Positions 1 to 64,000 of a stretch of 64,000 nucleotides of DNA are shown piece after piece. The translations under genes were made by a program, and so were the position numbers. The notes under the pieces were generated by a model, which searched no databases, was not told the DNA's origin, and saw only the letters and a list, made by a program, of their open reading frames with translations. This stretch comes from Verrucomicrobiia bacterium (GTDB lineage Bacteria; Verrucomicrobiota; Verrucomicrobiia; Limisphaerales; UBA1319): NCBI GenBank assembly GCA_963664225.1, contig OY760937.1:3936001-4000000 (forward strand). Direction: 5' to 3'. Positions within the stretch are counted from its first letter, which is position 1, and every line of letters starts with the position of its first letter.

Positions 1-2728
1 GGTTGCGGCGACGAAGTATTTGTTGCGCCTGAAAAAGGGCGAGGGTTCGCTGGACGATATCGATCATTTGGGCAGTCGGCGCGTGCGCACGGTGGGCGAG
101 TTGCTGGCCAATCAGTGCCGCGTGGGTCTGGCCCGCACGGAGCGTCTGGTGAAGGAGCGCATGACCTTGTTCGATCAGGGCATGGACTCGATGACGCCGC
201 AAAAGTTGATTAATCCGAAGGCGTTGTCGGCGGTGATCCGGGATTTCTTCGGGCGCAGCCAGCTTTCGCAGTTCATGGATCAGATCAATCCGCTGGCCGA
301 ATTGACTCATAAGCGGCGTTTGTCCGCACTTGGGCCTGGCGGGTTGTCACGGGATCGGGCCGGATTTGAGGTGCGCGATGTGCATCCTTCGCATTACGGA
401 CGCATTTGTCCGATTGAGACGCCTGAAGGACCTAACATTGGTTTGATCGCGTCTCTGGCGACGTTTGCGCGGGTGAATTCTTTTGGATTTATCGAGACTC
501 CGTACCGGAAGGTGGATAAGGGCCGGGTGATGCAAACGGTGGAGTATCTGACGGCGGACCGGGAGGAGCCGTTCACGATCGCGCAGGCGAATGCGGCGAT
601 TGACGACAAGGGGCATTTTCTGACGGAGAAGGTGACTTGTCGTTTCAAGGGGGACTTTGTCGATGTGGAGCCGGCCCGGGTGGATTACATGGATGTATCG
701 CCCAAGCAGTTGGTGTCTGTGGCGGCGGGTTTGATTCCATTTCTGGAGCATGACGACGCGAATCGCGCGTTGATGGGTTCCAACATGCAACGCCAGGCGG
801 TGCCTTTGCTGGTGACGGAAGCGCCTTTGGTGGCGACCGGCCTGGAGGAGCGGGTGGCGAAGGATTCCTGCGCGGTGATCGTGTCGGAGGAAGGGGGCAA
901 AGTGGCCTCGGTAACGGCGGACAGGGTTATTGTGACTGCGGATGGGAAGGTTCCCGAGTCCAAGAAGAAGATCAAGCATGATCCTGCGGCGGGTGTTTAC
1001 GTGTATGGTTTGCGCAAGTTCATGCGATCCAATGCGGCGACATGCATCAATCAAAAGGCGCAGGTGGCCCGCGGGGAGACGATCAAGAAGGGGCATGTGA
1101 TTGCGGATGGTCCCTGCACGAGTGGCGGGGAGCTGGCCTTGGGACGCAACATTCTGTGCGCGTTCATGCCATGGAACGGGTATAATTTCGAGGACGCCAT
1201 TTTGATCAGCGAGCGCATTGTCAAGGACGATGTGTTCACGTCGATTCACATCGATGAGTTCGAGGTGGGCGCCCGGGACACGAAGCTGGGGCCGGAGGAA
1301 ATCACGCGGGACATACCCAATCTGGGTGAGGAGGCGTTGAAGAATCTGGGGTCGGACGGGGTGATCCGCATCGGAGCGGAGGTCAAGCCGGGGGACATTC
1401 TGGTGGGCAAGATCACGCCCAAGAGCGAGACGGAACTGGCGCCTGAAGAGCGGTTGTTGCGGGCCATTTTCGGGGAAAAGGCGGCGGACGTGAAGGATAC
1501 TTCGTTAAAGGTTCCCTCGGGCACCTACGGTATCGTCATGGATGTCAAGGTTTCGTCGAAGAAAGAGGTGGAACGCACGGCGAAGGTGGTGGTGGCGCCG
1601 GACGCCAAGAAGCACAGCAAGCAGGTGCTCGAAGAGTTCAAGGGGAAGATGGATGAACTGCGCGAGCAATTGACGGACGCGCTGAGCAATATTTTGCTGG
1701 GTGAGAAGATTCCGCTGGATGTGGTGAATTCCGAGACGGGCGAGATCATCATTCCCGCGAATCGGAAGATCACGAAGACCCTGTTGCGCAAGTTGGCGGT
1801 GGTTTACGATCGCATCGAGATCGATCCTTCGCCGATTCGCAACAAGATCAACGAGATCATCGGGGCGTATAAGAAGAAATTCGACGATTTGCAGATGCAG
1901 CACGACGAGGAGATCGACCGGATCGAGTCGGGAGACGATGTGGATCCGGGGATCATCAAGTCGGTGAAGGTGTATATCGCCTCGAAGCGCAAGCTTTCGG
2001 TGGGTGACAAGATGGCGGGACGGCACGGTAACAAGGGTGTCGTGGCCAAGATTGTGGCCGAAGAGGACATGCCATTCCTGGCGGATGGAACGGCGATGGA
2101 CATTGTGCTGAATCCGTTGGGCGTGCCATCGCGCATGAATGTGGGGCAGGTGTTGGAGACGCACTTGGGCTGGGCGGCGCGGTTGCTGGGATTGCGCTTT
2201 GCGACGCCGGTGTTCGACGGCATCAAAGAGAAGGACATCCGCGGTTTCCTGAAGCAGGCGAATCTGCCGGAGCATGCGAAGATCAAGCTTTTCGACGGGC
2301 GCACCGGCGAGTCATTCAACCAGGAAGTGGTGGTTGGGTACATTTACATGATGAAGCTGGGCCATTTGGTGGCGGACAAGATTCATGCCCGTGCCGTGGG
2401 GCCGTATTCGCTGGTGACACAGCAGCCGTTGGGCGGCAAGGCTCAATACGGCGGCCAGCGCTTCGGCGAAATGGAAGTGTGGGCGATGGAGGCTTATGGA
2501 GCCGCTTACACGTTGCAGGAATTGCTGACTGTCAAGTCCGACGATGTGCAGGGCCGCACGCGCATTTACGAGAGCATTGTCAAGGGCGACAACTCGCTGG
2601 AGGCCGGGGTGCCCGAGTCCTTCAACGTGCTGGTCAAGGAAATGCAGTCGCTGGGTCTGGATGTGAAGGTCGGATACACCAACCCGCAGGATCAGCCGGC
2701 GCAGGCCGCGACTCTGGCAGCGATATAA
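1..2728 (+). CDS. rpoB: RNA polymerase beta subunit (5'-truncated by window edge)
   Basis: Motifs [28 protein letters not shown]. Confidence 0.99.
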
Positions 2729-2771
2729 TCCGGCAGCAATTTTGAATCCCTGATAGACGTTGGAAAATGTT

Positions 2772-5700
2772 ATGATTAACGCCAAAGAAAACGCCCGTGA
2801 GATGCTGGGTTTGGAAAAGGTCAACCAGGTGGATCATGTGTCCATCGCGGTGGCTTCTCCAGAGACCATCCGGTCCTGGTCCAAAGGCGAGGTTAAGAAT
2901 CCTGAGACGATCAATTACCGCACGTTCAAGCCGGAAAAGGGTGGGTTGTTCTGTGAGCGGATTTTCGGTCCTGTCAAAGATTGGGAGTGTTCCTGCGGGA
3001 AGTATAAACGGATCAAGCATCGCGGGGTGGTTTGCGATCGTTGCGGCGTGGAGGTGACACTTTCGCGGGTGCGGCGGGAGCGGATGGGGCATATCGAGCT
3101 GGCGGTGCCGGTGTCGCACATCTGGTTTTTCAAGTGCATGCCGTCCCGTCTGGGGTTGGTGCTGGACATGACGGCGCGGGATCTGGAGCGGGTGATTTAT
3201 TACGAGGATTATCTCGTGATCGATCCGGGCAGCACGCCTTTGAAGCAGCATCAGCTTTTGAGCGAGGTGGAGTATCGGGAAGCGCGCGAGACTTACGGCG
3301 CCGAGGCGTTTGTGGCGAAGATGGGCGCCGAGGGGGTGCGTGACGCGCTGGCCAAGGTGGTTTTGCCGAGCCAGGTCGATGCGTTGCAGATTGCAATGAC
3401 GGAGACCAAGAGCAAGCAAATCCGCAAGAAGCTGGCCAAGCGGATCAAGATTGTCCAGGGCTTCATGATTTCCAAGAGCCGGCCGGAGTGGATGATTCTG
3501 ACGGTGCTGCCGGTGATTCCGCCGGATTTGCGTCCGCTGGTTCCGCTGGAAGGCGGACGGTTTGCGACGTCGGATTTGAATGATCTTTATCGCCGGGTGA
3601 TTAATCGTAATAACCGGTTGAGGAATCTTTTGCAGCTCAAGACGCCGGAGGTGATCATTCGCAATGAGAAGCGGATGTTGCAGGAGGCGGTGGATGCGTT
3701 GCTGGACAATGGCCGCCACGGGCGCGCTGTGACGGGCGCGGGCAATCGTCCCCTGAAATCGTTGAGCGACATGCTCAAGGGCAAGAGCGGACGTTTCCGT
3801 CAGAATTTGCTGGGCAAGCGCGTGGATTATTCGGGTCGTTCGGTCATCGTGATCGGGCCGGAGCTCAAGCTCAGCCAGTGCGGTCTGCCCAAGAAGATGG
3901 CGTTGGTGCTTTTTGAGCCGTTCATCATCCGCCGGCTCAAGGAATTGGGCTATGTGCATACGGTGCGCTCGGCCAAGAAGATGATCGAGCGGCAGTCCGC
4001 AGAGGTGTGGGATGTGCTGGAGGAAGTGACGAAGGGGCATCCGGTGATGCTGAACCGCGCGCCGACGCTGCATCGTTTGTCGATTCAGGCGTTCGAGCCG
4101 GTGCTCATCGAGGGCGAGGCGATCCGCATTCATCCGCTGGTCTGCACGGCTTATAACGCGGATTTCGACGGCGATCAGATGGCGGTGCATGTGCCGTTGT
4201 CGGTGGAGGCGCAGATGGAGGCGCGTCTGTTGATGATGGCGCCGAACAATATTTTCAGTCCTTCGAGCGGCAAGCCGATCATGACGCCGACGCAGGATAT
4301 CACGCTGGGCTGTTATTACATGACGGCCAATCCGCGCGAGGTGGCGTATCCAACGGGGAAGTCGAAGATGCGGCTGTTTGGCAACAAGTTCGAGGCGATG
4401 TTTGCCCTTGCGGACGGCGCGGTGGGGATGCACGAGCGGGTGTTGCTGGCGAATCCCGATTTGGGGACGAAGACGGTGTATGGGGATTCTGAGAAGAAGG
4501 TGATCGAGACGACGGTGGGCCGGGTGATGTTCAGCGAAATCTGGCCGCCGGAGCTGGGTTTTCCGAACAAGCAGGTGGGCAAACCCCAGATTGGGGAGTT
4601 GATCTGGACTTGTTACAAGGTCTGCGGGCACGAGAAGACGGTGATCATGCTCGACAAGCTCAAGGAGTTGGGCTTCAGCGAGGCGACTCGCGCGGGGGTG
4701 TCGATCGGCATCGACGACATGATTATTCCGAAGGAAAAGGGGCACGAGATCGAGGCGGCTCAGAAGCAGATCAACGAGGTCGAGAAGCAATACCGCAAGG
4801 GTATCATCACGACGGTTGAGCGTTACAACAAGATCATCGACATCTGGACGCATTGCACCGACCAGATCGCCAATGTCATGCTCAAGACCCTGGAGCAGAA
4901 TCAGGGCAAGAAGGAGTATAATCCTTTGTGGCTGATGGTGGACTCGGGAGCGCGCGGTAATCGGCAGCAGGTGCGCCAGCTGGCCGGTATTCGCGGTTTG
5001 ATGGCCAAGCCTTCCGGCGACATTATCGAGAAGCCGATTCTGGCGAATTTCCGCGAGGGTCTGACGGTGCTGGAGTATTTCAGTTCGACGCACGGCGCGC
5101 GCAAAGGTCTGGCGGATACGGCGCTCAAGACTGCGGATTCGGGTTACATGACGCGCAAGCTGGTGGATGTGGCCCAGGATGTGATCATCCGGGAGATGGA
5201 TTGCGGCACGTTCAACGGGGTCTGGGTGCAGGCGATTTTCGAGGGCGAGGACGAGGTGGTCAAACTCCACGAGCGGCTGGTGGGCCGCGTTTCCTGCGAT
5301 GACATTGTGGATCCGCGGGATGTGAAGAAGACTCTTGTCAAATCGAACGAGATCATCGATGAGGTGATTGCCAAGGAAATCGAGAGGTCGGGTGTCGAGA
5401 AGGTGAAGATTCGTTCGGTGCTGACCTGCGAGAGCAAGCGCGGGGTGTGCGTGTCCTGTTACGGGCGCAATCTGGCGACGGGCGACATGGTCAAGCTGGG
5501 CGAGGCGGTGGGCATTGTGGCGGCCCAGTCGATTGGCGAGCCGGGCACGCAGTTGACGATGCGCACATTCCACATCGGTGGAACGGCGTCGCAGGTGTTC
5601 AAGCAGCCGCAGATCAAGGCCAAGCACGACGGGAAGATTCGTTTCAACGATTTGCGTCTGGTGGAACTGGAGGACGGCAACAATATTGTTTTGAACAAGA

Positions 5701-6920
5701 ACGGCTCGATCAGCGTTGTGGCGGATGATGGCCGTGAACTCGAGGCGCACACGGTGGTGATTGGCGCGGTCATCACGGCTGCGAACGGGAGCATGATCAA
5801 GAAGGGCGACATGTTCGTGCAGTGGGATCCGTACAACGTTCCGATTCTTTCTGAAAAAGCCGGGCGTGTGCAGTTCCAGGACATCATCGAGGGTGTGACG
5901 ATGAAGCAGGAGCTGGATGTGACTACGAGCCAGGAGGCCATGGTCATCATCGAGCACAAGGAGGATTTGCATCCGCAGGTGAACATTCTGGACGAGCAGG
6001 GCGATCAGATTGCCGGTTTCCCGATTCCGTCGGGCGCGCACATTGTGGTGTCCGAAGGGGTGAAGGTGATTGCGGGAACGCTCCTGGCGAAGACTCCGCG
6101 CAAGACTTCGAAGACCAAGGACATTACGGGCGGTTTGCCTCGCGTGGCGGAGTTGTTTGAGGCGCGGCGTCCCAAGGATGCGGCGGAGATCTCGAAGATC
6201 GACGGTCTGGTGGATTTTGGTCCGACGGTGCGCGGCAAGCGCAGCATTCTGATCAAGGATCCGAAGACCAATTTCGAGGAGGAGCACCTGGTGCCGATCG
6301 GCAAGCACGTGATTGTCTATAAGGGCGATTTTGTGAAGAAAGGCCAGCAGCTTACGGAAGGTCCGGTTGTGCCTCATGAGATTTTGGATGTCTGCGGCCC
6401 GCAAGAGTTGCAGGAACATCTGGTCAACGAGGTTCAAGAGGTTTATCGTCTGCAAGGTGTAACGATTAACGACAAGCACATTGAGATCATTGTGCGGCAG
6501 ATGTTGCGCAAGGTGCGGATCACGGAGCCTGGGGATACGTTATTTTTGTGGGGCGAGCAGGTGGACAAGATCGCCTTTGAGAATGAGAACCAGCGTGTGG
6601 ACAAGATGGGTGGCAAGCCTGCTGAGGCGCAACCCGTGCTGCTGGGCATCACCAAGGCTTCTCTGGAGACGGATAGTTTCCTGAGCGCGGCATCGTTCCA
6701 GGACACCACGCGTGTGCTGACTGAGGCTGCGACGATGGGACGGGTGGATATTCTGCGTGGTTTCAAGGAGAATGTGATCATGGGTCACATTATTCCTGCG
6801 GGAAGCGGATTTAATATTCACCGGGATTTGAAATTGAACGCTCTTGTGGAAGCTCCTGAAGAAGAGGAAGTTACAGAAGAGGCTGCAGCGGATTCTGGTT
6901 TGGAACCGCTGTTGGGTTGA
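2772..6920 (+). CDS. rpoC: RNA polymerase beta' subunit (ATG 2772; alternative TTG 2760)
   Basis: NADFDGD catalytic motif, N-terminal Zn-finger cysteines. Confidence 0.99.
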
Positions 6921-6949
6921 AAAAAAGTATAAAATAATGCAATTATTAG

Positions 6950-6977
6950 TTGCAGCGGAAGGTTGGGTTGGTAATAT
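6950..6977 (+). promoter_or_regulatory. Putative sigma70 promoter for the str operon
   Basis: TTGCAG-16 bp-TAATAT with TGn extension and AT-rich upstream tract. Confidence 0.55.
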
Positions 6978-7029
6978 CCCCACTCCGTTTCCCAAAAAAC
7001 AGGGAAAACTTTAAATTGGATACAGAGAA

Positions 7030-7431
7030 ATGCCGACTATAAATCAACTCGTCCGTTTCGGACGCAGTAAATTGCGTGTCAAATCCAAGGCTCCGGCCCT
7101 GGAGAATGCGCCGTTCCGTCGCGGGGTATGTCTGCAGGTGATGACCCGCACGCCCAAGAAGCCGAATTCGGCCATGCGAAAAGTGGCCAAGGTGCGTTTG
7201 TCCAACGGATTCGAGGTGATCGCGTATATCCCGGACGAGGGGCACAATTTGCAGGAGCACTCGATTGTGCTGGTGCGGGGCGGTCGCGTAAAGGATTTGC
7301 CGGGTGTCCGTTATCATATTGTGCGGGGCACACTGGATGCGACCGGAGTGGAGAAGCGCCGTGTGAGTCGTTCCAAGTATGGTGTCAAGCGGCCCAAGGC
7401 GGGCGCGAAGGCGGCGGTCAAAGCGGCCTAA
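7030..7431 (+). CDS. rpsL: 30S ribosomal protein S12
   Basis: [17 protein letters not shown]. Confidence 0.99.
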
Positions 7432-7468
7432 TGTAATTTAACCCAAAGCCTGATAATCTGAATCATTT

Positions 7469-7942
7469 ATGTCTCGTCGTCGTCGTGCGGTAAAAAGACC
7501 GATTGTTGAGGATGCAAAGTTTCACAGTGTTCTGGTGACCCGATTGGTCAATACTGTGATGAAGTGGGGTCAAAAGAGTGTGGCTCAGCGCATTGTTTAC
7601 GATGCCTTGGATCAGATTCTGACCAAGAGCCAGGTTGCGGATCCTCTGGAAGTGTTTCAACGGGCGGTCGATAACGCCAAGCCGCGTCTGGAAGTCAAGG
7701 CGCGTCGCGTGGGCGGGGCCACTTATCAGGTGCCTTTGGAAGTTTCCGTGGAGCGGCAAACCTCTCTGGCATTGCGCTGGATTGTGGATCTGGCGAATGC
7801 GCGCAAGGGGACGCCGATGAAAGAGGCGCTGGCTGTGGAGATCATGGAAGCGGCCCAGGGCAGTGGCAATGCGATTCGCAAACGCGATGAGGTGCATAAG
7901 ATGGCGCAGGCGAACAAAGCTTTTGCGCATTTTCGTTGGTAA
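7469..7942 (+). CDS. rpsG: 30S ribosomal protein S7
   Basis: RRVGGATYQVP, MAQANKAFAHFRW. Confidence 0.99.
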   Translation: MSRRRRAVKRPIVEDAKFHSVLVTRLVNTVMKWGQKSVAQRIVYDALDQILTKSQVADPLEVFQRAVDNAKPRLEVKARRVGGATYQVPLEVSVERQTSLALRWIVDLANARKGTPMKEALAVEIMEAAQGSGNAIRKRDEVHKMAQANKAFAHFRW

Positions 7943-7957
7943 AAATTTTGACGGAAT

Positions 7958-7994
7958 ACGCCCCGTGGTTGGTTGGATGATGGGGCGTTTTTTT
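7958..7994 (+). terminator. Intrinsic terminator-like hairpin between rpsG and fusA
   Basis: ACGCCCCGT...ATGGGGCGT stem followed by T-run. Confidence 0.55.
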
Positions 7995-8007
7995 GTCTGT
8001 GAATAGA

Positions 8008-10263
8008 ATGGAAGTTTTAGTGGACATCGCAGGAACAAATAAACCGAACGTTACGGAAGGACAGCAGGCCAAGGCCGGCGTGTCTAAAAGCACCAAGGCG
8101 GAAGCCAAGAAGGCGGCCAGCGGTTCGGGGCGCCAGTACGAGTTGTGCAATACGCGTAATATCGGCATTGCCGCGCACATCGATGCGGGCAAGACGACGA
8201 CGACGGAGCGCATCCTGTTCTATACGGGTCTGACTCATCGGATGGGGGACGTGGACGATGGCAACACGGTGACGGACTGGATGGAGCAGGAGCGCGAGCG
8301 TGGCATCACGATCACTTCCGCAGCCATCAGTTGTTATTGGACCCAGAAGGAAGAGGGTCTTAACAAGCTGTTCACGGGGATTGCGCATCGGGTGAACATT
8401 ATCGACACTCCAGGGCATGTGGATTTCACGGCCGAGGTGGAGCGTTCGATGCGTGTTTTGGATGGCGCGGTGGCGGTGTTCTGCGGGGTGGCGGGTGTGC
8501 AGCCGCAGTCGGAGACGGTATGGCGGCAGGCAACCAAGTATGGGGTTCCGCGCATTGCGTTTGTGAATAAGATGGACCGCACGGGCGCCAATTTTGAGAA
8601 TGCGGTTTTGGAGATGCGCAAGAAGCTTGGGGCTTATGCTTATCCGGTGTCGATTCCGATCGGCAAGGAGGATTATTTGACGGGTGTCATCGATCTGATC
8701 AGTCAGAAGGCCATCATCTATGATGAAAAGGATGAGATGGGTCTTAAGTATGATGTGACGGAGATTCCGGAGGAGTTGAAGGAGCAGGCGAAGACGGCTT
8801 TGAAGGAGTTGATCGACGCGGTTGCCAACAAGGATGACGCGGTTGCCGAGTTGGTGATCGAGGACAAGCCGGTGAGTATCGATTTGTTGAAGAATACGAT
8901 TCGGCGGTTGACCTGCGCCAATGAATTTATTCCGGTTATCGGCGGTTCGGCCTTTAAAAAGCGCGGTGTCCAGCCTTTGGTGGATGCGGTGATCGATTAT
9001 TTGCCTTCGCCGCTTGACATCCCTCCGGCCAAGGGTCAGGATGCGAACGATCAGACTCAAACAGTGGAGATTCTGCCTGACGACAGCAAGCCGTTTTGTT
9101 CGCTGGCCTTCAAGCTCTGGAGTGATCCTTTTGTTGGTAAGTTGGTATTTTTCCGGGTTTATTCGGGAAAGATCACGAAGGGCGACATGATTTATAATCC
9201 GCGCACGCACAAGCGTGAGCGGGTGAGCCGGGTGTTGATGATCCAGGCGGATAAGCGGGTGGATATGGATACGGTGTTTGCCGGTGAGATTGCGGCGCTG
9301 GTCGGTTTGCGCAATATCACGACGGGGGACACTTTGTGCGATGAGGATCACGCGGTGTTGCTGGAGCCGCCGACGTTCCCGGATCCGGTGATTTCGATGG
9401 CTGTGGAGCCCAAGACGCACGCGGACCGGGACAAATTGTCGGTCGGTTTGCAGCGTCTGGCGGAAGAAGATCCGACGTTCCGTTGCTACACGAACGAGGA
9501 AACCGGGCAATTGATTATTGCGGGAATGGGCGAGTTGCATCTGGAAATCATTCGGGACCGTTTGTTCCGTGAGTTCAAGGTGGAGGCGAATTCGGGCGCA
9601 CCGCAGATTGCCTATCGTGAAACGATCACGAAGGCGGCCGAGGGTGTTGGCAAGTTCATTCGTCAATCGGGTGGCCGGGGTCAGTATGGTCATGCGGTGG
9701 TCACGATTGAGCCCAACGAGCGGGGCAAGGGAATTGTGGTTGAGAACAAGATCGTGGGCGGTGCGATTCCAAAGGAATACATCCCGGCGGTCATCAATGG
9801 TGTCGAGGAAGCGATTTCGGGCGGTGTGCTGGCGGGTTTCCCGCTGGTGGATGTGAAGGTGCAGATCATCGATGGTACTTTCCACGAAGTGGATTCGAAT
9901 GAGCTGGCGTTCAAGATGGCGGGTATTTTCGCCTTCAAGGATGCGGCGAAGAAGGCTGGTCTGGTGTTGTTGGAACCGATCATGAAGGTGGAGGTGACGA
10001 CGCCGGACGAGTATCAGGGCGATTTGCTTGGGGATTTGAACCGCCGTCGCGGTCGCATTAATGCGATTGAGGCGAAGAATCAGGCGACGGTGCTCAATGC
10101 GCATGTGCCGCTGGCGGAGTTGTTCGGATATGCAACGATCATTCGTTCGCTGTCCAAGGGACGCGCGGGGTATTCGATGGAGCCATCGCATTTTGAACAG
10201 GTGCCGAGTCAGATTTTGACTGCGATTCTGGACTCGAACAAGCCCAAGGCGGCGCGCACGTAA
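8008..10263 (+). CDS. fusA: Elongation factor G (start uncertain; N-terminal extension)
   Basis: [21 protein letters not shown]; follows rpsG. Confidence 0.98.
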
Positions 10264-10291
10264 TCGAAAAAAATTGACGGTTATTTAAGTT

Positions 10292-10600
10292 ATGGCTGGA
10301 CAAACTATTAGAATTCGTCTTAAAGCTTTTGATCATCGGGTGATCGATCAATCTGCCAGGGAGATTGTGGAAACGGTGAAACGCACCGGGGCGCGGGTGG
10401 CCGGGCCAATCCCGCTGCCAACCCGGATCGAACAGTTTACGGTGCTGCGTTCGCCGCATGCGGACAAGAAGTCGCAGGAGACTTTTGAGCAGCGGACGCA
10501 CAAGCGGCTGCTGGACATCATTGATCCGACGGCCAAGACTGTGGACGAACTGAAGAAGTTGAATCTGCCTGCGGGCGTGGATATTACCATTAAGATTTAG
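10292..10600 (+). CDS. rpsJ: 30S ribosomal protein S10
   Basis: [21 protein letters not shown]. Confidence 0.99.
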
Positions 10601-10605
10601 TTGTT

Positions 10606-11250
10606 ATGATCGGACTGCTCGGAAAAAAAATTGGCCAGACGCGCGTCTATGACGGCAAGGGAAACGTGGTGCCTGTGACGGTTGTGCTGGCGGGGCCCAA
10701 CCGGGTCATCCAGTGCAAGACGCTGGAGCGCGACGGGTATAACGCGGTGCAACTGGGTTTCGATGACCAGAAGGAGCAGCGCTTGACGAAGCCTGCGCTG
10801 GGTCATTTCAAGAAGTTCGGCGCGCTGCCGGTGAAACGTGTGAAGGAGTTCCGCGATTTCTCGATTGCGGTCAAACCCGGCGACGTGGTGAATGTGAATG
10901 TGTTTGCCGTGGGCGACATGGTCGATGCGATCGGGGTGACCAAGGGGCGGGGTTTCGAGGGTGTGATGGCGCGTCATGGGTTTCGCGGTGGTGACGCTTC
11001 GCACGGGTCGAAGGGCTGGCGCCGGCGCGCGGGAGCCATTGGCCAGCGCTCGTTTCCCGGAACGGTGCTGCGCGGCAAGCGGATGCCAGGGCATATGGGG
11101 CAGGTGCAGCGGACGACACAGAATTTGGAAATTGTGCAGGTGCGCGAAGCGGATCAGGTTTTGCTGGTCAAGGGCGCCATTCCCGGAGCCAAGGGCGATT
11201 ATGTTTTGATCCGGGAGTCCAAGAAGAACCCGAAGGTGGCGGCGAAGTAA
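10606..11250 (+). CDS. rplC: 50S ribosomal protein L3
   Basis: GKKIGQT, DGYNAVQLG, MPGHMG. Confidence 0.99.
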   Translation: MIGLLGKKIGQTRVYDGKGNVVPVTVVLAGPNRVIQCKTLERDGYNAVQLGFDDQKEQRLTKPALGHFKKFGALPVKRVKEFRDFSIAVKPGDVVNVNVFAVGDMVDAIGVTKGRGFEGVMARHGFRGGDASHGSKGWRRRAGAIGQRSFPGTVLRGKRMPGHMGQVQRTTQNLEIVQVREADQVLLVKGAIPGAKGDYVLIRESKKNPKVAAK

Positions 11251-11271
11251 CAGCGGAGGAATCAAGCGCAC

Positions 11272-11898
11272 ATGAAGCTGACAATTAAAGATATACAAGG
11301 CACCACTCAGGGCGAACTGGAGATCAAGTTCCCGGTGGTGGAGGATGGCAGCGGCACGCAGGCGGTCCACCAGGCGGTGGTGGCGCAGCGGGCGGCTGGC
11401 CGGAGCGGGACGGCTTGCACCAAGACGATGGGTGAGGTGGCGGGTTCGGGCAAGAAGCCCTGGAGGCAGAAGGGGACTGGACGCGCACGCGCCGGTTCTT
11501 TCGCCTCGCCATTGTGGCGTGGGGGCGGTGTGGTTTTCGGACCCAAGCCGAGGAGCTATCGCCAGAAGATTGGCAAGACGGTTCGCCAGGTGGCTTTACG
11601 GAAGGCCTTGAGCGAGCGGATCAAGTCGGGGGATGTGACGGTTCTGAAGGATTGGACGATGCCGACTCCCAAAACGAAGGAATTTACCAAAGTGCTGGCG
11701 GCTCTGGATGTTCAGGGCACGGTGCTGTTTGTGGTGCCCGCTTTGGAGCGCAATCTGGCGTTGGCGGCCCGGAATCTTCCGGGGGTGGAGTTCATCACCG
11801 CGAGTACGTTGAACACTTATGAGATGCTGCGGTTCGACAGGATTATTATTACTGAGGGCGCGTTTGCCCAGGTCGAAGAGCGGCTGGCCAAAGCCTAA
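11272..11898 (+). CDS. rplD: 50S ribosomal protein L4
   Basis: KPWRQKGTGRARAG. Confidence 0.99.
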   Translation: MKLTIKDIQGTTQGELEIKFPVVEDGSGTQAVHQAVVAQRAAGRSGTACTKTMGEVAGSGKKPWRQKGTGRARAGSFASPLWRGGGVVFGPKPRSYRQKIGKTVRQVALRKALSERIKSGDVTVLKDWTMPTPKTKEFTKVLAALDVQGTVLFVVPALERNLALAARNLPGVEFITASTLNTYEMLRFDRIIITEGAFAQVEERLAKA

Positions 11899-11904
11899 AA
11901 CGCC

Positions 11905-12186
11905 ATGAATGCATTTGACATCATCAAAACCGTGCGTGTGTCCGAGAAGGGCACGTTGCAGGGTGAGAAATATAACCAATACACGCTGATTGCCGATCGG
12001 CGGGCCTCGAAAACCCAGATCCGGCAGGCTGTGCAGGAGCTGTTCAAAGTCAAGGTGCTCGAGGTGAACACCATGAATGTGGGCGGCAAGGCGCGGCGGC
12101 GTTCCACCCGGCAGGCGGGGCAGACTTCCGATTGGAAGAAGGCCATTGTAACGCTGAAGGACGGGGATAAAATCAGTCTGACCTAA
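11905..12186 (+). CDS. rplW: 50S ribosomal protein L23
   Basis: SEK, WKKAIVTL; operon position. Confidence 0.98.
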   Translation: MNAFDIIKTVRVSEKGTLQGEKYNQYTLIADRRASKTQIRQAVQELFKVKVLEVNTMNVGGKARRRSTRQAGQTSDWKKAIVTLKDGDKISLT

Positions 12187-12199
12187 GCTTTTCATTGAT

Positions 12200-13045
12200 A
12201 TGCCAGTCAAGATATTTCGTCCATTAACTCCGTCCACGCGCTATATAACAATGGCGTCGTTCGACGAGATCACCAAGTCGAAGCCGGAGAAGAAGCTGGT
12301 TCAGACTCGCAAGAAAACCGGCGGGCGCAACTGTTACGGCCGGGTGACCAGCCGGGGACACGGTGGCGGCCACAAGCAGAAGATCCGCACGGTGGATTTC
12401 AAGCGGCACAATCACGGGGTTGAGGCCAAGGTGATCGCTGTCGAATATGATCCGCTGCGCACGGCGCGGCTGGCGCTTCTGGAGTATCCGGATGGTGTGA
12501 GGACTTACATTCTCGCGCCGGTGGGTCTGCAGGTGGGTGCCAAGGTGATGAGCGGTCCTGGAGCGGCTCCCGAGGTGGGGAATAGCATTCCGCTCAAGTC
12601 GGTTCCGGTGGGGATGCCGATTCATAATTTGGAGCTGACGGCGGGTCGCGGGGCGCAGATGGTGCGTTCGGCGGGCGCGGCAGCCAGTTTGATGTCCCGC
12701 GAGGGCGGGTATGCGATGATTCGGCTGCCTTCGGGGGAGATCCGGAAGATCAGCGAGAATTGTTACGCCACCATCGGGCAGGTGGGCAATGTCGAGCATG
12801 AGAAGGTGGTGCTGGGCAAGGCGGGCCGGTCACGGCACCGCGGCATTCATCCGCTTTCGCGCGCGGTCGCCAAGAATCCCGTGGATCATCCGATGGGTGG
12901 CGGCGCGGGCAAGACCTCCGGCGGAGGTCATCCAGTCACGCCTTGGGGTGTGATTACCAAGGGTTATAAGACGCGCAGACACAACAGATATTCAGACCGC
13001 TCGATCGTGGTGCGCCGCAACGGCCAGCCAATGAAAGTGAAATAG
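12200..13045 (+). CDS. rplB: 50S ribosomal protein L2
   Basis: [14 protein letters not shown]. Confidence 0.99.
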
Positions 13046-13049
13046 ACTT

Positions 13050-13331
13050 ATGGGACGCTCCATTAAAAAAGGGCCATTTGTAGATGGTTACCTGTTGGAA
13101 AAGATTACGAAGTTGAACGCGGTGGGCGCGAAGAAGCCGATCAAGACCTGGTCGCGGCGCTCGACGATCACCCCGGATTTTGTGGGGCACACGTTCAACG
13201 TGCATAATGGGAAGAATTTTCTGCCGGTGTTTGTGACGGAAAACATGGTGGGCCACCGGTTGGGCGAGTTCGCGCTGACGCGGACGTTTAAGAAACACGG
13301 CGCGCACACCGCCAAAGCCGAGGCGAAGTAG
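13050..13331 (+). CDS. rpsS: 30S ribosomal protein S19
   Basis: [18 protein letters not shown]. Confidence 0.99.
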
Positions 13332-13341
13332 GATAATTTTT

Positions 13342-13674
13342 ATGGAAGTGCAAGCAATAACGCGCAATGTGCGCATGTCCGCCCAGAAGATGCGCGAGGT
13401 AACGCGTCAGATTCAGGGGTTGGGGGCCTTGCAAGCGCAGGCCATTCTCGCGGTGGTTCCGAGGAAGTCCGCACGGCTGGTCGCCAAGACTTTGAAGTCT
13501 GCGATTGCAAACGCCGAGAATAACAAGGGTGCCCGGCCCGAGAACCTGGTGGTCAAGGAGGCTGTGGCGGGAACGGCGACGACAATGAAACGGTTTATTC
13601 CAAAAGCTCGCGGGTCCGCGGGCCCGATTTTGAAGCGGACATGCCAGATTAGAATCGTGTTGACTGAGATGTAA
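13342..13674 (+). CDS. rplV: 50S ribosomal protein L22
   Basis: LKSAIANAENN, PKARG. Confidence 0.98.
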   Translation: MEVQAITRNVRMSAQKMREVTRQIQGLGALQAQAILAVVPRKSARLVAKTLKSAIANAENNKGARPENLVVKEAVAGTATTMKRFIPKARGSAGPILKRTCQIRIVLTEM

Positions 13675-13679
13675 GAATT

Positions 13680-14384
13680 ATGGGTCAAAAGACAAATCCT
13701 ATTGGTTTTCGCATCGCCCTGAACAAGGACTGGCGCTCGCGCTGGTTCGCCGGCAAGAAGGAGTTCAGCAAGTTGGTGTCTGAAGATTATCAAATCCGCC
13801 GAATTTTAAAGAGCAAGCTGGAGGCAGCCGCTGTTCCCCGGATTGTCATTGAGCGTGCGGCCAATCGGTGCCGCATCACAATTTTCACGGCCCGTCCGGG
13901 CGTGGTGATCGGGCGCAAGGGCGCCGAGATCGACAAGCTCAAGGAGGAGCTTGGAAAGATGACCGGAAAGGAAATTTATGTGGACATCCAGGAGGTCAAG
14001 CAGCCTGAGACAGATGCGCAGTTGGTGGCTGAGAACGTGGCGATGCAGTTGGAGCGCCGCATTTCCTTCCGCCGGGCGATGAAGAAGTCGCTGCAAACGG
14101 CGATGGATTTCGGAGCGGAGGGGATCAAGATCCGGTGCGCGGGGCGTCTGGGCGGGGCGGAGCTGGCGCGGGCGGAGTTGTATCATCTGGGCCGGGTGCC
14201 GTTGCATACGTTACGGGCGCAGATTGATTATGGTTTTGCAGAGGCCAAGACGATGTATGGGAAGATCGGGGTGAAGTGCTGGATTTGCAAGGGAGATATG
14301 GTGAAGGAAAAAACAACGGCACCGGCGACGGTGACCGCGGCAAGCGAAACGGCTATTCCCGCCGCAGCGCCAGTGGCCAATTAA
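13680..14384 (+). CDS. rpsC: 30S ribosomal protein S3
   Basis: MGQKTNPIGFR, GRVPLHTLRA. Confidence 0.99.
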   Translation: MGQKTNPIGFRIALNKDWRSRWFAGKKEFSKLVSEDYQIRRILKSKLEAAAVPRIVIERAANRCRITIFTARPGVVIGRKGAEIDKLKEELGKMTGKEIYVDIQEVKQPETDAQLVAENVAMQLERRISFRRAMKKSLQTAMDFGAEGIKIRCAGRLGGAELARAELYHLGRVPLHTLRAQIDYGFAEAKTMYGKIGVKCWICKGDMVKEKTTAPATVTAASETAIPAAAPVAN

Positions 14385-14402
14385 TTTTCGGAAGGACGAG
14401 AT

Positions 14403-14828
14403 ATGTCTTTAATGCCGGCGAAAGTGAAGTATCGCAAAATGCAGCGTCGCAGCCGCTCGGGGATGGCCTCGCGCGGAACGACGGTGGCTTTTGGCGAATA
14501 TGGATTACAAACCATGGAGCGGTGCTGGCTGGATACGCGCCAGATTGAGGCCGCGCGTGCGGCGATCAGCCGTTACATGAAGCGTCGCGGGAAGGTCTGG
14601 ATTCGGATTTTCCCCGACAAGTCGATCACCAAGAAGCCGTTGGAAACGCGTATGGGTAAGGGCAAGGGCCCGGTGGTTTCCTGGGTGGCGGTGATACGTC
14701 CGGCGAACGTGTTGTTCGAGGTGGACGGGGTGACGGAGGCGCTGGCCCGGGAGGCGTTCCGGTTGGCGGCAACGAAGTTGCCGATCCGCACGAAGTTTAT
14801 ATCGCGCCACCGGATGGCGGCGAAGTAA
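14403..14828 (+). CDS. rplP: 50S ribosomal protein L16
   Basis: RMGKGKG, IRIFPDK. Confidence 0.99.
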
Positions 14829-14844
14829 CCGGAGGTTTGCGAAT

Positions 14845-15042
14845 ATGAAGATTGCCGATTTCAAGGATTTAACGGTGACGGAGCTCACGGCCAAGGGCCG
14901 GGACATGCGTCAGGAGATTTTTAACCTGCGCCTGCAGCAGGCGGGGAGCCAGTTGGAAAAGCCCGACCGTTTGCGGACGTTGCGTCGCGACATTGCCCGG
15001 GTGGAGACTCAGCTGTCGATTTTGCGAAAGAAAGCCAGTTAA
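14845..15042 (+). CDS. rpmC: 50S ribosomal protein L29
   Basis: FNLRLQ, RRDIARVET. Confidence 0.97.
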   Translation: MKIADFKDLTVTELTAKGRDMRQEIFNLRLQQAGSQLEKPDRLRTLRRDIARVETQLSILRKKAS

Positions 15043-15053
15043 TTTAGAACGAT

Positions 15054-15344
15054 ATGTCGAATATTCCATCCAACCGTGCCCACCGCAAAGAGCGGGTGGG
15101 CGAGGTGATCGCCAACAAGATGGCCAAGACCATTGTCGTGAGCGTGGAGAGGCGGTTTGCGCACCCGCGCTTCAAAAAAGTGGTGACTTCCTACAACAAG
15201 TTTTACGCTCACGATGAGAAGAGCGAAGCGAAGGTGGGGGATCAAGTGCGCATCGAGGAAACGCGGCCGCTGTCCAAGATGAAACGGTGGCGGCTGGTGG
15301 AGATCGTCGAGCGGAACGCCGAGGCGTCACCCGCGACGGCATAA
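15054..15344 (+). CDS. rpsQ: 30S ribosomal protein S17
   Basis: KMAKTIVV, AHDE, ETRPLSK. Confidence 0.98.
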   Translation: MSNIPSNRAHRKERVGEVIANKMAKTIVVSVERRFAHPRFKKVVTSYNKFYAHDEKSEAKVGDQVRIEETRPLSKMKRWRLVEIVERNAEASPATA

Positions 15345-15359
15345 TGGAGAGGCTGAATT

Positions 15360-15725
15360 ATGTTACAAATTCGTTCGATTTTGGATGTTGCCGATAATAC
15401 CGGGGCCAAGCGGGCCGCGATGATCGGCGTGCTGGGCCGCAACCAGATGTATGGCGGGGTGGGGGATATCATCAAGGCCCACATCAAAGAGGCCACGCCG
15501 GATGGCACGGTTAAAAAGGGTGAAGTGGTAACGGCTGTAGTGGTGCGCACACGCCATCCCATCCGCCGCAGCGACGGGTCGTATCTGCGGTTCGACAATA
15601 ATGCAATTGTGATCATCGATAACGATCAGAATCCCAAGGGGACCCGCATTTTCGGGCCTGTGGCGCGCGAGTTGCGCGATCTGAAGTTTGTCAAAATCAT
15701 TTCCCTGGCACCGGAGGTCATCTGA
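15360..15725 (+). CDS. rplN: 50S ribosomal protein L14
   Basis: [21 protein letters not shown]. Confidence 0.99.
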
Positions 15726-15729
15726 GGTT

Positions 15730-16002
15730 ATGCAGAAATTTCATGTGAAAAAAGGAGACGACGTGGTCGTCATAGCCGGTACGGAACGCGGCAAGAGCGG
15801 CAAGATCCTGCATGTGTTGCGGACCAAGCAGCGTGTGATTGTGGAGGGGATCAAGTTGATCAAGCGGCACACGCGCAAGAGTCAGCAGAATCCGCAGGGC
15901 CGGATTGTGGAGCGCGAGGGCACGATCCATATTTCCAATGTGATGCTCGCCGCGGAGCATGAAGCGCGCGCGGCCAAACGCGCCGGCAAAGTCGGGGCAT
16001 AA
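15730..16002 (+). CDS. rplX: 50S ribosomal protein L24 (ATG 15730)
   Basis: KKGDDVVVIAG, IHISNV. Confidence 0.97.
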   Translation: MQKFHVKKGDDVVVIAGTERGKSGKILHVLRTKQRVIVEGIKLIKRHTRKSQQNPQGRIVEREGTIHISNVMLAAEHEARAAKRAGKVGA

Positions 16003-16010
16003 TACCGTAT

Positions 16011-16556
16011 ATGAAATCGCGAATTTACAAGAAGTATGTTGAGGCCGTGAAACCGGCGCTCATGGAGAAGTGGCATTACAAGAATGTCAACCAGGTGCCC
16101 CTGTTGGAGAAGATTGTGATTAACATGGGGGTTAGCGCGTCTTTGGAGAAGGGCGCGGTGGATGACGCTGTCAAGGAGTTGGGGATGATCACGGGGCGCA
16201 AGGCGGTGTTGAACCGTTCCCGCAAGAGCATCGCCAATTTCAAGTTGCGCGAGGGGCAGATCATCGGCTGTCATGTCACGTTGCGCGACGATGTGATGTA
16301 TGAGTTTTTCGATCGTCTGGTGGCTGCGGCGCTGCCGCGCATTCGCGATTTTCGCGGGTTGAGTCCGCGCGCGTTCGACGGCCGGGGCAGTTACACGCTC
16401 GGGGTGGCGGATCAGACGATTTTCCCTGAAATTGAAATGGATAAGATCAAACGGACCCAGGGCATGGATATCACGATGGTGACGACGGCAAAAACGGATG
16501 CCGAAGGCCTGGATTTGTTGAAGATGCTGGGAATGCCCTTTGCCGAAGGAAAATAA
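16011..16556 (+). CDS. rplE: 50S ribosomal protein L5
   Basis: KIVINMG, LPRIRDFRG. Confidence 0.99.
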   Translation: MKSRIYKKYVEAVKPALMEKWHYKNVNQVPLLEKIVINMGVSASLEKGAVDDAVKELGMITGRKAVLNRSRKSIANFKLREGQIIGCHVTLRDDVMYEFFDRLVAAALPRIRDFRGLSPRAFDGRGSYTLGVADQTIFPEIEMDKIKRTQGMDITMVTTAKTDAEGLDLLKMLGMPFAEGK

Positions 16557-16559
16557 GTT

Positions 16560-16829
16560 ATGGCGAAAAAATCTTGGATTGAACGAGAGAAGAAGAAGCG
16601 TGCGGTGGCGTCGAAGTACGCCGCGATTCGGGCGGAGTTGAAGGAGCGGCATGATTATGTCGGGCTGTCCAAACTGCCCCGCAATGCGAGTCCTGTGCGC
16701 CAGACCAACCGCTGCAAGATTAGCGGGCGTCGCCGCGGTTATTTGCGCAAGTTTGGATGTTCCCGGCTCACTTTCCGCGAGTTGGCCATGAATGGGATGA
16801 TCCCCGGAGTTACAAAAGCCAGTTGGTAA
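16560..16829 (+). CDS. rpsN: 30S ribosomal protein S14 (89 aa, lacks the full four-Cys Zn ribbon)
   Basis: [24 protein letters not shown]. Confidence 0.98.
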
Positions 16830-16842
16830 ATCAGAGATATTT

Positions 16843-17226
16843 ATGGATCCAATCGCCGATATGCTCAATCGAATCCGCAACGCCGGCCAGGCGTTGTTGC
16901 CGGAGGTCGAGTTGCCGCATTCAAAAATGAAGGAAGGCATCGCCCGCATTCTCAAGGATGAGGGTTACATCACCGATTGCTCAGTGGCGGAGAAGCCGCA
17001 CAAGTCGTTGAAGTTGAAGCTCAAGTATCAGAACCGCAAGTGTGTGATCGAGAGTCTGCGGCGCATGAGCACGCCGGGTCTGCGTCGTTATGTCAGTTCG
17101 GGGGAGATTCCCCGGGTGCTGGGCGGCTTGGGCATTTCCATTGTATCCACTTCCAAGGGGGTTATGAGCGGCACGATGGCGCGCAGGAACCACCTGGGTG
17201 GGGAGTTAATTTGCATTGTTTGGTAA
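16843..17226 (+). CDS. rpsH: 30S ribosomal protein S8
   Basis: DPIADML, STSKGVM, GGELIC. Confidence 0.99.
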   Translation: MDPIADMLNRIRNAGQALLPEVELPHSKMKEGIARILKDEGYITDCSVAEKPHKSLKLKLKYQNRKCVIESLRRMSTPGLRRYVSSGEIPRVLGGLGISIVSTSKGVMSGTMARRNHLGGELICIVW

Positions 17227-17235
17227 GGAGCTATT

Positions 17236-17775
17236 ATGTCAAGAATCGGTCGTATGCCCATTGTCATCCCCGCCAAGGTCAAGGTTGTGGTGCAGGGTCG
17301 CAATGTGGCTGTTGAGGGTCCCAATGGGAAGATGAAGATGGAACTTCCTCCGCACACCAGCGCCAAGGTGGATGATGGCAAGGTGGTTGTGTCGCGCGAT
17401 GGGGAGGATTCCGCATGCAAAGCCATGCATGGTTTGTCCCGGGCGTTGTTGAATAATTGCGTCAAGGGGGTGACGGATGGTTTTTCCAAGAAGTTGGAAA
17501 TCCAGGGGGTGGGTTACAAGGCGGTGGTTCAGGGCAAGGTGCTGAATTTAACGCTTGGTTATTCGCACCCGGTGCTTTATCCCATACCCGAGACGATCAA
17601 GGTCACGGTACTGGAGAACACGAAGTTGACTGTGGAAGGGCCGGATAAGCATTTGGTGGGCCAGGTGGCTTCGGATATTCGCTCCTTCTATCCTCCCGAA
17701 CCTTACAAAGGCAAGGGAATCCGTTACTCGGATGAGAAGGTCGAGCGCAAGGAAGGCAAGACCGTACAACAATAA
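17236..17775 (+). CDS. rplF: 50S ribosomal protein L6
   Basis: MSRIG, PEPYKGKGIRY. Confidence 0.99.
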   Translation: MSRIGRMPIVIPAKVKVVVQGRNVAVEGPNGKMKMELPPHTSAKVDDGKVVVSRDGEDSACKAMHGLSRALLNNCVKGVTDGFSKKLEIQGVGYKAVVQGKVLNLTLGYSHPVLYPIPETIKVTVLENTKLTVEGPDKHLVGQVASDIRSFYPPEPYKGKGIRYSDEKVERKEGKTVQQ

Positions 17776-17813
17776 TTTGAAATGGCCACGGCCAAATCCG
17801 TGGCAAAAATATC

Positions 17814-18179
17814 ATGAGAGTAGAGAACAAACATCGCTTAAAACAGTTGCGTTGCTGGCGCATTCGCAAGAAGGTCAAAGGCACGCGCGAATGTCCCCGG
17901 ATGAGTGTGTGCTTCACGGGCAAGAATATTCATGTGCAGTTTGTGGACGACGATGCCGGGGTGACTCTGGCGGCGGCCTCCTCGGTGAGCAAGACAGCTC
18001 CGGAACGCGAGACGCTGGCGGCCAATGTGAAGAGCGCGAAGATTGTGGGGGCATTTGCCGCTCAACAGGCGATTGGAAAGGGCATCAAGCAGGTCGTATT
18101 CGACCGCAATGGCGCCCGGTATCATGGCAAGGTCAAGGCGCTGGCGGATGCCGCTCGCGAGGCCGGCTTGAAGTTTTAA
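17814..18179 (+). CDS. rplR: 50S ribosomal protein L18
   Basis: VVFDRNG, YHGKVKALADAAREAGLKF. Confidence 0.99.
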   Translation: MRVENKHRLKQLRCWRIRKKVKGTRECPRMSVCFTGKNIHVQFVDDDAGVTLAAASSVSKTAPERETLAANVKSAKIVGAFAAQQAIGKGIKQVVFDRNGARYHGKVKALADAAREAGLKF

Positions 18180-18200
18180 CTTTGAAACAGGAGTAACATC

Positions 18201-18848
18201 GTGGCGGAACAAACAAAAAATAGCGCAGGAATGGGGCGTGGCCGTGGACCGAGTCGCGGAGGCCGCAGAACCCGCTCGGGGTCTGATAATCCGGAGTTGG
18301 GTGCGGATGGCAAGCCGATCAATGAATTGGCCGAAAAGGTCGTATTCATCAACCGCTCTGCCAAGGTGGTCAAGGGCGGACGCCGTTTTAGTTTTAGCGC
18401 GCTGGTCATAGTGGGTGACCGTCGCGGTAAAATCGGACTGGGTTTGGGCAAGGCGGGCGAGGTCGCGGATGCGATTCGCAAGGGTGGTGAAATGGCCAAA
18501 CAGCGGATGATTGCGGTGGCATTGCAGGAAAACACGATTCCTCACCAGGTGTTGTGCGATTTTGGCGGCGCGAAGGTTCTTTTGCGTCCCGCTTCGCCGG
18601 GAACGGGGATCATCGCGGGTAAAACAATGCGTGCCGTGCTGGAATCGGTTGGGATCAAAGATGTCTTGAGCAAGTCGATGGCATCGAATAATGCCGCCAA
18701 TGTGGCCAAGGCAACGATTAAGGCCTTGCTGCAGTTGCGGATGCCTGCCGATATTTATCGTGGGCGCGGCCTGGCGGTGCCAGTGCGTCGCGTGCGTGTG
18801 GAGGGCGAGGTGGCAGCACCCGCACCTGCCGTTACTCCTGCAGCTTGA
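18201..18848 (+). CDS. rpsE: 30S ribosomal protein S5 (GTG start)
   Basis: KVVKGGRRFSF, PASPGTGIIAG; GGAG upstream. Confidence 0.99.
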   Translation: MAEQTKNSAGMGRGRGPSRGGRRTRSGSDNPELGADGKPINELAEKVVFINRSAKVVKGGRRFSFSALVIVGDRRGKIGLGLGKAGEVADAIRKGGEMAKQRMIAVALQENTIPHQVLCDFGGAKVLLRPASPGTGIIAGKTMRAVLESVGIKDVLSKSMASNNAANVAKATIKALLQLRMPADIYRGRGLAVPVRRVRVEGEVAAPAPAVTPAA

Positions 18849-18862
18849 TTTGATTTCAGATT

Positions 18863-19357
18863 ATGCGTTTACATGATTTAAAACCCCGGCCCGGCTCGAA
18901 ACATCGTCGCAAGCGCCTGGGGCAAGGTGAGTCCAGCGGTCATGGCAAGACCAGTGGCCGCGGTGGCAAGGGTCAATCGGCCCGCTCGGGTAGTTCCAAC
19001 CGTATCGGATTTGAAGGCGGTCAAATGCCGCTGATTCGCCGCGTGCCAAAACGGGGCTTTAACAATGCCAGTTTCAAGACGGTTTATTTGCCGGTGAATC
19101 TGGAGGCGTTGAACGTCTTTGAAGATGGCGCAAAGGTGGATGCGAACGCTTTGAAGACCTTGGGCATGGCCAATGGCAAGGCGGACGGGATTAAAATCCT
19201 GGGTTCCGGCGAGCTGAAGAAGAAGTTGATCGTGGCCGCGCATGCGTTCAGTGCGACTGCGAAGGCGAAGATCGAAGCTTTAGGCGGTTCCTGCGAGGTG
19301 CTTGTGGTTTTTAAACCCAAGCCGAAGGTTCAGGCCAAAGACAAAGTTAAACAATAA
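18863..19357 (+). CDS. rplO: 50S ribosomal protein L15
   Basis: GKTSGRGGKGQ, GFEGGQMPL. Confidence 0.99.
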   Translation: MRLHDLKPRPGSKHRRKRLGQGESSGHGKTSGRGGKGQSARSGSSNRIGFEGGQMPLIRRVPKRGFNNASFKTVYLPVNLEALNVFEDGAKVDANALKTLGMANGKADGIKILGSGELKKKLIVAAHAFSATAKAKIEALGGSCEVLVVFKPKPKVQAKDKVKQ

Positions 19358-19368
19358 TCGGACACATC

Positions 19369-20751
19369 ATGTTTTCCAGCATCGTCAACACGCTTGCCAA
19401 CTGTTTCAAGATCCCGGAATTAAAGTCCCGGATCCTCTTTACGTTGTTGTTGTTGGCGATCTGCCGATTGGCGGCAATCGTTGTGATTCCCGGCTTGGAC
19501 GGCGCTTTGCTCAAGGCTTACTTTGAGGCGCAGTCGGCCAAGGGAGGAAGTTCCTTGATGGGCATGTATAGCATGTTCACCGGGGGAGCCATGGAGCGCT
19601 GCGCGATCGGCGCGCTGGGGATCATGCCTTACATCAGCGCGACGATTATCATTCAGTTGCTCACTGCGGTGGTGCCGACGTTGAGCAAATTGGCGCGCGA
19701 AGAGGGCGGCAGGACGAAGATTATTCAGTATGGCCGGTATTTGACGGTGATTCTGTGTCTGGGCCAGGGTTTTGTGATGGCTTTGGGTTGGGAGAATCCG
19801 GATAAGATTTTCGGGGCCGCTCTTCCTGGAAAGCTCGTGTTGATCGAGCCAATCTGGTGGTATCGTATTCAGACGACGTTGATATTGACGACGGGAACGA
19901 TGCTGATGATGTGGTTGGGCGAGCAGATCACGGATCGGGGCATTGGAAACGGTGTTTCGTTGGTGATCACAATCGGTATTCTGGCGCGGTTGCCCCAGGC
20001 GGGCCAGGCGTTGAAGGATATGTTTTTCCCGCCGGCGGGCATGGAGGGTCGGTTTAACGCGTTCCATGCGGTTGCGCTGGTTTTGTTGCTTGTGGCGGTG
20101 GTGGCGGGGGTTATTGCCGTGACACAGGCGCAGAGGAAGATACCGGTTCAGTATGCACAGCGGACTGTGGGTCGCAAATCTTATGCGGGCACGAGTTCCT
20201 TCATGCCGCTCCGGGTGAATTACTCGGGCGTGATGCCGATTATTTTCGCTCAAGCGATTCTGATGTTTCCGGATAAGATTCTGAGTGTGGCGGGTCAATC
20301 ACTGGGATTGCCGTTGTTGCTGGGCATTGGCCAGAAGTTTCGCGAGGGCGAACCGATCTATTTGATCACTTATGCGCTCATGATTTTGTTTTTCTCGTAT
20401 TTCTGGGTTGCGACGCAGTTTAACGAGTTGCAGATTTCTGATGATCTGAAGAAGTACGGCGGATATATTCCGGGTGTTCGTCCCGGTCAGGCGACCTGCA
20501 ACTTTTTGCACAATGCCATGAGCCGGATTACGCTGGCTGGAGCGGTTTTCCTGACCGTTATTGCCGTCATACCCATTTTAATGTATAAGGCCATGCAGGT
20601 GCCGTTTGCGGTGAACACCTTTTTTGGCGGAACGAGCATATTGATTCTGGTGGGCGTTCTGTTGGACACGATGCGACAGGTGGAAACGCATTTGTTGATG
20701 CGCCACTATGACGGCTTCTTGAAGAAGGGTCGTCTGCGCGGGCGGTTCTGA
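19369..20751 (+). CDS. secY: Preprotein translocase SecY
   Basis: LGIMPYISA, GIGNGVSL, IPGVRPG; multiple TM segments. Confidence 0.99.
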   Translation: MFSSIVNTLANCFKIPELKSRILFTLLLLAICRLAAIVVIPGLDGALLKAYFEAQSAKGGSSLMGMYSMFTGGAMERCAIGALGIMPYISATIIIQLLTAVVPTLSKLAREEGGRTKIIQYGRYLTVILCLGQGFVMALGWENPDKIFGAALPGKLVLIEPIWWYRIQTTLILTTGTMLMMWLGEQITDRGIGNGVSLVITIGILARLPQAGQALKDMFFPPAGMEGRFNAFHAVALVLLLVAVVAGVIAVTQAQRKIPVQYAQRTVGRKSYAGTSSFMPLRVNYSGVMPIIFAQAILMFPDKILSVAGQSLGLPLLLGIGQKFREGEPIYLITYALMILFFSYFWVATQFNELQISDDLKKYGGYIPGVRPGQATCNFLHNAMSRITLAGAVFLTVIAVIPILMYKAMQVPFAVNTFFGGTSILILVGVLLDTMRQVETHLLMRHYDGFLKKGRLRGRF

Positions 20752-20753
20752 TC

Positions 20754-21530
20754 ATGATTCTGATCAAAAGCGGTCGGGATATTGAAGCGATGCGGGCTGC
20801 GGGTGCGGTGGCTGGGGCAGTGCTGGAGGAAACCGCAAAGTGGATTACGCCTGGACTGACAACGCGGCAGATCGATGATTATGCGGCAGCGTTGATGAAG
20901 AAATACGGGTCGCGCAGCGCGTTTTTGGGATATCGCGGGTATCCGTGCCATGTGTGTATTTCTGTCAACGAACAAGTGGTTCACGGGATGGCCAGCGATC
21001 GGCGGGTGCAGTTTGGGGATATTGTAAGTCTGGACGTGGGTGTGGTGGTGCATGATTTTATCGGCGACACCGCCTGCACGGTGGCTGTGGGTGGCTGCGA
21101 TGTGCTGTCGCAGAAACTGATCGACGTGACGCAGCAGGCTTTGTATGAAGGGATCAGCCAGGCCCTGCCGGGAAACCGGGTTGTGGATATTTCGCGGGCG
21201 GTGCAGAAGTTTGTCGAACGCCAGGGATTTAGTGTGGTGAGGGAGTTTGTCGGGCACGGAGTGGGTCGATCGATGCACGAAGAACCGCAGATTCCCAATT
21301 TCGTCGAGGGGGGGGCCTCTCCGAGATTGAGAGCGGGAATGACGATCGCCATCGAACCGATGGTTAACGCGGGTTCGGCGGCGGTGAAGATTTTGAGTGA
21401 CGGATGGACGGTGGTGACGCAAGATGGGAAACCGTCCGCTCATTTTGAGCATACGGTATTGATTACGGATTCAGAGCCGGAGATATTGACGTGTCGCGAG
21501 AACATGCCATTAAAGTCGAAGGCACCGTGA
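20754..21530 (+). CDS. map: Methionine aminopeptidase type I
   Basis: SVNEQVVHG, GHGVG..HEEP, AIEPM, SAHFEHT. Confidence 0.98.
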   Translation: MILIKSGRDIEAMRAAGAVAGAVLEETAKWITPGLTTRQIDDYAAALMKKYGSRSAFLGYRGYPCHVCISVNEQVVHGMASDRRVQFGDIVSLDVGVVVHDFIGDTACTVAVGGCDVLSQKLIDVTQQALYEGISQALPGNRVVDISRAVQKFVERQGFSVVREFVGHGVGRSMHEEPQIPNFVEGGASPRLRAGMTIAIEPMVNAGSAAVKILSDGWTVVTQDGKPSAHFEHTVLITDSEPEILTCRENMPLKSKAP

Positions 21531-21721
21531 TCGAAGTGCTGCCCAACATGCGGGTGCGTGTTGAGCTGGCTAACGGACATCGGCTGCTGGCGCATATTGC
21601 AGGCCGGTTTCGATTAAAATTTGTAAAGTTAACGCCCGGCGACAAGGTCGGGATGGAATTGTCGCCTTTTGACCTGTCAAAGGGCTGTATCATTGAAAGT
21701 AGAACGGAAATAACGACATGA
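21491..21721 (+). CDS. infA: Translation initiation factor IF-1 (divergent; GTG start overlapping map)
   Basis: [27 protein letters not shown]; position map-infA-rpmJ. Confidence 0.88.
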
Positions 21722-21831
21722 AAGTCCGCGCATCGGTAAAACGGCTTTGCGAACATTGCAAGGTAGTGAAACGGAAGGGCGTTATTCGTGTGATTTGCAC
21801 GAACGCGCGCCACAAACAACGTCAGGGATAG
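21718..21831 (+). CDS. rpmJ: 50S ribosomal protein L36 (37 aa; absent from ORF track)
   Basis: Hand translation [37 protein letters not shown]; CxxC...C...H Zn ligands. Confidence 0.98.
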
Positions 21832-21844
21832 AGAAAAAGCAATT

Positions 21845-22240
21845 ATGGCACGCATTTTAGGTGTTGACATCCCGGGAGAGAAACGGATCGACGTATCGCT
21901 CCGTTATATTTACGGCATTGGCCCGGTGAATGCCCGGCAAATTTTGGTGAAGGCGGCCATTGAGCCGCATATTCGAGCCAAGGATTTGACCGAGCAGCAA
22001 TTGTCGCAGATCGTTCACGCCATCCAGGAGGGCAAGTATGTGATCGAAGGCGATCTGCGCCGGGAGATCGGCATGAATTTGAAGCGGTTGCAGGCCATCA
22101 AGTGCTACCGGGGAGTCCGCCATTTGCGCGGGTTGCCGGTGCGCGGCCAGCGAACGCAAACCAACGCCCGCACGCGCAAGGGACCGCGCAAGACGGTGGG
22201 TGTGCAACGCAATCCGGATGCCAAGACTGGCATTCATTAA
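21845..22240 (+). CDS. rpsM: 30S ribosomal protein S13
   Basis: [23 protein letters not shown]. Confidence 0.99.
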
Positions 22241-22249
22241 TATTTGACT

Positions 22250-22876
22250 ATGGCTGAAGAAACGAAAAAGAAATCCGCGCCCAAAACCGAGGGCAAGCCT
22301 GAAGCCGCGGCAGCGGTGGAGACGGCCAAGGGCGCTGTTGAAGGCAAGGCCGCAGAGGGCAAGCCTGCCAAACAAGGCAAGAAGCCTGCTGAAGGTTCGG
22401 CGCCAGCTCCGGCGGCGGGCGCAGCTCCGGCGGCACCGGCCTCGATGGTGGCTTCCGCGCCCACGGCGGCGGAATTGCTGGCTGACGATCCCAACGCCAA
22501 GAAGATCGTAAAGGCCAAGGGCTCGAAGAATATTCCGGTGGGTGTGGCCAATATTCTGGCGACGTTTAACAATACCACGGTGTCGATTGCGGACATGCAG
22601 GGGCATGTGATTTCGTGGTCGAGCGCGGGCAAGGTCGGATTTAAGGGTTCGCGCAAGAGCACGGCGTTTGCGGCGCAACAGGTGGCGCAGGATGCCGCGC
22701 GCCAGGCGATGTCCCATGGATTGCGCGAGGTTGAGGTGCGCGTCAGCGGGCCAGGATCGGGACGGGAATCGGCCATCCGGGCTTTGCAGGCGATCGGTTT
22801 GGAGATTACCACGATCAAGGACGTGACGCCCATTCCGCATAATGGCTGCCGTCCGCGCAAGAAACGCCGCGTGTAA
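22250..22876 (+). CDS. rpsK: 30S ribosomal protein S11 with ~80-aa N-terminal extension
   Basis: [26 protein letters not shown]. Confidence 0.98.
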
Positions 22877-22918
22877 TTCCCGGCAAATGGCAATCTGAAT
22901 CATTTAAGTTTATAGATT

Positions 22919-23527
22919 ATGGCTCGTTATACAGGACCCCGCGTACGCATCAGCCGCCGTTTCGGCGTGCCAATTTTTGGGCCTTCGAAGTATCTGGATC
23001 GCCGCAATTACGGCCCCGGAGTGCATGGCCCCAAGTCCCGCCGCAAGACCAGCGAATACGGTTTGGGATTGGCCGAGAAGCAAAAGCTTCGTTACTACTA
23101 CGGATTGATGGAACGTCAATTCCGCAATGTCTATGAGAAGGCGAAACGCCGTCGCGGCGTCACCGGCGAAACGATGTTGCAGATTCTTGAGACCCGTCTG
23201 GACAGCATGGTTTATCATCTGGGATTCGGCACGACACGTGCGGCGGCCCGGCAGATGATTTCTCATGGGCACGTGAATGTGAACGGGCGCAAGGTAAGCA
23301 TTCCCTCCTATGCGACGCGTGTTAATGACGTGATCGAGGTCAGGAACAACACGGTGGCCCGGCAACTGGCTTCCAAGAACATGGAATCTTCCACAAGCCG
23401 GACGGTTCCTGACTGGGTGATGCTCAACAAGGAAGGCTTCAAGGGGAGCTTGATGCGTATTCCCGTGCGGGCGGATTTGCAGCCGATCGCCAATGAGCAG
23501 GCCGTGGTTGAGTTTTATTCCCGCTAA
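22919..23527 (+). CDS. rpsD: 30S ribosomal protein S4
   Basis: MARYTGP, LETRLD, VVEFYSR. Confidence 0.99.
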   Translation: MARYTGPRVRISRRFGVPIFGPSKYLDRRNYGPGVHGPKSRRKTSEYGLGLAEKQKLRYYYGLMERQFRNVYEKAKRRRGVTGETMLQILETRLDSMVYHLGFGTTRAAARQMISHGHVNVNGRKVSIPSYATRVNDVIEVRNNTVARQLASKNMESSTSRTVPDWVMLNKEGFKGSLMRIPVRADLQPIANEQAVVEFYSR

Positions 23528-23633
23528 TCAAACCGGTCCCCGATAAACGGGGGCCAATGGACAAGTATAAGGGCGCTGGGGAACTGCGGGAAAGGTTTCC
23601 GGGCGCCAGTTTAAAATTGTCTGGAAGGAATTT

Positions 23634-24650
23634 ATGCCAGTACGTTTAGGTCGATTTGAAATGCCGAAGCGGTTGGTCAAGGATGAGACCACCGCGACGC
23701 CTACTTATGCCAAGTGGTTTGCCGAACCCTTTGAAACGGGTTACGGACACACGGTTGGCAATTCGTTGAGGCGTGTGCTTTTGTCCTCCCTCGAAGGGGC
23801 CGCCATTACTTCTGTGAAGATGGATGGGGCGATGCACGAATTCGCCGCAGTGGATGGAGTGGTGGAGGATGTGACGGATATTGTGTTGAATCTCAAGAAG
23901 ATTCTGCTTAAGTCCGCAAACCGCGAACCGCAGATGGTGATGGTTTCGGTGAATAAGGAAGGTCCGGTTCTGGCTGAGGATATCAAGCTCAACCAGGGCA
24001 TGGAGATCGTCAATCCCAAGCAATTGATTTGCACTCTGGATCGGAAGAAGAAGTTCGAGATGGAGTTCGAGGTCAAGGTGGGCCGCGGGTTCTGCCCCGG
24101 TGAGGAGAATAAGAAGCCCGATCAGGCCATTGGCTTGATCGCGATCGATTCCCTCTTTTCTCCCGTGACGCGCGTTCGTTACAATGTGGAGAGCGCCCGC
24201 GTGGGTCAGCGCACCGATTATGATCGGTTGATTTTGGAAGTGTGGACGGATGGGCGCATCGGGCCCGAGGATGCTTTGGTGCAGGCCTCGGCGATTTTGC
24301 AGCATCATCTGGATGTTTTTGTGGGCTACGACAAGAACGCGGTCGAGTTCGAGGAAGTCGTTGAGAAGCAGGATGACGAGCAGGCGAAGATGAAGAAGCT
24401 GCTTAACATGAGCGTCAACGAGATTGAATTGAGCGTTCGCGCCGCGAATTGTCTCAACAATGCCAATATCACGACCGTGGGCCAGCTTGCGATGAAGAGC
24501 GAGGGCGAGATGCTCAAGTATCGCAATTTTGGAAAGAAGTCTTTGAATGAAATCAAGGATAAATTAACGGCCCTGGGATTGTCCCTGGGCATGAAATTCG
24601 ATCCCGCACTGTTGGAATCGCCCAAAGAAGAGAATAAACTCCTGAACTAA
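23634..24650 (+). CDS. rpoA: RNA polymerase alpha subunit
   Basis: GNSLRRVLLSS, ELSVRAANCL, NFGKKSL. Confidence 0.99.
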   Translation: MPVRLGRFEMPKRLVKDETTATPTYAKWFAEPFETGYGHTVGNSLRRVLLSSLEGAAITSVKMDGAMHEFAAVDGVVEDVTDIVLNLKKILLKSANREPQMVMVSVNKEGPVLAEDIKLNQGMEIVNPKQLICTLDRKKKFEMEFEVKVGRGFCPGEENKKPDQAIGLIAIDSLFSPVTRVRYNVESARVGQRTDYDRLILEVWTDGRIGPEDALVQASAILQHHLDVFVGYDKNAVEFEEVVEKQDDEQAKMKKLLNMSVNEIELSVRAANCLNNANITTVGQLAMKSEGEMLKYRNFGKKSLNEIKDKLTALGLSLGMKFDPALLESPKEENKLLN

Positions 24651-24661
24651 ATTTCACTTGT

Positions 24662-25126
24662 ATGCGTCATCTTAAAAGAACCGCCAAATTAGGGCGGACC
24701 GGCTCGCATCGTAATGCCATGCTGGCCAATATGGTTTGCAGTCTCATCAAGGAACGCCGGATCACGACCACGCTGCCCAAGGCTCGCGCGGCGCGTTCGG
24801 TGGCCGAGAAGATGGTCACTTTGGGCAAGAGCGGGACGATTCATGATCGTCGTCTTGCTGCTGCGCGCCTCCATCAGGAGGATGCGGTTACGATCTTGTT
24901 TAACGAGATCGCGCCTTCTCAAAAAGAGCGAAAGGGCGGCTACACACGCATCATCAAGATGCACCAACGCCAGGGCGACGCCGCTCAGTTGGCGATTTTG
25001 GAGTGGGTCGATGCGCCTGCGCGCGGTTCTGTCAGCAAGACAGAGGCTGCCGCTCCCACGACGACTGCTCCTGCCGTGGATGCGAAGCCTGCTGAAGCCA
25101 GCAAGCCTGCCGAAGACAAGAAGTAA
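24662..25126 (+). CDS. rplQ: 50S ribosomal protein L17 with Ala/Pro/Lys tail
   Basis: MRH..KLGR, GGYTRIIK. Confidence 0.99.
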   Translation: MRHLKRTAKLGRTGSHRNAMLANMVCSLIKERRITTTLPKARAARSVAEKMVTLGKSGTIHDRRLAAARLHQEDAVTILFNEIAPSQKERKGGYTRIIKMHQRQGDAAQLAILEWVDAPARGSVSKTEAAAPTTTAPAVDAKPAEASKPAEDKK

Positions 25127-25153
25127 TCCGGCGTAGGTAGTATTTTTTCAAGC

Positions 25154-25188
25154 AAGGGTCCGTTTCTTAAGTGAGACGGGCCCTTTTG
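25154..25188 (+). terminator. Intrinsic terminator ending the alpha operon
   Basis: AAGGGTCCGTTTC / GAGACGGGCCCTT stem then TTTT. Confidence 0.75.
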
Positions 25189-25429
25189 CTGTACGCCATG
25201 GATGGATGGGTGGGGCGGGACCAGGCATATCGATTTACGGTCCCGGGCGGTGAATTTGATTCCAGGTGTATTGCGGCGGGGATTCCGAGGGTGCGATGAC
25301 CCCGGGATGCCCCGGGCGGGCAACCGGTTACGGATTGTCCGGTTTGTGATCGAATGGCTTCAGGTCTCCAGTTTTTGAATGGAGACTTCGATGGGGGACT
25401 TCAGGCCGTTCGGATTATTTGGCAACCAA

Positions 25430-26767
25430 TTAATCTTCGGGCAGGGGTTTGTCTTTGGTTTCCGGGGCCCAATAGAGGGCGACAATGCCCAGAACGAAAA
25501 CGGCGGAGAGAATGGTGGCCGATTTGCGGAACGGTTCAGCGATGCCGTGGCTGAGCAATGCGCTGTTCAAATACATGAGCATGGGAGGGAATGCCGCTGC
25601 GAGGTAGCGAACGGTGTTGTAGCAGAAACCAACTCCAGTGCCGCGCAGGCGGGTTGGGAAAAGTTCTGGAAAATAGATTGAGTAACCGCCAAAGACGCTG
25701 AGTTGGGCGAAACCCATCATGGGGAGCATCCAGTAGGCATCGGTGCCGGTGCGCAGGTTGTTGAATACAAAAATGGTGGTGAACAGGCACAGGATGAATG
25801 CGCCCAGAAACGCCAGGCGGCGTCCGTAGTATGTGGCGACAAATGTGAATGCCATCATTCCCAAAAAGGAGCCGGTATCCTGGAGGGCGGTTCCGTATCC
25901 GCGCACGGTGTCAATGACATGCTGGGGTTCCCCCTTGAGAGCGGTGGAGATGAGTTCCGGGGAGAAGAAGCCGATGCCCCAGAGGCCCGCCATTCCCGCC
26001 AGACCAAGGCAAACGCCAACGATAAGGTTCCGGCGCCAGACGGGATGGCGCAGCAATGCGGGAATGGAGCCCACACTTTCCGTTCCGGGAGATTCCTTTG
26101 CCTTGCGGCGGGCTTGTTTCCAAGGTTCAGGCTCGCGCAGCATGGACATGATGGGGACCACGAGGAGGGCGGGAAGCACGCCGACAAAAAAGAGGATGCG
26201 CCAGCCTGACAGGCCGAAGAGAAAATCGGCCTGTCCGGGCTTGATCTGGGTGCTCATGAGAGAGCCGATAATATTGCCGCAGGCCGATAATGCCTGGAGC
26301 GATCCCAAGGCAAGCGCCCGGAAATGACTTGGAACACTCTCCGCCACCAGGGTGGTCGCAGCGCCAAACATTCCCCCGACACCCAGGCCAACCAAAAAAC
26401 GGTAAATCAGGAATTGTTCAGGAGTCTGGGCCATGCCGGAAAGTCCCGTAAATCCTGAATAAATGAGAAGCGTGACGGCCATGGTTTTCACACGACCGAG
26501 GCGATCACTCATGATGCCGAAGATAATACCGCCAGTGGCCCAACCGAACATCATGGAAGCCGTGGCCCAGCCACTCCAATCTTTGATGAGGGCATCGGTC
26601 ACGCCGGAGCCGATGATTTCGCGCAAGGCTGGTTCACGCGAAAGGGCGAAGAGCCTCTGGTCCATGCAATCGAATAGCCATCCGCACGAGGCAATGATGA
26701 CGACCATCCAGTGATAAATGGTGATGTGCTCGCGCGCCAGCGGGGAGGGTTTGGTTAGTGTGGCCAT
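25430..26767 (-). CDS. MFS transporter
   Basis: Motif A GIMSDRLGR, PELFPTRLRGTG, about 12 hydrophobic segments. Confidence 0.92.
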   Translation of the reverse strand: MATLTKPSPLAREHITIYHWMVVIIASCGWLFDCMDQRLFALSREPALREIIGSGVTDALIKDWSGWATASMMFGWATGGIIFGIMSDRLGRVKTMAVTLLIYSGFTGLSGMAQTPEQFLIYRFLVGLGVGGMFGAATTLVAESVPSHFRALALGSLQALSACGNIIGSLMSTQIKPGQADFLFGLSGWRILFFVGVLPALLVVPIMSMLREPEPWKQARRKAKESPGTESVGSIPALLRHPVWRRNLIVGVCLGLAGMAGLWGIGFFSPELISTALKGEPQHVIDTVRGYGTALQDTGSFLGMMAFTFVATYYGRRLAFLGAFILCLFTTIFVFNNLRTGTDAYWMLPMMGFAQLSVFGGYSIYFPELFPTRLRGTGVGFCYNTVRYLAAAFPPMLMYLNSALLSHGIAEPFRKSATILSAVFVLGIVALYWAPETKDKPLPED

Positions 26768-26957
26768 GTCACACCTGCGGCAGACTGGTTATAAGCAAGG
26801 ATTGAATCATGAAAGCTAGATTTGGTCTGGCATGGCAGCGAGTCAAGCGCGAAGGTCTTAAAAAACGGAGAAAAAGCCAAAGAAGTTGGCCTGGAAGGGC
26901 TGGATCAAGGAGATCGAAGGGTTGACAGGGCGGTCAGGCGCGATTTAGTTAACGGGA

Positions 26958-27374
26958 ATGGAACTTATTTACCCGCGCAGTCCGCGCGAAACCATGTCGG
27001 GCTGGGTCTTTTTACCCCGCTTTGTCGATAAAATCCGTTTACATCTCGCGGGGAAATTGCATCCCGACTATCAGGAGAATTTTACCAAAGGCTTTGACGG
27101 CGTGTGGCTGGAAGCTGCCGGCGTAAAGGCTGCTGATTTCATTGAGGTGGTGCGGGGGACGGTGATTGACGGGCAGGTGGCGGACTGGGTGGCGAAGAAT
27201 GTGAAGCGGACGGAGGAGCAGAAGGCGGCGCACCGTGAAAGAGTGCTCAATCACGGACGACAGGCGGAGTTACAGGCGCGTTTGAAGATGCGCAAGGAGC
27301 AATCCGGCATGACGCATCGGGACGATATCCAGACTTTTGTGGATTACATCGACGCGGACGAGAAAAGGATTTGA
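26958..27374 (+). CDS. DUF5069-like protein
   Basis: N-terminal PRSPRE...LPRFVDK and C-terminal DYIDADE pattern as recalled for this family. Confidence 0.7.
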   Translation: MELIYPRSPRETMSGWVFLPRFVDKIRLHLAGKLHPDYQENFTKGFDGVWLEAAGVKAADFIEVVRGTVIDGQVADWVAKNVKRTEEQKAAHRERVLNHGRQAELQARLKMRKEQSGMTHRDDIQTFVDYIDADEKRI

Positions 27375-27395
27375 TGGAGCGGACGGGATTTTGAA

Positions 27396-27422
27396 AACGC
27401 TGCGGGTATTGCCCGCAGCGTT
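27396..27422. terminator. Hairpin between convergent genes
   Basis: AACGCTGCGGG...CCCGCAGCGTT perfect inverted repeat; T-run on minus strand. Confidence 0.65.
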
Positions 27423-27443
27423 GAAATATCGCGGAAGCGGAGC

Positions 27444-27971
27444 TTACTTGGTGTCGAGGTAGCTAGTGACAAATTTCTGATAGCGCGCGGTGTTTTCCGG
27501 CATGAAATCGCGCTCTATGGCGCCGTTGGCCCCGATGATTTTCACTTTAACGGTGCGCGCAGTGGCGAGGGCGCGGATGTCGGAAGCAGAGGCCTTGTAG
27601 GTGGCGTCCTCGACGAGTTTGCCGCTGGTGGTTTTGCGGGTGTAACCGCTGCCCACACCGCTGTAACGGCGCTCCTGGCCGTCGATATTCAGGGCGAGGG
27701 TTTCACCGGGCTGGATATTGAGCCAGGCGCCGACGGACTCGTAGTGGACTTCGAGGTAATAGAGGACGGTGCCGTTGCCCTTGGAGATGCGGGAGGCGTT
27801 GAGCCAGACCTGAGTGCCGGGATTGGAGGCCAGGTCCAACCGGTTATCTGTGATCAACTCGTAATTATCCCCGTTGATGTCGTCACGATAGGAATAGAGA
27901 CCGGGTTTGTTGGTTTCGCAACCGACCCACAGGCTCGCCATCAGCAAGAATGCGAATAATTTAATTTTCAC
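27444..27971 (-). CDS. Putative lipoprotein, unknown function (GTG 27971)
   Basis: KIKLFAFLLMASLWVG-C signal peptide with lipobox-like Cys. Confidence 0.7.
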   Translation of the reverse strand: MKIKLFAFLLMASLWVGCETNKPGLYSYRDDINGDNYELITDNRLDLASNPGTQVWLNASRISKGNGTVLYYLEVHYESVGAWLNIQPGETLALNIDGQERRYSGVGSGYTRKTTSGKLVEDATYKASASDIRALATARTVKVKIIGANGAIERDFMPENTARYQKFVTSYLDTK

Positions 27972-28147
27972 GAAGTTTCCTTTTTCTAATCGACCACTGT
28001 CATGGATGAATTTCATGCTTACTTTAACAGACCGCAACGGCTTGAAAACAAAAAGTTTTATTTCAGGCGAGCGAGAAGTCTGGAAGCAGGAAGTGTAAGA
28101 AACTTGTCAGTTATCATCATGTGTACATCTTAATGCCCATGCGGCGA

Positions 28148-28285
28148 ATGTCATCACAACAAGATCGGGTGCTGGCGCTGGTACGGAAGAGGATGGTCCT
28201 GCGATTGAAGGATGTCATTACGCATGGGCCGCACCCTGAGAGCCTTCGGAGGCTGTATCAAAAGGGTAAACTTGCGCGATGTTAG
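28148..28285 (+). pseudogene. Truncated AbiEi-like (type IV TA antitoxin) N-terminal fragment, 45 aa
   Basis: Hand translation MSSQQDRVLALVRKRMVLRLKDVITHGPHPESLRRLYQKGKLARC* resembles the AbiEi wHTH, stopping before the expected RGLY segment. Confidence 0.55.
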
Positions 28286-28320
28286 CGATTGGTTGAATCT
28301 TTGTTCGTTCGATTCGGAAC

Positions 28321-28650
28321 ATGGTTATGAAAGACCCCTTATTCTGGCTGATGCTTTTGTGGATTCCGGTGGTGTTGGTTTTGCTCGTTCCGTTGGTGAT
28401 CATTCCCCGGATACGGATGGAGCGGCGCGCGAAAGGTTTGCTGGCCGAGATGCCACAACATGAGCGAAAGACGGTTTACCTGGCCTTTTCCTCAGGGTGG
28501 TACCGCGGTAAGGGAAAAGAAATGGCGACCAGGATTGCGGAGGAGGAAAATGGCGGCTGGATATTTTTGAAGGCGAGCGAGGCGAATCCACTCAAGACCC
28601 TCTTCGCATGGGGCGGTGGAATCAATCTGGAGTTCATACGAAAATGTTGA
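28321..28650 (+). CDS. Hypothetical membrane-anchored protein
   Basis: N-terminal TM helix followed by small soluble domain. Confidence 0.65.
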   Translation: MVMKDPLFWLMLLWIPVVLVLLVPLVIIPRIRMERRAKGLLAEMPQHERKTVYLAFSSGWYRGKGKEMATRIAEEENGGWIFLKASEANPLKTLFAWGGGINLEFIRKC

Positions 28651-28779
28651 TGGATATGGGTTGGGCTGATATGAGGCCTTGCCGTTGGCGCTCCAGAATG
28701 GCCAATTCCTAGGCGTCATAAAACAGGAAATGCGTGTGGCTATAGCAGGAAATGTGAAAGCCGTCCTGAATCAGCTGCA

Positions 28780-29583
28780 TCAGCGGCCGAGCAGTTCAGC
28801 GACTTTGGAGCGGAGGTCGGATTGGCGCATGAGGGATTCGCCGACGAGGATGGCGTTTGCGCCGCAGGCGATCAGGCGTTGAACATCGGTGCGGGTGTGA
28901 ATGCCGCTTTCGGCGACAAGCAGTTTTTCGGCGCCATGATCGGAGGCGCGCAACAGGGTGGCCAACTTTTCGGTGGTGGCCAGGTCCACGTCAAAGGTTT
29001 TGAGGTTGCGGTTGTTCACGCCGATGAGTTCCGCGCCAGAGGCCATGGCGCGTTTGAGTTCATTCTCGTCATGCACCTCGACCAGGACGGACAGTCCGGC
29101 CGCGCGGGCCAGGTTGTGGTATTCGCGCAGTTGACGGTCATCAAGGATGGCGACAATCAGGAGGATGGCGTCCGCACCCCATTCGATGGCTTGTAGAATC
29201 TGGCGCGGGTCGATGATGAAATCCTTGCGCAGGAGGGGGAGGTTCACCGCCTGGCGGATGTCGCGCAGGAAGGCAAGGGAACCCTGGAAGAATATTTCAT
29301 CCGTGAGAACGGACAGGCAATGCGCCCCGCTTTGGGCATATTCGCGGGCGATTTGAACGGGATCGAAATCGGGCCGGATCACGCCTTTGGAGGGCGAGGC
29401 TTTTTTGACCTCTGCAATGAGGCCGACGGAGCCTTGGGATGCGCAACGCAAAGCACCGCTAAAATCCCGCACGCCGCCGCGGGCCTTGATGGCGGCCGCA
29501 AGACGCTCTGGAGTGGGGACGTCGCATTGGAGCGTGGCGACTTCAATGCGCTTTTGGGCGACAATGGTTTCCAGTATGTCCAT
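28780..29583 (-). CDS. trpC: Indole-3-glycerol phosphate synthase
   Basis: IAEVKKASPSKG, LSVLTD, LRKDFI, GVNNRNL, VAESGI. Confidence 0.98.
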   Translation of the reverse strand: MDILETIVAQKRIEVATLQCDVPTPERLAAAIKARGGVRDFSGALRCASQGSVGLIAEVKKASPSKGVIRPDFDPVQIAREYAQSGAHCLSVLTDEIFFQGSLAFLRDIRQAVNLPLLRKDFIIDPRQILQAIEWGADAILLIVAILDDRQLREYHNLARAAGLSVLVEVHDENELKRAMASGAELIGVNNRNLKTFDVDLATTEKLATLLRASDHGAEKLLVAESGIHTRTDVQRLIACGANAILVGESLMRQSDLRSKVAELLGR

Positions 29584-29624
29584 GTTGGCAATGGCTTTAT
29601 TTTATGGGCCTTGGAACCTGCTCA

Positions 29625-30768
29625 TTAATCCTCCGCATCCCGGACACCGGCGAGGCGCTTGATGGGGCATCCGGCCCGCAGCCAGCCGCTGACAAAGGGA
29701 TCCAGGGCTCCGTCCATGACCCCCTGCACATCGCTGGTTTCCACGCCTGTGCGCAAGTCCTTGACCATGCGGTAGGGTTGGAACACATAGCTGCGGATCT
29801 GGTTGCCCCAGGAGATACTGCCTTTATCGCCGTAGAATTTCTCCATTTCCGCGCGTTCCTGGTCCAGGCGCAAGGCGTAGATTCTGGAGAGCAGGATTTT
29901 CATCGCGGTGGCACGATTCTGGTGCTGCGATCTCTGCGTCTGGCTGGCGACAACCAGGCCGGTGGGAATGTGTTTGATGCGGACGGCGGTTTCCACCTTA
30001 TTGACGTTCTGCCCGCCTTTGCCGCCGGAGCGGAAGGTGTCAGTCTCAAATTCCGTGGGCGGAATATCGGTTTGCTCGGTCTCGGCGATTTCGGCGATGA
30101 CGTCCACGCTGGTGAAGCTGGTGTGGCGGCGTTTGTTGGAGTCAAAGGGGGAAATGCGCACCAGGCGGTGAACGCCGCGTTCGGCTTTGGTGAAACCGTA
30201 GGCGTTTTCGCCTGTGATCAAGGCCGTGACACTTTTGATGCCGGCGACTTCACCGGGGAGGGCGTCCGTGACCTCAAACTGCCAGCCGCGCGATTCCGCC
30301 CAACGCTGATACATGCGCAGGAGCATGCCGGTCCAATCACAGGACTCCGTGCCGCCCGCGCCCGCGTTTATGCTGATGATGCAGTTATTCGCGTCATGGG
30401 GACCGGAAAGCAGAACCTTGAGCTCCATGCTCTCCAGCTCGTCACGAAAACGGACCAGCTCGGCCTCGAGTTCCTTCTCCAATTTGGTCTGCGCGGCGGG
30501 CGGTTCGGACTCGCCCAGTTCCACCATTTCCTTGATGTCCTGGTGTTGCTTTTCGGCTTTGAGCAGGGGATCGATTCGTTTTCGAAGCACGGAGGCTTCA
30601 TCGATCAATTTCTGGGCCTGTTCGCGGTTGTTCCAGAAAGCTTCGGACGCCATGAGGGCATCCAGCTCGGCCATGCGTTTTTGCGCGGTTGGGACGTCAA
30701 AGAAACCTCCGCAAATGGGTGAGTTTCTCGGCGGACTGGCGCAACTGGTCGTTTATGACTTCAAACAT
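29625..30768 (-). CDS. prfB: Peptide chain release factor 2, programmed +1 frameshift after codon 23
   Basis: SPF and GGQ motifs; upstream frame MFEVINDQLRQSAEKLTHLRRFL ends at CTT-TGA-C (30702-30696). Confidence 0.98.
30696..30710 (-). promoter_or_regulatory. prfB frameshift cassette (internal SD GGAGG + CTTTGAC)
   Basis: Minus strand reads GGAGGTTTCTTTGAC. Confidence 0.95.
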
Positions 30769-30780
30769 AGCCAGACTAAT

Positions 30781-30806
30781 GTAGGGGCAATCCCGTGGGC
30801 TTGCCC
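30781..30806 (+). repeat. GTAG-type REP-like palindrome
   Basis: GTAG followed by GGGCAA...TTGCCC. Confidence 0.45.
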
Positions 30807-30852
30807 AGTCGATTTTTAGGGAATCCGGCCATCGGCTACGGCGCGGCGTTTG

Positions 30853-33543
30853 TCAGTCCTTATCGGTAATGGCCCATTGGGGGTAGGTGGCGAGGGAACC
30901 TTTCTGGGCATGCCAGAGGATGCGGTTGAGCGTATCCTCGGAACAGCGATCGGGTTCGCGCAAATCCAATTTGGCGGACGCTTCCGCGAGACGGCGCTGG
31001 AGGCGGTCGCTGACTTGTTTGGGCGAGGGATTGAGTTGGTCGAGCGGGACGTTTGCGGGAAGGCTTTGGTAAGCGGCAAAGTCGGGCTGGTCGGTGAAGC
31101 AGGCGGACATGGGTGTGGCGGTGGCGTCCATCTGATTCATCGGGGGCAAGCCGAGAATGAGTTCCATGGAGCGAATGAGGCTGGTCTGGTTGTAGTTTTC
31201 GTGGATGACCGCGTGGCGGCGGGTGTAGGGGCTGATGACATAGGCGGTGGTGCGGTAGCCGCTGACGTGGTCCCAGCCGTCCTGGGGATCGTCCTCGATG
31301 ACGAATATGCAGGTGTCCTTCCAGAAGACGCTTCGGGAAAGGGCCTCGACGATTTGACCGAGGGCCAGGTCGTTGTCGGCCACTTGAGCACCTGGCACGG
31401 GTGCTCCGGCGCGAGTGCCCGAAGTGTGGTCGTTGGGCAGACAGACGAGGAGAAAGTCCGGCAGTTTGCCGGTGCGTTCGCATTGTTTAAGGTCCTTGAT
31501 GAATTGGGCGGCGCGGAAGACGTCGGGGACGTCGAGGTCCCAGCCAATGGTGTTTGTGACGATATGGGGGGCGAGTGAGGCGATGGCCGGGCGGCTGGAA
31601 ATGGAGATCAACCCGGTTTGGTCGATAAAATCGCGATAGTAGTCTGTAAAGGTAATGGATTTTTTGTGTTTGGGATCGTTCCAACGGGTTTCGCCAATGG
31701 TGAATTCGCCGTAATCGCGGATGGTTTTTCCGTGGGCCAGCACGTTGTCCCAGATGAACCCGGCAGGAGAGTAGGCGAGCGCATCCACTTCGTCGTCGCC
31801 CATGCCGTCGGGATAACTGCGGGGGAAACCGGCGAACGATTTTTCCATGTAATCCGTGGCGAAGGCGCTATCGGACCATTGATGGCCGTCGGCGCTTAAA
31901 ATGCCGGAACAATAGGTGTTATCGAGCAGAACGAATTCGCGGGCGAGCTTGTGCTGGTTGGGGGTGAATTTTTCACCAAAGATGCAGAGGGACGCATCGC
32001 CATTGCCCTCCGGCATATCGCCGAGGACCTGATCGTAGGTGCGGTTTTCCTTGATGATATAGACGACGTGTTTGAAGACAGAGGGTTCTCCGACGCGCTC
32101 GGGAATGGGGCGGGACGGTTGATTGGCGCGCGGGCGCAAGCTGGCTTCCTTCAACCGGGCGTGTTGATAATTGGCGAGGACGGTTTGGGAGTAACGGGCC
32201 AGGGTTACGGAATTAGGCCGCCGAATAATGGAGAGCGAGCCGTGGTATTGGTGGCTGTTGTATTTCACGGGTTTGCCCGGCTTTGGCGGAATACCCGATC
32301 CAACGCCCTTGATATTGGCCACGCAAAGACTTTTTCGGAGCGCATCATATTCTATGGCGCCGGGATACCAGCCTGTGGGGATCAATCCCGTGAGTTTGGA
32401 TCGACCCGGTTTAAAGCGAACGACTGCGATGGCATTCTGGCTGCCGTTGCAGACATAGAGGGTGGTTCCGCGCGGGTCGAAGACGAAGGCATTGGGGCTG
32501 GCGCCAAACGGGTCCGTGGGATGCCAGCGCAAGGGAATGGTTTCGACGATCTGGTCGAGGCGGGTTTCGATGACACTGACGGTATCGCTTGCGGCATTGG
32601 CGACGGCGAGATAACGGCCATTGGGTGTGAGGGCCATGGCGGAAGCATGAAGGCCGGTGAGGATTTCCTTTGTGACAAGGCCTGAGGCAAGGTCGATGAC
32701 GGAAACGGAACCTTCGCTGGCAATGAAGCGCACGGGATCCACCCGCACCAGGGTTCCCTTACCGGCGGGACCGGTGGAGGCGTTGGCATCGGGGATGCGT
32801 CCGCCCCAATTGCTGACATAGATATTGGTTTTTGCGAGAACGACCTCGTAGGGGGCAAATCCGACCTCCACCAGGCGCAGGGGCTTGCCTGAAGGCAATT
32901 CCATTTCGAGCAAACGATTCGAGAGATTCAGCGCCACATAAAGTCGGCGTGCGTCTGGTGAGATGGCCAGGCCTGCGGGAATATCCGCTTCGCGGCTTTT
33001 CAAGCCGCTGACAGGCAGGGGCAGGCTGCCGATTGGGGAGACATGGTGATTGGGATCGACGCTGAAGACTTTGATGCTGCCATTCACGTTGGAGAGATAA
33101 ATGCGGGTGCCATCGGGCGAAAAAATCAGGCCGGTGTAACTGACCTGACCCTCTTTATCGGGTTCGAGAATATGGGTGGAAACCGGAGCGGCTTCCGGCG
33201 CGGTTTCACCGGGAAGGGTAACGCGTTGGAGAACGTGGCCGGATACAGGATCCACGACAATCAATTCGTGGGATTTTCCAGAAGTGACGAGAATGGCACC
33301 ATCCGGGCTAAGGCGGATGACCTGGGGACGAAGGCCGGGAAGGTCCGCCTGGATACCCGCCGGGGTGAGAAATTGATTTATGGGCAGGACAATGCGGTTT
33401 TCATTCGTGGAGCCGCTGGTCTTCGGCGCGGGTGCCGTTGCCGCGCCGTGACAGACAAGGAGATTGCAAATTAGAAAGGTGCATCCCGCCCAATGCAGAA
33501 GGGCAGCATTCCAAAAGGAAGGCTTTAGCGAAGTAGTGTGCAT
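30853..33543 (-). CDS. Secreted YVTN beta-propeller plus phosphoesterase/alkaline-phosphatase-like protein (likely ATG 33543)
   Basis: Repeated YV.N...VSVID blades; KENRTYD, LPNDHT, EDDPQDGWDHV. Confidence 0.88.
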   Translation of the reverse strand: MHTTSLKPSFWNAALLHWAGCTFLICNLLVCHGAATAPAPKTSGSTNENRIVLPINQFLTPAGIQADLPGLRPQVIRLSPDGAILVTSGKSHELIVVDPVSGHVLQRVTLPGETAPEAAPVSTHILEPDKEGQVSYTGLIFSPDGTRIYLSNVNGSIKVFSVDPNHHVSPIGSLPLPVSGLKSREADIPAGLAISPDARRLYVALNLSNRLLEMELPSGKPLRLVEVGFAPYEVVLAKTNIYVSNWGGRIPDANASTGPAGKGTLVRVDPVRFIASEGSVSVIDLASGLVTKEILTGLHASAMALTPNGRYLAVANAASDTVSVIETRLDQIVETIPLRWHPTDPFGASPNAFVFDPRGTTLYVCNGSQNAIAVVRFKPGRSKLTGLIPTGWYPGAIEYDALRKSLCVANIKGVGSGIPPKPGKPVKYNSHQYHGSLSIIRRPNSVTLARYSQTVLANYQHARLKEASLRPRANQPSRPIPERVGEPSVFKHVVYIIKENRTYDQVLGDMPEGNGDASLCIFGEKFTPNQHKLAREFVLLDNTYCSGILSADGHQWSDSAFATDYMEKSFAGFPRSYPDGMGDDEVDALAYSPAGFIWDNVLAHGKTIRDYGEFTIGETRWNDPKHKKSITFTDYYRDFIDQTGLISISSRPAIASLAPHIVTNTIGWDLDVPDVFRAAQFIKDLKQCERTGKLPDFLLVCLPNDHTSGTRAGAPVPGAQVADNDLALGQIVEALSRSVFWKDTCIFVIEDDPQDGWDHVSGYRTTAYVISPYTRRHAVIHENYNQTSLIRSMELILGLPPMNQMDATATPMSACFTDQPDFAAYQSLPANVPLDQLNPSPKQVSDRLQRRLAEASAKLDLREPDRCSEDTLNRILWHAQKGSLATYPQWAITDKD

Positions 33544-33646
33544 TCGTGTAAAATGCCTTGAGGGGGTTCTACGATCAAGACCTTGTGTCCCATGGCATGG
33601 TGCGGGTTGACCCCTGATGGTCCAGGCCGTAAGGTGCAGGCGAACA

Positions 33647-35233
33647 ATGACGACGATCAACACGCCAGAAGAAATTCAACGTCAGCTGCAGGAATTGATG
33701 AGCCGACAATTTCCCAGTTCCCCAGGGGCGAATTTTGCCAAGGCCGATGGGAGCACTGCGGATTCCGCCGCGCCCAAAACGCCGACTGCGGGCTTCAAGT
33801 TCGACTTTAAACCGCGGGATGTGAAGGCTTATCTGGATCGGTTTGTCATCAAGCAGGACGAGGCAAAGAAGGTCCTGAGCGTGGCCTTGTGCGATCATTA
33901 TAACGAGGTGCGCCAGGCGCTGGAAGGCAAGCCACAGGTCAATTACGCCAAGCAAAACATTATTTTGATTGGGCCGACGGGGGTGGGAAAAACTTATCTG
34001 ATTCGGAGCCTGGCGGACTTGATCGGAGTGCCGTTTGTAAAGGCCGATGCGACGAAGTTTTCCGAGACCGGGTATGTCGGCGGTGATGTGGAAGATCTTG
34101 TGCGTGAATTGGTTCGACAGGCCAATGGCGACGTGGCCCGGGCACAATACGGCATCATCTATATCGATGAAATCGACAAAATTTCCGCGTCAACCGGGTT
34201 GACCGGACGTGACGTAAGCGGTCGAGGTGTGCAGACGAACCTCCTCAAATTGATGGAGGAAACGGAGGTTCCCGCCCGCGCGCCCAACGACATTGCCGGC
34301 CAGATCCAGGCGATGATGGAGATGACGCGGACCAGCGGTCCCAAACAGCCGTCCACGATCAACACGCGGCATATACTGTTTGTGGTGAGCGGCGCTTTTG
34401 ACGGTTTGCAGAAGATCGTTCAGAAACGGTTGAGTGAGGCCACGATCGGATTTTCAACCCGGGGCGACCGGTCGCTGAAGCCAAATCAGGTTCTGGAACA
34501 GGCGCAAACGAAGGACTTTATCGATTTTGGGTTTGAACCTGAGTTTATCGGACGCCTGCCGGTGCGCGTGCATTGCCATCCGCTGAATCAGGACGATTTG
34601 TTTGAGATTTTGAAGAATTCGGAGGGCAGCATCATCCGCCAGTATGAGCAATCCTTCGCGGCCTATGGGTTGGAGGTACTGTTCGGGGATGACGGGCTGA
34701 AGCGGATTGCCGAAATGGCTGGTAACGAACAGACCGGGGCGCGCGGATTGATGACGGTCTGTGAGCGGATTTTTCGGGAGTTCAAGTTCGAGCTGCCATC
34801 CACGGTGGTGAAAAGGTTCTTTGTGGGGCGCGCATTGGTGGATAATCCGGCTGTGGCGCTGAAGGAACTGCTGGCGGAGCGGGAGAAAGAGGAGCGGGCC
34901 GTGGGACGGGAATTGGTGCATGAATTTGCGCGGCGCTTTGAGGAGACGCACGGGATCAAGATTCGATTTGCGGAGGCTGCGGCGGATCGGTTGGTGGAAC
35001 TGGCGCATGAACAGTCGGTTTCCGTGCGCGATTTGTGCGCCACACGGTTCAAGGATTTCCATTTTGGGCTGAAATTGATCATTCAGAATGCCGGAGAGAA
35101 GGAATTTGCTCTGGAAGTGGATGCGGTGGAGGCCCCGGACAAGGTTTTAAGCCAGTGGGTGGTGGCCAGTTATCGGGACAACCCGGCGGCAGCGGGCGCT
35201 TCAGGGGCGGAATCCGAGGTCAAAAATGGTTAA
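33647..35233 (+). CDS. ClpX-like AAA+ ATPase without N-terminal Zn-binding domain
   Basis: GPTGVGKT, GYVG pore loop, IDEIDK, RDVSG.GVQ, IGF loop, PEFIGRLP. Confidence 0.9.
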   Translation: MTTINTPEEIQRQLQELMSRQFPSSPGANFAKADGSTADSAAPKTPTAGFKFDFKPRDVKAYLDRFVIKQDEAKKVLSVALCDHYNEVRQALEGKPQVNYAKQNIILIGPTGVGKTYLIRSLADLIGVPFVKADATKFSETGYVGGDVEDLVRELVRQANGDVARAQYGIIYIDEIDKISASTGLTGRDVSGRGVQTNLLKLMEETEVPARAPNDIAGQIQAMMEMTRTSGPKQPSTINTRHILFVVSGAFDGLQKIVQKRLSEATIGFSTRGDRSLKPNQVLEQAQTKDFIDFGFEPEFIGRLPVRVHCHPLNQDDLFEILKNSEGSIIRQYEQSFAAYGLEVLFGDDGLKRIAEMAGNEQTGARGLMTVCERIFREFKFELPSTVVKRFFVGRALVDNPAVALKELLAEREKEERAVGRELVHEFARRFEETHGIKIRFAEAAADRLVELAHEQSVSVRDLCATRFKDFHFGLKLIIQNAGEKEFALEVDAVEAPDKVLSQWVVASYRDNPAAAGASGAESEVKNG

Positions 35234-35242
35234 AAAATCGAC

Positions 35243-35270
35243 TTGCATGCGCGTGTTGCGGGAGTAACAT
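35243..35270 (+). promoter_or_regulatory. Putative infC promoter
   Basis: TTGCAT-16 bp-TAACAT after an A-tract. Confidence 0.45.
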
Positions 35271-35352
35271 TATCGCGTAAACAAAGTTTGTCCATTGCTT
35301 GGAATCTGCATATCAAAAAACGCATGAGTAACGCTCAACCGGGAGGGGTGTC

Positions 35353-36132
35353 TTGAGTCGTCCCTTCTCTCCTCGAGGCTTTTCGGCACCCACCACATTC
35401 TATCGGGTTAACGGCAAGATCCGCGCCCGGGAAGTGCGAGTCATAGGAATCGATGGCAGTCAGCTCGGTGTCCTGACCACAACGGAGGCGCTGAATAATG
35501 CCCGCCAACACGGTGTCGATCTGGTGGAGATTGCGCCCAACGCGGTGCCGCCGGTGTGCCGGATTGTCGATTATGGAAAATTTCGTTACGAGATTTCCAA
35601 AAAGGACAAGGATTCCAAGAAGCATCAGCACGCCAACCGCGTCAAGGAAATCCAGCTTAGCCCCACAATCGACGCGCATGATTTTGGCGTAAAAGTGGCG
35701 CGCGGGATCGATTTCCTGTGCGATGACATGAAGATCAAGATCGCGCTCAAATTCCGCGGCCGCGAAATGGCCCACCAGGAGTTTGGGTTCAAGACGGTCG
35801 AGAGATTCATAAAAGAGGTTACGCCTTTTGGCCATCCCGACGCTCCGCCCAAGCTCTTGGGACGTGGGTTGAACGTGATGATCAGCCCGCTGCCCAGAAA
35901 CAAACGCGCCAAGAATCCCAATGCCGTCGAGGGGCGATCCATGACGCTGCATGTGGAAGATGATGAATCGGGCGACGAGAATGACGAAAGCAACGAGGGC
36001 AACGAGAATCAGGAGCAGCAACGTCCCGCCAAGCCGGCCTCCAAGCCGACGCCGAAACCTGAACCCGGGAGCGAGACTGCCGGTGGGGACGGTTTGAACA
36101 CGCCGTTCACGCAGTTGCAGATCAAGAGCTAA
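35353..36132 (+). CDS. infC: Translation initiation factor IF-3 (TTG start, acidic/Pro-rich C-terminal tail)
   Basis: IRAREVRVI, DLVEIAPNA.PPVCRIVDYGKF, FRGRE; GGAGG upstream. Confidence 0.97.
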   Translation: MSRPFSPRGFSAPTTFYRVNGKIRAREVRVIGIDGSQLGVLTTTEALNNARQHGVDLVEIAPNAVPPVCRIVDYGKFRYEISKKDKDSKKHQHANRVKEIQLSPTIDAHDFGVKVARGIDFLCDDMKIKIALKFRGREMAHQEFGFKTVERFIKEVTPFGHPDAPPKLLGRGLNVMISPLPRNKRAKNPNAVEGRSMTLHVEDDESGDENDESNEGNENQEQQRPAKPASKPTPKPEPGSETAGGDGLNTPFTQLQIKS

Positions 36133-36168
36133 ACGGCGGCAGGCAATTATCAGATTTTTGAACGCATT

Positions 36169-36207
36169 CGGAGGTTGGAGGTTTTCCTTCAACCTCCGTT
36201 TTGTTTT
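36169..36207 (+). terminator. Intrinsic terminator after infC
   Basis: CGGAGGTTGGAGG / CCTTCAACCTCCG stem then TTTTGTTTT. Confidence 0.8.
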
Positions 36208-36328
36208 GGCACCCGACTTCCTGTGAGATTTGATGGGAAGTCGTTTTGAGGGGAACATGGTCATTCGCGACCCGGAAGAAAGAGATTGAACCGCCATGGA
36301 TGAAATCAACGCAATGTTAGGTTAGGGT

Positions 36329-36934
36329 TTGTCTGTGGACGCTGAATTCTGGAATAATCGTTACGCCGTCGCCGATTACGTTTTTGGTGAGGGGCCCAAT
36401 GGTTTTGTGGCCGAGATGGCGTCGCGCGTTCCCGCAGGTCCGGTGCTTTGTCTGGCGGAGGGGGAGGGGCGCAATGCGGTTCATTTTGCGACTTTGGGGC
36501 ATTGTGTCACGGCCGTCGATCAATCGGCTGCCGGATTGGAAAAGGCCCGTCTTCTTGCTGCAAAACGCGGCGTCGGGATTGAGACCGTCTTGAGCGACCT
36601 TGGAGAATATCACATCCCACCGGAAGCGTGGGCGGGGATTGTGGCGACTTTCGCGCATTTGCCACCGCCGCTGCGGCGTCAGGTGCATGCGGAGACGGTG
36701 GCGGGACTTCAGCGCGGAGGCATTTTCATCCTCGAGGCTTACACGCCGGCGCAACTGGCATTTGGCACCGGTGGACCGAAATCGCCCGAATTATTGATGA
36801 CCCTTAACGAGCTTCTGGTGGAGTTGGCGGGATTGGAGTTTTTGATCGCACGCGAATTGGAGCGCGACGTGGTGGAGGGAGGTGGTCACACGGGGCGCGG
36901 GGCCGTGGTGCAGATATTGGCGCGTAAACCCTGA
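36329..36934 (+). CDS. Class I SAM-dependent methyltransferase (TehB-like)
   Basis: VLCLAEGEGRNA, VTAVDQS motifs. Confidence 0.9.
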   Translation: MSVDAEFWNNRYAVADYVFGEGPNGFVAEMASRVPAGPVLCLAEGEGRNAVHFATLGHCVTAVDQSAAGLEKARLLAAKRGVGIETVLSDLGEYHIPPEAWAGIVATFAHLPPPLRRQVHAETVAGLQRGGIFILEAYTPAQLAFGTGGPKSPELLMTLNELLVELAGLEFLIARELERDVVEGGGHTGRGAVVQILARKP

Positions 36935-37029
36935 TTTGAGAGTTTGAGGCGTGCTGTGGGATAATGGGGAAAATAGTTGGCCATAGATTAACACTGACAA
37001 ACACAGATGAGGGCGGAGGGCGGAGGTCA

Positions 37030-37169
37030 GCATAATTCCTGTTGCCAGGGCGGTATTTGGGGAGCAGGCTGCATTTGTTCAACGATGTGATTGCCACGAG
37101 GACGGCCCATTCATACGCCAAATCCAATCGGCTGAGCTTGACCGGTTCAGGCGGGCACAGCTCTGGAGG
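37030..37169 (+). repeat. 140-bp direct repeat, copy 1
   Basis: Matches 37388-37529 with about 7 substitutions and a 2-bp indel (manual alignment). Confidence 0.92.
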
Positions 37170-37238
37170 GCGGGAAAATGCATCACGCGGAGACGAGGAG
37201 AACGCGGAGAATTAGTGTGGAAAGGACCCGAAAAGCCA

Positions 37239-37274
37239 CCTCACCCCGACCCTCTCCCCAGAGCGGAGAGGGAG
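37239..37274 (+). repeat. CCCTCACCCC..CCCTCTCCC-type (BoxC-like) palindromic repeat
   Basis: CCTCACCCCGACCCTCTCCCCAGAGCGGAGAGGGAG with CCCTCTCC/GGAGAGGG stem. Confidence 0.6.
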
Positions 37275-37387
37275 GAGTTTTTCGCGTTTATGAACGATTG
37301 GACGATTTGGAAACTGGTACCGCGAGGGGGTGACGGACGAAGGAATGAGCGCGAGTACGCGGAAGGCAAATCAGGGATCAGAGGGCG

Positions 37388-37529
37388 GCATAATTCCTGT
37401 TGCCAAGGCGGTGTATGGGGAGCAGGCTGCATTTGTTGTCAACGATGTGATTGCCATGAGGACGGCCCATTCATACGCCAAATCCAATCGACTGAGCTTG
37501 TTCGGTTCAGGCGGGCACAGCTCTGGAGG
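37388..37529 (+). repeat. 140-bp direct repeat, copy 2
   Basis: Matches 37030-37169. Confidence 0.92.
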
Positions 37530-37591
37530 CTGGCTTGGGAATAAATCAGCACTTGAAAAGTGAACGATATCATGGTCTGATCCCTTTACAA

Positions 37592-37705
37592 TCCGGAGTT
37601 ATGCAGTTGGTTCCGAAGTGCCAACATCCCAATATTCCCGGGGGGATATTCTGGGAAACAATGCATCCAGGAGGACCCGGAGGGTATTCGATCTGGGGAG
37701 ACTAA
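37592..37705 (+). pseudogene. C-terminal fragment of an HNH/WHH-type polymorphic toxin nuclease
   Basis: Hand translation SGVMQLVPKCQHPNIPGGIFWETMHPGGPGGYSIWGD*; MQLVP...H...H..G..GG..IWG pattern. Confidence 0.6.
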
Positions 37706-37716
37706 CCCAAAACACT

Positions 37717-38037
37717 ATGAAATTGATCGACCTAGTCACATACTTTAGACACGGAGGAACTTTCGAGGACTTCTGTAAAACGCAGGCACTCAACGCCGAA
37801 TCTGAGGTCATAGAAATCTACTCTCAGGTGCCTGTTGGCTTGGAATCGCAACTTGGATTTTTCCCCATCGAGGAAACGGAGGGGAAAGCCGAGTTTTCGT
37901 CGAATGGCGTTAAATACAAGACCCTTTTCGATTTTTTCTACTTCTTAGAAGTCATTGAAGATTTGAAAGACGCGCAGCTTCCCGAAGATGGTGAGCTTGC
38001 ACAAAAACTACTGTCATACGCATTGAAAGACGCCTAG
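37717..38037 (+). CDS. Small acidic protein, candidate toxin immunity protein (ATG 37717, 106 aa)
   Basis: Starts 11 bp after the toxin-fragment stop; acidic and aromatic; more AT-rich than flanking genes. Confidence 0.6.
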   Translation: MKLIDLVTYFRHGGTFEDFCKTQALNAESEVIEIYSQVPVGLESQLGFFPIEETEGKAEFSSNGVKYKTLFDFFYFLEVIEDLKDAQLPEDGELAQKLLSYALKDA

Positions 38038-38268
38038 CAGCCTGTTGAAGTGTATCCGTCAGACCAAGTGGCTATAGGCAATGGCCGGTCTGAACTGGTT
38101 AAATGGGGGGCGTAAAGGGGTCACCCATTAGGGCAGGGATCAACAGAATAAAACGTTGCTGCTCCGATTTTTATCTTTTTCGGTTTTTTTCTGTGGTGGC
38201 TCGATAACGCGTCTGCAGGTTCTGACTCAATCCTGCGTTTTCGTCATTAATAATTTCGGATTTCGGGT

Positions 38269-40243
38269 GTGCGCCAGTGAAATTGGTAGCCTCGTGGGTG
38301 AAAGTCCCGCCGGTCGAATTAGACGGTTCACGACCGAAATGCAGCGTCCGGGACGAGGCCGTGAGGCCGAACCACAAGCGGGACGCTGAAAGAACTGTCG
38401 GGTCGTAACGAAAGTAAACCTCATCAAATGAGCTCCGAAACCGAAATAACCGGTAAGCCGAGCCGCTACCCGAACGGCGAAGGCAGAAACGCGGCGTCAT
38501 CAAATCGTCAAATGGGCGCTGTTGATTCCGGCGGAGTCAGCGAGGGCGACACGACAGGAAGGGAAACCAAGGTAAGCTGGGAGATCTCTGGAGGCGGGGC
38601 GATAAAGCCTCAACCGCCGGTGCAAGGAGGAACACCCTCCGAGGCCGCACGGGCAGCCAGAGAAGTCGGAGTCTTCCATAGTAGCGAAGAAGCTGGGGCG
38701 ACCAAAACCCCGGCGGAGCCAAGGGAAGGCACTTGGATCGAAGCGAATCAAAACAGCGAGGGACAGGGAGATGGCCTTGAGGGAGTGGAAACACTTTTTC
38801 AACGGATAACAACCCCGATAAAAGTTCAAAAGCTGCAGCGAGCGCTATATTGCAAAGCCAAGGCTGAGCCGAAGTATCGGTTTTACAGCCTCTACGGAGA
38901 ACTGCTGCGGAAGGACGTGCTGGAAACGGCAATGGCCTCCGTGGCGCACAACAATGGCGCGGCTGGGATCGACGGGCAGACATGCGACGTCTATCTTGCC
39001 AGCGACGAAGCCTGGGACCAATGGCGGAACCAACTGCTGGAGGAGTTACGCACGAAGAAGTATCGGCCAAGCCCGGTGAAGCGTGTGTATATACCAAAAG
39101 GAGACGGGAAGCTGCGACCCCTGGGCATCCCGACAGTGAAAGACCGGGTGGTGCAGACAGCGGTGGTGATTGTATTGCTGCCGATTCTGGAAGCCGATAG
39201 TCATCCGAACAGTTACGCCTATCATCCCAAACGCAATGCCCACCAAGCAATGGAGGCGATCAAGAAGGCTACGCTGACAGGACGCGTCGAAGTTATAGAC
39301 GCGGACTTAAGCGGGTATTTTGACAGCATTCCCCACAGGCGTTTGTTGCGCATAGTGGCCAAGCGGGTCAGCGATGGAACAATTCTCAAGCTGATCGCAG
39401 GATGGCTGCGCGCGCCCGTGAATGAACCGCAAAGCGACACAGGGAAAGGCGGGACAAAGGGGGGGCAAGGTCAGAATCGACGGGGGACTCCGCAAGGCGG
39501 GGTTGTATCGCCGATTTTAGCCAATGCATACCTCAACCAGTTGGATTGGGAAGTCAACGAACGCTGCGAACTCAAACCCGTGATGGTGAGATACGCGGAT
39601 GATTTCGTGATACTCGGACAGCCGGGGCAGGGACGGGAACTGATGGAACGACTGGAACGATGGCTGAAGCAACGCGAGTTAGTGCTCAACGAGAAGAAGA
39701 CCCGCTTGGTGGACCTCCGCCAGGATGGCATCAAATTCTTGGGATTCGCGCTAACAATGCGACAGGGGAAGGGGAAATGGAAATATCCGCATGTGGAACC
39801 CCATCCCAAGAGCCAGAAGAAGTTTCGAGACGGGATTCGGGAGAAACTCAACCGAAGCACGCTATGGCGTGATATCGGAGAGGTGATTCCCGAGCTCAAC
39901 AAGAAACTCAAAGGTTGGAAGGGTTACTTTCACTACGGGAACAGCACCAAGGTGATGGGCCAGATGAACGAATACGTCAGCAGCAAGTTACAACGATGGT
40001 TGTGGCGCAAACACGGATGTAGTCGGGCGCAATGGTCCACATACCCCAAGGAGGATCTCTATGAGCGTTATGGTTTATACCAAATGCCGGAATATGCGGC
40101 ATGGAAACGATGACGTCGAAGCGATGCAACGTATGATCCCCGGAGAGCCGGATGCGGGAAAACCGCCTGTCCGGTTCGATGAGGGGCGAAATGCGACGGT
40201 CATTGGCCACGGCCATTCAATCCGTCCATTTCGCCTACTCTAC
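38269..40243 (+). mobile_element. Group II intron (IIB-like, probably bacterial class E)
   Basis: 5' GTGCG at 38269; domain V at 40145-40177 with AGC triad; domain VI with bulged A at 40237 and terminal AC; EBS1 loop ACCCGAA (38468-38474) pairs with the 5' exon. Confidence 0.92.
38785..40113 (+). CDS. ltrA: Group II intron reverse transcriptase/maturase, no C-terminal HNH domain (start approximate)
   Basis: AAGIDG, RPLGIPTVKDR, DADLSGYFDSI, GTPQGGVVSP, RYADDF, FLGF, GW..YF. Confidence 0.95.
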   Translation: METLFQRITTPIKVQKLQRALYCKAKAEPKYRFYSLYGELLRKDVLETAMASVAHNNGAAGIDGQTCDVYLASDEAWDQWRNQLLEELRTKKYRPSPVKRVYIPKGDGKLRPLGIPTVKDRVVQTAVVIVLLPILEADSHPNSYAYHPKRNAHQAMEAIKKATLTGRVEVIDADLSGYFDSIPHRRLLRIVAKRVSDGTILKLIAGWLRAPVNEPQSDTGKGGTKGGQGQNRRGTPQGGVVSPILANAYLNQLDWEVNERCELKPVMVRYADDFVILGQPGQGRELMERLERWLKQRELVLNEKKTRLVDLRQDGIKFLGFALTMRQGKGKWKYPHVEPHPKSQKKFRDGIREKLNRSTLWRDIGEVIPELNKKLKGWKGYFHYGNSTKVMGQMNEYVSSKLQRWLWRKHGCSRAQWSTYPKEDLYERYGLYQMPEYAAWKR

Positions 40244-40328
40244 TAAAGGGTTTTTCCGCGAACGGAAGATATATGGCCTGCACCTTACGGATAAGAAAAT
40301 GCCGTATCATATTAATGGAGACTCAGTT

Positions 40329-40793
40329 GTGAGAGATGGTTTTGTGCAACGCGGTGGATTGTGGGTTATGGGGCAAAGTGTGCTCATGGGGGCGGTGGCG
40401 ATTGGCGGGGTGGTCTGGCATGGCGGTTGGCACAGTTCAATACTGGTGATCGTTGGAGCGATACTACTTTGCGGTTTTGCTGTTTGTGGTATTGCAGGCG
40501 CCCGGGCGTTGGGCCGGAATCTTACGCCCTATCCCAAACCATCAGCCCATGGCCGGTTGGTGCAATCCGGAATCTACGGGCTGATGCGACATCCGCTATA
40601 CACGGCGGTGTTCTGCGCCGCGATGGGTTGGGCGCTCGTGTGGGAGAGTTGTGTCAGCCTACTTTTCGCAGTCGCTCTGGGCGTTTTCTTTAATGCCAAG
40701 GCGCGACGGGAGGAGCTGTGGCTGAGGGCGCAATACCCGGATTACGCGCAATATGAACAGCGCGTCCGGCGCTTCATTCCGTGGATATACTGA
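40329..40793 (+). CDS. Isoprenylcysteine carboxyl methyltransferase family membrane protein (start approximate)
   Basis: LVQSGIYGLMRHPLY, EELWL, Y..Y..RVRRFIP. Confidence 0.9.
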   Translation: MRDGFVQRGGLWVMGQSVLMGAVAIGGVVWHGGWHSSILVIVGAILLCGFAVCGIAGARALGRNLTPYPKPSAHGRLVQSGIYGLMRHPLYTAVFCAAMGWALVWESCVSLLFAVALGVFFNAKARREELWLRAQYPDYAQYEQRVRRFIPWIY

Positions 40794-40826
40794 AGCGCCG
40801 TTTTCCGATCTGGAGCCGACGGAGGT

Positions 40827-41570
40827 TTATTTATCGGCGACCCAGAGAATGGATTGGCGGATCAGTTTGCGGTAGTTGGGATTGACGTAAGAGAGGTGGT
40901 CGTGGCCCAGTTCGAGATAGACGACGCGGGCCTTGCCGTAAGTATGGCACCAGGCAATGGTGGGGCTGCTGGTTGGTTCCGTGGTGGTGAGCAGGGGAGT
41001 CATACCCGGGATAACGCTGAAGAAACCATAGGTTTCCTCGTGAATGTCAAAATCAGCGAGGCCTTTGGTCACGGGATGTTTGGGATCGACCACATGGACC
41101 TTTACATCGACATCGTGCTTATAGGTGGAGGCGGGTTTGTCCTGGCCGTTTTCCTTGTAGGGCTGAAGGTAATATTTGCCGCCAATCATACGGGTGTATT
41201 CAGGCCAATCCTGATAGGAGGCGATACAATGATGGGTGGCCACGAGACCCTTGCCGGACTTGATGAGGTTTTCAAAATCGGCCTTGGCCTCTTTTGAAAT
41301 GTCCTGCCAGAGATCATACAAAAGCACGACATCGTATTCTCCCGACCTGGCTGGCGTGAAGTATTCATGGGCCTTGGGGTGCTGAATCTCAATAAATGTG
41401 ATGTCCGGGATGGACTTGAAAACATCGAAAAAGGCTTCACGTTCAAAATCATGGCCGCCGGTGACCACCAGAACACGCAATTTGGGAGCGTCGGCCGCCT
41501 GGATGTTCCAAGCCAGAACCAGTCCACAAAGAGCCGTCCAAACCAAACCCAGGAAATGTTTTCTTTTCAT
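40827..41570 (-). CDS. Secreted ThuA-like domain protein
   Basis: Signal peptide; VLVVTGGHDF, HPVTKGL, EETY, ELGHD. Confidence 0.85.
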   Translation of the reverse strand: MKRKHFLGLVWTALCGLVLAWNIQAADAPKLRVLVVTGGHDFEREAFFDVFKSIPDITFIEIQHPKAHEYFTPARSGEYDVVLLYDLWQDISKEAKADFENLIKSGKGLVATHHCIASYQDWPEYTRMIGGKYYLQPYKENGQDKPASTYKHDVDVKVHVVDPKHPVTKGLADFDIHEETYGFFSVIPGMTPLLTTTEPTSSPTIAWCHTYGKARVVYLELGHDHLSYVNPNYRKLIRQSILWVADK

Positions 41571-41693
41571 GATGGATGCGCTGTTAAAATTCAATGGTGA
41601 CGGTCCCATCATGCCCGCTTAAATATGGCGGACAAGCTCGAAATCGGCGTAAGGCGGCGGGAATTGACCACAGAGGCACGGAGGGAAAAAGGA

Positions 41694-41931
41694 AACCGCT
41701 AATGGGCACTGATAAACGCTAATACGGATGGGAAAACAGGAACGTCAGTGCTTAGGTGTCAAGGAGCGAGACAGAATTGGCATGGAAACAAATAATGAAA
41801 ACATACATGGATGGACAGGATGAACAGGATGGGGAGTGGATAAGGAGGGGAGAACCGCTAATGGGCACTGATAAACGCTAATGCGGATGGGAAATTTACA
41901 TGGATCGACAGGATGGGAAGGATGGACAGGA
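41694..41931 (+). repeat. A-B-A-B cluster of short 9-bp-periodic repeats
   Basis: 42-bp unit at 41694-41735 and 41853-41894 (1 mismatch); (G/A)ACAGGATG units at 41804-41833 and 41897-41931. Confidence 0.85.
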
Positions 41932-42011
41932 ATTTTAACGGCGGCGAATTAATCTCGAAGCGGTTCCAGAAGAATTTTGTGTTATGCCCGTAGATGGGCG
42001 TATTGTCCTGC

Positions 42012-43115
42012 GTGCATTCATTTCAGGAATACCTTGCGAATGGCCAGGGCTGGCTTTTTATCCCCGCCGCAATTCTACTCGGCGCGCTGCACGGATTGGA
42101 GCCGGGGCATTCCAAGACGATGATGGCCGCTTTCATCGTTGCCATTCGCGGCACGATTGGACAGGCGGTGATGCTTGGACTTTCGGCAGCCATTTCGCAT
42201 TCGCTCATCATCTGGGTTCTCGCTGCTGCCGCGCTGCATTACGGCAACCAGTGGAATGCAGAAAACGTCGAGCCGTATTTGCAGCTTGGTTCCGCCGTGA
42301 TGATATTGGGTCTGACGGTGTGGATGTTCTGGCGCACGCGCCGGGATTTACGCGCGGCTGCGGAACATGATCACGGCCATCATCACGCCCACAACGATTT
42401 GTTTAAACTTGAGCTTGGAAACGCCAAGCTGGAATTGAGCGTGTTTGAAGAGGGCGTGCCTCCCGTTTTTCGGATGCGCGCCCCGGATGATACGCGATTG
42501 CCCGACGCCCAGGACGTGACTTTGGAAACGGTGCGTGCCGATGGCGCGCGGCAGGTGTTTCAATTTGCCGCCAAGAAGGATTTTCTGGAATCCACCGTGG
42601 CCGTGGCCGAACCGCATATATTCGATGCGATTGTAAGGGTCGGTCGCGACGGTCAAAGTCGCGTTTGCCGTGTGGAGTTTCGAGAGGAGGAGCATCATCA
42701 CCATCAGCACGATAAGGACGATGGCAGCAAAGAATTTCAAGACGCGCACGAACTTGCGCACGCGCAGGACATCGCCCAGCGTTTTGCCGGGCGAGTTGTC
42801 ACCACGCCGCAAATTATTCTATTTGGGGTGACCGGCGGATTGATGCCGTGTCCGGCGGCATTCACGGTGTTGCTCGTCTGCCTGCAGTTGAAAAAGTTGA
42901 CGCTCGGTTTTGCGGTTGTTGGCGCATTCAGCTTCGGCCTTGCACTGACGATGGTGACGATGGGGGTGCTGGCGGCATGGAGCATGCGGCACGCGGAAAA
43001 GCGTTTCAAAGGTTTTGGCGAAGTCATGCGCCGCGCGCCTTATGTTTCCTGTGTGCTGCTCGTGGCATTGGCCGGTTTCATGGCGTGGCACGGCTGGCGC
43101 GGACTGCACCCGTAA
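42012..43115 (+). CDS. rcnA: Nickel/cobalt efflux transporter RcnA (GTG 42012 or ATG 41994)
   Basis: LGALHGLEPGHSKTMMAAF, His-rich loops, GGLMPCPAA. Confidence 0.93.
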   Translation: MHSFQEYLANGQGWLFIPAAILLGALHGLEPGHSKTMMAAFIVAIRGTIGQAVMLGLSAAISHSLIIWVLAAAALHYGNQWNAENVEPYLQLGSAVMILGLTVWMFWRTRRDLRAAAEHDHGHHHAHNDLFKLELGNAKLELSVFEEGVPPVFRMRAPDDTRLPDAQDVTLETVRADGARQVFQFAAKKDFLESTVAVAEPHIFDAIVRVGRDGQSRVCRVEFREEEHHHHQHDKDDGSKEFQDAHELAHAQDIAQRFAGRVVTTPQIILFGVTGGLMPCPAAFTVLLVCLQLKKLTLGFAVVGAFSFGLALTMVTMGVLAAWSMRHAEKRFKGFGEVMRRAPYVSCVLLVALAGFMAWHGWRGLHP

Positions 43116-43134
43116 AACAGGGCGGGGAATAGTC

Positions 43135-43166
43135 GGCCGGTTGAGGGTTGTTCCGTTCAACCGGCC
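43135..43166. terminator. Hairpin between convergent rcnA and protease genes
   Basis: GGCCGGTTGA...TCAACCGGCC. Confidence 0.6.
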
Positions 43167-43191
43167 AGAGAAAAGTTGATGTGAATCTTTG

Positions 43192-45471
43192 TTATTCCTT
43201 GGCGTAATGGACGTCGGAGGAGAGCTGGATGAGGTCGTAGAGGATGTGCTCTGTTTCGTTGAGCGTGTAATCAACTACGGGAATCTCCTCCTCGTCGGCG
43301 GCTTCCGGATCGGTGGGATCGGTTGATTTTTCAGGGACCTTGACCAGATCGACGTCGTTGGTCTTTGGAACAAAAGGAACCAGGCCGGGTTGATCGGCGA
43401 GTTTGAGGGTGACTTCATAGACCGGTTCGGTGGAGACCGGGCGCGCCTTCATCTCTTTCTTCCGGACTTCGATTCTGGCTTTGGCTTCGTCCTTTTCCTT
43501 GCGCCGGATTTCCTCGTTCATGGAGACAGATTTTTCAGCCTGCATCTTTTTAAACCGTTCGGAATCCTCCCGCACATAATTGAAATCGGCGTTGGTGGCG
43601 ACGCGTTCGCTGGAGAGTCTGGTCAGTTCGGCGAGCCAGGGTTTGACCATGTTGAGTTTATCGAATGTCGCGCCGGGAATCGTATCCCAAGGCATGGCGT
43701 TGGGCAGAGTTCCCTCGCCGATCTCGGCGACATTATTGATGGAGGGCAGGATGATGTCGGGGGTGACTCCCTTGAGCTGGGTGGAGGCGCCATTGATGCG
43801 ATAGAACTTGCGGATGGTGATTTTCAGCGCACCCGGATTCTGAGTGGTGGTCATTCCGAATTGCTGGAGGATCATGCCCAGTTGGAGCAATTGCTGAACA
43901 GAGCCTTTACCGTGCGTGGACTGGTCGCCGACGATGAGCGCGCGGCCGTAGTCCTGAAGGGCGGCGGCCAGAATTTCTGAGGCGGACGCGCTGAAGCGGC
44001 TGGTCAGAATGATGAGCGGCCCTTCATAAAGGACGGATGGATCCGGATCGTCCTGGACCGAGATGGTGCCGTTGGAGTCACGCACCTGGACAACCGGTCC
44101 TTTCTTGATGAACAGACCGGTCAGTGTGATGGCTTCCTCAAGGAGACCGCCGCCATTGTGTCGCAGGTCCAGAACGATGCCTTTGACGTTTTCCTGCTTT
44201 AATTTTTTAATGAGGCGCGCCACATCCGCCGTGGTGCTCTTGGTGCTCTCGGCCTTGCCGGGGCCCGGCATGTCCGCATAGAAAGAGGGGAGATCGATCA
44301 CGCCCAGGCGCACGCTATTGGTGGCGCCTCCCATTTCGATGACTTTGGCTTTGGCCTCTTTTTCCTCCAATTTGATTTCATCGCGAACCAAAAGGACGGT
44401 TTTACGCGTGGAAGGATCGGGGGCGTCCGCCGGGATGATGGTAAGTCGCACCTTGGTTCCTTTGGCACCGCGAATCAGCTCGACGACTTTGTTAAGCTTC
44501 ATGTCCACGACATCGACAGGTTCCTGATCGCCTTGTGAGACGGCGATGATGCGGTCGTCGGGCTTGATGCGTTTACTGGTGGCGGCCGGGCCTCCGGGTA
44601 TCAGCTCTTTGACTTTGCAGTAACCGTCCTCAGAACTGAGCAGTGCGCCGATGCCAAACAGGGAGAGCTTCATTCCGATGTTGAAATTCTCAAGAGAACT
44701 GCGGCCCATATAATCTGAATGGGGATCATAAGTTTGGGCCAGCGAGGTCAGATAGAGTTGAAGGACGTCGTCGCTGTCGTATTCCTTGAGAAACCTTTGA
44801 ATGCGGGCGTAACGGCGTTCGATGACCTTGACGATCTCCTCGGGCTTCTGTTTGTTGAGTTTTTCTTGAAGGTATTCGTAACGGAGCCGTTCCCACCAGA
44901 GCTGACGGGCTTCATCGATGTCACGGGGGCGGGGGGCATCCTTGCGGCTGAGTTGGTAATTGTCGTCGGCAGTGAAATCCATTTTGGCGAACTTCAGCTT
45001 TTCATTGATGAATTCGACCTGCTGATCGAAGCGCTTGAGCATGCGCTTGAAAATGACGTAGGCCGGTGTGGTATCCCCCTCCTTGAGGGTAAAGACATCC
45101 AGAGAGTTGCGGTAGAGTTCAAAATCCGCGACATCGGATTGAAGGAAAATCAGATGGCTGGGATCCAGCGCATTGAGGTATTGGTCCAGGAATTGGGATG
45201 AGGCGGCGGCATCGAATGGCTTCCGCGTGTAATGCGAGCGGGAGAGAATGCGTGAAGTGAGCCGGGCGATGGTGGCGTCGTCGGGACCGGGAACCAACTT
45301 GACGGGTTTGGGACCTTTAGAGACGAAGAGATCGGCGGCGTTGGTGGAGGGCGCATTCGTGCCGGGAGCGTTCGTGGTGGGAGATTGGGCCCGGCCCAAT
45401 GTCAAACCGAGTATCAGCACCTGAACTACTGCCAGAAGCCGGATTGCAAAACGATTCATCATAATGTTCAA
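43192..45471 (-). CDS. Tail-specific (S41) carboxy-terminal processing protease, Prc/Tsp type
   Basis: DPHSDY, PDZ GIGALL, DLRHNGGG, SASASEI, GKGSVQ; signal peptide. Confidence 0.95.
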   Translation of the reverse strand: MNIMMNRFAIRLLAVVQVLILGLTLGRAQSPTTNAPGTNAPSTNAADLFVSKGPKPVKLVPGPDDATIARLTSRILSRSHYTRKPFDAAASSQFLDQYLNALDPSHLIFLQSDVADFELYRNSLDVFTLKEGDTTPAYVIFKRMLKRFDQQVEFINEKLKFAKMDFTADDNYQLSRKDAPRPRDIDEARQLWWERLRYEYLQEKLNKQKPEEIVKVIERRYARIQRFLKEYDSDDVLQLYLTSLAQTYDPHSDYMGRSSLENFNIGMKLSLFGIGALLSSEDGYCKVKELIPGGPAATSKRIKPDDRIIAVSQGDQEPVDVVDMKLNKVVELIRGAKGTKVRLTIIPADAPDPSTRKTVLLVRDEIKLEEKEAKAKVIEMGGATNSVRLGVIDLPSFYADMPGPGKAESTKSTTADVARLIKKLKQENVKGIVLDLRHNGGGLLEEAITLTGLFIKKGPVVQVRDSNGTISVQDDPDPSVLYEGPLIILTSRFSASASEILAAALQDYGRALIVGDQSTHGKGSVQQLLQLGMILQQFGMTTTQNPGALKITIRKFYRINGASTQLKGVTPDIILPSINNVAEIGEGTLPNAMPWDTIPGATFDKLNMVKPWLAELTRLSSERVATNADFNYVREDSERFKKMQAEKSVSMNEEIRRKEKDEAKARIEVRKKEMKARPVSTEPVYEVTLKLADQPGLVPFVPKTNDVDLVKVPEKSTDPTDPEAADEEEIPVVDYTLNETEHILYDLIQLSSDVHYAKE

Positions 45472-45609
45472 AGTGTCTTACCTGGATTACCTGACGGCGT
45501 TACCAGAAGAAACGGACCTTCAGAGTCTGTAGCTTCATCCATGGCCTGGCCAAGGGATTTCATGAGAATTGACCCTGGTCAGCGTGTTCACGCATATCAC
45601 AACCATCGG

Positions 45610-46380
45610 TCACTGTTCAGCGATTTCCAAGTCAAATTCAAGCCTGGTGGTGGAATCGGTGAGCGCGTTGCGAATCTCGATTTCCTTTAATTCCCAGTGT
45701 CCATTTACCTTGGAAAAGCTGCGGAGGCTGAACTCTTTAAGGAGCTTGCGACTGGCATCATAGGCCTCGGCGCGAATCAAACCGCCGGTTTCGTTGTCGA
45801 TCCAGGAGCGAACACGGGAATAAGAACCGGGCACCGGGTTGGGGTTCGTGCTTTCCAAAACCTTGCAGGGACGGCTCTTGCGCATTTCCCGTTTAATGAT
45901 TTTTTGGTCTGGCCAGTGGAAGAAATCCATTCCCAGATCCGTGAGCCAGAATTCGGTTCCGGCAAAGGGGATCATGGTTTGCCCCGGAGCGATGGCGGTT
46001 GGTTCGGTCAAGTGGCCATCGGGGCCTGAATGGGCCAGGAGGTATTGGTTGGGTGCGTCGGTGCGATGAATGATGGTGAGTTGAGCGGTGATTTGAGCTG
46101 CGCTGGGTCCCGCTTCGTAAACGGCCTGCCAGGAATTGGAACTGGTGGTGGTTTTAAGAGAAACGTACTGTTGGAGGCGGCGCCCTGAAGCTTCGCGTGT
46201 TTTCAAAAGTCCGGATGTGGCAAAAGCCTGTCCAGGGCCTTGATTGCAGAGGTCAGCAGCCAGGGCGCGGCCGTCTGTTTCCTGTTGAATAGGCTCGCTA
46301 ACGGGCTTTACCGGCTGGCTGTGAGCGATTCCAACAAGGAATAGCATGGTAATAATCCACAACGCCAAAGTCGCCCGCAT
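45610..46380 (-). CDS. Outer-membrane lipoprotein-sorting protein-like (LolA-like fold)
   Basis: Signal peptide; FAGTEF..TDL, YSRVRSWID, LLKEF pattern. Confidence 0.65.
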   Translation of the reverse strand: MRATLALWIITMLFLVGIAHSQPVKPVSEPIQQETDGRALAADLCNQGPGQAFATSGLLKTREASGRRLQQYVSLKTTTSSNSWQAVYEAGPSAAQITAQLTIIHRTDAPNQYLLAHSGPDGHLTEPTAIAPGQTMIPFAGTEFWLTDLGMDFFHWPDQKIIKREMRKSRPCKVLESTNPNPVPGSYSRVRSWIDNETGGLIRAEAYDASRKLLKEFSLRSFSKVNGHWELKEIEIRNALTDSTTRLEFDLEIAEQ

Positions 46381-46487
46381 TGTCCCGGAGGCCTGCTGAC
46401 GTAGATGGCGTTGTTGATCCCGCATGCGCGATAATATCATATTATTTAGAAGCGGCAGGGACGAAATAATTCAAAGACAGCCTTTTA

Positions 46488-46651
46488 ACCCGAAATCCGA
46501 AATAGGAACGGCCCATCTGACGCAATCATTTGGCCATCCATGGTTTGAAACCGGCTGTGGAGTATAGATTTAATACACCTTCGCCGATTGCAAATCATGG
46601 CTGTCTCAAAGCATTGCATCGTCTTGACCATTCTTATTTCGGATTTCGGGT
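46488..46651. mobile_element. MITE-like element, 164 bp, with ~24-bp terminal inverted repeats and TTA flanks
   Basis: Left ACCCGAAATCCGAAATAGGAACGG; right CCATTCTTATTTCGGATTTCGGGT; TTA directly on both sides. Confidence 0.7.
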
Positions 46652-46706
46652 TTAATGAAAGGTTCGATTTTCCAATGGTCGGAGGCAAAGTGGAGGAATT
46701 GCGCCA

Positions 46707-49172
46707 TTATTCTTTGACCCGGGCCACCTTGTTTGGCTTGTTTGTTTTGTCAGCCTTGGGTGGCAATGCTTTTGGGAGCGGTTGAAGGGCCAGAGGCAGG
46801 GCTTCAGAGATGTGGCTGACGAAGTGTGCGCGCATTTTTTTGCGGACTTCCTCCGGTACTTCGCTCCAGTCGTTGCGGTTGCGGGCGGGTAAAATGACGT
46901 CTTTGATGCCAAACCGGGAGGCGGCTAGGATTTTTTCCTTGATGCCGCCCACAGGGAGAATACGCCCGCGGAGGCTGATTTCTCCGGTCATGGCCAGGTT
47001 TGGCTTGATGAGTCTGTGGGTGAGCAGGGAGGCCAGGGCGACGGTCATGGTCAAGCCGGCGCTGGGGCCGTCCTTGGGGGTGGCTCCTGCGGGAACATGA
47101 ATATGAATATCGTAGCGGTCGTAGTCGCTCAAATCGAGTTTTAAAGAAGCGGCCTGGCTGCGCAGATAGCTCAGGGCGGTTTGCGCGCTCTCTTTCATGA
47201 CATCACCGAGCGAGCCAGTGAGGATCAATCCACCTTTGCCGGGCATCCGGGTGGCTTCAATGAATAATATATCGCCGCCCACCGGAGTCCAAGCCAGGCC
47301 AACCACGATGCCAACTTCGGTGATTTTCTCGGCTGTCTCGGCAAGAAAAGGGGGCAAACCAAGGAATTTATCCAGTGCTTTTGGAGAAATGACCAGGGGT
47401 TTGTGAATGTGATTGCCGTTGGCGAATTTGCGGGCGGCTTTACGGCTCATGCTGGCAACCTCGCGCTCCAATTGGCGCACGCCCGCTTCACGGGTGTATT
47501 CCTCAATGACGCGGCGCAAAGTGGGGTCTGGGAATTTAACGGATTTGCGCGATAAACCGTGTTCATCTAATTGGCGTGGAACGAGATATCTGCGCGCAAT
47601 TTGAAGCTTTTCAGCGACGGTATAACTCGGCAGTTCGATGACTTCAAGGCGGTCTCGCAATGCGGGATGGATCGGGTCGAGCCAATTTGCCGTGGTGATA
47701 AAAAGGACGCGCGAGAGGTCGAACGGGAGGTCAATGTAATGGTCTGTAAACGTTTTATTTTGTTGCGGATCAAGAACTTCCAAAAGAGCTGACGAGGGAT
47801 CGCCGCGAAAGTCGGAGCCGACCTTGTCGATTTCATCGAGAAGGATGACGGGATTGTTGCTTTCCACGCGGCGGAGGCTTTGGATGATCCGACCGGGCAG
47901 GGCGCCGACGTAGGTGCGGCGGTGGCCCCTGATTTCTGCCTCATCGCGCATGCCACCCAGTGAAATGCGGGCAAATTTACGTCCCAAGGCATCCGCGACG
48001 CTCATGCCAAGAGAGGTTTTACCAACTCCTGGAGGGCCTACGAGACAAAGGAGCGGGCCTTTGAGGCTGTTTTTGAGTTTGATGACGGCAATAAATTCGA
48101 GCAACCGGTCTTTGATCTTGGTCAGGCCGTAGTGTTGGGCGTTGAGAATGCGCGTGGCTTCTTTAAGGTCCACTTTGTCGTCGGTGGATTTGGCCCAGGG
48201 CAGGTTGATCAGCCAGTCCAGGTAATTGCGGGTGACGGTGTATTCGGCCACCGTGGGAGGGATTTGCTGGAGGCGGTCCAGTTCGCGCAGGGCCACGATT
48301 CTGGCTTCTTCGGGGAGGTTGTTGCGGGTGATTTGTTCTTTGAGAGTCTGCGTTTCCGCCGAGGCCGAGTCTTCCTCTCCCAATTCGCGTTGAATGGCCC
48401 GCATTTGCTCGCGCAAATAGAATTCGCGCTGGTTTTTGGACATGGAACTGGCCACATCCTTCTGAATTTTGCTGCTGAGGTTGAGAACTTCAAGCTCGCG
48501 GGCCATGAGCGGACCGAGGCGGGTCAAACGCTCTTTGATGTTGTTTGTGGCGAGGAGGGTTTGACGTTCCTCCAAATTGAGATTGAGATTTCCGGCAATC
48601 AGATCGGAGAGGCGGCCCGGATCTTCGGTGTTCAGGGCGGCGACTTTAATTTGGTCGGAAAGGGCGGGGGACAGGTTGACGATATCTTCAAACTGACGAT
48701 GGGAGGTGCGGGAAAGGGCGTCCATTTCCAATCCCGGTTCCAGGATATCCTGGAGCGGTTGGACATGCGCGCGCAAGTAAGGTGTGTTGGCTTCGTATTT
48801 CAGGATTTGGACCCGCCTGAGGCCTTCGACAAGAATCCGGATTGTATTGTCCGGGAACTTGAGCATTTTTAGAACGCGGGCTGCGCAGCCATTTGGAAAT
48901 AGATCGTCCGGCACTGGATTGTCGATCTCGGGCTTGCGTTGGAGGACCAGGACTAAGAAACGGTCGCCAGCGACGACGTCGTCAATGAGTCGAATGCTTT
49001 GTTGGGAATCAACCAATAGCGGCGCGGTCATTCCGGGAAAGATGACTACGTCTGAGAGGCCCAAAATTGGCATTACTTCGGGCAGGGATTGCGGTCCACG
49101 AGGTGGCGTCGCATCCGTATCTTCGGCATTCGCGTCCAGAATGTCGATTAATTCACTTTCCGACGGTGTCAT
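46707..49172 (-). CDS. lon: ATP-dependent protease La
   Basis: GPPGVGKTS, RGHRRTYVGA, KDGPSAG, GGIKEK. Confidence 0.98.
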   Translation of the reverse strand: MTPSESELIDILDANAEDTDATPPRGPQSLPEVMPILGLSDVVIFPGMTAPLLVDSQQSIRLIDDVVAGDRFLVLVLQRKPEIDNPVPDDLFPNGCAARVLKMLKFPDNTIRILVEGLRRVQILKYEANTPYLRAHVQPLQDILEPGLEMDALSRTSHRQFEDIVNLSPALSDQIKVAALNTEDPGRLSDLIAGNLNLNLEERQTLLATNNIKERLTRLGPLMARELEVLNLSSKIQKDVASSMSKNQREFYLREQMRAIQRELGEEDSASAETQTLKEQITRNNLPEEARIVALRELDRLQQIPPTVAEYTVTRNYLDWLINLPWAKSTDDKVDLKEATRILNAQHYGLTKIKDRLLEFIAVIKLKNSLKGPLLCLVGPPGVGKTSLGMSVADALGRKFARISLGGMRDEAEIRGHRRTYVGALPGRIIQSLRRVESNNPVILLDEIDKVGSDFRGDPSSALLEVLDPQQNKTFTDHYIDLPFDLSRVLFITTANWLDPIHPALRDRLEVIELPSYTVAEKLQIARRYLVPRQLDEHGLSRKSVKFPDPTLRRVIEEYTREAGVRQLEREVASMSRKAARKFANGNHIHKPLVISPKALDKFLGLPPFLAETAEKITEVGIVVGLAWTPVGGDILFIEATRMPGKGGLILTGSLGDVMKESAQTALSYLRSQAASLKLDLSDYDRYDIHIHVPAGATPKDGPSAGLTMTVALASLLTHRLIKPNLAMTGEISLRGRILPVGGIKEKILAASRFGIKDVILPARNRNDWSEVPEEVRKKMRAHFVSHISEALPLALQPLPKALPPKADKTNKPNKVARVKE

Positions 49173-49229
49173 CTATTATTCCCTTTTATTCGGTAAGATG
49201 GCGGCCGAGGAGAAATCCGCATGAATGGT

Positions 49230-49655
49230 TTAAGATTCTTCGCCGGAAACGGGAACAATGTGGGTTTTGGTTTCTGAAACTGTGCGTTTCGGGACGTCAA
49301 TGCGAAGGAAACCGTTCTGATAAATCGCACGAGCCCGGCCCAAATCGTAACCAGCGGGGATTTCTATCACGCTTTCGAAGGCGCCATAATTGATTTCCAT
49401 GACCAGGAAGCGGCACTTTCCAGAGCGGCATCCGTCAGGGCGAAAGCCGCTAATTTTAAGGTAGTTGCCTTCGGCGGTGAGTTCGAGATCCTCCCGGCGG
49501 ATGCCAGCGATTTCCACTTTGACGACCAGGCCATCCGTGGTGGCATAGACGTCGGTATTGGGAATCCAGCAGGTTTCTGAAGACGCCTGACGGCTTGAAG
49601 CAGCCGCCATCCGGTGCTCCATTTGCAATGAGGACTTAACTTTGCAGATGGTCAT
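49230..49655 (-). CDS. Hsp20/alpha-crystallin family protein (start uncertain)
   Basis: PNTDVY, EIAG, EINYGAFE, YQNGFLRIDVPK. Confidence 0.9.
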   Translation of the reverse strand: MTICKVKSSLQMEHRMAAASSRQASSETCWIPNTDVYATTDGLVVKVEIAGIRREDLELTAEGNYLKISGFRPDGCRSGKCRFLVMEINYGAFESVIEIPAGYDLGRARAIYQNGFLRIDVPKRTVSETKTHIVPVSGEES

Positions 49656-49705
49656 AGAACACGGAGAAGTTAGGGGAATGAGATTGGGAATGCAAGAGTG
49701 TTGAA

Positions 49706-49912
49706 TTAAAATTTCTTAACAGAATTCAGGCTGTGATCATTCTGTTGCGGAGTGCGCGGAGTGGAGGGGTAGGTTTTTCGAAGTTTGCCGCACGCATCAC
49801 CGCAGCCACAGCCGGACTGGGCAGTGGATTTACTTGTGCGCAGTTGACGCCAAGCCAGAAGGGTGACGGTTCCCACTACAATTAAAATTGAAGTCATCTG
49901 CTGCCAGTCCAT
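49706..49912 (-). CDS. Small membrane protein with Cys cluster (FeoB-associated Cys-rich-like), 68 aa
   Basis: MDWQQ + one TM helix + GCGCGDAC. Confidence 0.55.
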   Translation of the reverse strand: MDWQQMTSILIVVGTVTLLAWRQLRTSKSTAQSGCGCGDACGKLRKTYPSTPRTPQQNDHSLNSVKKF

Positions 49913-50453
49913 GTAAGCAACATAACCCAGAGAAGCCACTGCGCAACCGGGTTTTACATTATGCGGCAAATATTCGCTCGCTCCAATGCGGATTGCGGCC
50001 AAATCACGATGCATTTGCGATCCTGCTTGAGATTCGATTGGTGGTTTCTGGCGAGTCGTCCTTTACGAGAACTTGAGAAAGCGCCGATGCTGACCTCTTC
50101 GCCAGTCGCGGGAATGCGGAGACCGATGGTTTGAAGAAGTCCGAGGCAGAGTCTGCGGCAGTTGCGATCTGGATGAACGGGACGATTTTTGAAATTGGAA
50201 CAACGACGCATGTGTGGCGCAGATTGAAGGCGTTGGTGAGGCGCTCTTGGATGGGTTCGTTGAGAATGGGAGTTGGTGAACGTGGTTGCGACTGTGGTTG
50301 AGATGCGCCGGGGCAGGATAATGGGGCTCGCGACAGGCGATTTGCTGTGCTAGGATTTGCTTTCGCACTGGGTTTCGACTGCAGGTCTGCGAGTGGATGG
50401 AGAGGGTTTGTGCAAGCTAAGTATATCGTGACTTAATTGTAATATAAATACAT

Positions 50454-51191
50454 ATGGGCAATATATTATTTATCACTGGAACGGACACGGGAGTGGGTAA
50501 GACGGTGTTGACCTCCTTGCTGTACGCGCATTTAACCCGGCAAGGTATTGCGGTTCGCGCGCTCAAGCCGTTCTGCACGGGAGATCGCGAGGACGCGCTT
50601 GTGCTATGGCGGCTGCAGGCTGGGGCTGTGGATCTCGAGCAGATCAATCCGTGGTATTATAGGAAGCCGCTTGCACCCTGGGTGGCAGCGGGGGGGCGCA
50701 GGCTTGGGGTCCCTTTGAAGGCTGTCTTGGAACATATTAAGATTCAGGCACAGCAGAGTCGTCTTCTTTTGGTGGAAGGCATTGGTGGGCTGATGGTTCC
50801 GTTGTCAACAGGCTATGGGGTATTGGAGGTGATTGTCGGGATTGGCTGCCCGGTATGTATTGTGGCGCCCAATCAATTGGGGGTGATTAATCACGTTTTG
50901 CTCACGGTTAACGCGCTCAAGACGCACAAAATAGCGAATTGGAGGGTGGTTTTGATGGAACGGGGGCAAAAAGGGGCGGCGGAGCGGACAAATCTTTGGG
51001 CTTTGCGTAAACTTTTAGGTGAAGAGCGGGTGGTTGTAATAAAACATATCAATTCTATTATATTGGAAATGAACAACTTAACTAAGTTATCAAAAATACT
51101 TCAAAAACCTCTTGCACTCGCGGCAGGATTCCGTAACTTGTCGCAACGTTACGGCGCGGTATGCGAGGTGGCGCAAGGAAAACGGGACTGA
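50454..51191 (+). CDS. bioD: Dethiobiotin synthase
   Basis: FITGTDTGVGKT, LKP, LVEGIGGL, LGVINH. Confidence 0.95.
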   Translation: MGNILFITGTDTGVGKTVLTSLLYAHLTRQGIAVRALKPFCTGDREDALVLWRLQAGAVDLEQINPWYYRKPLAPWVAAGGRRLGVPLKAVLEHIKIQAQQSRLLLVEGIGGLMVPLSTGYGVLEVIVGIGCPVCIVAPNQLGVINHVLLTVNALKTHKIANWRVVLMERGQKGAAERTNLWALRKLLGEERVVVIKHINSIILEMNNLTKLSKILQKPLALAAGFRNLSQRYGAVCEVAQGKRD

Positions 51192-51366
51192 AAGAAACTG
51201 AAAAAAAAGTTTCAAAGATAGTTGACAGTCCGAGTGATGACGGTAGAGTGACCGGGCTTTTAGGAGAATACTGCGAATCGAAATGGAAAACGATTTGGTG
51301 TGTTCGAAAAAAAAGTAAAAGAAAAGTTTGAAATAGAATTGACAGGAAGAGCGGGAAGGGTAGAGT
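51112..51366 (+). promoter_or_regulatory. Three tandem rRNA promoters
   Basis: TTGCAC-16-TAACTT (51112), TTGACA-16-TAGAGT (51222), TTGACA-16-TAGAGT (51339), each after A-tracts. Confidence 0.7.
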
Positions 51367-51465
51367 GGGCGCTCTTGAATGGATCCAGGTTAACTGGTAA
51401 GAAAGACCAGGACGTGGTTTTGTCGTCTCGAGAGAGACGGGGATTTTTGGGTGGAAACGCCTAAA

Positions 51466-51477
51466 GCTCTTTGAAAA
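51466..51477 (+). promoter_or_regulatory. rrn leader boxA antitermination site
   Basis: GCTCTTTGAAAA; second boxA-like GTTCTTTGACAA at 53571. Confidence 0.75.
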
Positions 51478-51601
51478 TTGAATTGTGCGATAAGTTAGAG
51501 CCCCTCAAAGGCCAGGAGGCGCAAGCCGAATGGTTTTTGAGATTTTAATCATAGTTAATAAATCCAAGTCTATAGGATTTGGTGAATCGACTAACGTTTT
51601 T

Positions 51602-53182
<1,581 letters not shown>

Positions 53183-53341
53183 AGTATCCGGGGTAAAAAC
53201 CGGATGCAAAGTTCGAACCATGACGCAAGTTTTGGAGAGGGCTCGCTTATCGCACAATTCAATTTTTAAAAGGGTTTTGGGGAGTTCTTTGCAAACCTGT
53301 CGGGTGAGGGCGAAACCCTCTGGCGTTAAAAGGCCGGGGAA

Positions 53342-53416
<75 letters not shown>

Positions 53417-53451
53417 GGGGCCCGAAGCGGGCAGGGAGAGTTCAGCCAAGC

Positions 53452-53528
53452 GGGCCTGTAGCTCAGTTGGTTAGAGCATGCGCTTGATAAGCGCAGGGTC
53501 ACTGGTTCAAGTCCAGTCAGGCCCACCA
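53452..53528 (+). tRNA. tRNA-Ile(GAT)
   Basis: GGGCCTG/CAGGCCC acceptor stem, GAT anticodon, CCA. Confidence 0.97.
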
Positions 53529-53667
53529 TCTCCTCCACCGCACGATTTTTGACCGGAGCAATCCGGCCAGGTTCTTTGACAACTATACATGGTAAGATAG
53601 TAATAAGGGTAAAATTACAGTGAGCTGAGTTCTATTGTGTTTCTAACGAACCGATAGATATTTTTTT

Positions 53668-56527
<2,860 letters not shown>

Positions 56528-56624
56528 AATACAACAAAATGATCAATTTCTCAGTATCAGGGTAGTTTGACCCAATATCCCCATGTATAGTTTTCAGAGA
56601 ACCTGTGGTTCTTTATAACACTTT

Positions 56625-56740
56625 TTTGGTGACCATAAAGCTGTGGTCCGACCCGATCCCATCCCGAACTCGGCCGTCAAACACAGCCTTGCCGATGGTA
56701 GTACTTGTATAGCTCGTGCGAGAGTAGGTTGTCGCCAAAT
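56625..56740 (+). rRNA. rrf: 5S rRNA, copy 1
   Basis: CCCATCCCGAACTCGG, GCCGATGGTAGT, GAGAGTAGG. Confidence 0.97.
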
Positions 56741-56830
56741 CTTTTATTAATCAAGCCGGAGAAAGCAGCCCGGCTTTTGAATTTAGCGCCTTTGCTTCAA
56801 ACGGGCGCGAAAGAAAAGTTTGAAATAGAA

Positions 56831-56858
56831 TTGACAGGAAGAGCGGGAAGGGTAGAGT
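56831..56858 (+). promoter_or_regulatory. Single rRNA promoter of operon 2
   Basis: TTGACA-16-TAGAGT, duplicate of 51339. Confidence 0.7.
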
Positions 56859-57093
56859 GGGCGCTCTTGAATGGATCCAGGTTAACTGGTAAGAAAGACC
56901 AGGACGTGGTTTTGTCGTCTCGAGAGAGACGGGGATTTTTGGGTGGAAACGCCTAAAGCTCTTTGAAAATTGAATTGTGCGATAAGTTAGAGCCCCTCAA
57001 AGGCCAGGAGGCGCAAGCCGAATGGTTTTTGAGATTTTAATCATAGTTAATAAATCCAAGTCTATAGGATTTGGTGAATCGACTAACGTTTTT

Positions 57094-58674
<1,581 letters not shown>

Positions 58675-58833
58675 AGTATCCGGGGTAAAAACCGGATGCA
58701 AAGTTCGAACCATGACGCAAGTTTTGGAGAGGGCTCGCTTATCGCACAATTCAATTTTTAAAAGGGTTTTGGGGAGTTCTTTGCAAACCTGTCGGGTGAG
58801 GGCGAAACCCTCTGGCGTTAAAAGGCCGGGGAA

Positions 58834-58908
<75 letters not shown>

Positions 58909-58943
58909 GGGGCCCGAAGCGGGCAGGGAGAGTTCAGCCAAGC

Positions 58944-59020
58944 GGGCCTGTAGCTCAGTTGGTTAGAGCATGCGCTTGATAAGCGCAGGGTCACTGGTTC
59001 AAGTCCAGTCAGGCCCACCA
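58944..59020 (+). tRNA. tRNA-Ile(GAT)
   Basis: Duplicate of 53452-53528. Confidence 0.97.
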
Positions 59021-59159
59021 TCTCCTCCACCGCACGATTTTTGACCGGAGCAATCCGGCCAGGTTCTTTGACAACTATACATGGTAAGATAGTAATAAGG
59101 GTAAAATTACAGTGAGCTGAGTTCTATTGTGTTTCTAACGAACCGATAGATATTTTTTT

Positions 59160-62019
<2,860 letters not shown>

Positions 62020-62116
62020 AATACAACAAAATGATCAATTTCTCAGTATCAGGGTAGTTTGACCCAATATCCCCATGTATAGTTTTCAGAGAACCTGTGG
62101 TTCTTTATAACACTTT

Positions 62117-62232
62117 TTTGGTGACCATAAAGCTGTGGTCCGACCCGATCCCATCCCGAACTCGGCCGTCAAACACAGCCTTGCCGATGGTAGTACTTGT
62201 ATAGCTCGTGCGAGAGTAGGTTGTCGCCAAAT
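62117..62232 (+). rRNA. rrf: 5S rRNA, copy 2
   Basis: Same landmarks as copy 1. Confidence 0.97.
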
Positions 62233-62244
62233 CTTTTATTAATC

Positions 62245-62279
62245 AAGCCGGACAATAATATGTCCGGCTTTTTTATTTT
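62245..62279 (+). terminator. rRNA operon terminator
   Basis: AAGCCGGACA / TGTCCGGCTT perfect stem followed by TTTTATTTT. Confidence 0.85.
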
Positions 62280-62303
62280 ACTGCCTGCGGCAAACAGGCC
62301 ACA

Positions 62304-63095
62304 TTGAGTCGAGTGAAAATTCTTTTTATTGGCGACGTCGTTGGTGAGCCGGGACGCAGGGCAGTCCAAACGCTGGTTCCCACGATGCGCCGTGACCTGG
62401 GTCTGGATTGGGTGGTTGCCAATGGGGAGAATATTGCCGGGGGATCCGGCATCACGATCAAGACGGGCAGTTCGCTGCTGGATTCAGGTGTGGATGTCAT
62501 CACGAGCGGTGATCATATCTGGGATCAAAAGGAGTCCATGGGGTGGATCGTTCAGGAGCCCCGCCTGCTCAGGCCAATTAATTATCCGCCGGAAGCTCCG
62601 GGGCACGGTAGTATTCTACTTGAGAAGGATCCATTTACCCGCCTGGCCGTCATCAATGTTCAAGGACGGGTTTTCATGCAGGCTTTGGAGAATCCCTTCG
62701 TGGTTATTCAGCAGGAAGTGGCCCGATTGCGCGCCTTGACGCAGAATATTCTGGTCGATATTCATGCGGAGGCGACTTCGGAGAAAATTGCCATTGCGCG
62801 TTTTCTGGATGGCCAGGTCAGTGCGGTTATTGGAACTCACACGCATGTGCAAACTGCGGATGAACAGATTTTTCCAGGGGGCACGGCATTTTTGTGCGAC
62901 GCGGGATTTACTGGACCGCAGGAAAGTGTTCTCGGCCGGCAAATCGGGCCTGTCATCAAGAGGTTCATGACTTGCCTGCCGCAACGTTTTCCTGTGGCTG
63001 AAGGCTCGATTGAGTTGCAGGGAGTCATCGTGGAGATCGACAACGAAACGGGCAAGGCCACGAAGATTGAGCGTGTTCGCAAACGCCTTCCATGA
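62304..63095 (+). CDS. YmdB/TIGR00282-family metallophosphoesterase (TTG start)
   Basis: FIGDVVG, ANGEN, DIHAEATSEK, GTHTHVQTAD. Confidence 0.93.
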   Translation: MSRVKILFIGDVVGEPGRRAVQTLVPTMRRDLGLDWVVANGENIAGGSGITIKTGSSLLDSGVDVITSGDHIWDQKESMGWIVQEPRLLRPINYPPEAPGHGSILLEKDPFTRLAVINVQGRVFMQALENPFVVIQQEVARLRALTQNILVDIHAEATSEKIAIARFLDGQVSAVIGTHTHVQTADEQIFPGGTAFLCDAGFTGPQESVLGRQIGPVIKRFMTCLPQRFPVAEGSIELQGVIVEIDNETGKATKIERVRKRLP

Positions 63096-63120
63096 CGAGT
63101 GTGCCGAGCCGTTTTAGCGT

Positions 63121-64000
63121 TTAACGGCTCAATACATAGCTACTTGGCGCAAAGGGTTTCAGGGTTGCCTGAAATGAGCCGTTCTTGATGGTAATGCGCG
63201 GTCCATTGACAGAACCACGCAGATCAACCGGTTCTGCGTAATTCAAATCAAGTCCAGTCGCACCCCTTGGCAGGCGCACCTGGCATTTTCCCGAATAACC
63301 GGCCATTTCCCAGAGCCGTAAGACAATGCCATCGCCATCTGGGTTAGGGCCAAAGGCGGTGATTTTTATCCCGCGCTGGGATAGTTCCAATCCGGTCTGA
63401 GTTACAGGTGATTTGCCACCGCTGTTTTCTGCAGTCGCAGCCAACAAGGGTTGGCGTGATTCTTCTGATGGGGTGATCAGGGATTTTTCGGAATTTTCAC
63501 CATTCACTGTCCAGATGCGTATTCGCGAGGTCCATGTGCCTTGATTCCAGAGGCGGAAGTTTGTGCTCCACTGATTATTGAAGAGATTCACGAAAACATT
63601 GGGCGCTTTTGGAGAATAGTATTTCGAATATTGGTAACATCCCGGTTCGCCAAGGCTGACCAGTGGGTTGTCCATTGGGCATAGTCCGATGCCGCGACCG
63701 CTACGGTCTTGAATGGTCATTCCTGTGTTCAGGGCAAGAATGTCAAAATTGCAGCCGGGAATGATATCCATGGACGGATTTACGATGGAACCGAGGCGGC
63801 CCAATTTAAATTCCGGTTGGTCGATATTGAATGGCAGGCAAAGCCATCCGGCCTCAGGCCAGGGGTCAAAGGGTTTGTTGTGGAGCGTGATTTCCAGGTC
63901 CACATAGGGCAGGTTGCGATACATAATCACGCGCGTGGTGGTTGCATGGGCGAGGGTGGAATCGGCCACCGACTCCTTGATGGCAATCGCGGAAATGGGT
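63121..64000 (-). CDS. C-terminal part of a probable glycoside hydrolase family 38-like protein (runs off window)
   Basis: NLFNNQWSTNF, IVLRLWE, terminal LKPFAPSSY beta-sandwich pattern. Confidence 0.6.
   Translation of the reverse strand, partial: PISAIAIKESVADSTLAHATTTRVIMYRNLPYVDLEITLHNKPFDPWPEAGWLCLPFNIDQPEFKLGRLGSIVNPSMDIIPGCNFDILALNTGMTIQDRSGRGIGLCPMDNPLVSLGEPGCYQYSKYYSPKAPNVFVNLFNNQWSTNFRLWNQGTWTSRIRIWTVNGENSEKSLITPSEESRQPLLAATAENSGGKSPVTQTGLELSQRGIKITAFGPNPDGDGIVLRLWEMAGYSGKCQVRLPRGATGLDLNYAEPVDLRGSVNGPRITIKNGSFQATLKPFAPSSYVLSR

Follow-up and report, generated by a model that had tools for sequence, protein, structure and literature searches.

An endonuclease-less group II intron found at the outer ends of IS1380-family and MITE elements in a Verrucomicrobiia bacterium

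A complete group II intron was found in the window (the whole 64,000-nt stretch of chromosome that was analysed) directly behind an isolated copy of the end of a mobile element. The question raised by this locus is how an intron whose protein has no endonuclease reached such a position, and what it recognizes there. The preferred answer, to which a probability of about 0.86 was assigned, is that the intron is active, or was so very recently, and retrohomes to the outer ends of IS1380-family elements and MITEs by RNA-DNA pairing. A preliminary description of the window had proposed that the multicopy ends of another mobile element serve as its homing sites; that interpretation as a whole was supported, the tests on the flanks, on the multicopy nature of the motif and on the EBS1 loop all being in its favour.

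Structure of the intron and its protein

The boundaries proposed earlier (38269-40243) were confirmed by inspection of the termini, GTGCG at the 5' end and CTAC at the 3' end, and by Rfam searches in which the domain I core matched RF02005 (group-II-D1D4-6; 54.9 bits, gathering score 49) and the 3' end matched RF00029 above its gathering score of 40. With its ribozyme domains, 5' GUGYG and 3' AY ends and domains V and VI, the element is a group II intron, of which about 650 nt lie outside the ORF; the relative in genome G034 has lost its ORF, and an ORF-less relative measures 695 nt. Across six sequences the helices of domain I that surround the EBS sites were paired in 99.2% of cells, against at most 51% when they were slid, and contained three compensatory pairs. 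Coordinates are collected in Table 1.

Table 1. Positions of the intron, its exons and the neighbouring MITE in the window
Feature	Position	Strand	Remarks
Complete group II intron, 1975 nt	38269-40243	+	One of 19 identical genomic copies
5' exon, solitary 15-16-nt copy of IS/MITE end	38254-38268	+	Rest of element absent upstream
Domain I core	38301-38546	+	RF02005 match; helices backed by six sequences
Probable EBS2, CCGAAAU	38441-38447	+	7/7 complementary to exon -16 to -10
EBS1, ACCCGAA, in 9-nt terminal loop	38468-38474	+	7/7 complementary to exon -7 to -1
Reverse transcriptase/maturase, 442 aa from GTG start	38785-40113	+	YADD motif, no endonuclease domain
Domains V-VI and 3' splice site	40143-40243	+	RF00029, 49.3 bits
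3' exon, TAAA	40244-40247	+	IBS3 T at +1, remainder of TTAAA-type flank
Intact, unoccupied 164-bp MITE	46488-46651		21-bp perfect terminal inverted repeats
Vacant site	46488-46502	-	Strand never occupied in same chromosome arm
Vacant homing site, then TTAA	46637-46651	+	Strand occupied elsewhere in same chromosome arm

The intron protein matched TIGR04416 with 357 bits (cut-off 300), and its Pfam domains were RVT_1 (1e-34) and GIIM (7e-14) only. Neither D/En (HNH) nor any other Pfam nuclease domain was found in it, and its C-terminus lies about 25 residues past GIIM; it is a reverse transcriptase (RT) with a maturase (X) domain and, as had been claimed, without an endonuclease. The intron was not assigned to class D (IIB3), which includes RmInt1 and RmInt2: its RNA matched RF02005, whereas RmInt2 (L093) and the pSymA intron (L080), whose RT is 36% identical to that of the window, matched RF01999. 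No mapping of the Rfam D1D4 models onto intron classes was found in the portions of the literature available.

A scan with the sigma-70 consensus, which may not be that of the host, gave no site upstream of the window intron and none in the MITE region. RNA runs that were looked for included none from the organism, and those listed contained 6-8% of the sampled words. Contigs of four runs were compared with window positions 37300-41200; none bridged 38268 to 40244 and an allele with an empty site was thus not observed, a result that is uninformative on absence since the region is repeated. Of the 5' flank the intron contigs covered 7-13 nt, and of the 3' flank 1 nt, as expected for a repeat.

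Insertion sites and exon recognition

The genome holds 19 copies of the intron, all of 1975 nt and 100% identical. Self-splicing and retromobility are suggested by this occurrence of identical copies at one type of site. The 5' exon ended in TCGGA[T/G]TTCGGGT at every copy, and the 3' exon began with TAAA at 10 and TTAA at 9; the 18 copies outside the window thus have the flanks described for the one within it. Thirteen copies lie at ends of the 164-bp MITE (eight at one end, five at the other), four at ends of a 1534-bp IS1380-family insertion sequence (three and one) and two at solitary end motifs, the window copy being one of the latter. The genome contains about 22 MITE and 5 IS copies and 51 sites in all, so that the motif is a multicopy element end, as had been supposed; 19 sites are occupied, in no case both ends of one element.

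In the window, excision of the intron rejoins TTTCGGATTTCGGGT directly to TAAA. The junction is the reverse complement of the left end of the MITE (46485-46503), as first noticed in the preliminary description, and also matches the right end (46637-46651), there followed by TTAA. The 15-mer end motif occurs three times in the window against 0.26 expected, a count reached by none of 100 shuffles. Upstream of the window intron lies repeated intergenic DNA, and its paralogues diverge past ...TCATTAATAAT.

The IS was placed in the IS1380 family by matches to NF033539 (227 bits, cut-off 180) and PF13701 (2.4e-27). It has ends of ACCCGAACTCCGA... on both sides and a 3-bp target duplication, TTA or TAA, at all five copies; the usual duplication in the family is 4-5 bp. 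Because the five copies are 100% identical, the IS was probably active recently. The 164-bp repeat was classified as a MITE on its size, lack of an ORF, inverted repeats, target duplication, many copies (19 full-length, three split and some fragments) and ends in common with the IS, 13 of its terminal 15 nt matching the IS end; it is presumably mobilized by the IS transposase. The copy in the window is flanked by the duplication TTA at 46485-46487 and 46652-46654.

The intron lies between the last base of the element and the 3-bp duplication, the boundary at which the window insertion had been said to fall. Of the 16 intron-bearing elements that have both strict ends, 15 carry one and the same 3-nt duplication on the two sides of the unit formed by element and intron. 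The positions +1 to +4 always read T[T/A]AA because the element lands in TTAAA, and since the insertion is outside its last base the element itself is uninterrupted. MITEs that adjoin an intron share 92-99% identity with the window MITE, whereas the introns do not differ at all, which indicates separate, recent insertions.

Recognition of the 5' exon was examined through the complementarity of domain I to IBS1 (TTCGGGT, -7 to -1) and IBS2 (ATTTCGG, -16 to -10). The assignment of ACCCGAA to EBS1 held: its hairpin is the one placed there by the Rfam model, and the pairing covaries with the exon in relatives. Sister introns (L001-L005, G044 and G034; domain I 82-87% identical, RTs 67-78%) have EBS1 retuned to the exon of each host, and T at +1 in all. 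In all four relatives that have a known exon and other EBS1 letters (L001, L003, L004 and L084) EBS1 was complementary to the exon at 7/7 positions, and the G044 sister intron showed the complementarity at each of its 16 junctions.

For EBS2 an earlier proposal had covered 38434-38447, and one part of it is favoured. The register CCGAAAU is the most likely, to judge from its 7/7 match to the exon; the alternative TCCGAAA (38434-38440) overlaps a helix backed by covariation. Two registers fit because the target repeats in tandem (ATTTCGG ATTTCGG GT). The internal loop that holds the candidate is hypervariable from one close relative to the next, and the corresponding patch paired with the relative's own exon in none of the three relatives tested, nor, by eye, in L084. 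The folding of domain I that had been called for thus placed EBS1 in its loop, left EBS2 uncorroborated by relatives and, since all relatives that were examined have T at +1, did not locate EBS3.

An entry guided by structure, of the class C (IIC) kind, would have the intron recognize the long hairpin of the single-stranded MITE and enter at the 3' base of this hairpin, EBS1 only fixing the exact site. This explanation was judged improbable. As single-stranded DNA the MITE is one long hairpin with its terminal 21 bp perfectly paired (-38.5 kcal/mol, z = -6.9) and the intron at its base; all 16 copies of the G044 sister intron lie at the edge of a palindrome of about 80 bp; and the nearest solved RT belongs to a IIC-type retroelement (7UIM, 183 bits, against 160 for 6ME0 and 113 for LtrA). 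However, 6 of the 19 insertions have no adjoining MITE hairpin (four at IS ends, two at solitary motifs), and the filled fraction is no lower for IS copies than for intact MITEs (4/5 vs 13/19). Relatives L084 and L098 lie 20-30 nt away from the nearest hairpin, and in the MITE hairpin IBS1 and IBS2 would be hidden, paired with the other arm. IIC introns have a short IBS1 and no EBS2 and depend on an upstream stem-loop; unlike these, the window intron has 7-nt matches for EBS1 and for the EBS2 candidate, and on these lengths and the six sites without an adjacent palindrome it was not placed in class C.

Retrohoming by RNA-DNA pairing, the preferred reading, would proceed as follows. EBS1 would pair with the final 7 bases of the inverted repeat at the element's end and EBS2, most likely as CCGAAAU, with -16 to -10; the T at +1 is supplied by the 3-bp target duplication of the element. 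The intron RNA would then reverse-splice between the last base of the element and the duplication.

Strand of insertion and route of spread

Occupied sites are on the + strand at 0.05-0.95 Mb, on the - strand at 1.66-2.19 Mb and on the + strand at 2.99-5.61 Mb of the chromosome, in which dnaA lies at 2.99 Mb and a local GC-skew maximum at 1.4 Mb. With the chromosome split at these two markers, which were picked after the intron strands were known, the presumed lagging-strand template had 18 occupied and 8 vacant sites and the other strand 1 occupied and 24 vacant (Fisher p = 1e-6). The number of copies on the presumed lagging-strand template is 18 or 19 of 19: two near-consensus DnaA boxes lie upstream of dnaA, and if these are the origin the + copy at 2,986,270 is about 4.5 kb on the 'wrong' side of dnaA. 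In zones of decisive skew the sense strand of the intron was the G-rich strand in 13 of 13 cases. Flat skew between 1.75 and 3.6 Mb leaves the replication map uncertain there, and the two chromosome arms that would follow from the markers, of about 1.6 and 4.2 Mb, are very unequal.

Given this strand bias, only one end per element is usable. The preliminary description had counted two vacant targets in the window; both are vacant, but only that at 46637-46651 (+) is on the strand where introns occur at all in its region of the chromosome. Entry would most likely be into the single-stranded lagging-strand template at replication forks, with copying primed by the nascent lagging strand, and such fork-dependent entry would be the reason why only the end presenting its site on that template is filled. 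A bolder and speculative addition is that palindromic hosts form hairpins at which lagging-strand synthesis halts precisely at +1, which would provide an intron lacking an endonuclease with the primer it requires.

Spread at the DNA level was also considered, either of intron and element together as a composite transposon moved by the IS1380-type transposase, or by homologous recombination between elements. The 3-bp duplication that brackets element plus intron is what composite transposition would give. Against this, there is no inverted-repeat end at the 3' end of the intron, and copies of the intron are found next to either MITE end, IS ends and solitary motifs; differences of up to 8% separate the adjoining MITEs, yet none separate the introns; and the homology on the 3' side, 4 nt, is too short for recombination. 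The strand pattern, moreover, tracks the chromosome rather than the orientation of the element. Such spread was therefore considered very improbable, more so than guidance by structure.

Relation to known introns and significance of the site

One mobile element living off another is a known habit, and the principle has already been published for RmInt2 of Sinorhizobium meliloti and ISRm17 (PMC4615759). According to that paper RmInt2 inserts at each of the two inverted repeats of ISRm17 and shows the same bias of strand, and its authors point out that two inverted repeats double the sites and guarantee one on the lagging strand. Both introns lack an endonuclease and have an IBS1 of 7 nt that a short linker separates from IBS2, and for both the two inverted repeats of a multicopy element provide sites on opposite strands, of which that on the lagging-strand template is favoured (PMC4615759). 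They differ in that RmInt2 lies 20 nt inside the IS, reads inward and splits the inverted repeat (locus L093, with the IS start taken from the coordinates in PMC4615759), while the window intron follows the last base, reads outward, has the target duplication as its 3' exon and leaves the element whole. They belong to different RNA families (RF01999 vs RF02005), and the main host here is a MITE, with 19 intron copies against 7 for RmInt2.

RmInt1, which homes to ISRm2011-2 (IS630 family) in S. meliloti, is likewise endonuclease-less, with a homing site on a multicopy IS and a bias for the lagging template; its site is inside the IS and its insertion is said to block spread of the IS, whereas the element here is uninterrupted (PMC5894124). 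Class C introns of terminators and attC hairpins also lack an endonuclease, are intergenic and favour the lagging template, and are described in PMC8919778 as inserting just 3' of a DNA stem-loop. The window intron differs from them in its long EBS1/EBS2 pairings, its larger ribozyme and its insertion also at sites without an adjacent hairpin.

Among closer relatives, the G044 sister intron makes use of the two arms of a palindrome located in a MITE-like repeat, its site being the edge of an internal palindrome in a repeat of about 230 bp rather than an element terminus. Distant relatives (RTs 40-52% identical; RF02003 in the four loci scanned) come mostly from Bradyrhizobium and other Alphaproteobacteria and, judged by their 5' flanks alone, sit in other repeated sequences and not at inverted-repeat ends, so the clade at large does not share the habit of using IS ends. 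In the literature covered, which did not extend to subscription journals, no description was found of a group II intron at the terminus of a MITE or where an IS meets its target duplication.

What is new here is a different intron lineage, the use of MITEs as main host and insertion at the outer boundary, which keeps the element intact and makes the TTAAA target of the transposon part of the homing site. A specialist may call this neat, not startling, as the principle has been published. The homing site is composite, half transposon end and half target duplication, and the host element is unharmed. On a more far-reaching and rather doubtful reading, the homing site (-16 to +4) would arise only after an IS1380-type element or MITE lands in TTAAA, and the intron would not silence its host, unlike what has been proposed for RmInt1. 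Strand occupancy would on this reading also read out fork direction and place the origin near dnaA at 2.99 Mb and the terminus near 1.4 Mb, with arms of about 1.6 and 4.2 Mb.

The earlier suggestion that the host element 'keeps creating new targets' may apply to the IS, given the identity of its copies. It is part of the same tentative reading that the lineage exploits the transposition junction of an element still mobile, both parasites amplifying each other; if the host elements do remain mobile, the two would form a self-feeding pair of parasites. The locus offers an unusually clean natural experiment on the spread of endonuclease-less group II introns, with 51 near-identical targets on one chromosome in both orientations, 19 of them filled by identical copies under an all-or-none strand rule, and the short defined target and compact RT could suit studies of fork-dependent retrohoming.

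The intron and its flanks

The protein encoded by the intron matched RVT_1 and GIIM, with no further domain found, and scored 357 bits on the NCBIfam model for group II RT/maturases, above its cut-off of 300. Together with the Rfam matches to both intron ends, this shows the group II intron to be complete and its protein to have no endonuclease domain, as the preliminary description had it; the intron presumably splices and is mobile. A scan for the sigma-70 consensus, from which the host's promoter type may differ, gave no promoter-like sites in the MITE region or upstream of the intron. One contig of metagenome run X5 carries the intron over window 38265-40175 and shows 7 differences across 1911 nt; introns nearly identical to it are therefore present in an environmental population. 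Four loci (genome 1677346, 2330644, 5162225 and 5605284) resemble 120 nt of the RT gene at ~76% identity and probably represent another group II intron family.

Features of the window bearing on the intron and its targets
Feature	Position	Strand	Details
Group II intron	38269-40243	+	starts GTGCG, ends CTAC
Domain I core	38301-38546	+	RF02005 (group-II-D1D4-6), 54.9 bits
Domains V/VI	40143-40243	+	RF00029, 49.3 bits
RT/maturase frame	from GTG 38785	+	442 residues; RVT_1 1e-34, GIIM 7e-14
5' exon end	38254-38268	+	TTTCGGATTTCGGGT; 3' exon begins TAAA
EBS1 ACCCGAA	38468-38474	+	9-nt terminal loop of conserved hairpin (Rfam alignment)
EBS2 candidate TCCGAAA	38434-38440	+	would pair with exon -15 to -9
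EBS2 candidate CCGAAAT	38441-38447	+	would pair with exon -16 to -10
Vacant site	46637-46651	+	usable strand
Vacant site	46488-46502	-	strand not usable

Removal of the intron was said to restore an element end, and it does: the rejoined 19-mer is the exact reverse complement of the left end of the MITE at 46488-46651, flank included, and matches the right end except for the flank. The end 15-mer has three occurrences in the window, where 0.26 would be expected. The DNA 5' of the intron (38100-38253) is part of a repeated intergenic sequence with paralogues at genome 5343422, 1258298, 4905264, 616998 and 129478. This repeat stops at ...TCATTAATAAT, and the 16-nt element end takes over from there; the element end at which the window intron sits is therefore truncated or rearranged. 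No empty-site contig for this locus was seen among the contigs of four runs, in which intron contigs reach only a few nt into the flanks. Two complete rRNA operons (16S, two tRNAs, 23S, 5S) lie in direct tandem at window 51602-56740 and 57094-62232, with the same Rfam scores.

Host elements

The window is part of a single 5.78-Mb contig, in which BLAST located 19 copies of the intron, each of 1975 nt and 100% identical. All 19 5' exons end in TCGGA[T/G]TTCGGGT, and the 3' exons start with TAAA (10 copies) or TTAA (9 copies), so the flanks recur as proposed. MITE ends host 13 copies (8 at one end, 5 at the other) and the ends of the 1534-bp IS host four (3 and 1); the other two, the window copy included, have a solitary motif of the terminal 13-16 nt with unrelated DNA upstream. 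The motif is indeed the end of a multicopy element.

The 1534-bp IS (five identical copies) encodes a 474-residue IS1380-family transposase (NF033539, 227 bits, cut-off 180; PF13701, 2.4e-27). The 164-bp element is without an ORF, has perfect terminal inverted repeats of 21 bp, and is present as 19 full-length copies, three copies interrupted by ISs, plus some fragments. Since 13 of its terminal 15 positions are those of the IS end, it was classed as a MITE belonging to this type of IS. Another IS, 1858 bp long and with an open frame of 566 residues, has six copies of 99.8-100% identity (genome 264642-266499, and at 422550, 1726479, 2347583, 3578288 and 5100275); one of them sits mid-MITE, in the same short central stretch that takes copies of the 1534-bp IS. 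The host elements are presumably still mobile.

The same 3-nt duplication (TTA or TAA, in a TTAAA target) brackets 18 of the 19 elements with both strict ends and, when the intron is skipped, agrees in 15 of 16 intron-bearing elements. This agreement indicates that the intron entered after transposition, between the last base of the element and the duplication. The introns are identical, yet the MITEs beside them have 92-99% identity to the window MITE, so the insertions were separate and recent.

Target pairing and related introns

EBS1 is complementary to exon positions -7 to -1 at 7/7, in the loop where it had been predicted. The comparison was extended to four relatives whose 5' exon is known and whose loop has other letters, and each loop fitted its own exon 7/7: ACCTGAA with TTCAGGT (locus L001), TCCTGAA with TTCAGGA (L003), CCACGGA with TCCGTGG (L004) and GCCGTAA with TTACGGC (L084). 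In G044, the genome behind L004, 16/16 5' junctions end in ATCCGTGG.

The tandem target ATTTCGG-ATTTCGG-GT fits two overlapping 7-mers as EBS2. TCCGAAA overlaps the helix GCUCCG/CGGAGU, found in 6/6 aligned sequences with a U-A to C-G exchange; domain I helices have 99.2% of cells paired and 3 compensatory pairs, against at most 51% paired when slid. CCGAAAT sits in an internal loop; nowhere else in domain I do relatives, otherwise 82-87% identical, vary as much. These positions favour CCGAAAU as the putative EBS2, with a 2-nt linker such as PMC4615759 reports for RmInt2. The complementarity of both candidates to the exon, noted earlier, stands. Against CCGAAAU, its patch did not pair with the relatives' own exons in 3/3 tested or, by eye, at L084, and the support for EBS2 comes from the window intron alone. 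Natural targets vary at -8, -14, -15 and -16, which are tolerated; exon +1 is T everywhere, so that EBS3 could not be placed.

G044 carries a sister intron (loci L097, L099-L113 and L114-L131) whose RT is 76% identical to the window RT; contig ends there show its 5' junction at least 16 times and its 3' junction at least 17 times. In each of the 16, the 5' exon stops where a ~80-bp palindrome has its outer edge. The palindrome carries three CACGGATNN repeats per arm, both arms being used, and belongs to a ~230-bp repeat that has ends of its own (GGGTGCAACTCAC...). L084 (genome G034, contig C102, 13087-13781, - strand) is an ORF-less relative of 695 nt, with domain I 71% identical, sitting ~30 nt past a palindromic repeat of ~200 bp. 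Guidance by a hairpin would suit the edges used in G044 and the MITE, whose fold as single-stranded DNA is a single long hairpin (-38.5 kcal/mol, z = -6.9). It is nevertheless very unlikely, since 6/19 sites in the window genome have no palindrome beside them, the IS is occupied no less often than the MITE (4/5 vs 13/19 copies), and the exon pairing segments would be buried in the hairpin. Use of the element ends as targets, the interpretation given in the preliminary description, holds along with its observation.

The principle of homing to IS inverted repeats is already published: PMC4615759 describes RmInt2 copies within the inverted repeats of ISRm17, where two sites on opposite strands put one on the lagging strand. 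At one RmInt2 locus, taken by coordinates in the supplement of PMC4615759, the intron begins 20 nt inside the IS, reads inward and splits the inverted repeat, whereas the window intron follows the last base of the element, reads outward and has the target duplication as its 3' exon. RmInt2 and a pSymA intron match RF01999 rather than RF02005, and the window RT is 36% identical to that of the pSymA intron. The closest solved RT is that of a IIC-type retroelement (7UIM, 183 bits), ahead of 6ME0 (160) and LtrA (113).

Strand of insertion

TCGGA[TG]TTCGGGT occurs at 51 sites in the genome, 19 occupied and 32 vacant, and no element genome-wide is filled at both ends. The + strand holds the five occupied sites at 0.05-0.95 Mb and the eight at 2.99-5.61 Mb, and the - strand the six at 1.66-2.19 Mb. 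The origin was set at dnaA (2,990,590-2,991,069, - strand, two near-consensus DnaA boxes just upstream) and the terminus at a local maximum of cumulative GC skew near 1.4 Mb, both markers being chosen after the intron strands had been seen; the arms that they imply are very unequal. With these markers, 18/19 copies have the leading strand as their sense strand, and the intron therefore entered the lagging-strand template. Occupancy is 18/26 on that template vs 1/25 on the other strand (Fisher p = 1e-6). The exception, at 2,986,270, is ~4.5 kb from dnaA, and its status depends on the exact position of the origin. GC skew, flat over 1.75-3.6 Mb, is decisive for only 13 copies, of which 13 agree. 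Both window targets called vacant are so, and one is on a usable strand. The same strand pattern was established experimentally for the endonuclease-less RmInt1 and RmInt2 (PMC4615759, PMC5894124) and is reported in surveys (PMC8919778).

That the intron spread as part of a composite transposon, or through recombination, is highly improbable: it is contradicted by the differing MITEs beside identical introns, by an intron 3' end that is not transposon-like, and by a strand rule that tracks the chromosome and not the element. Homing to element ends is strongly preferred. Whole-genome cumulative skew does not return to zero and is flat at ~1.75-3.6 Mb, despite the position of dnaA at 2.99 Mb. 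Read alongside the strands of the introns, the skew suggests that the two chromosome arms differ greatly in length or that large rearrangements took place recently, perhaps between identical repeats, which are numerous.
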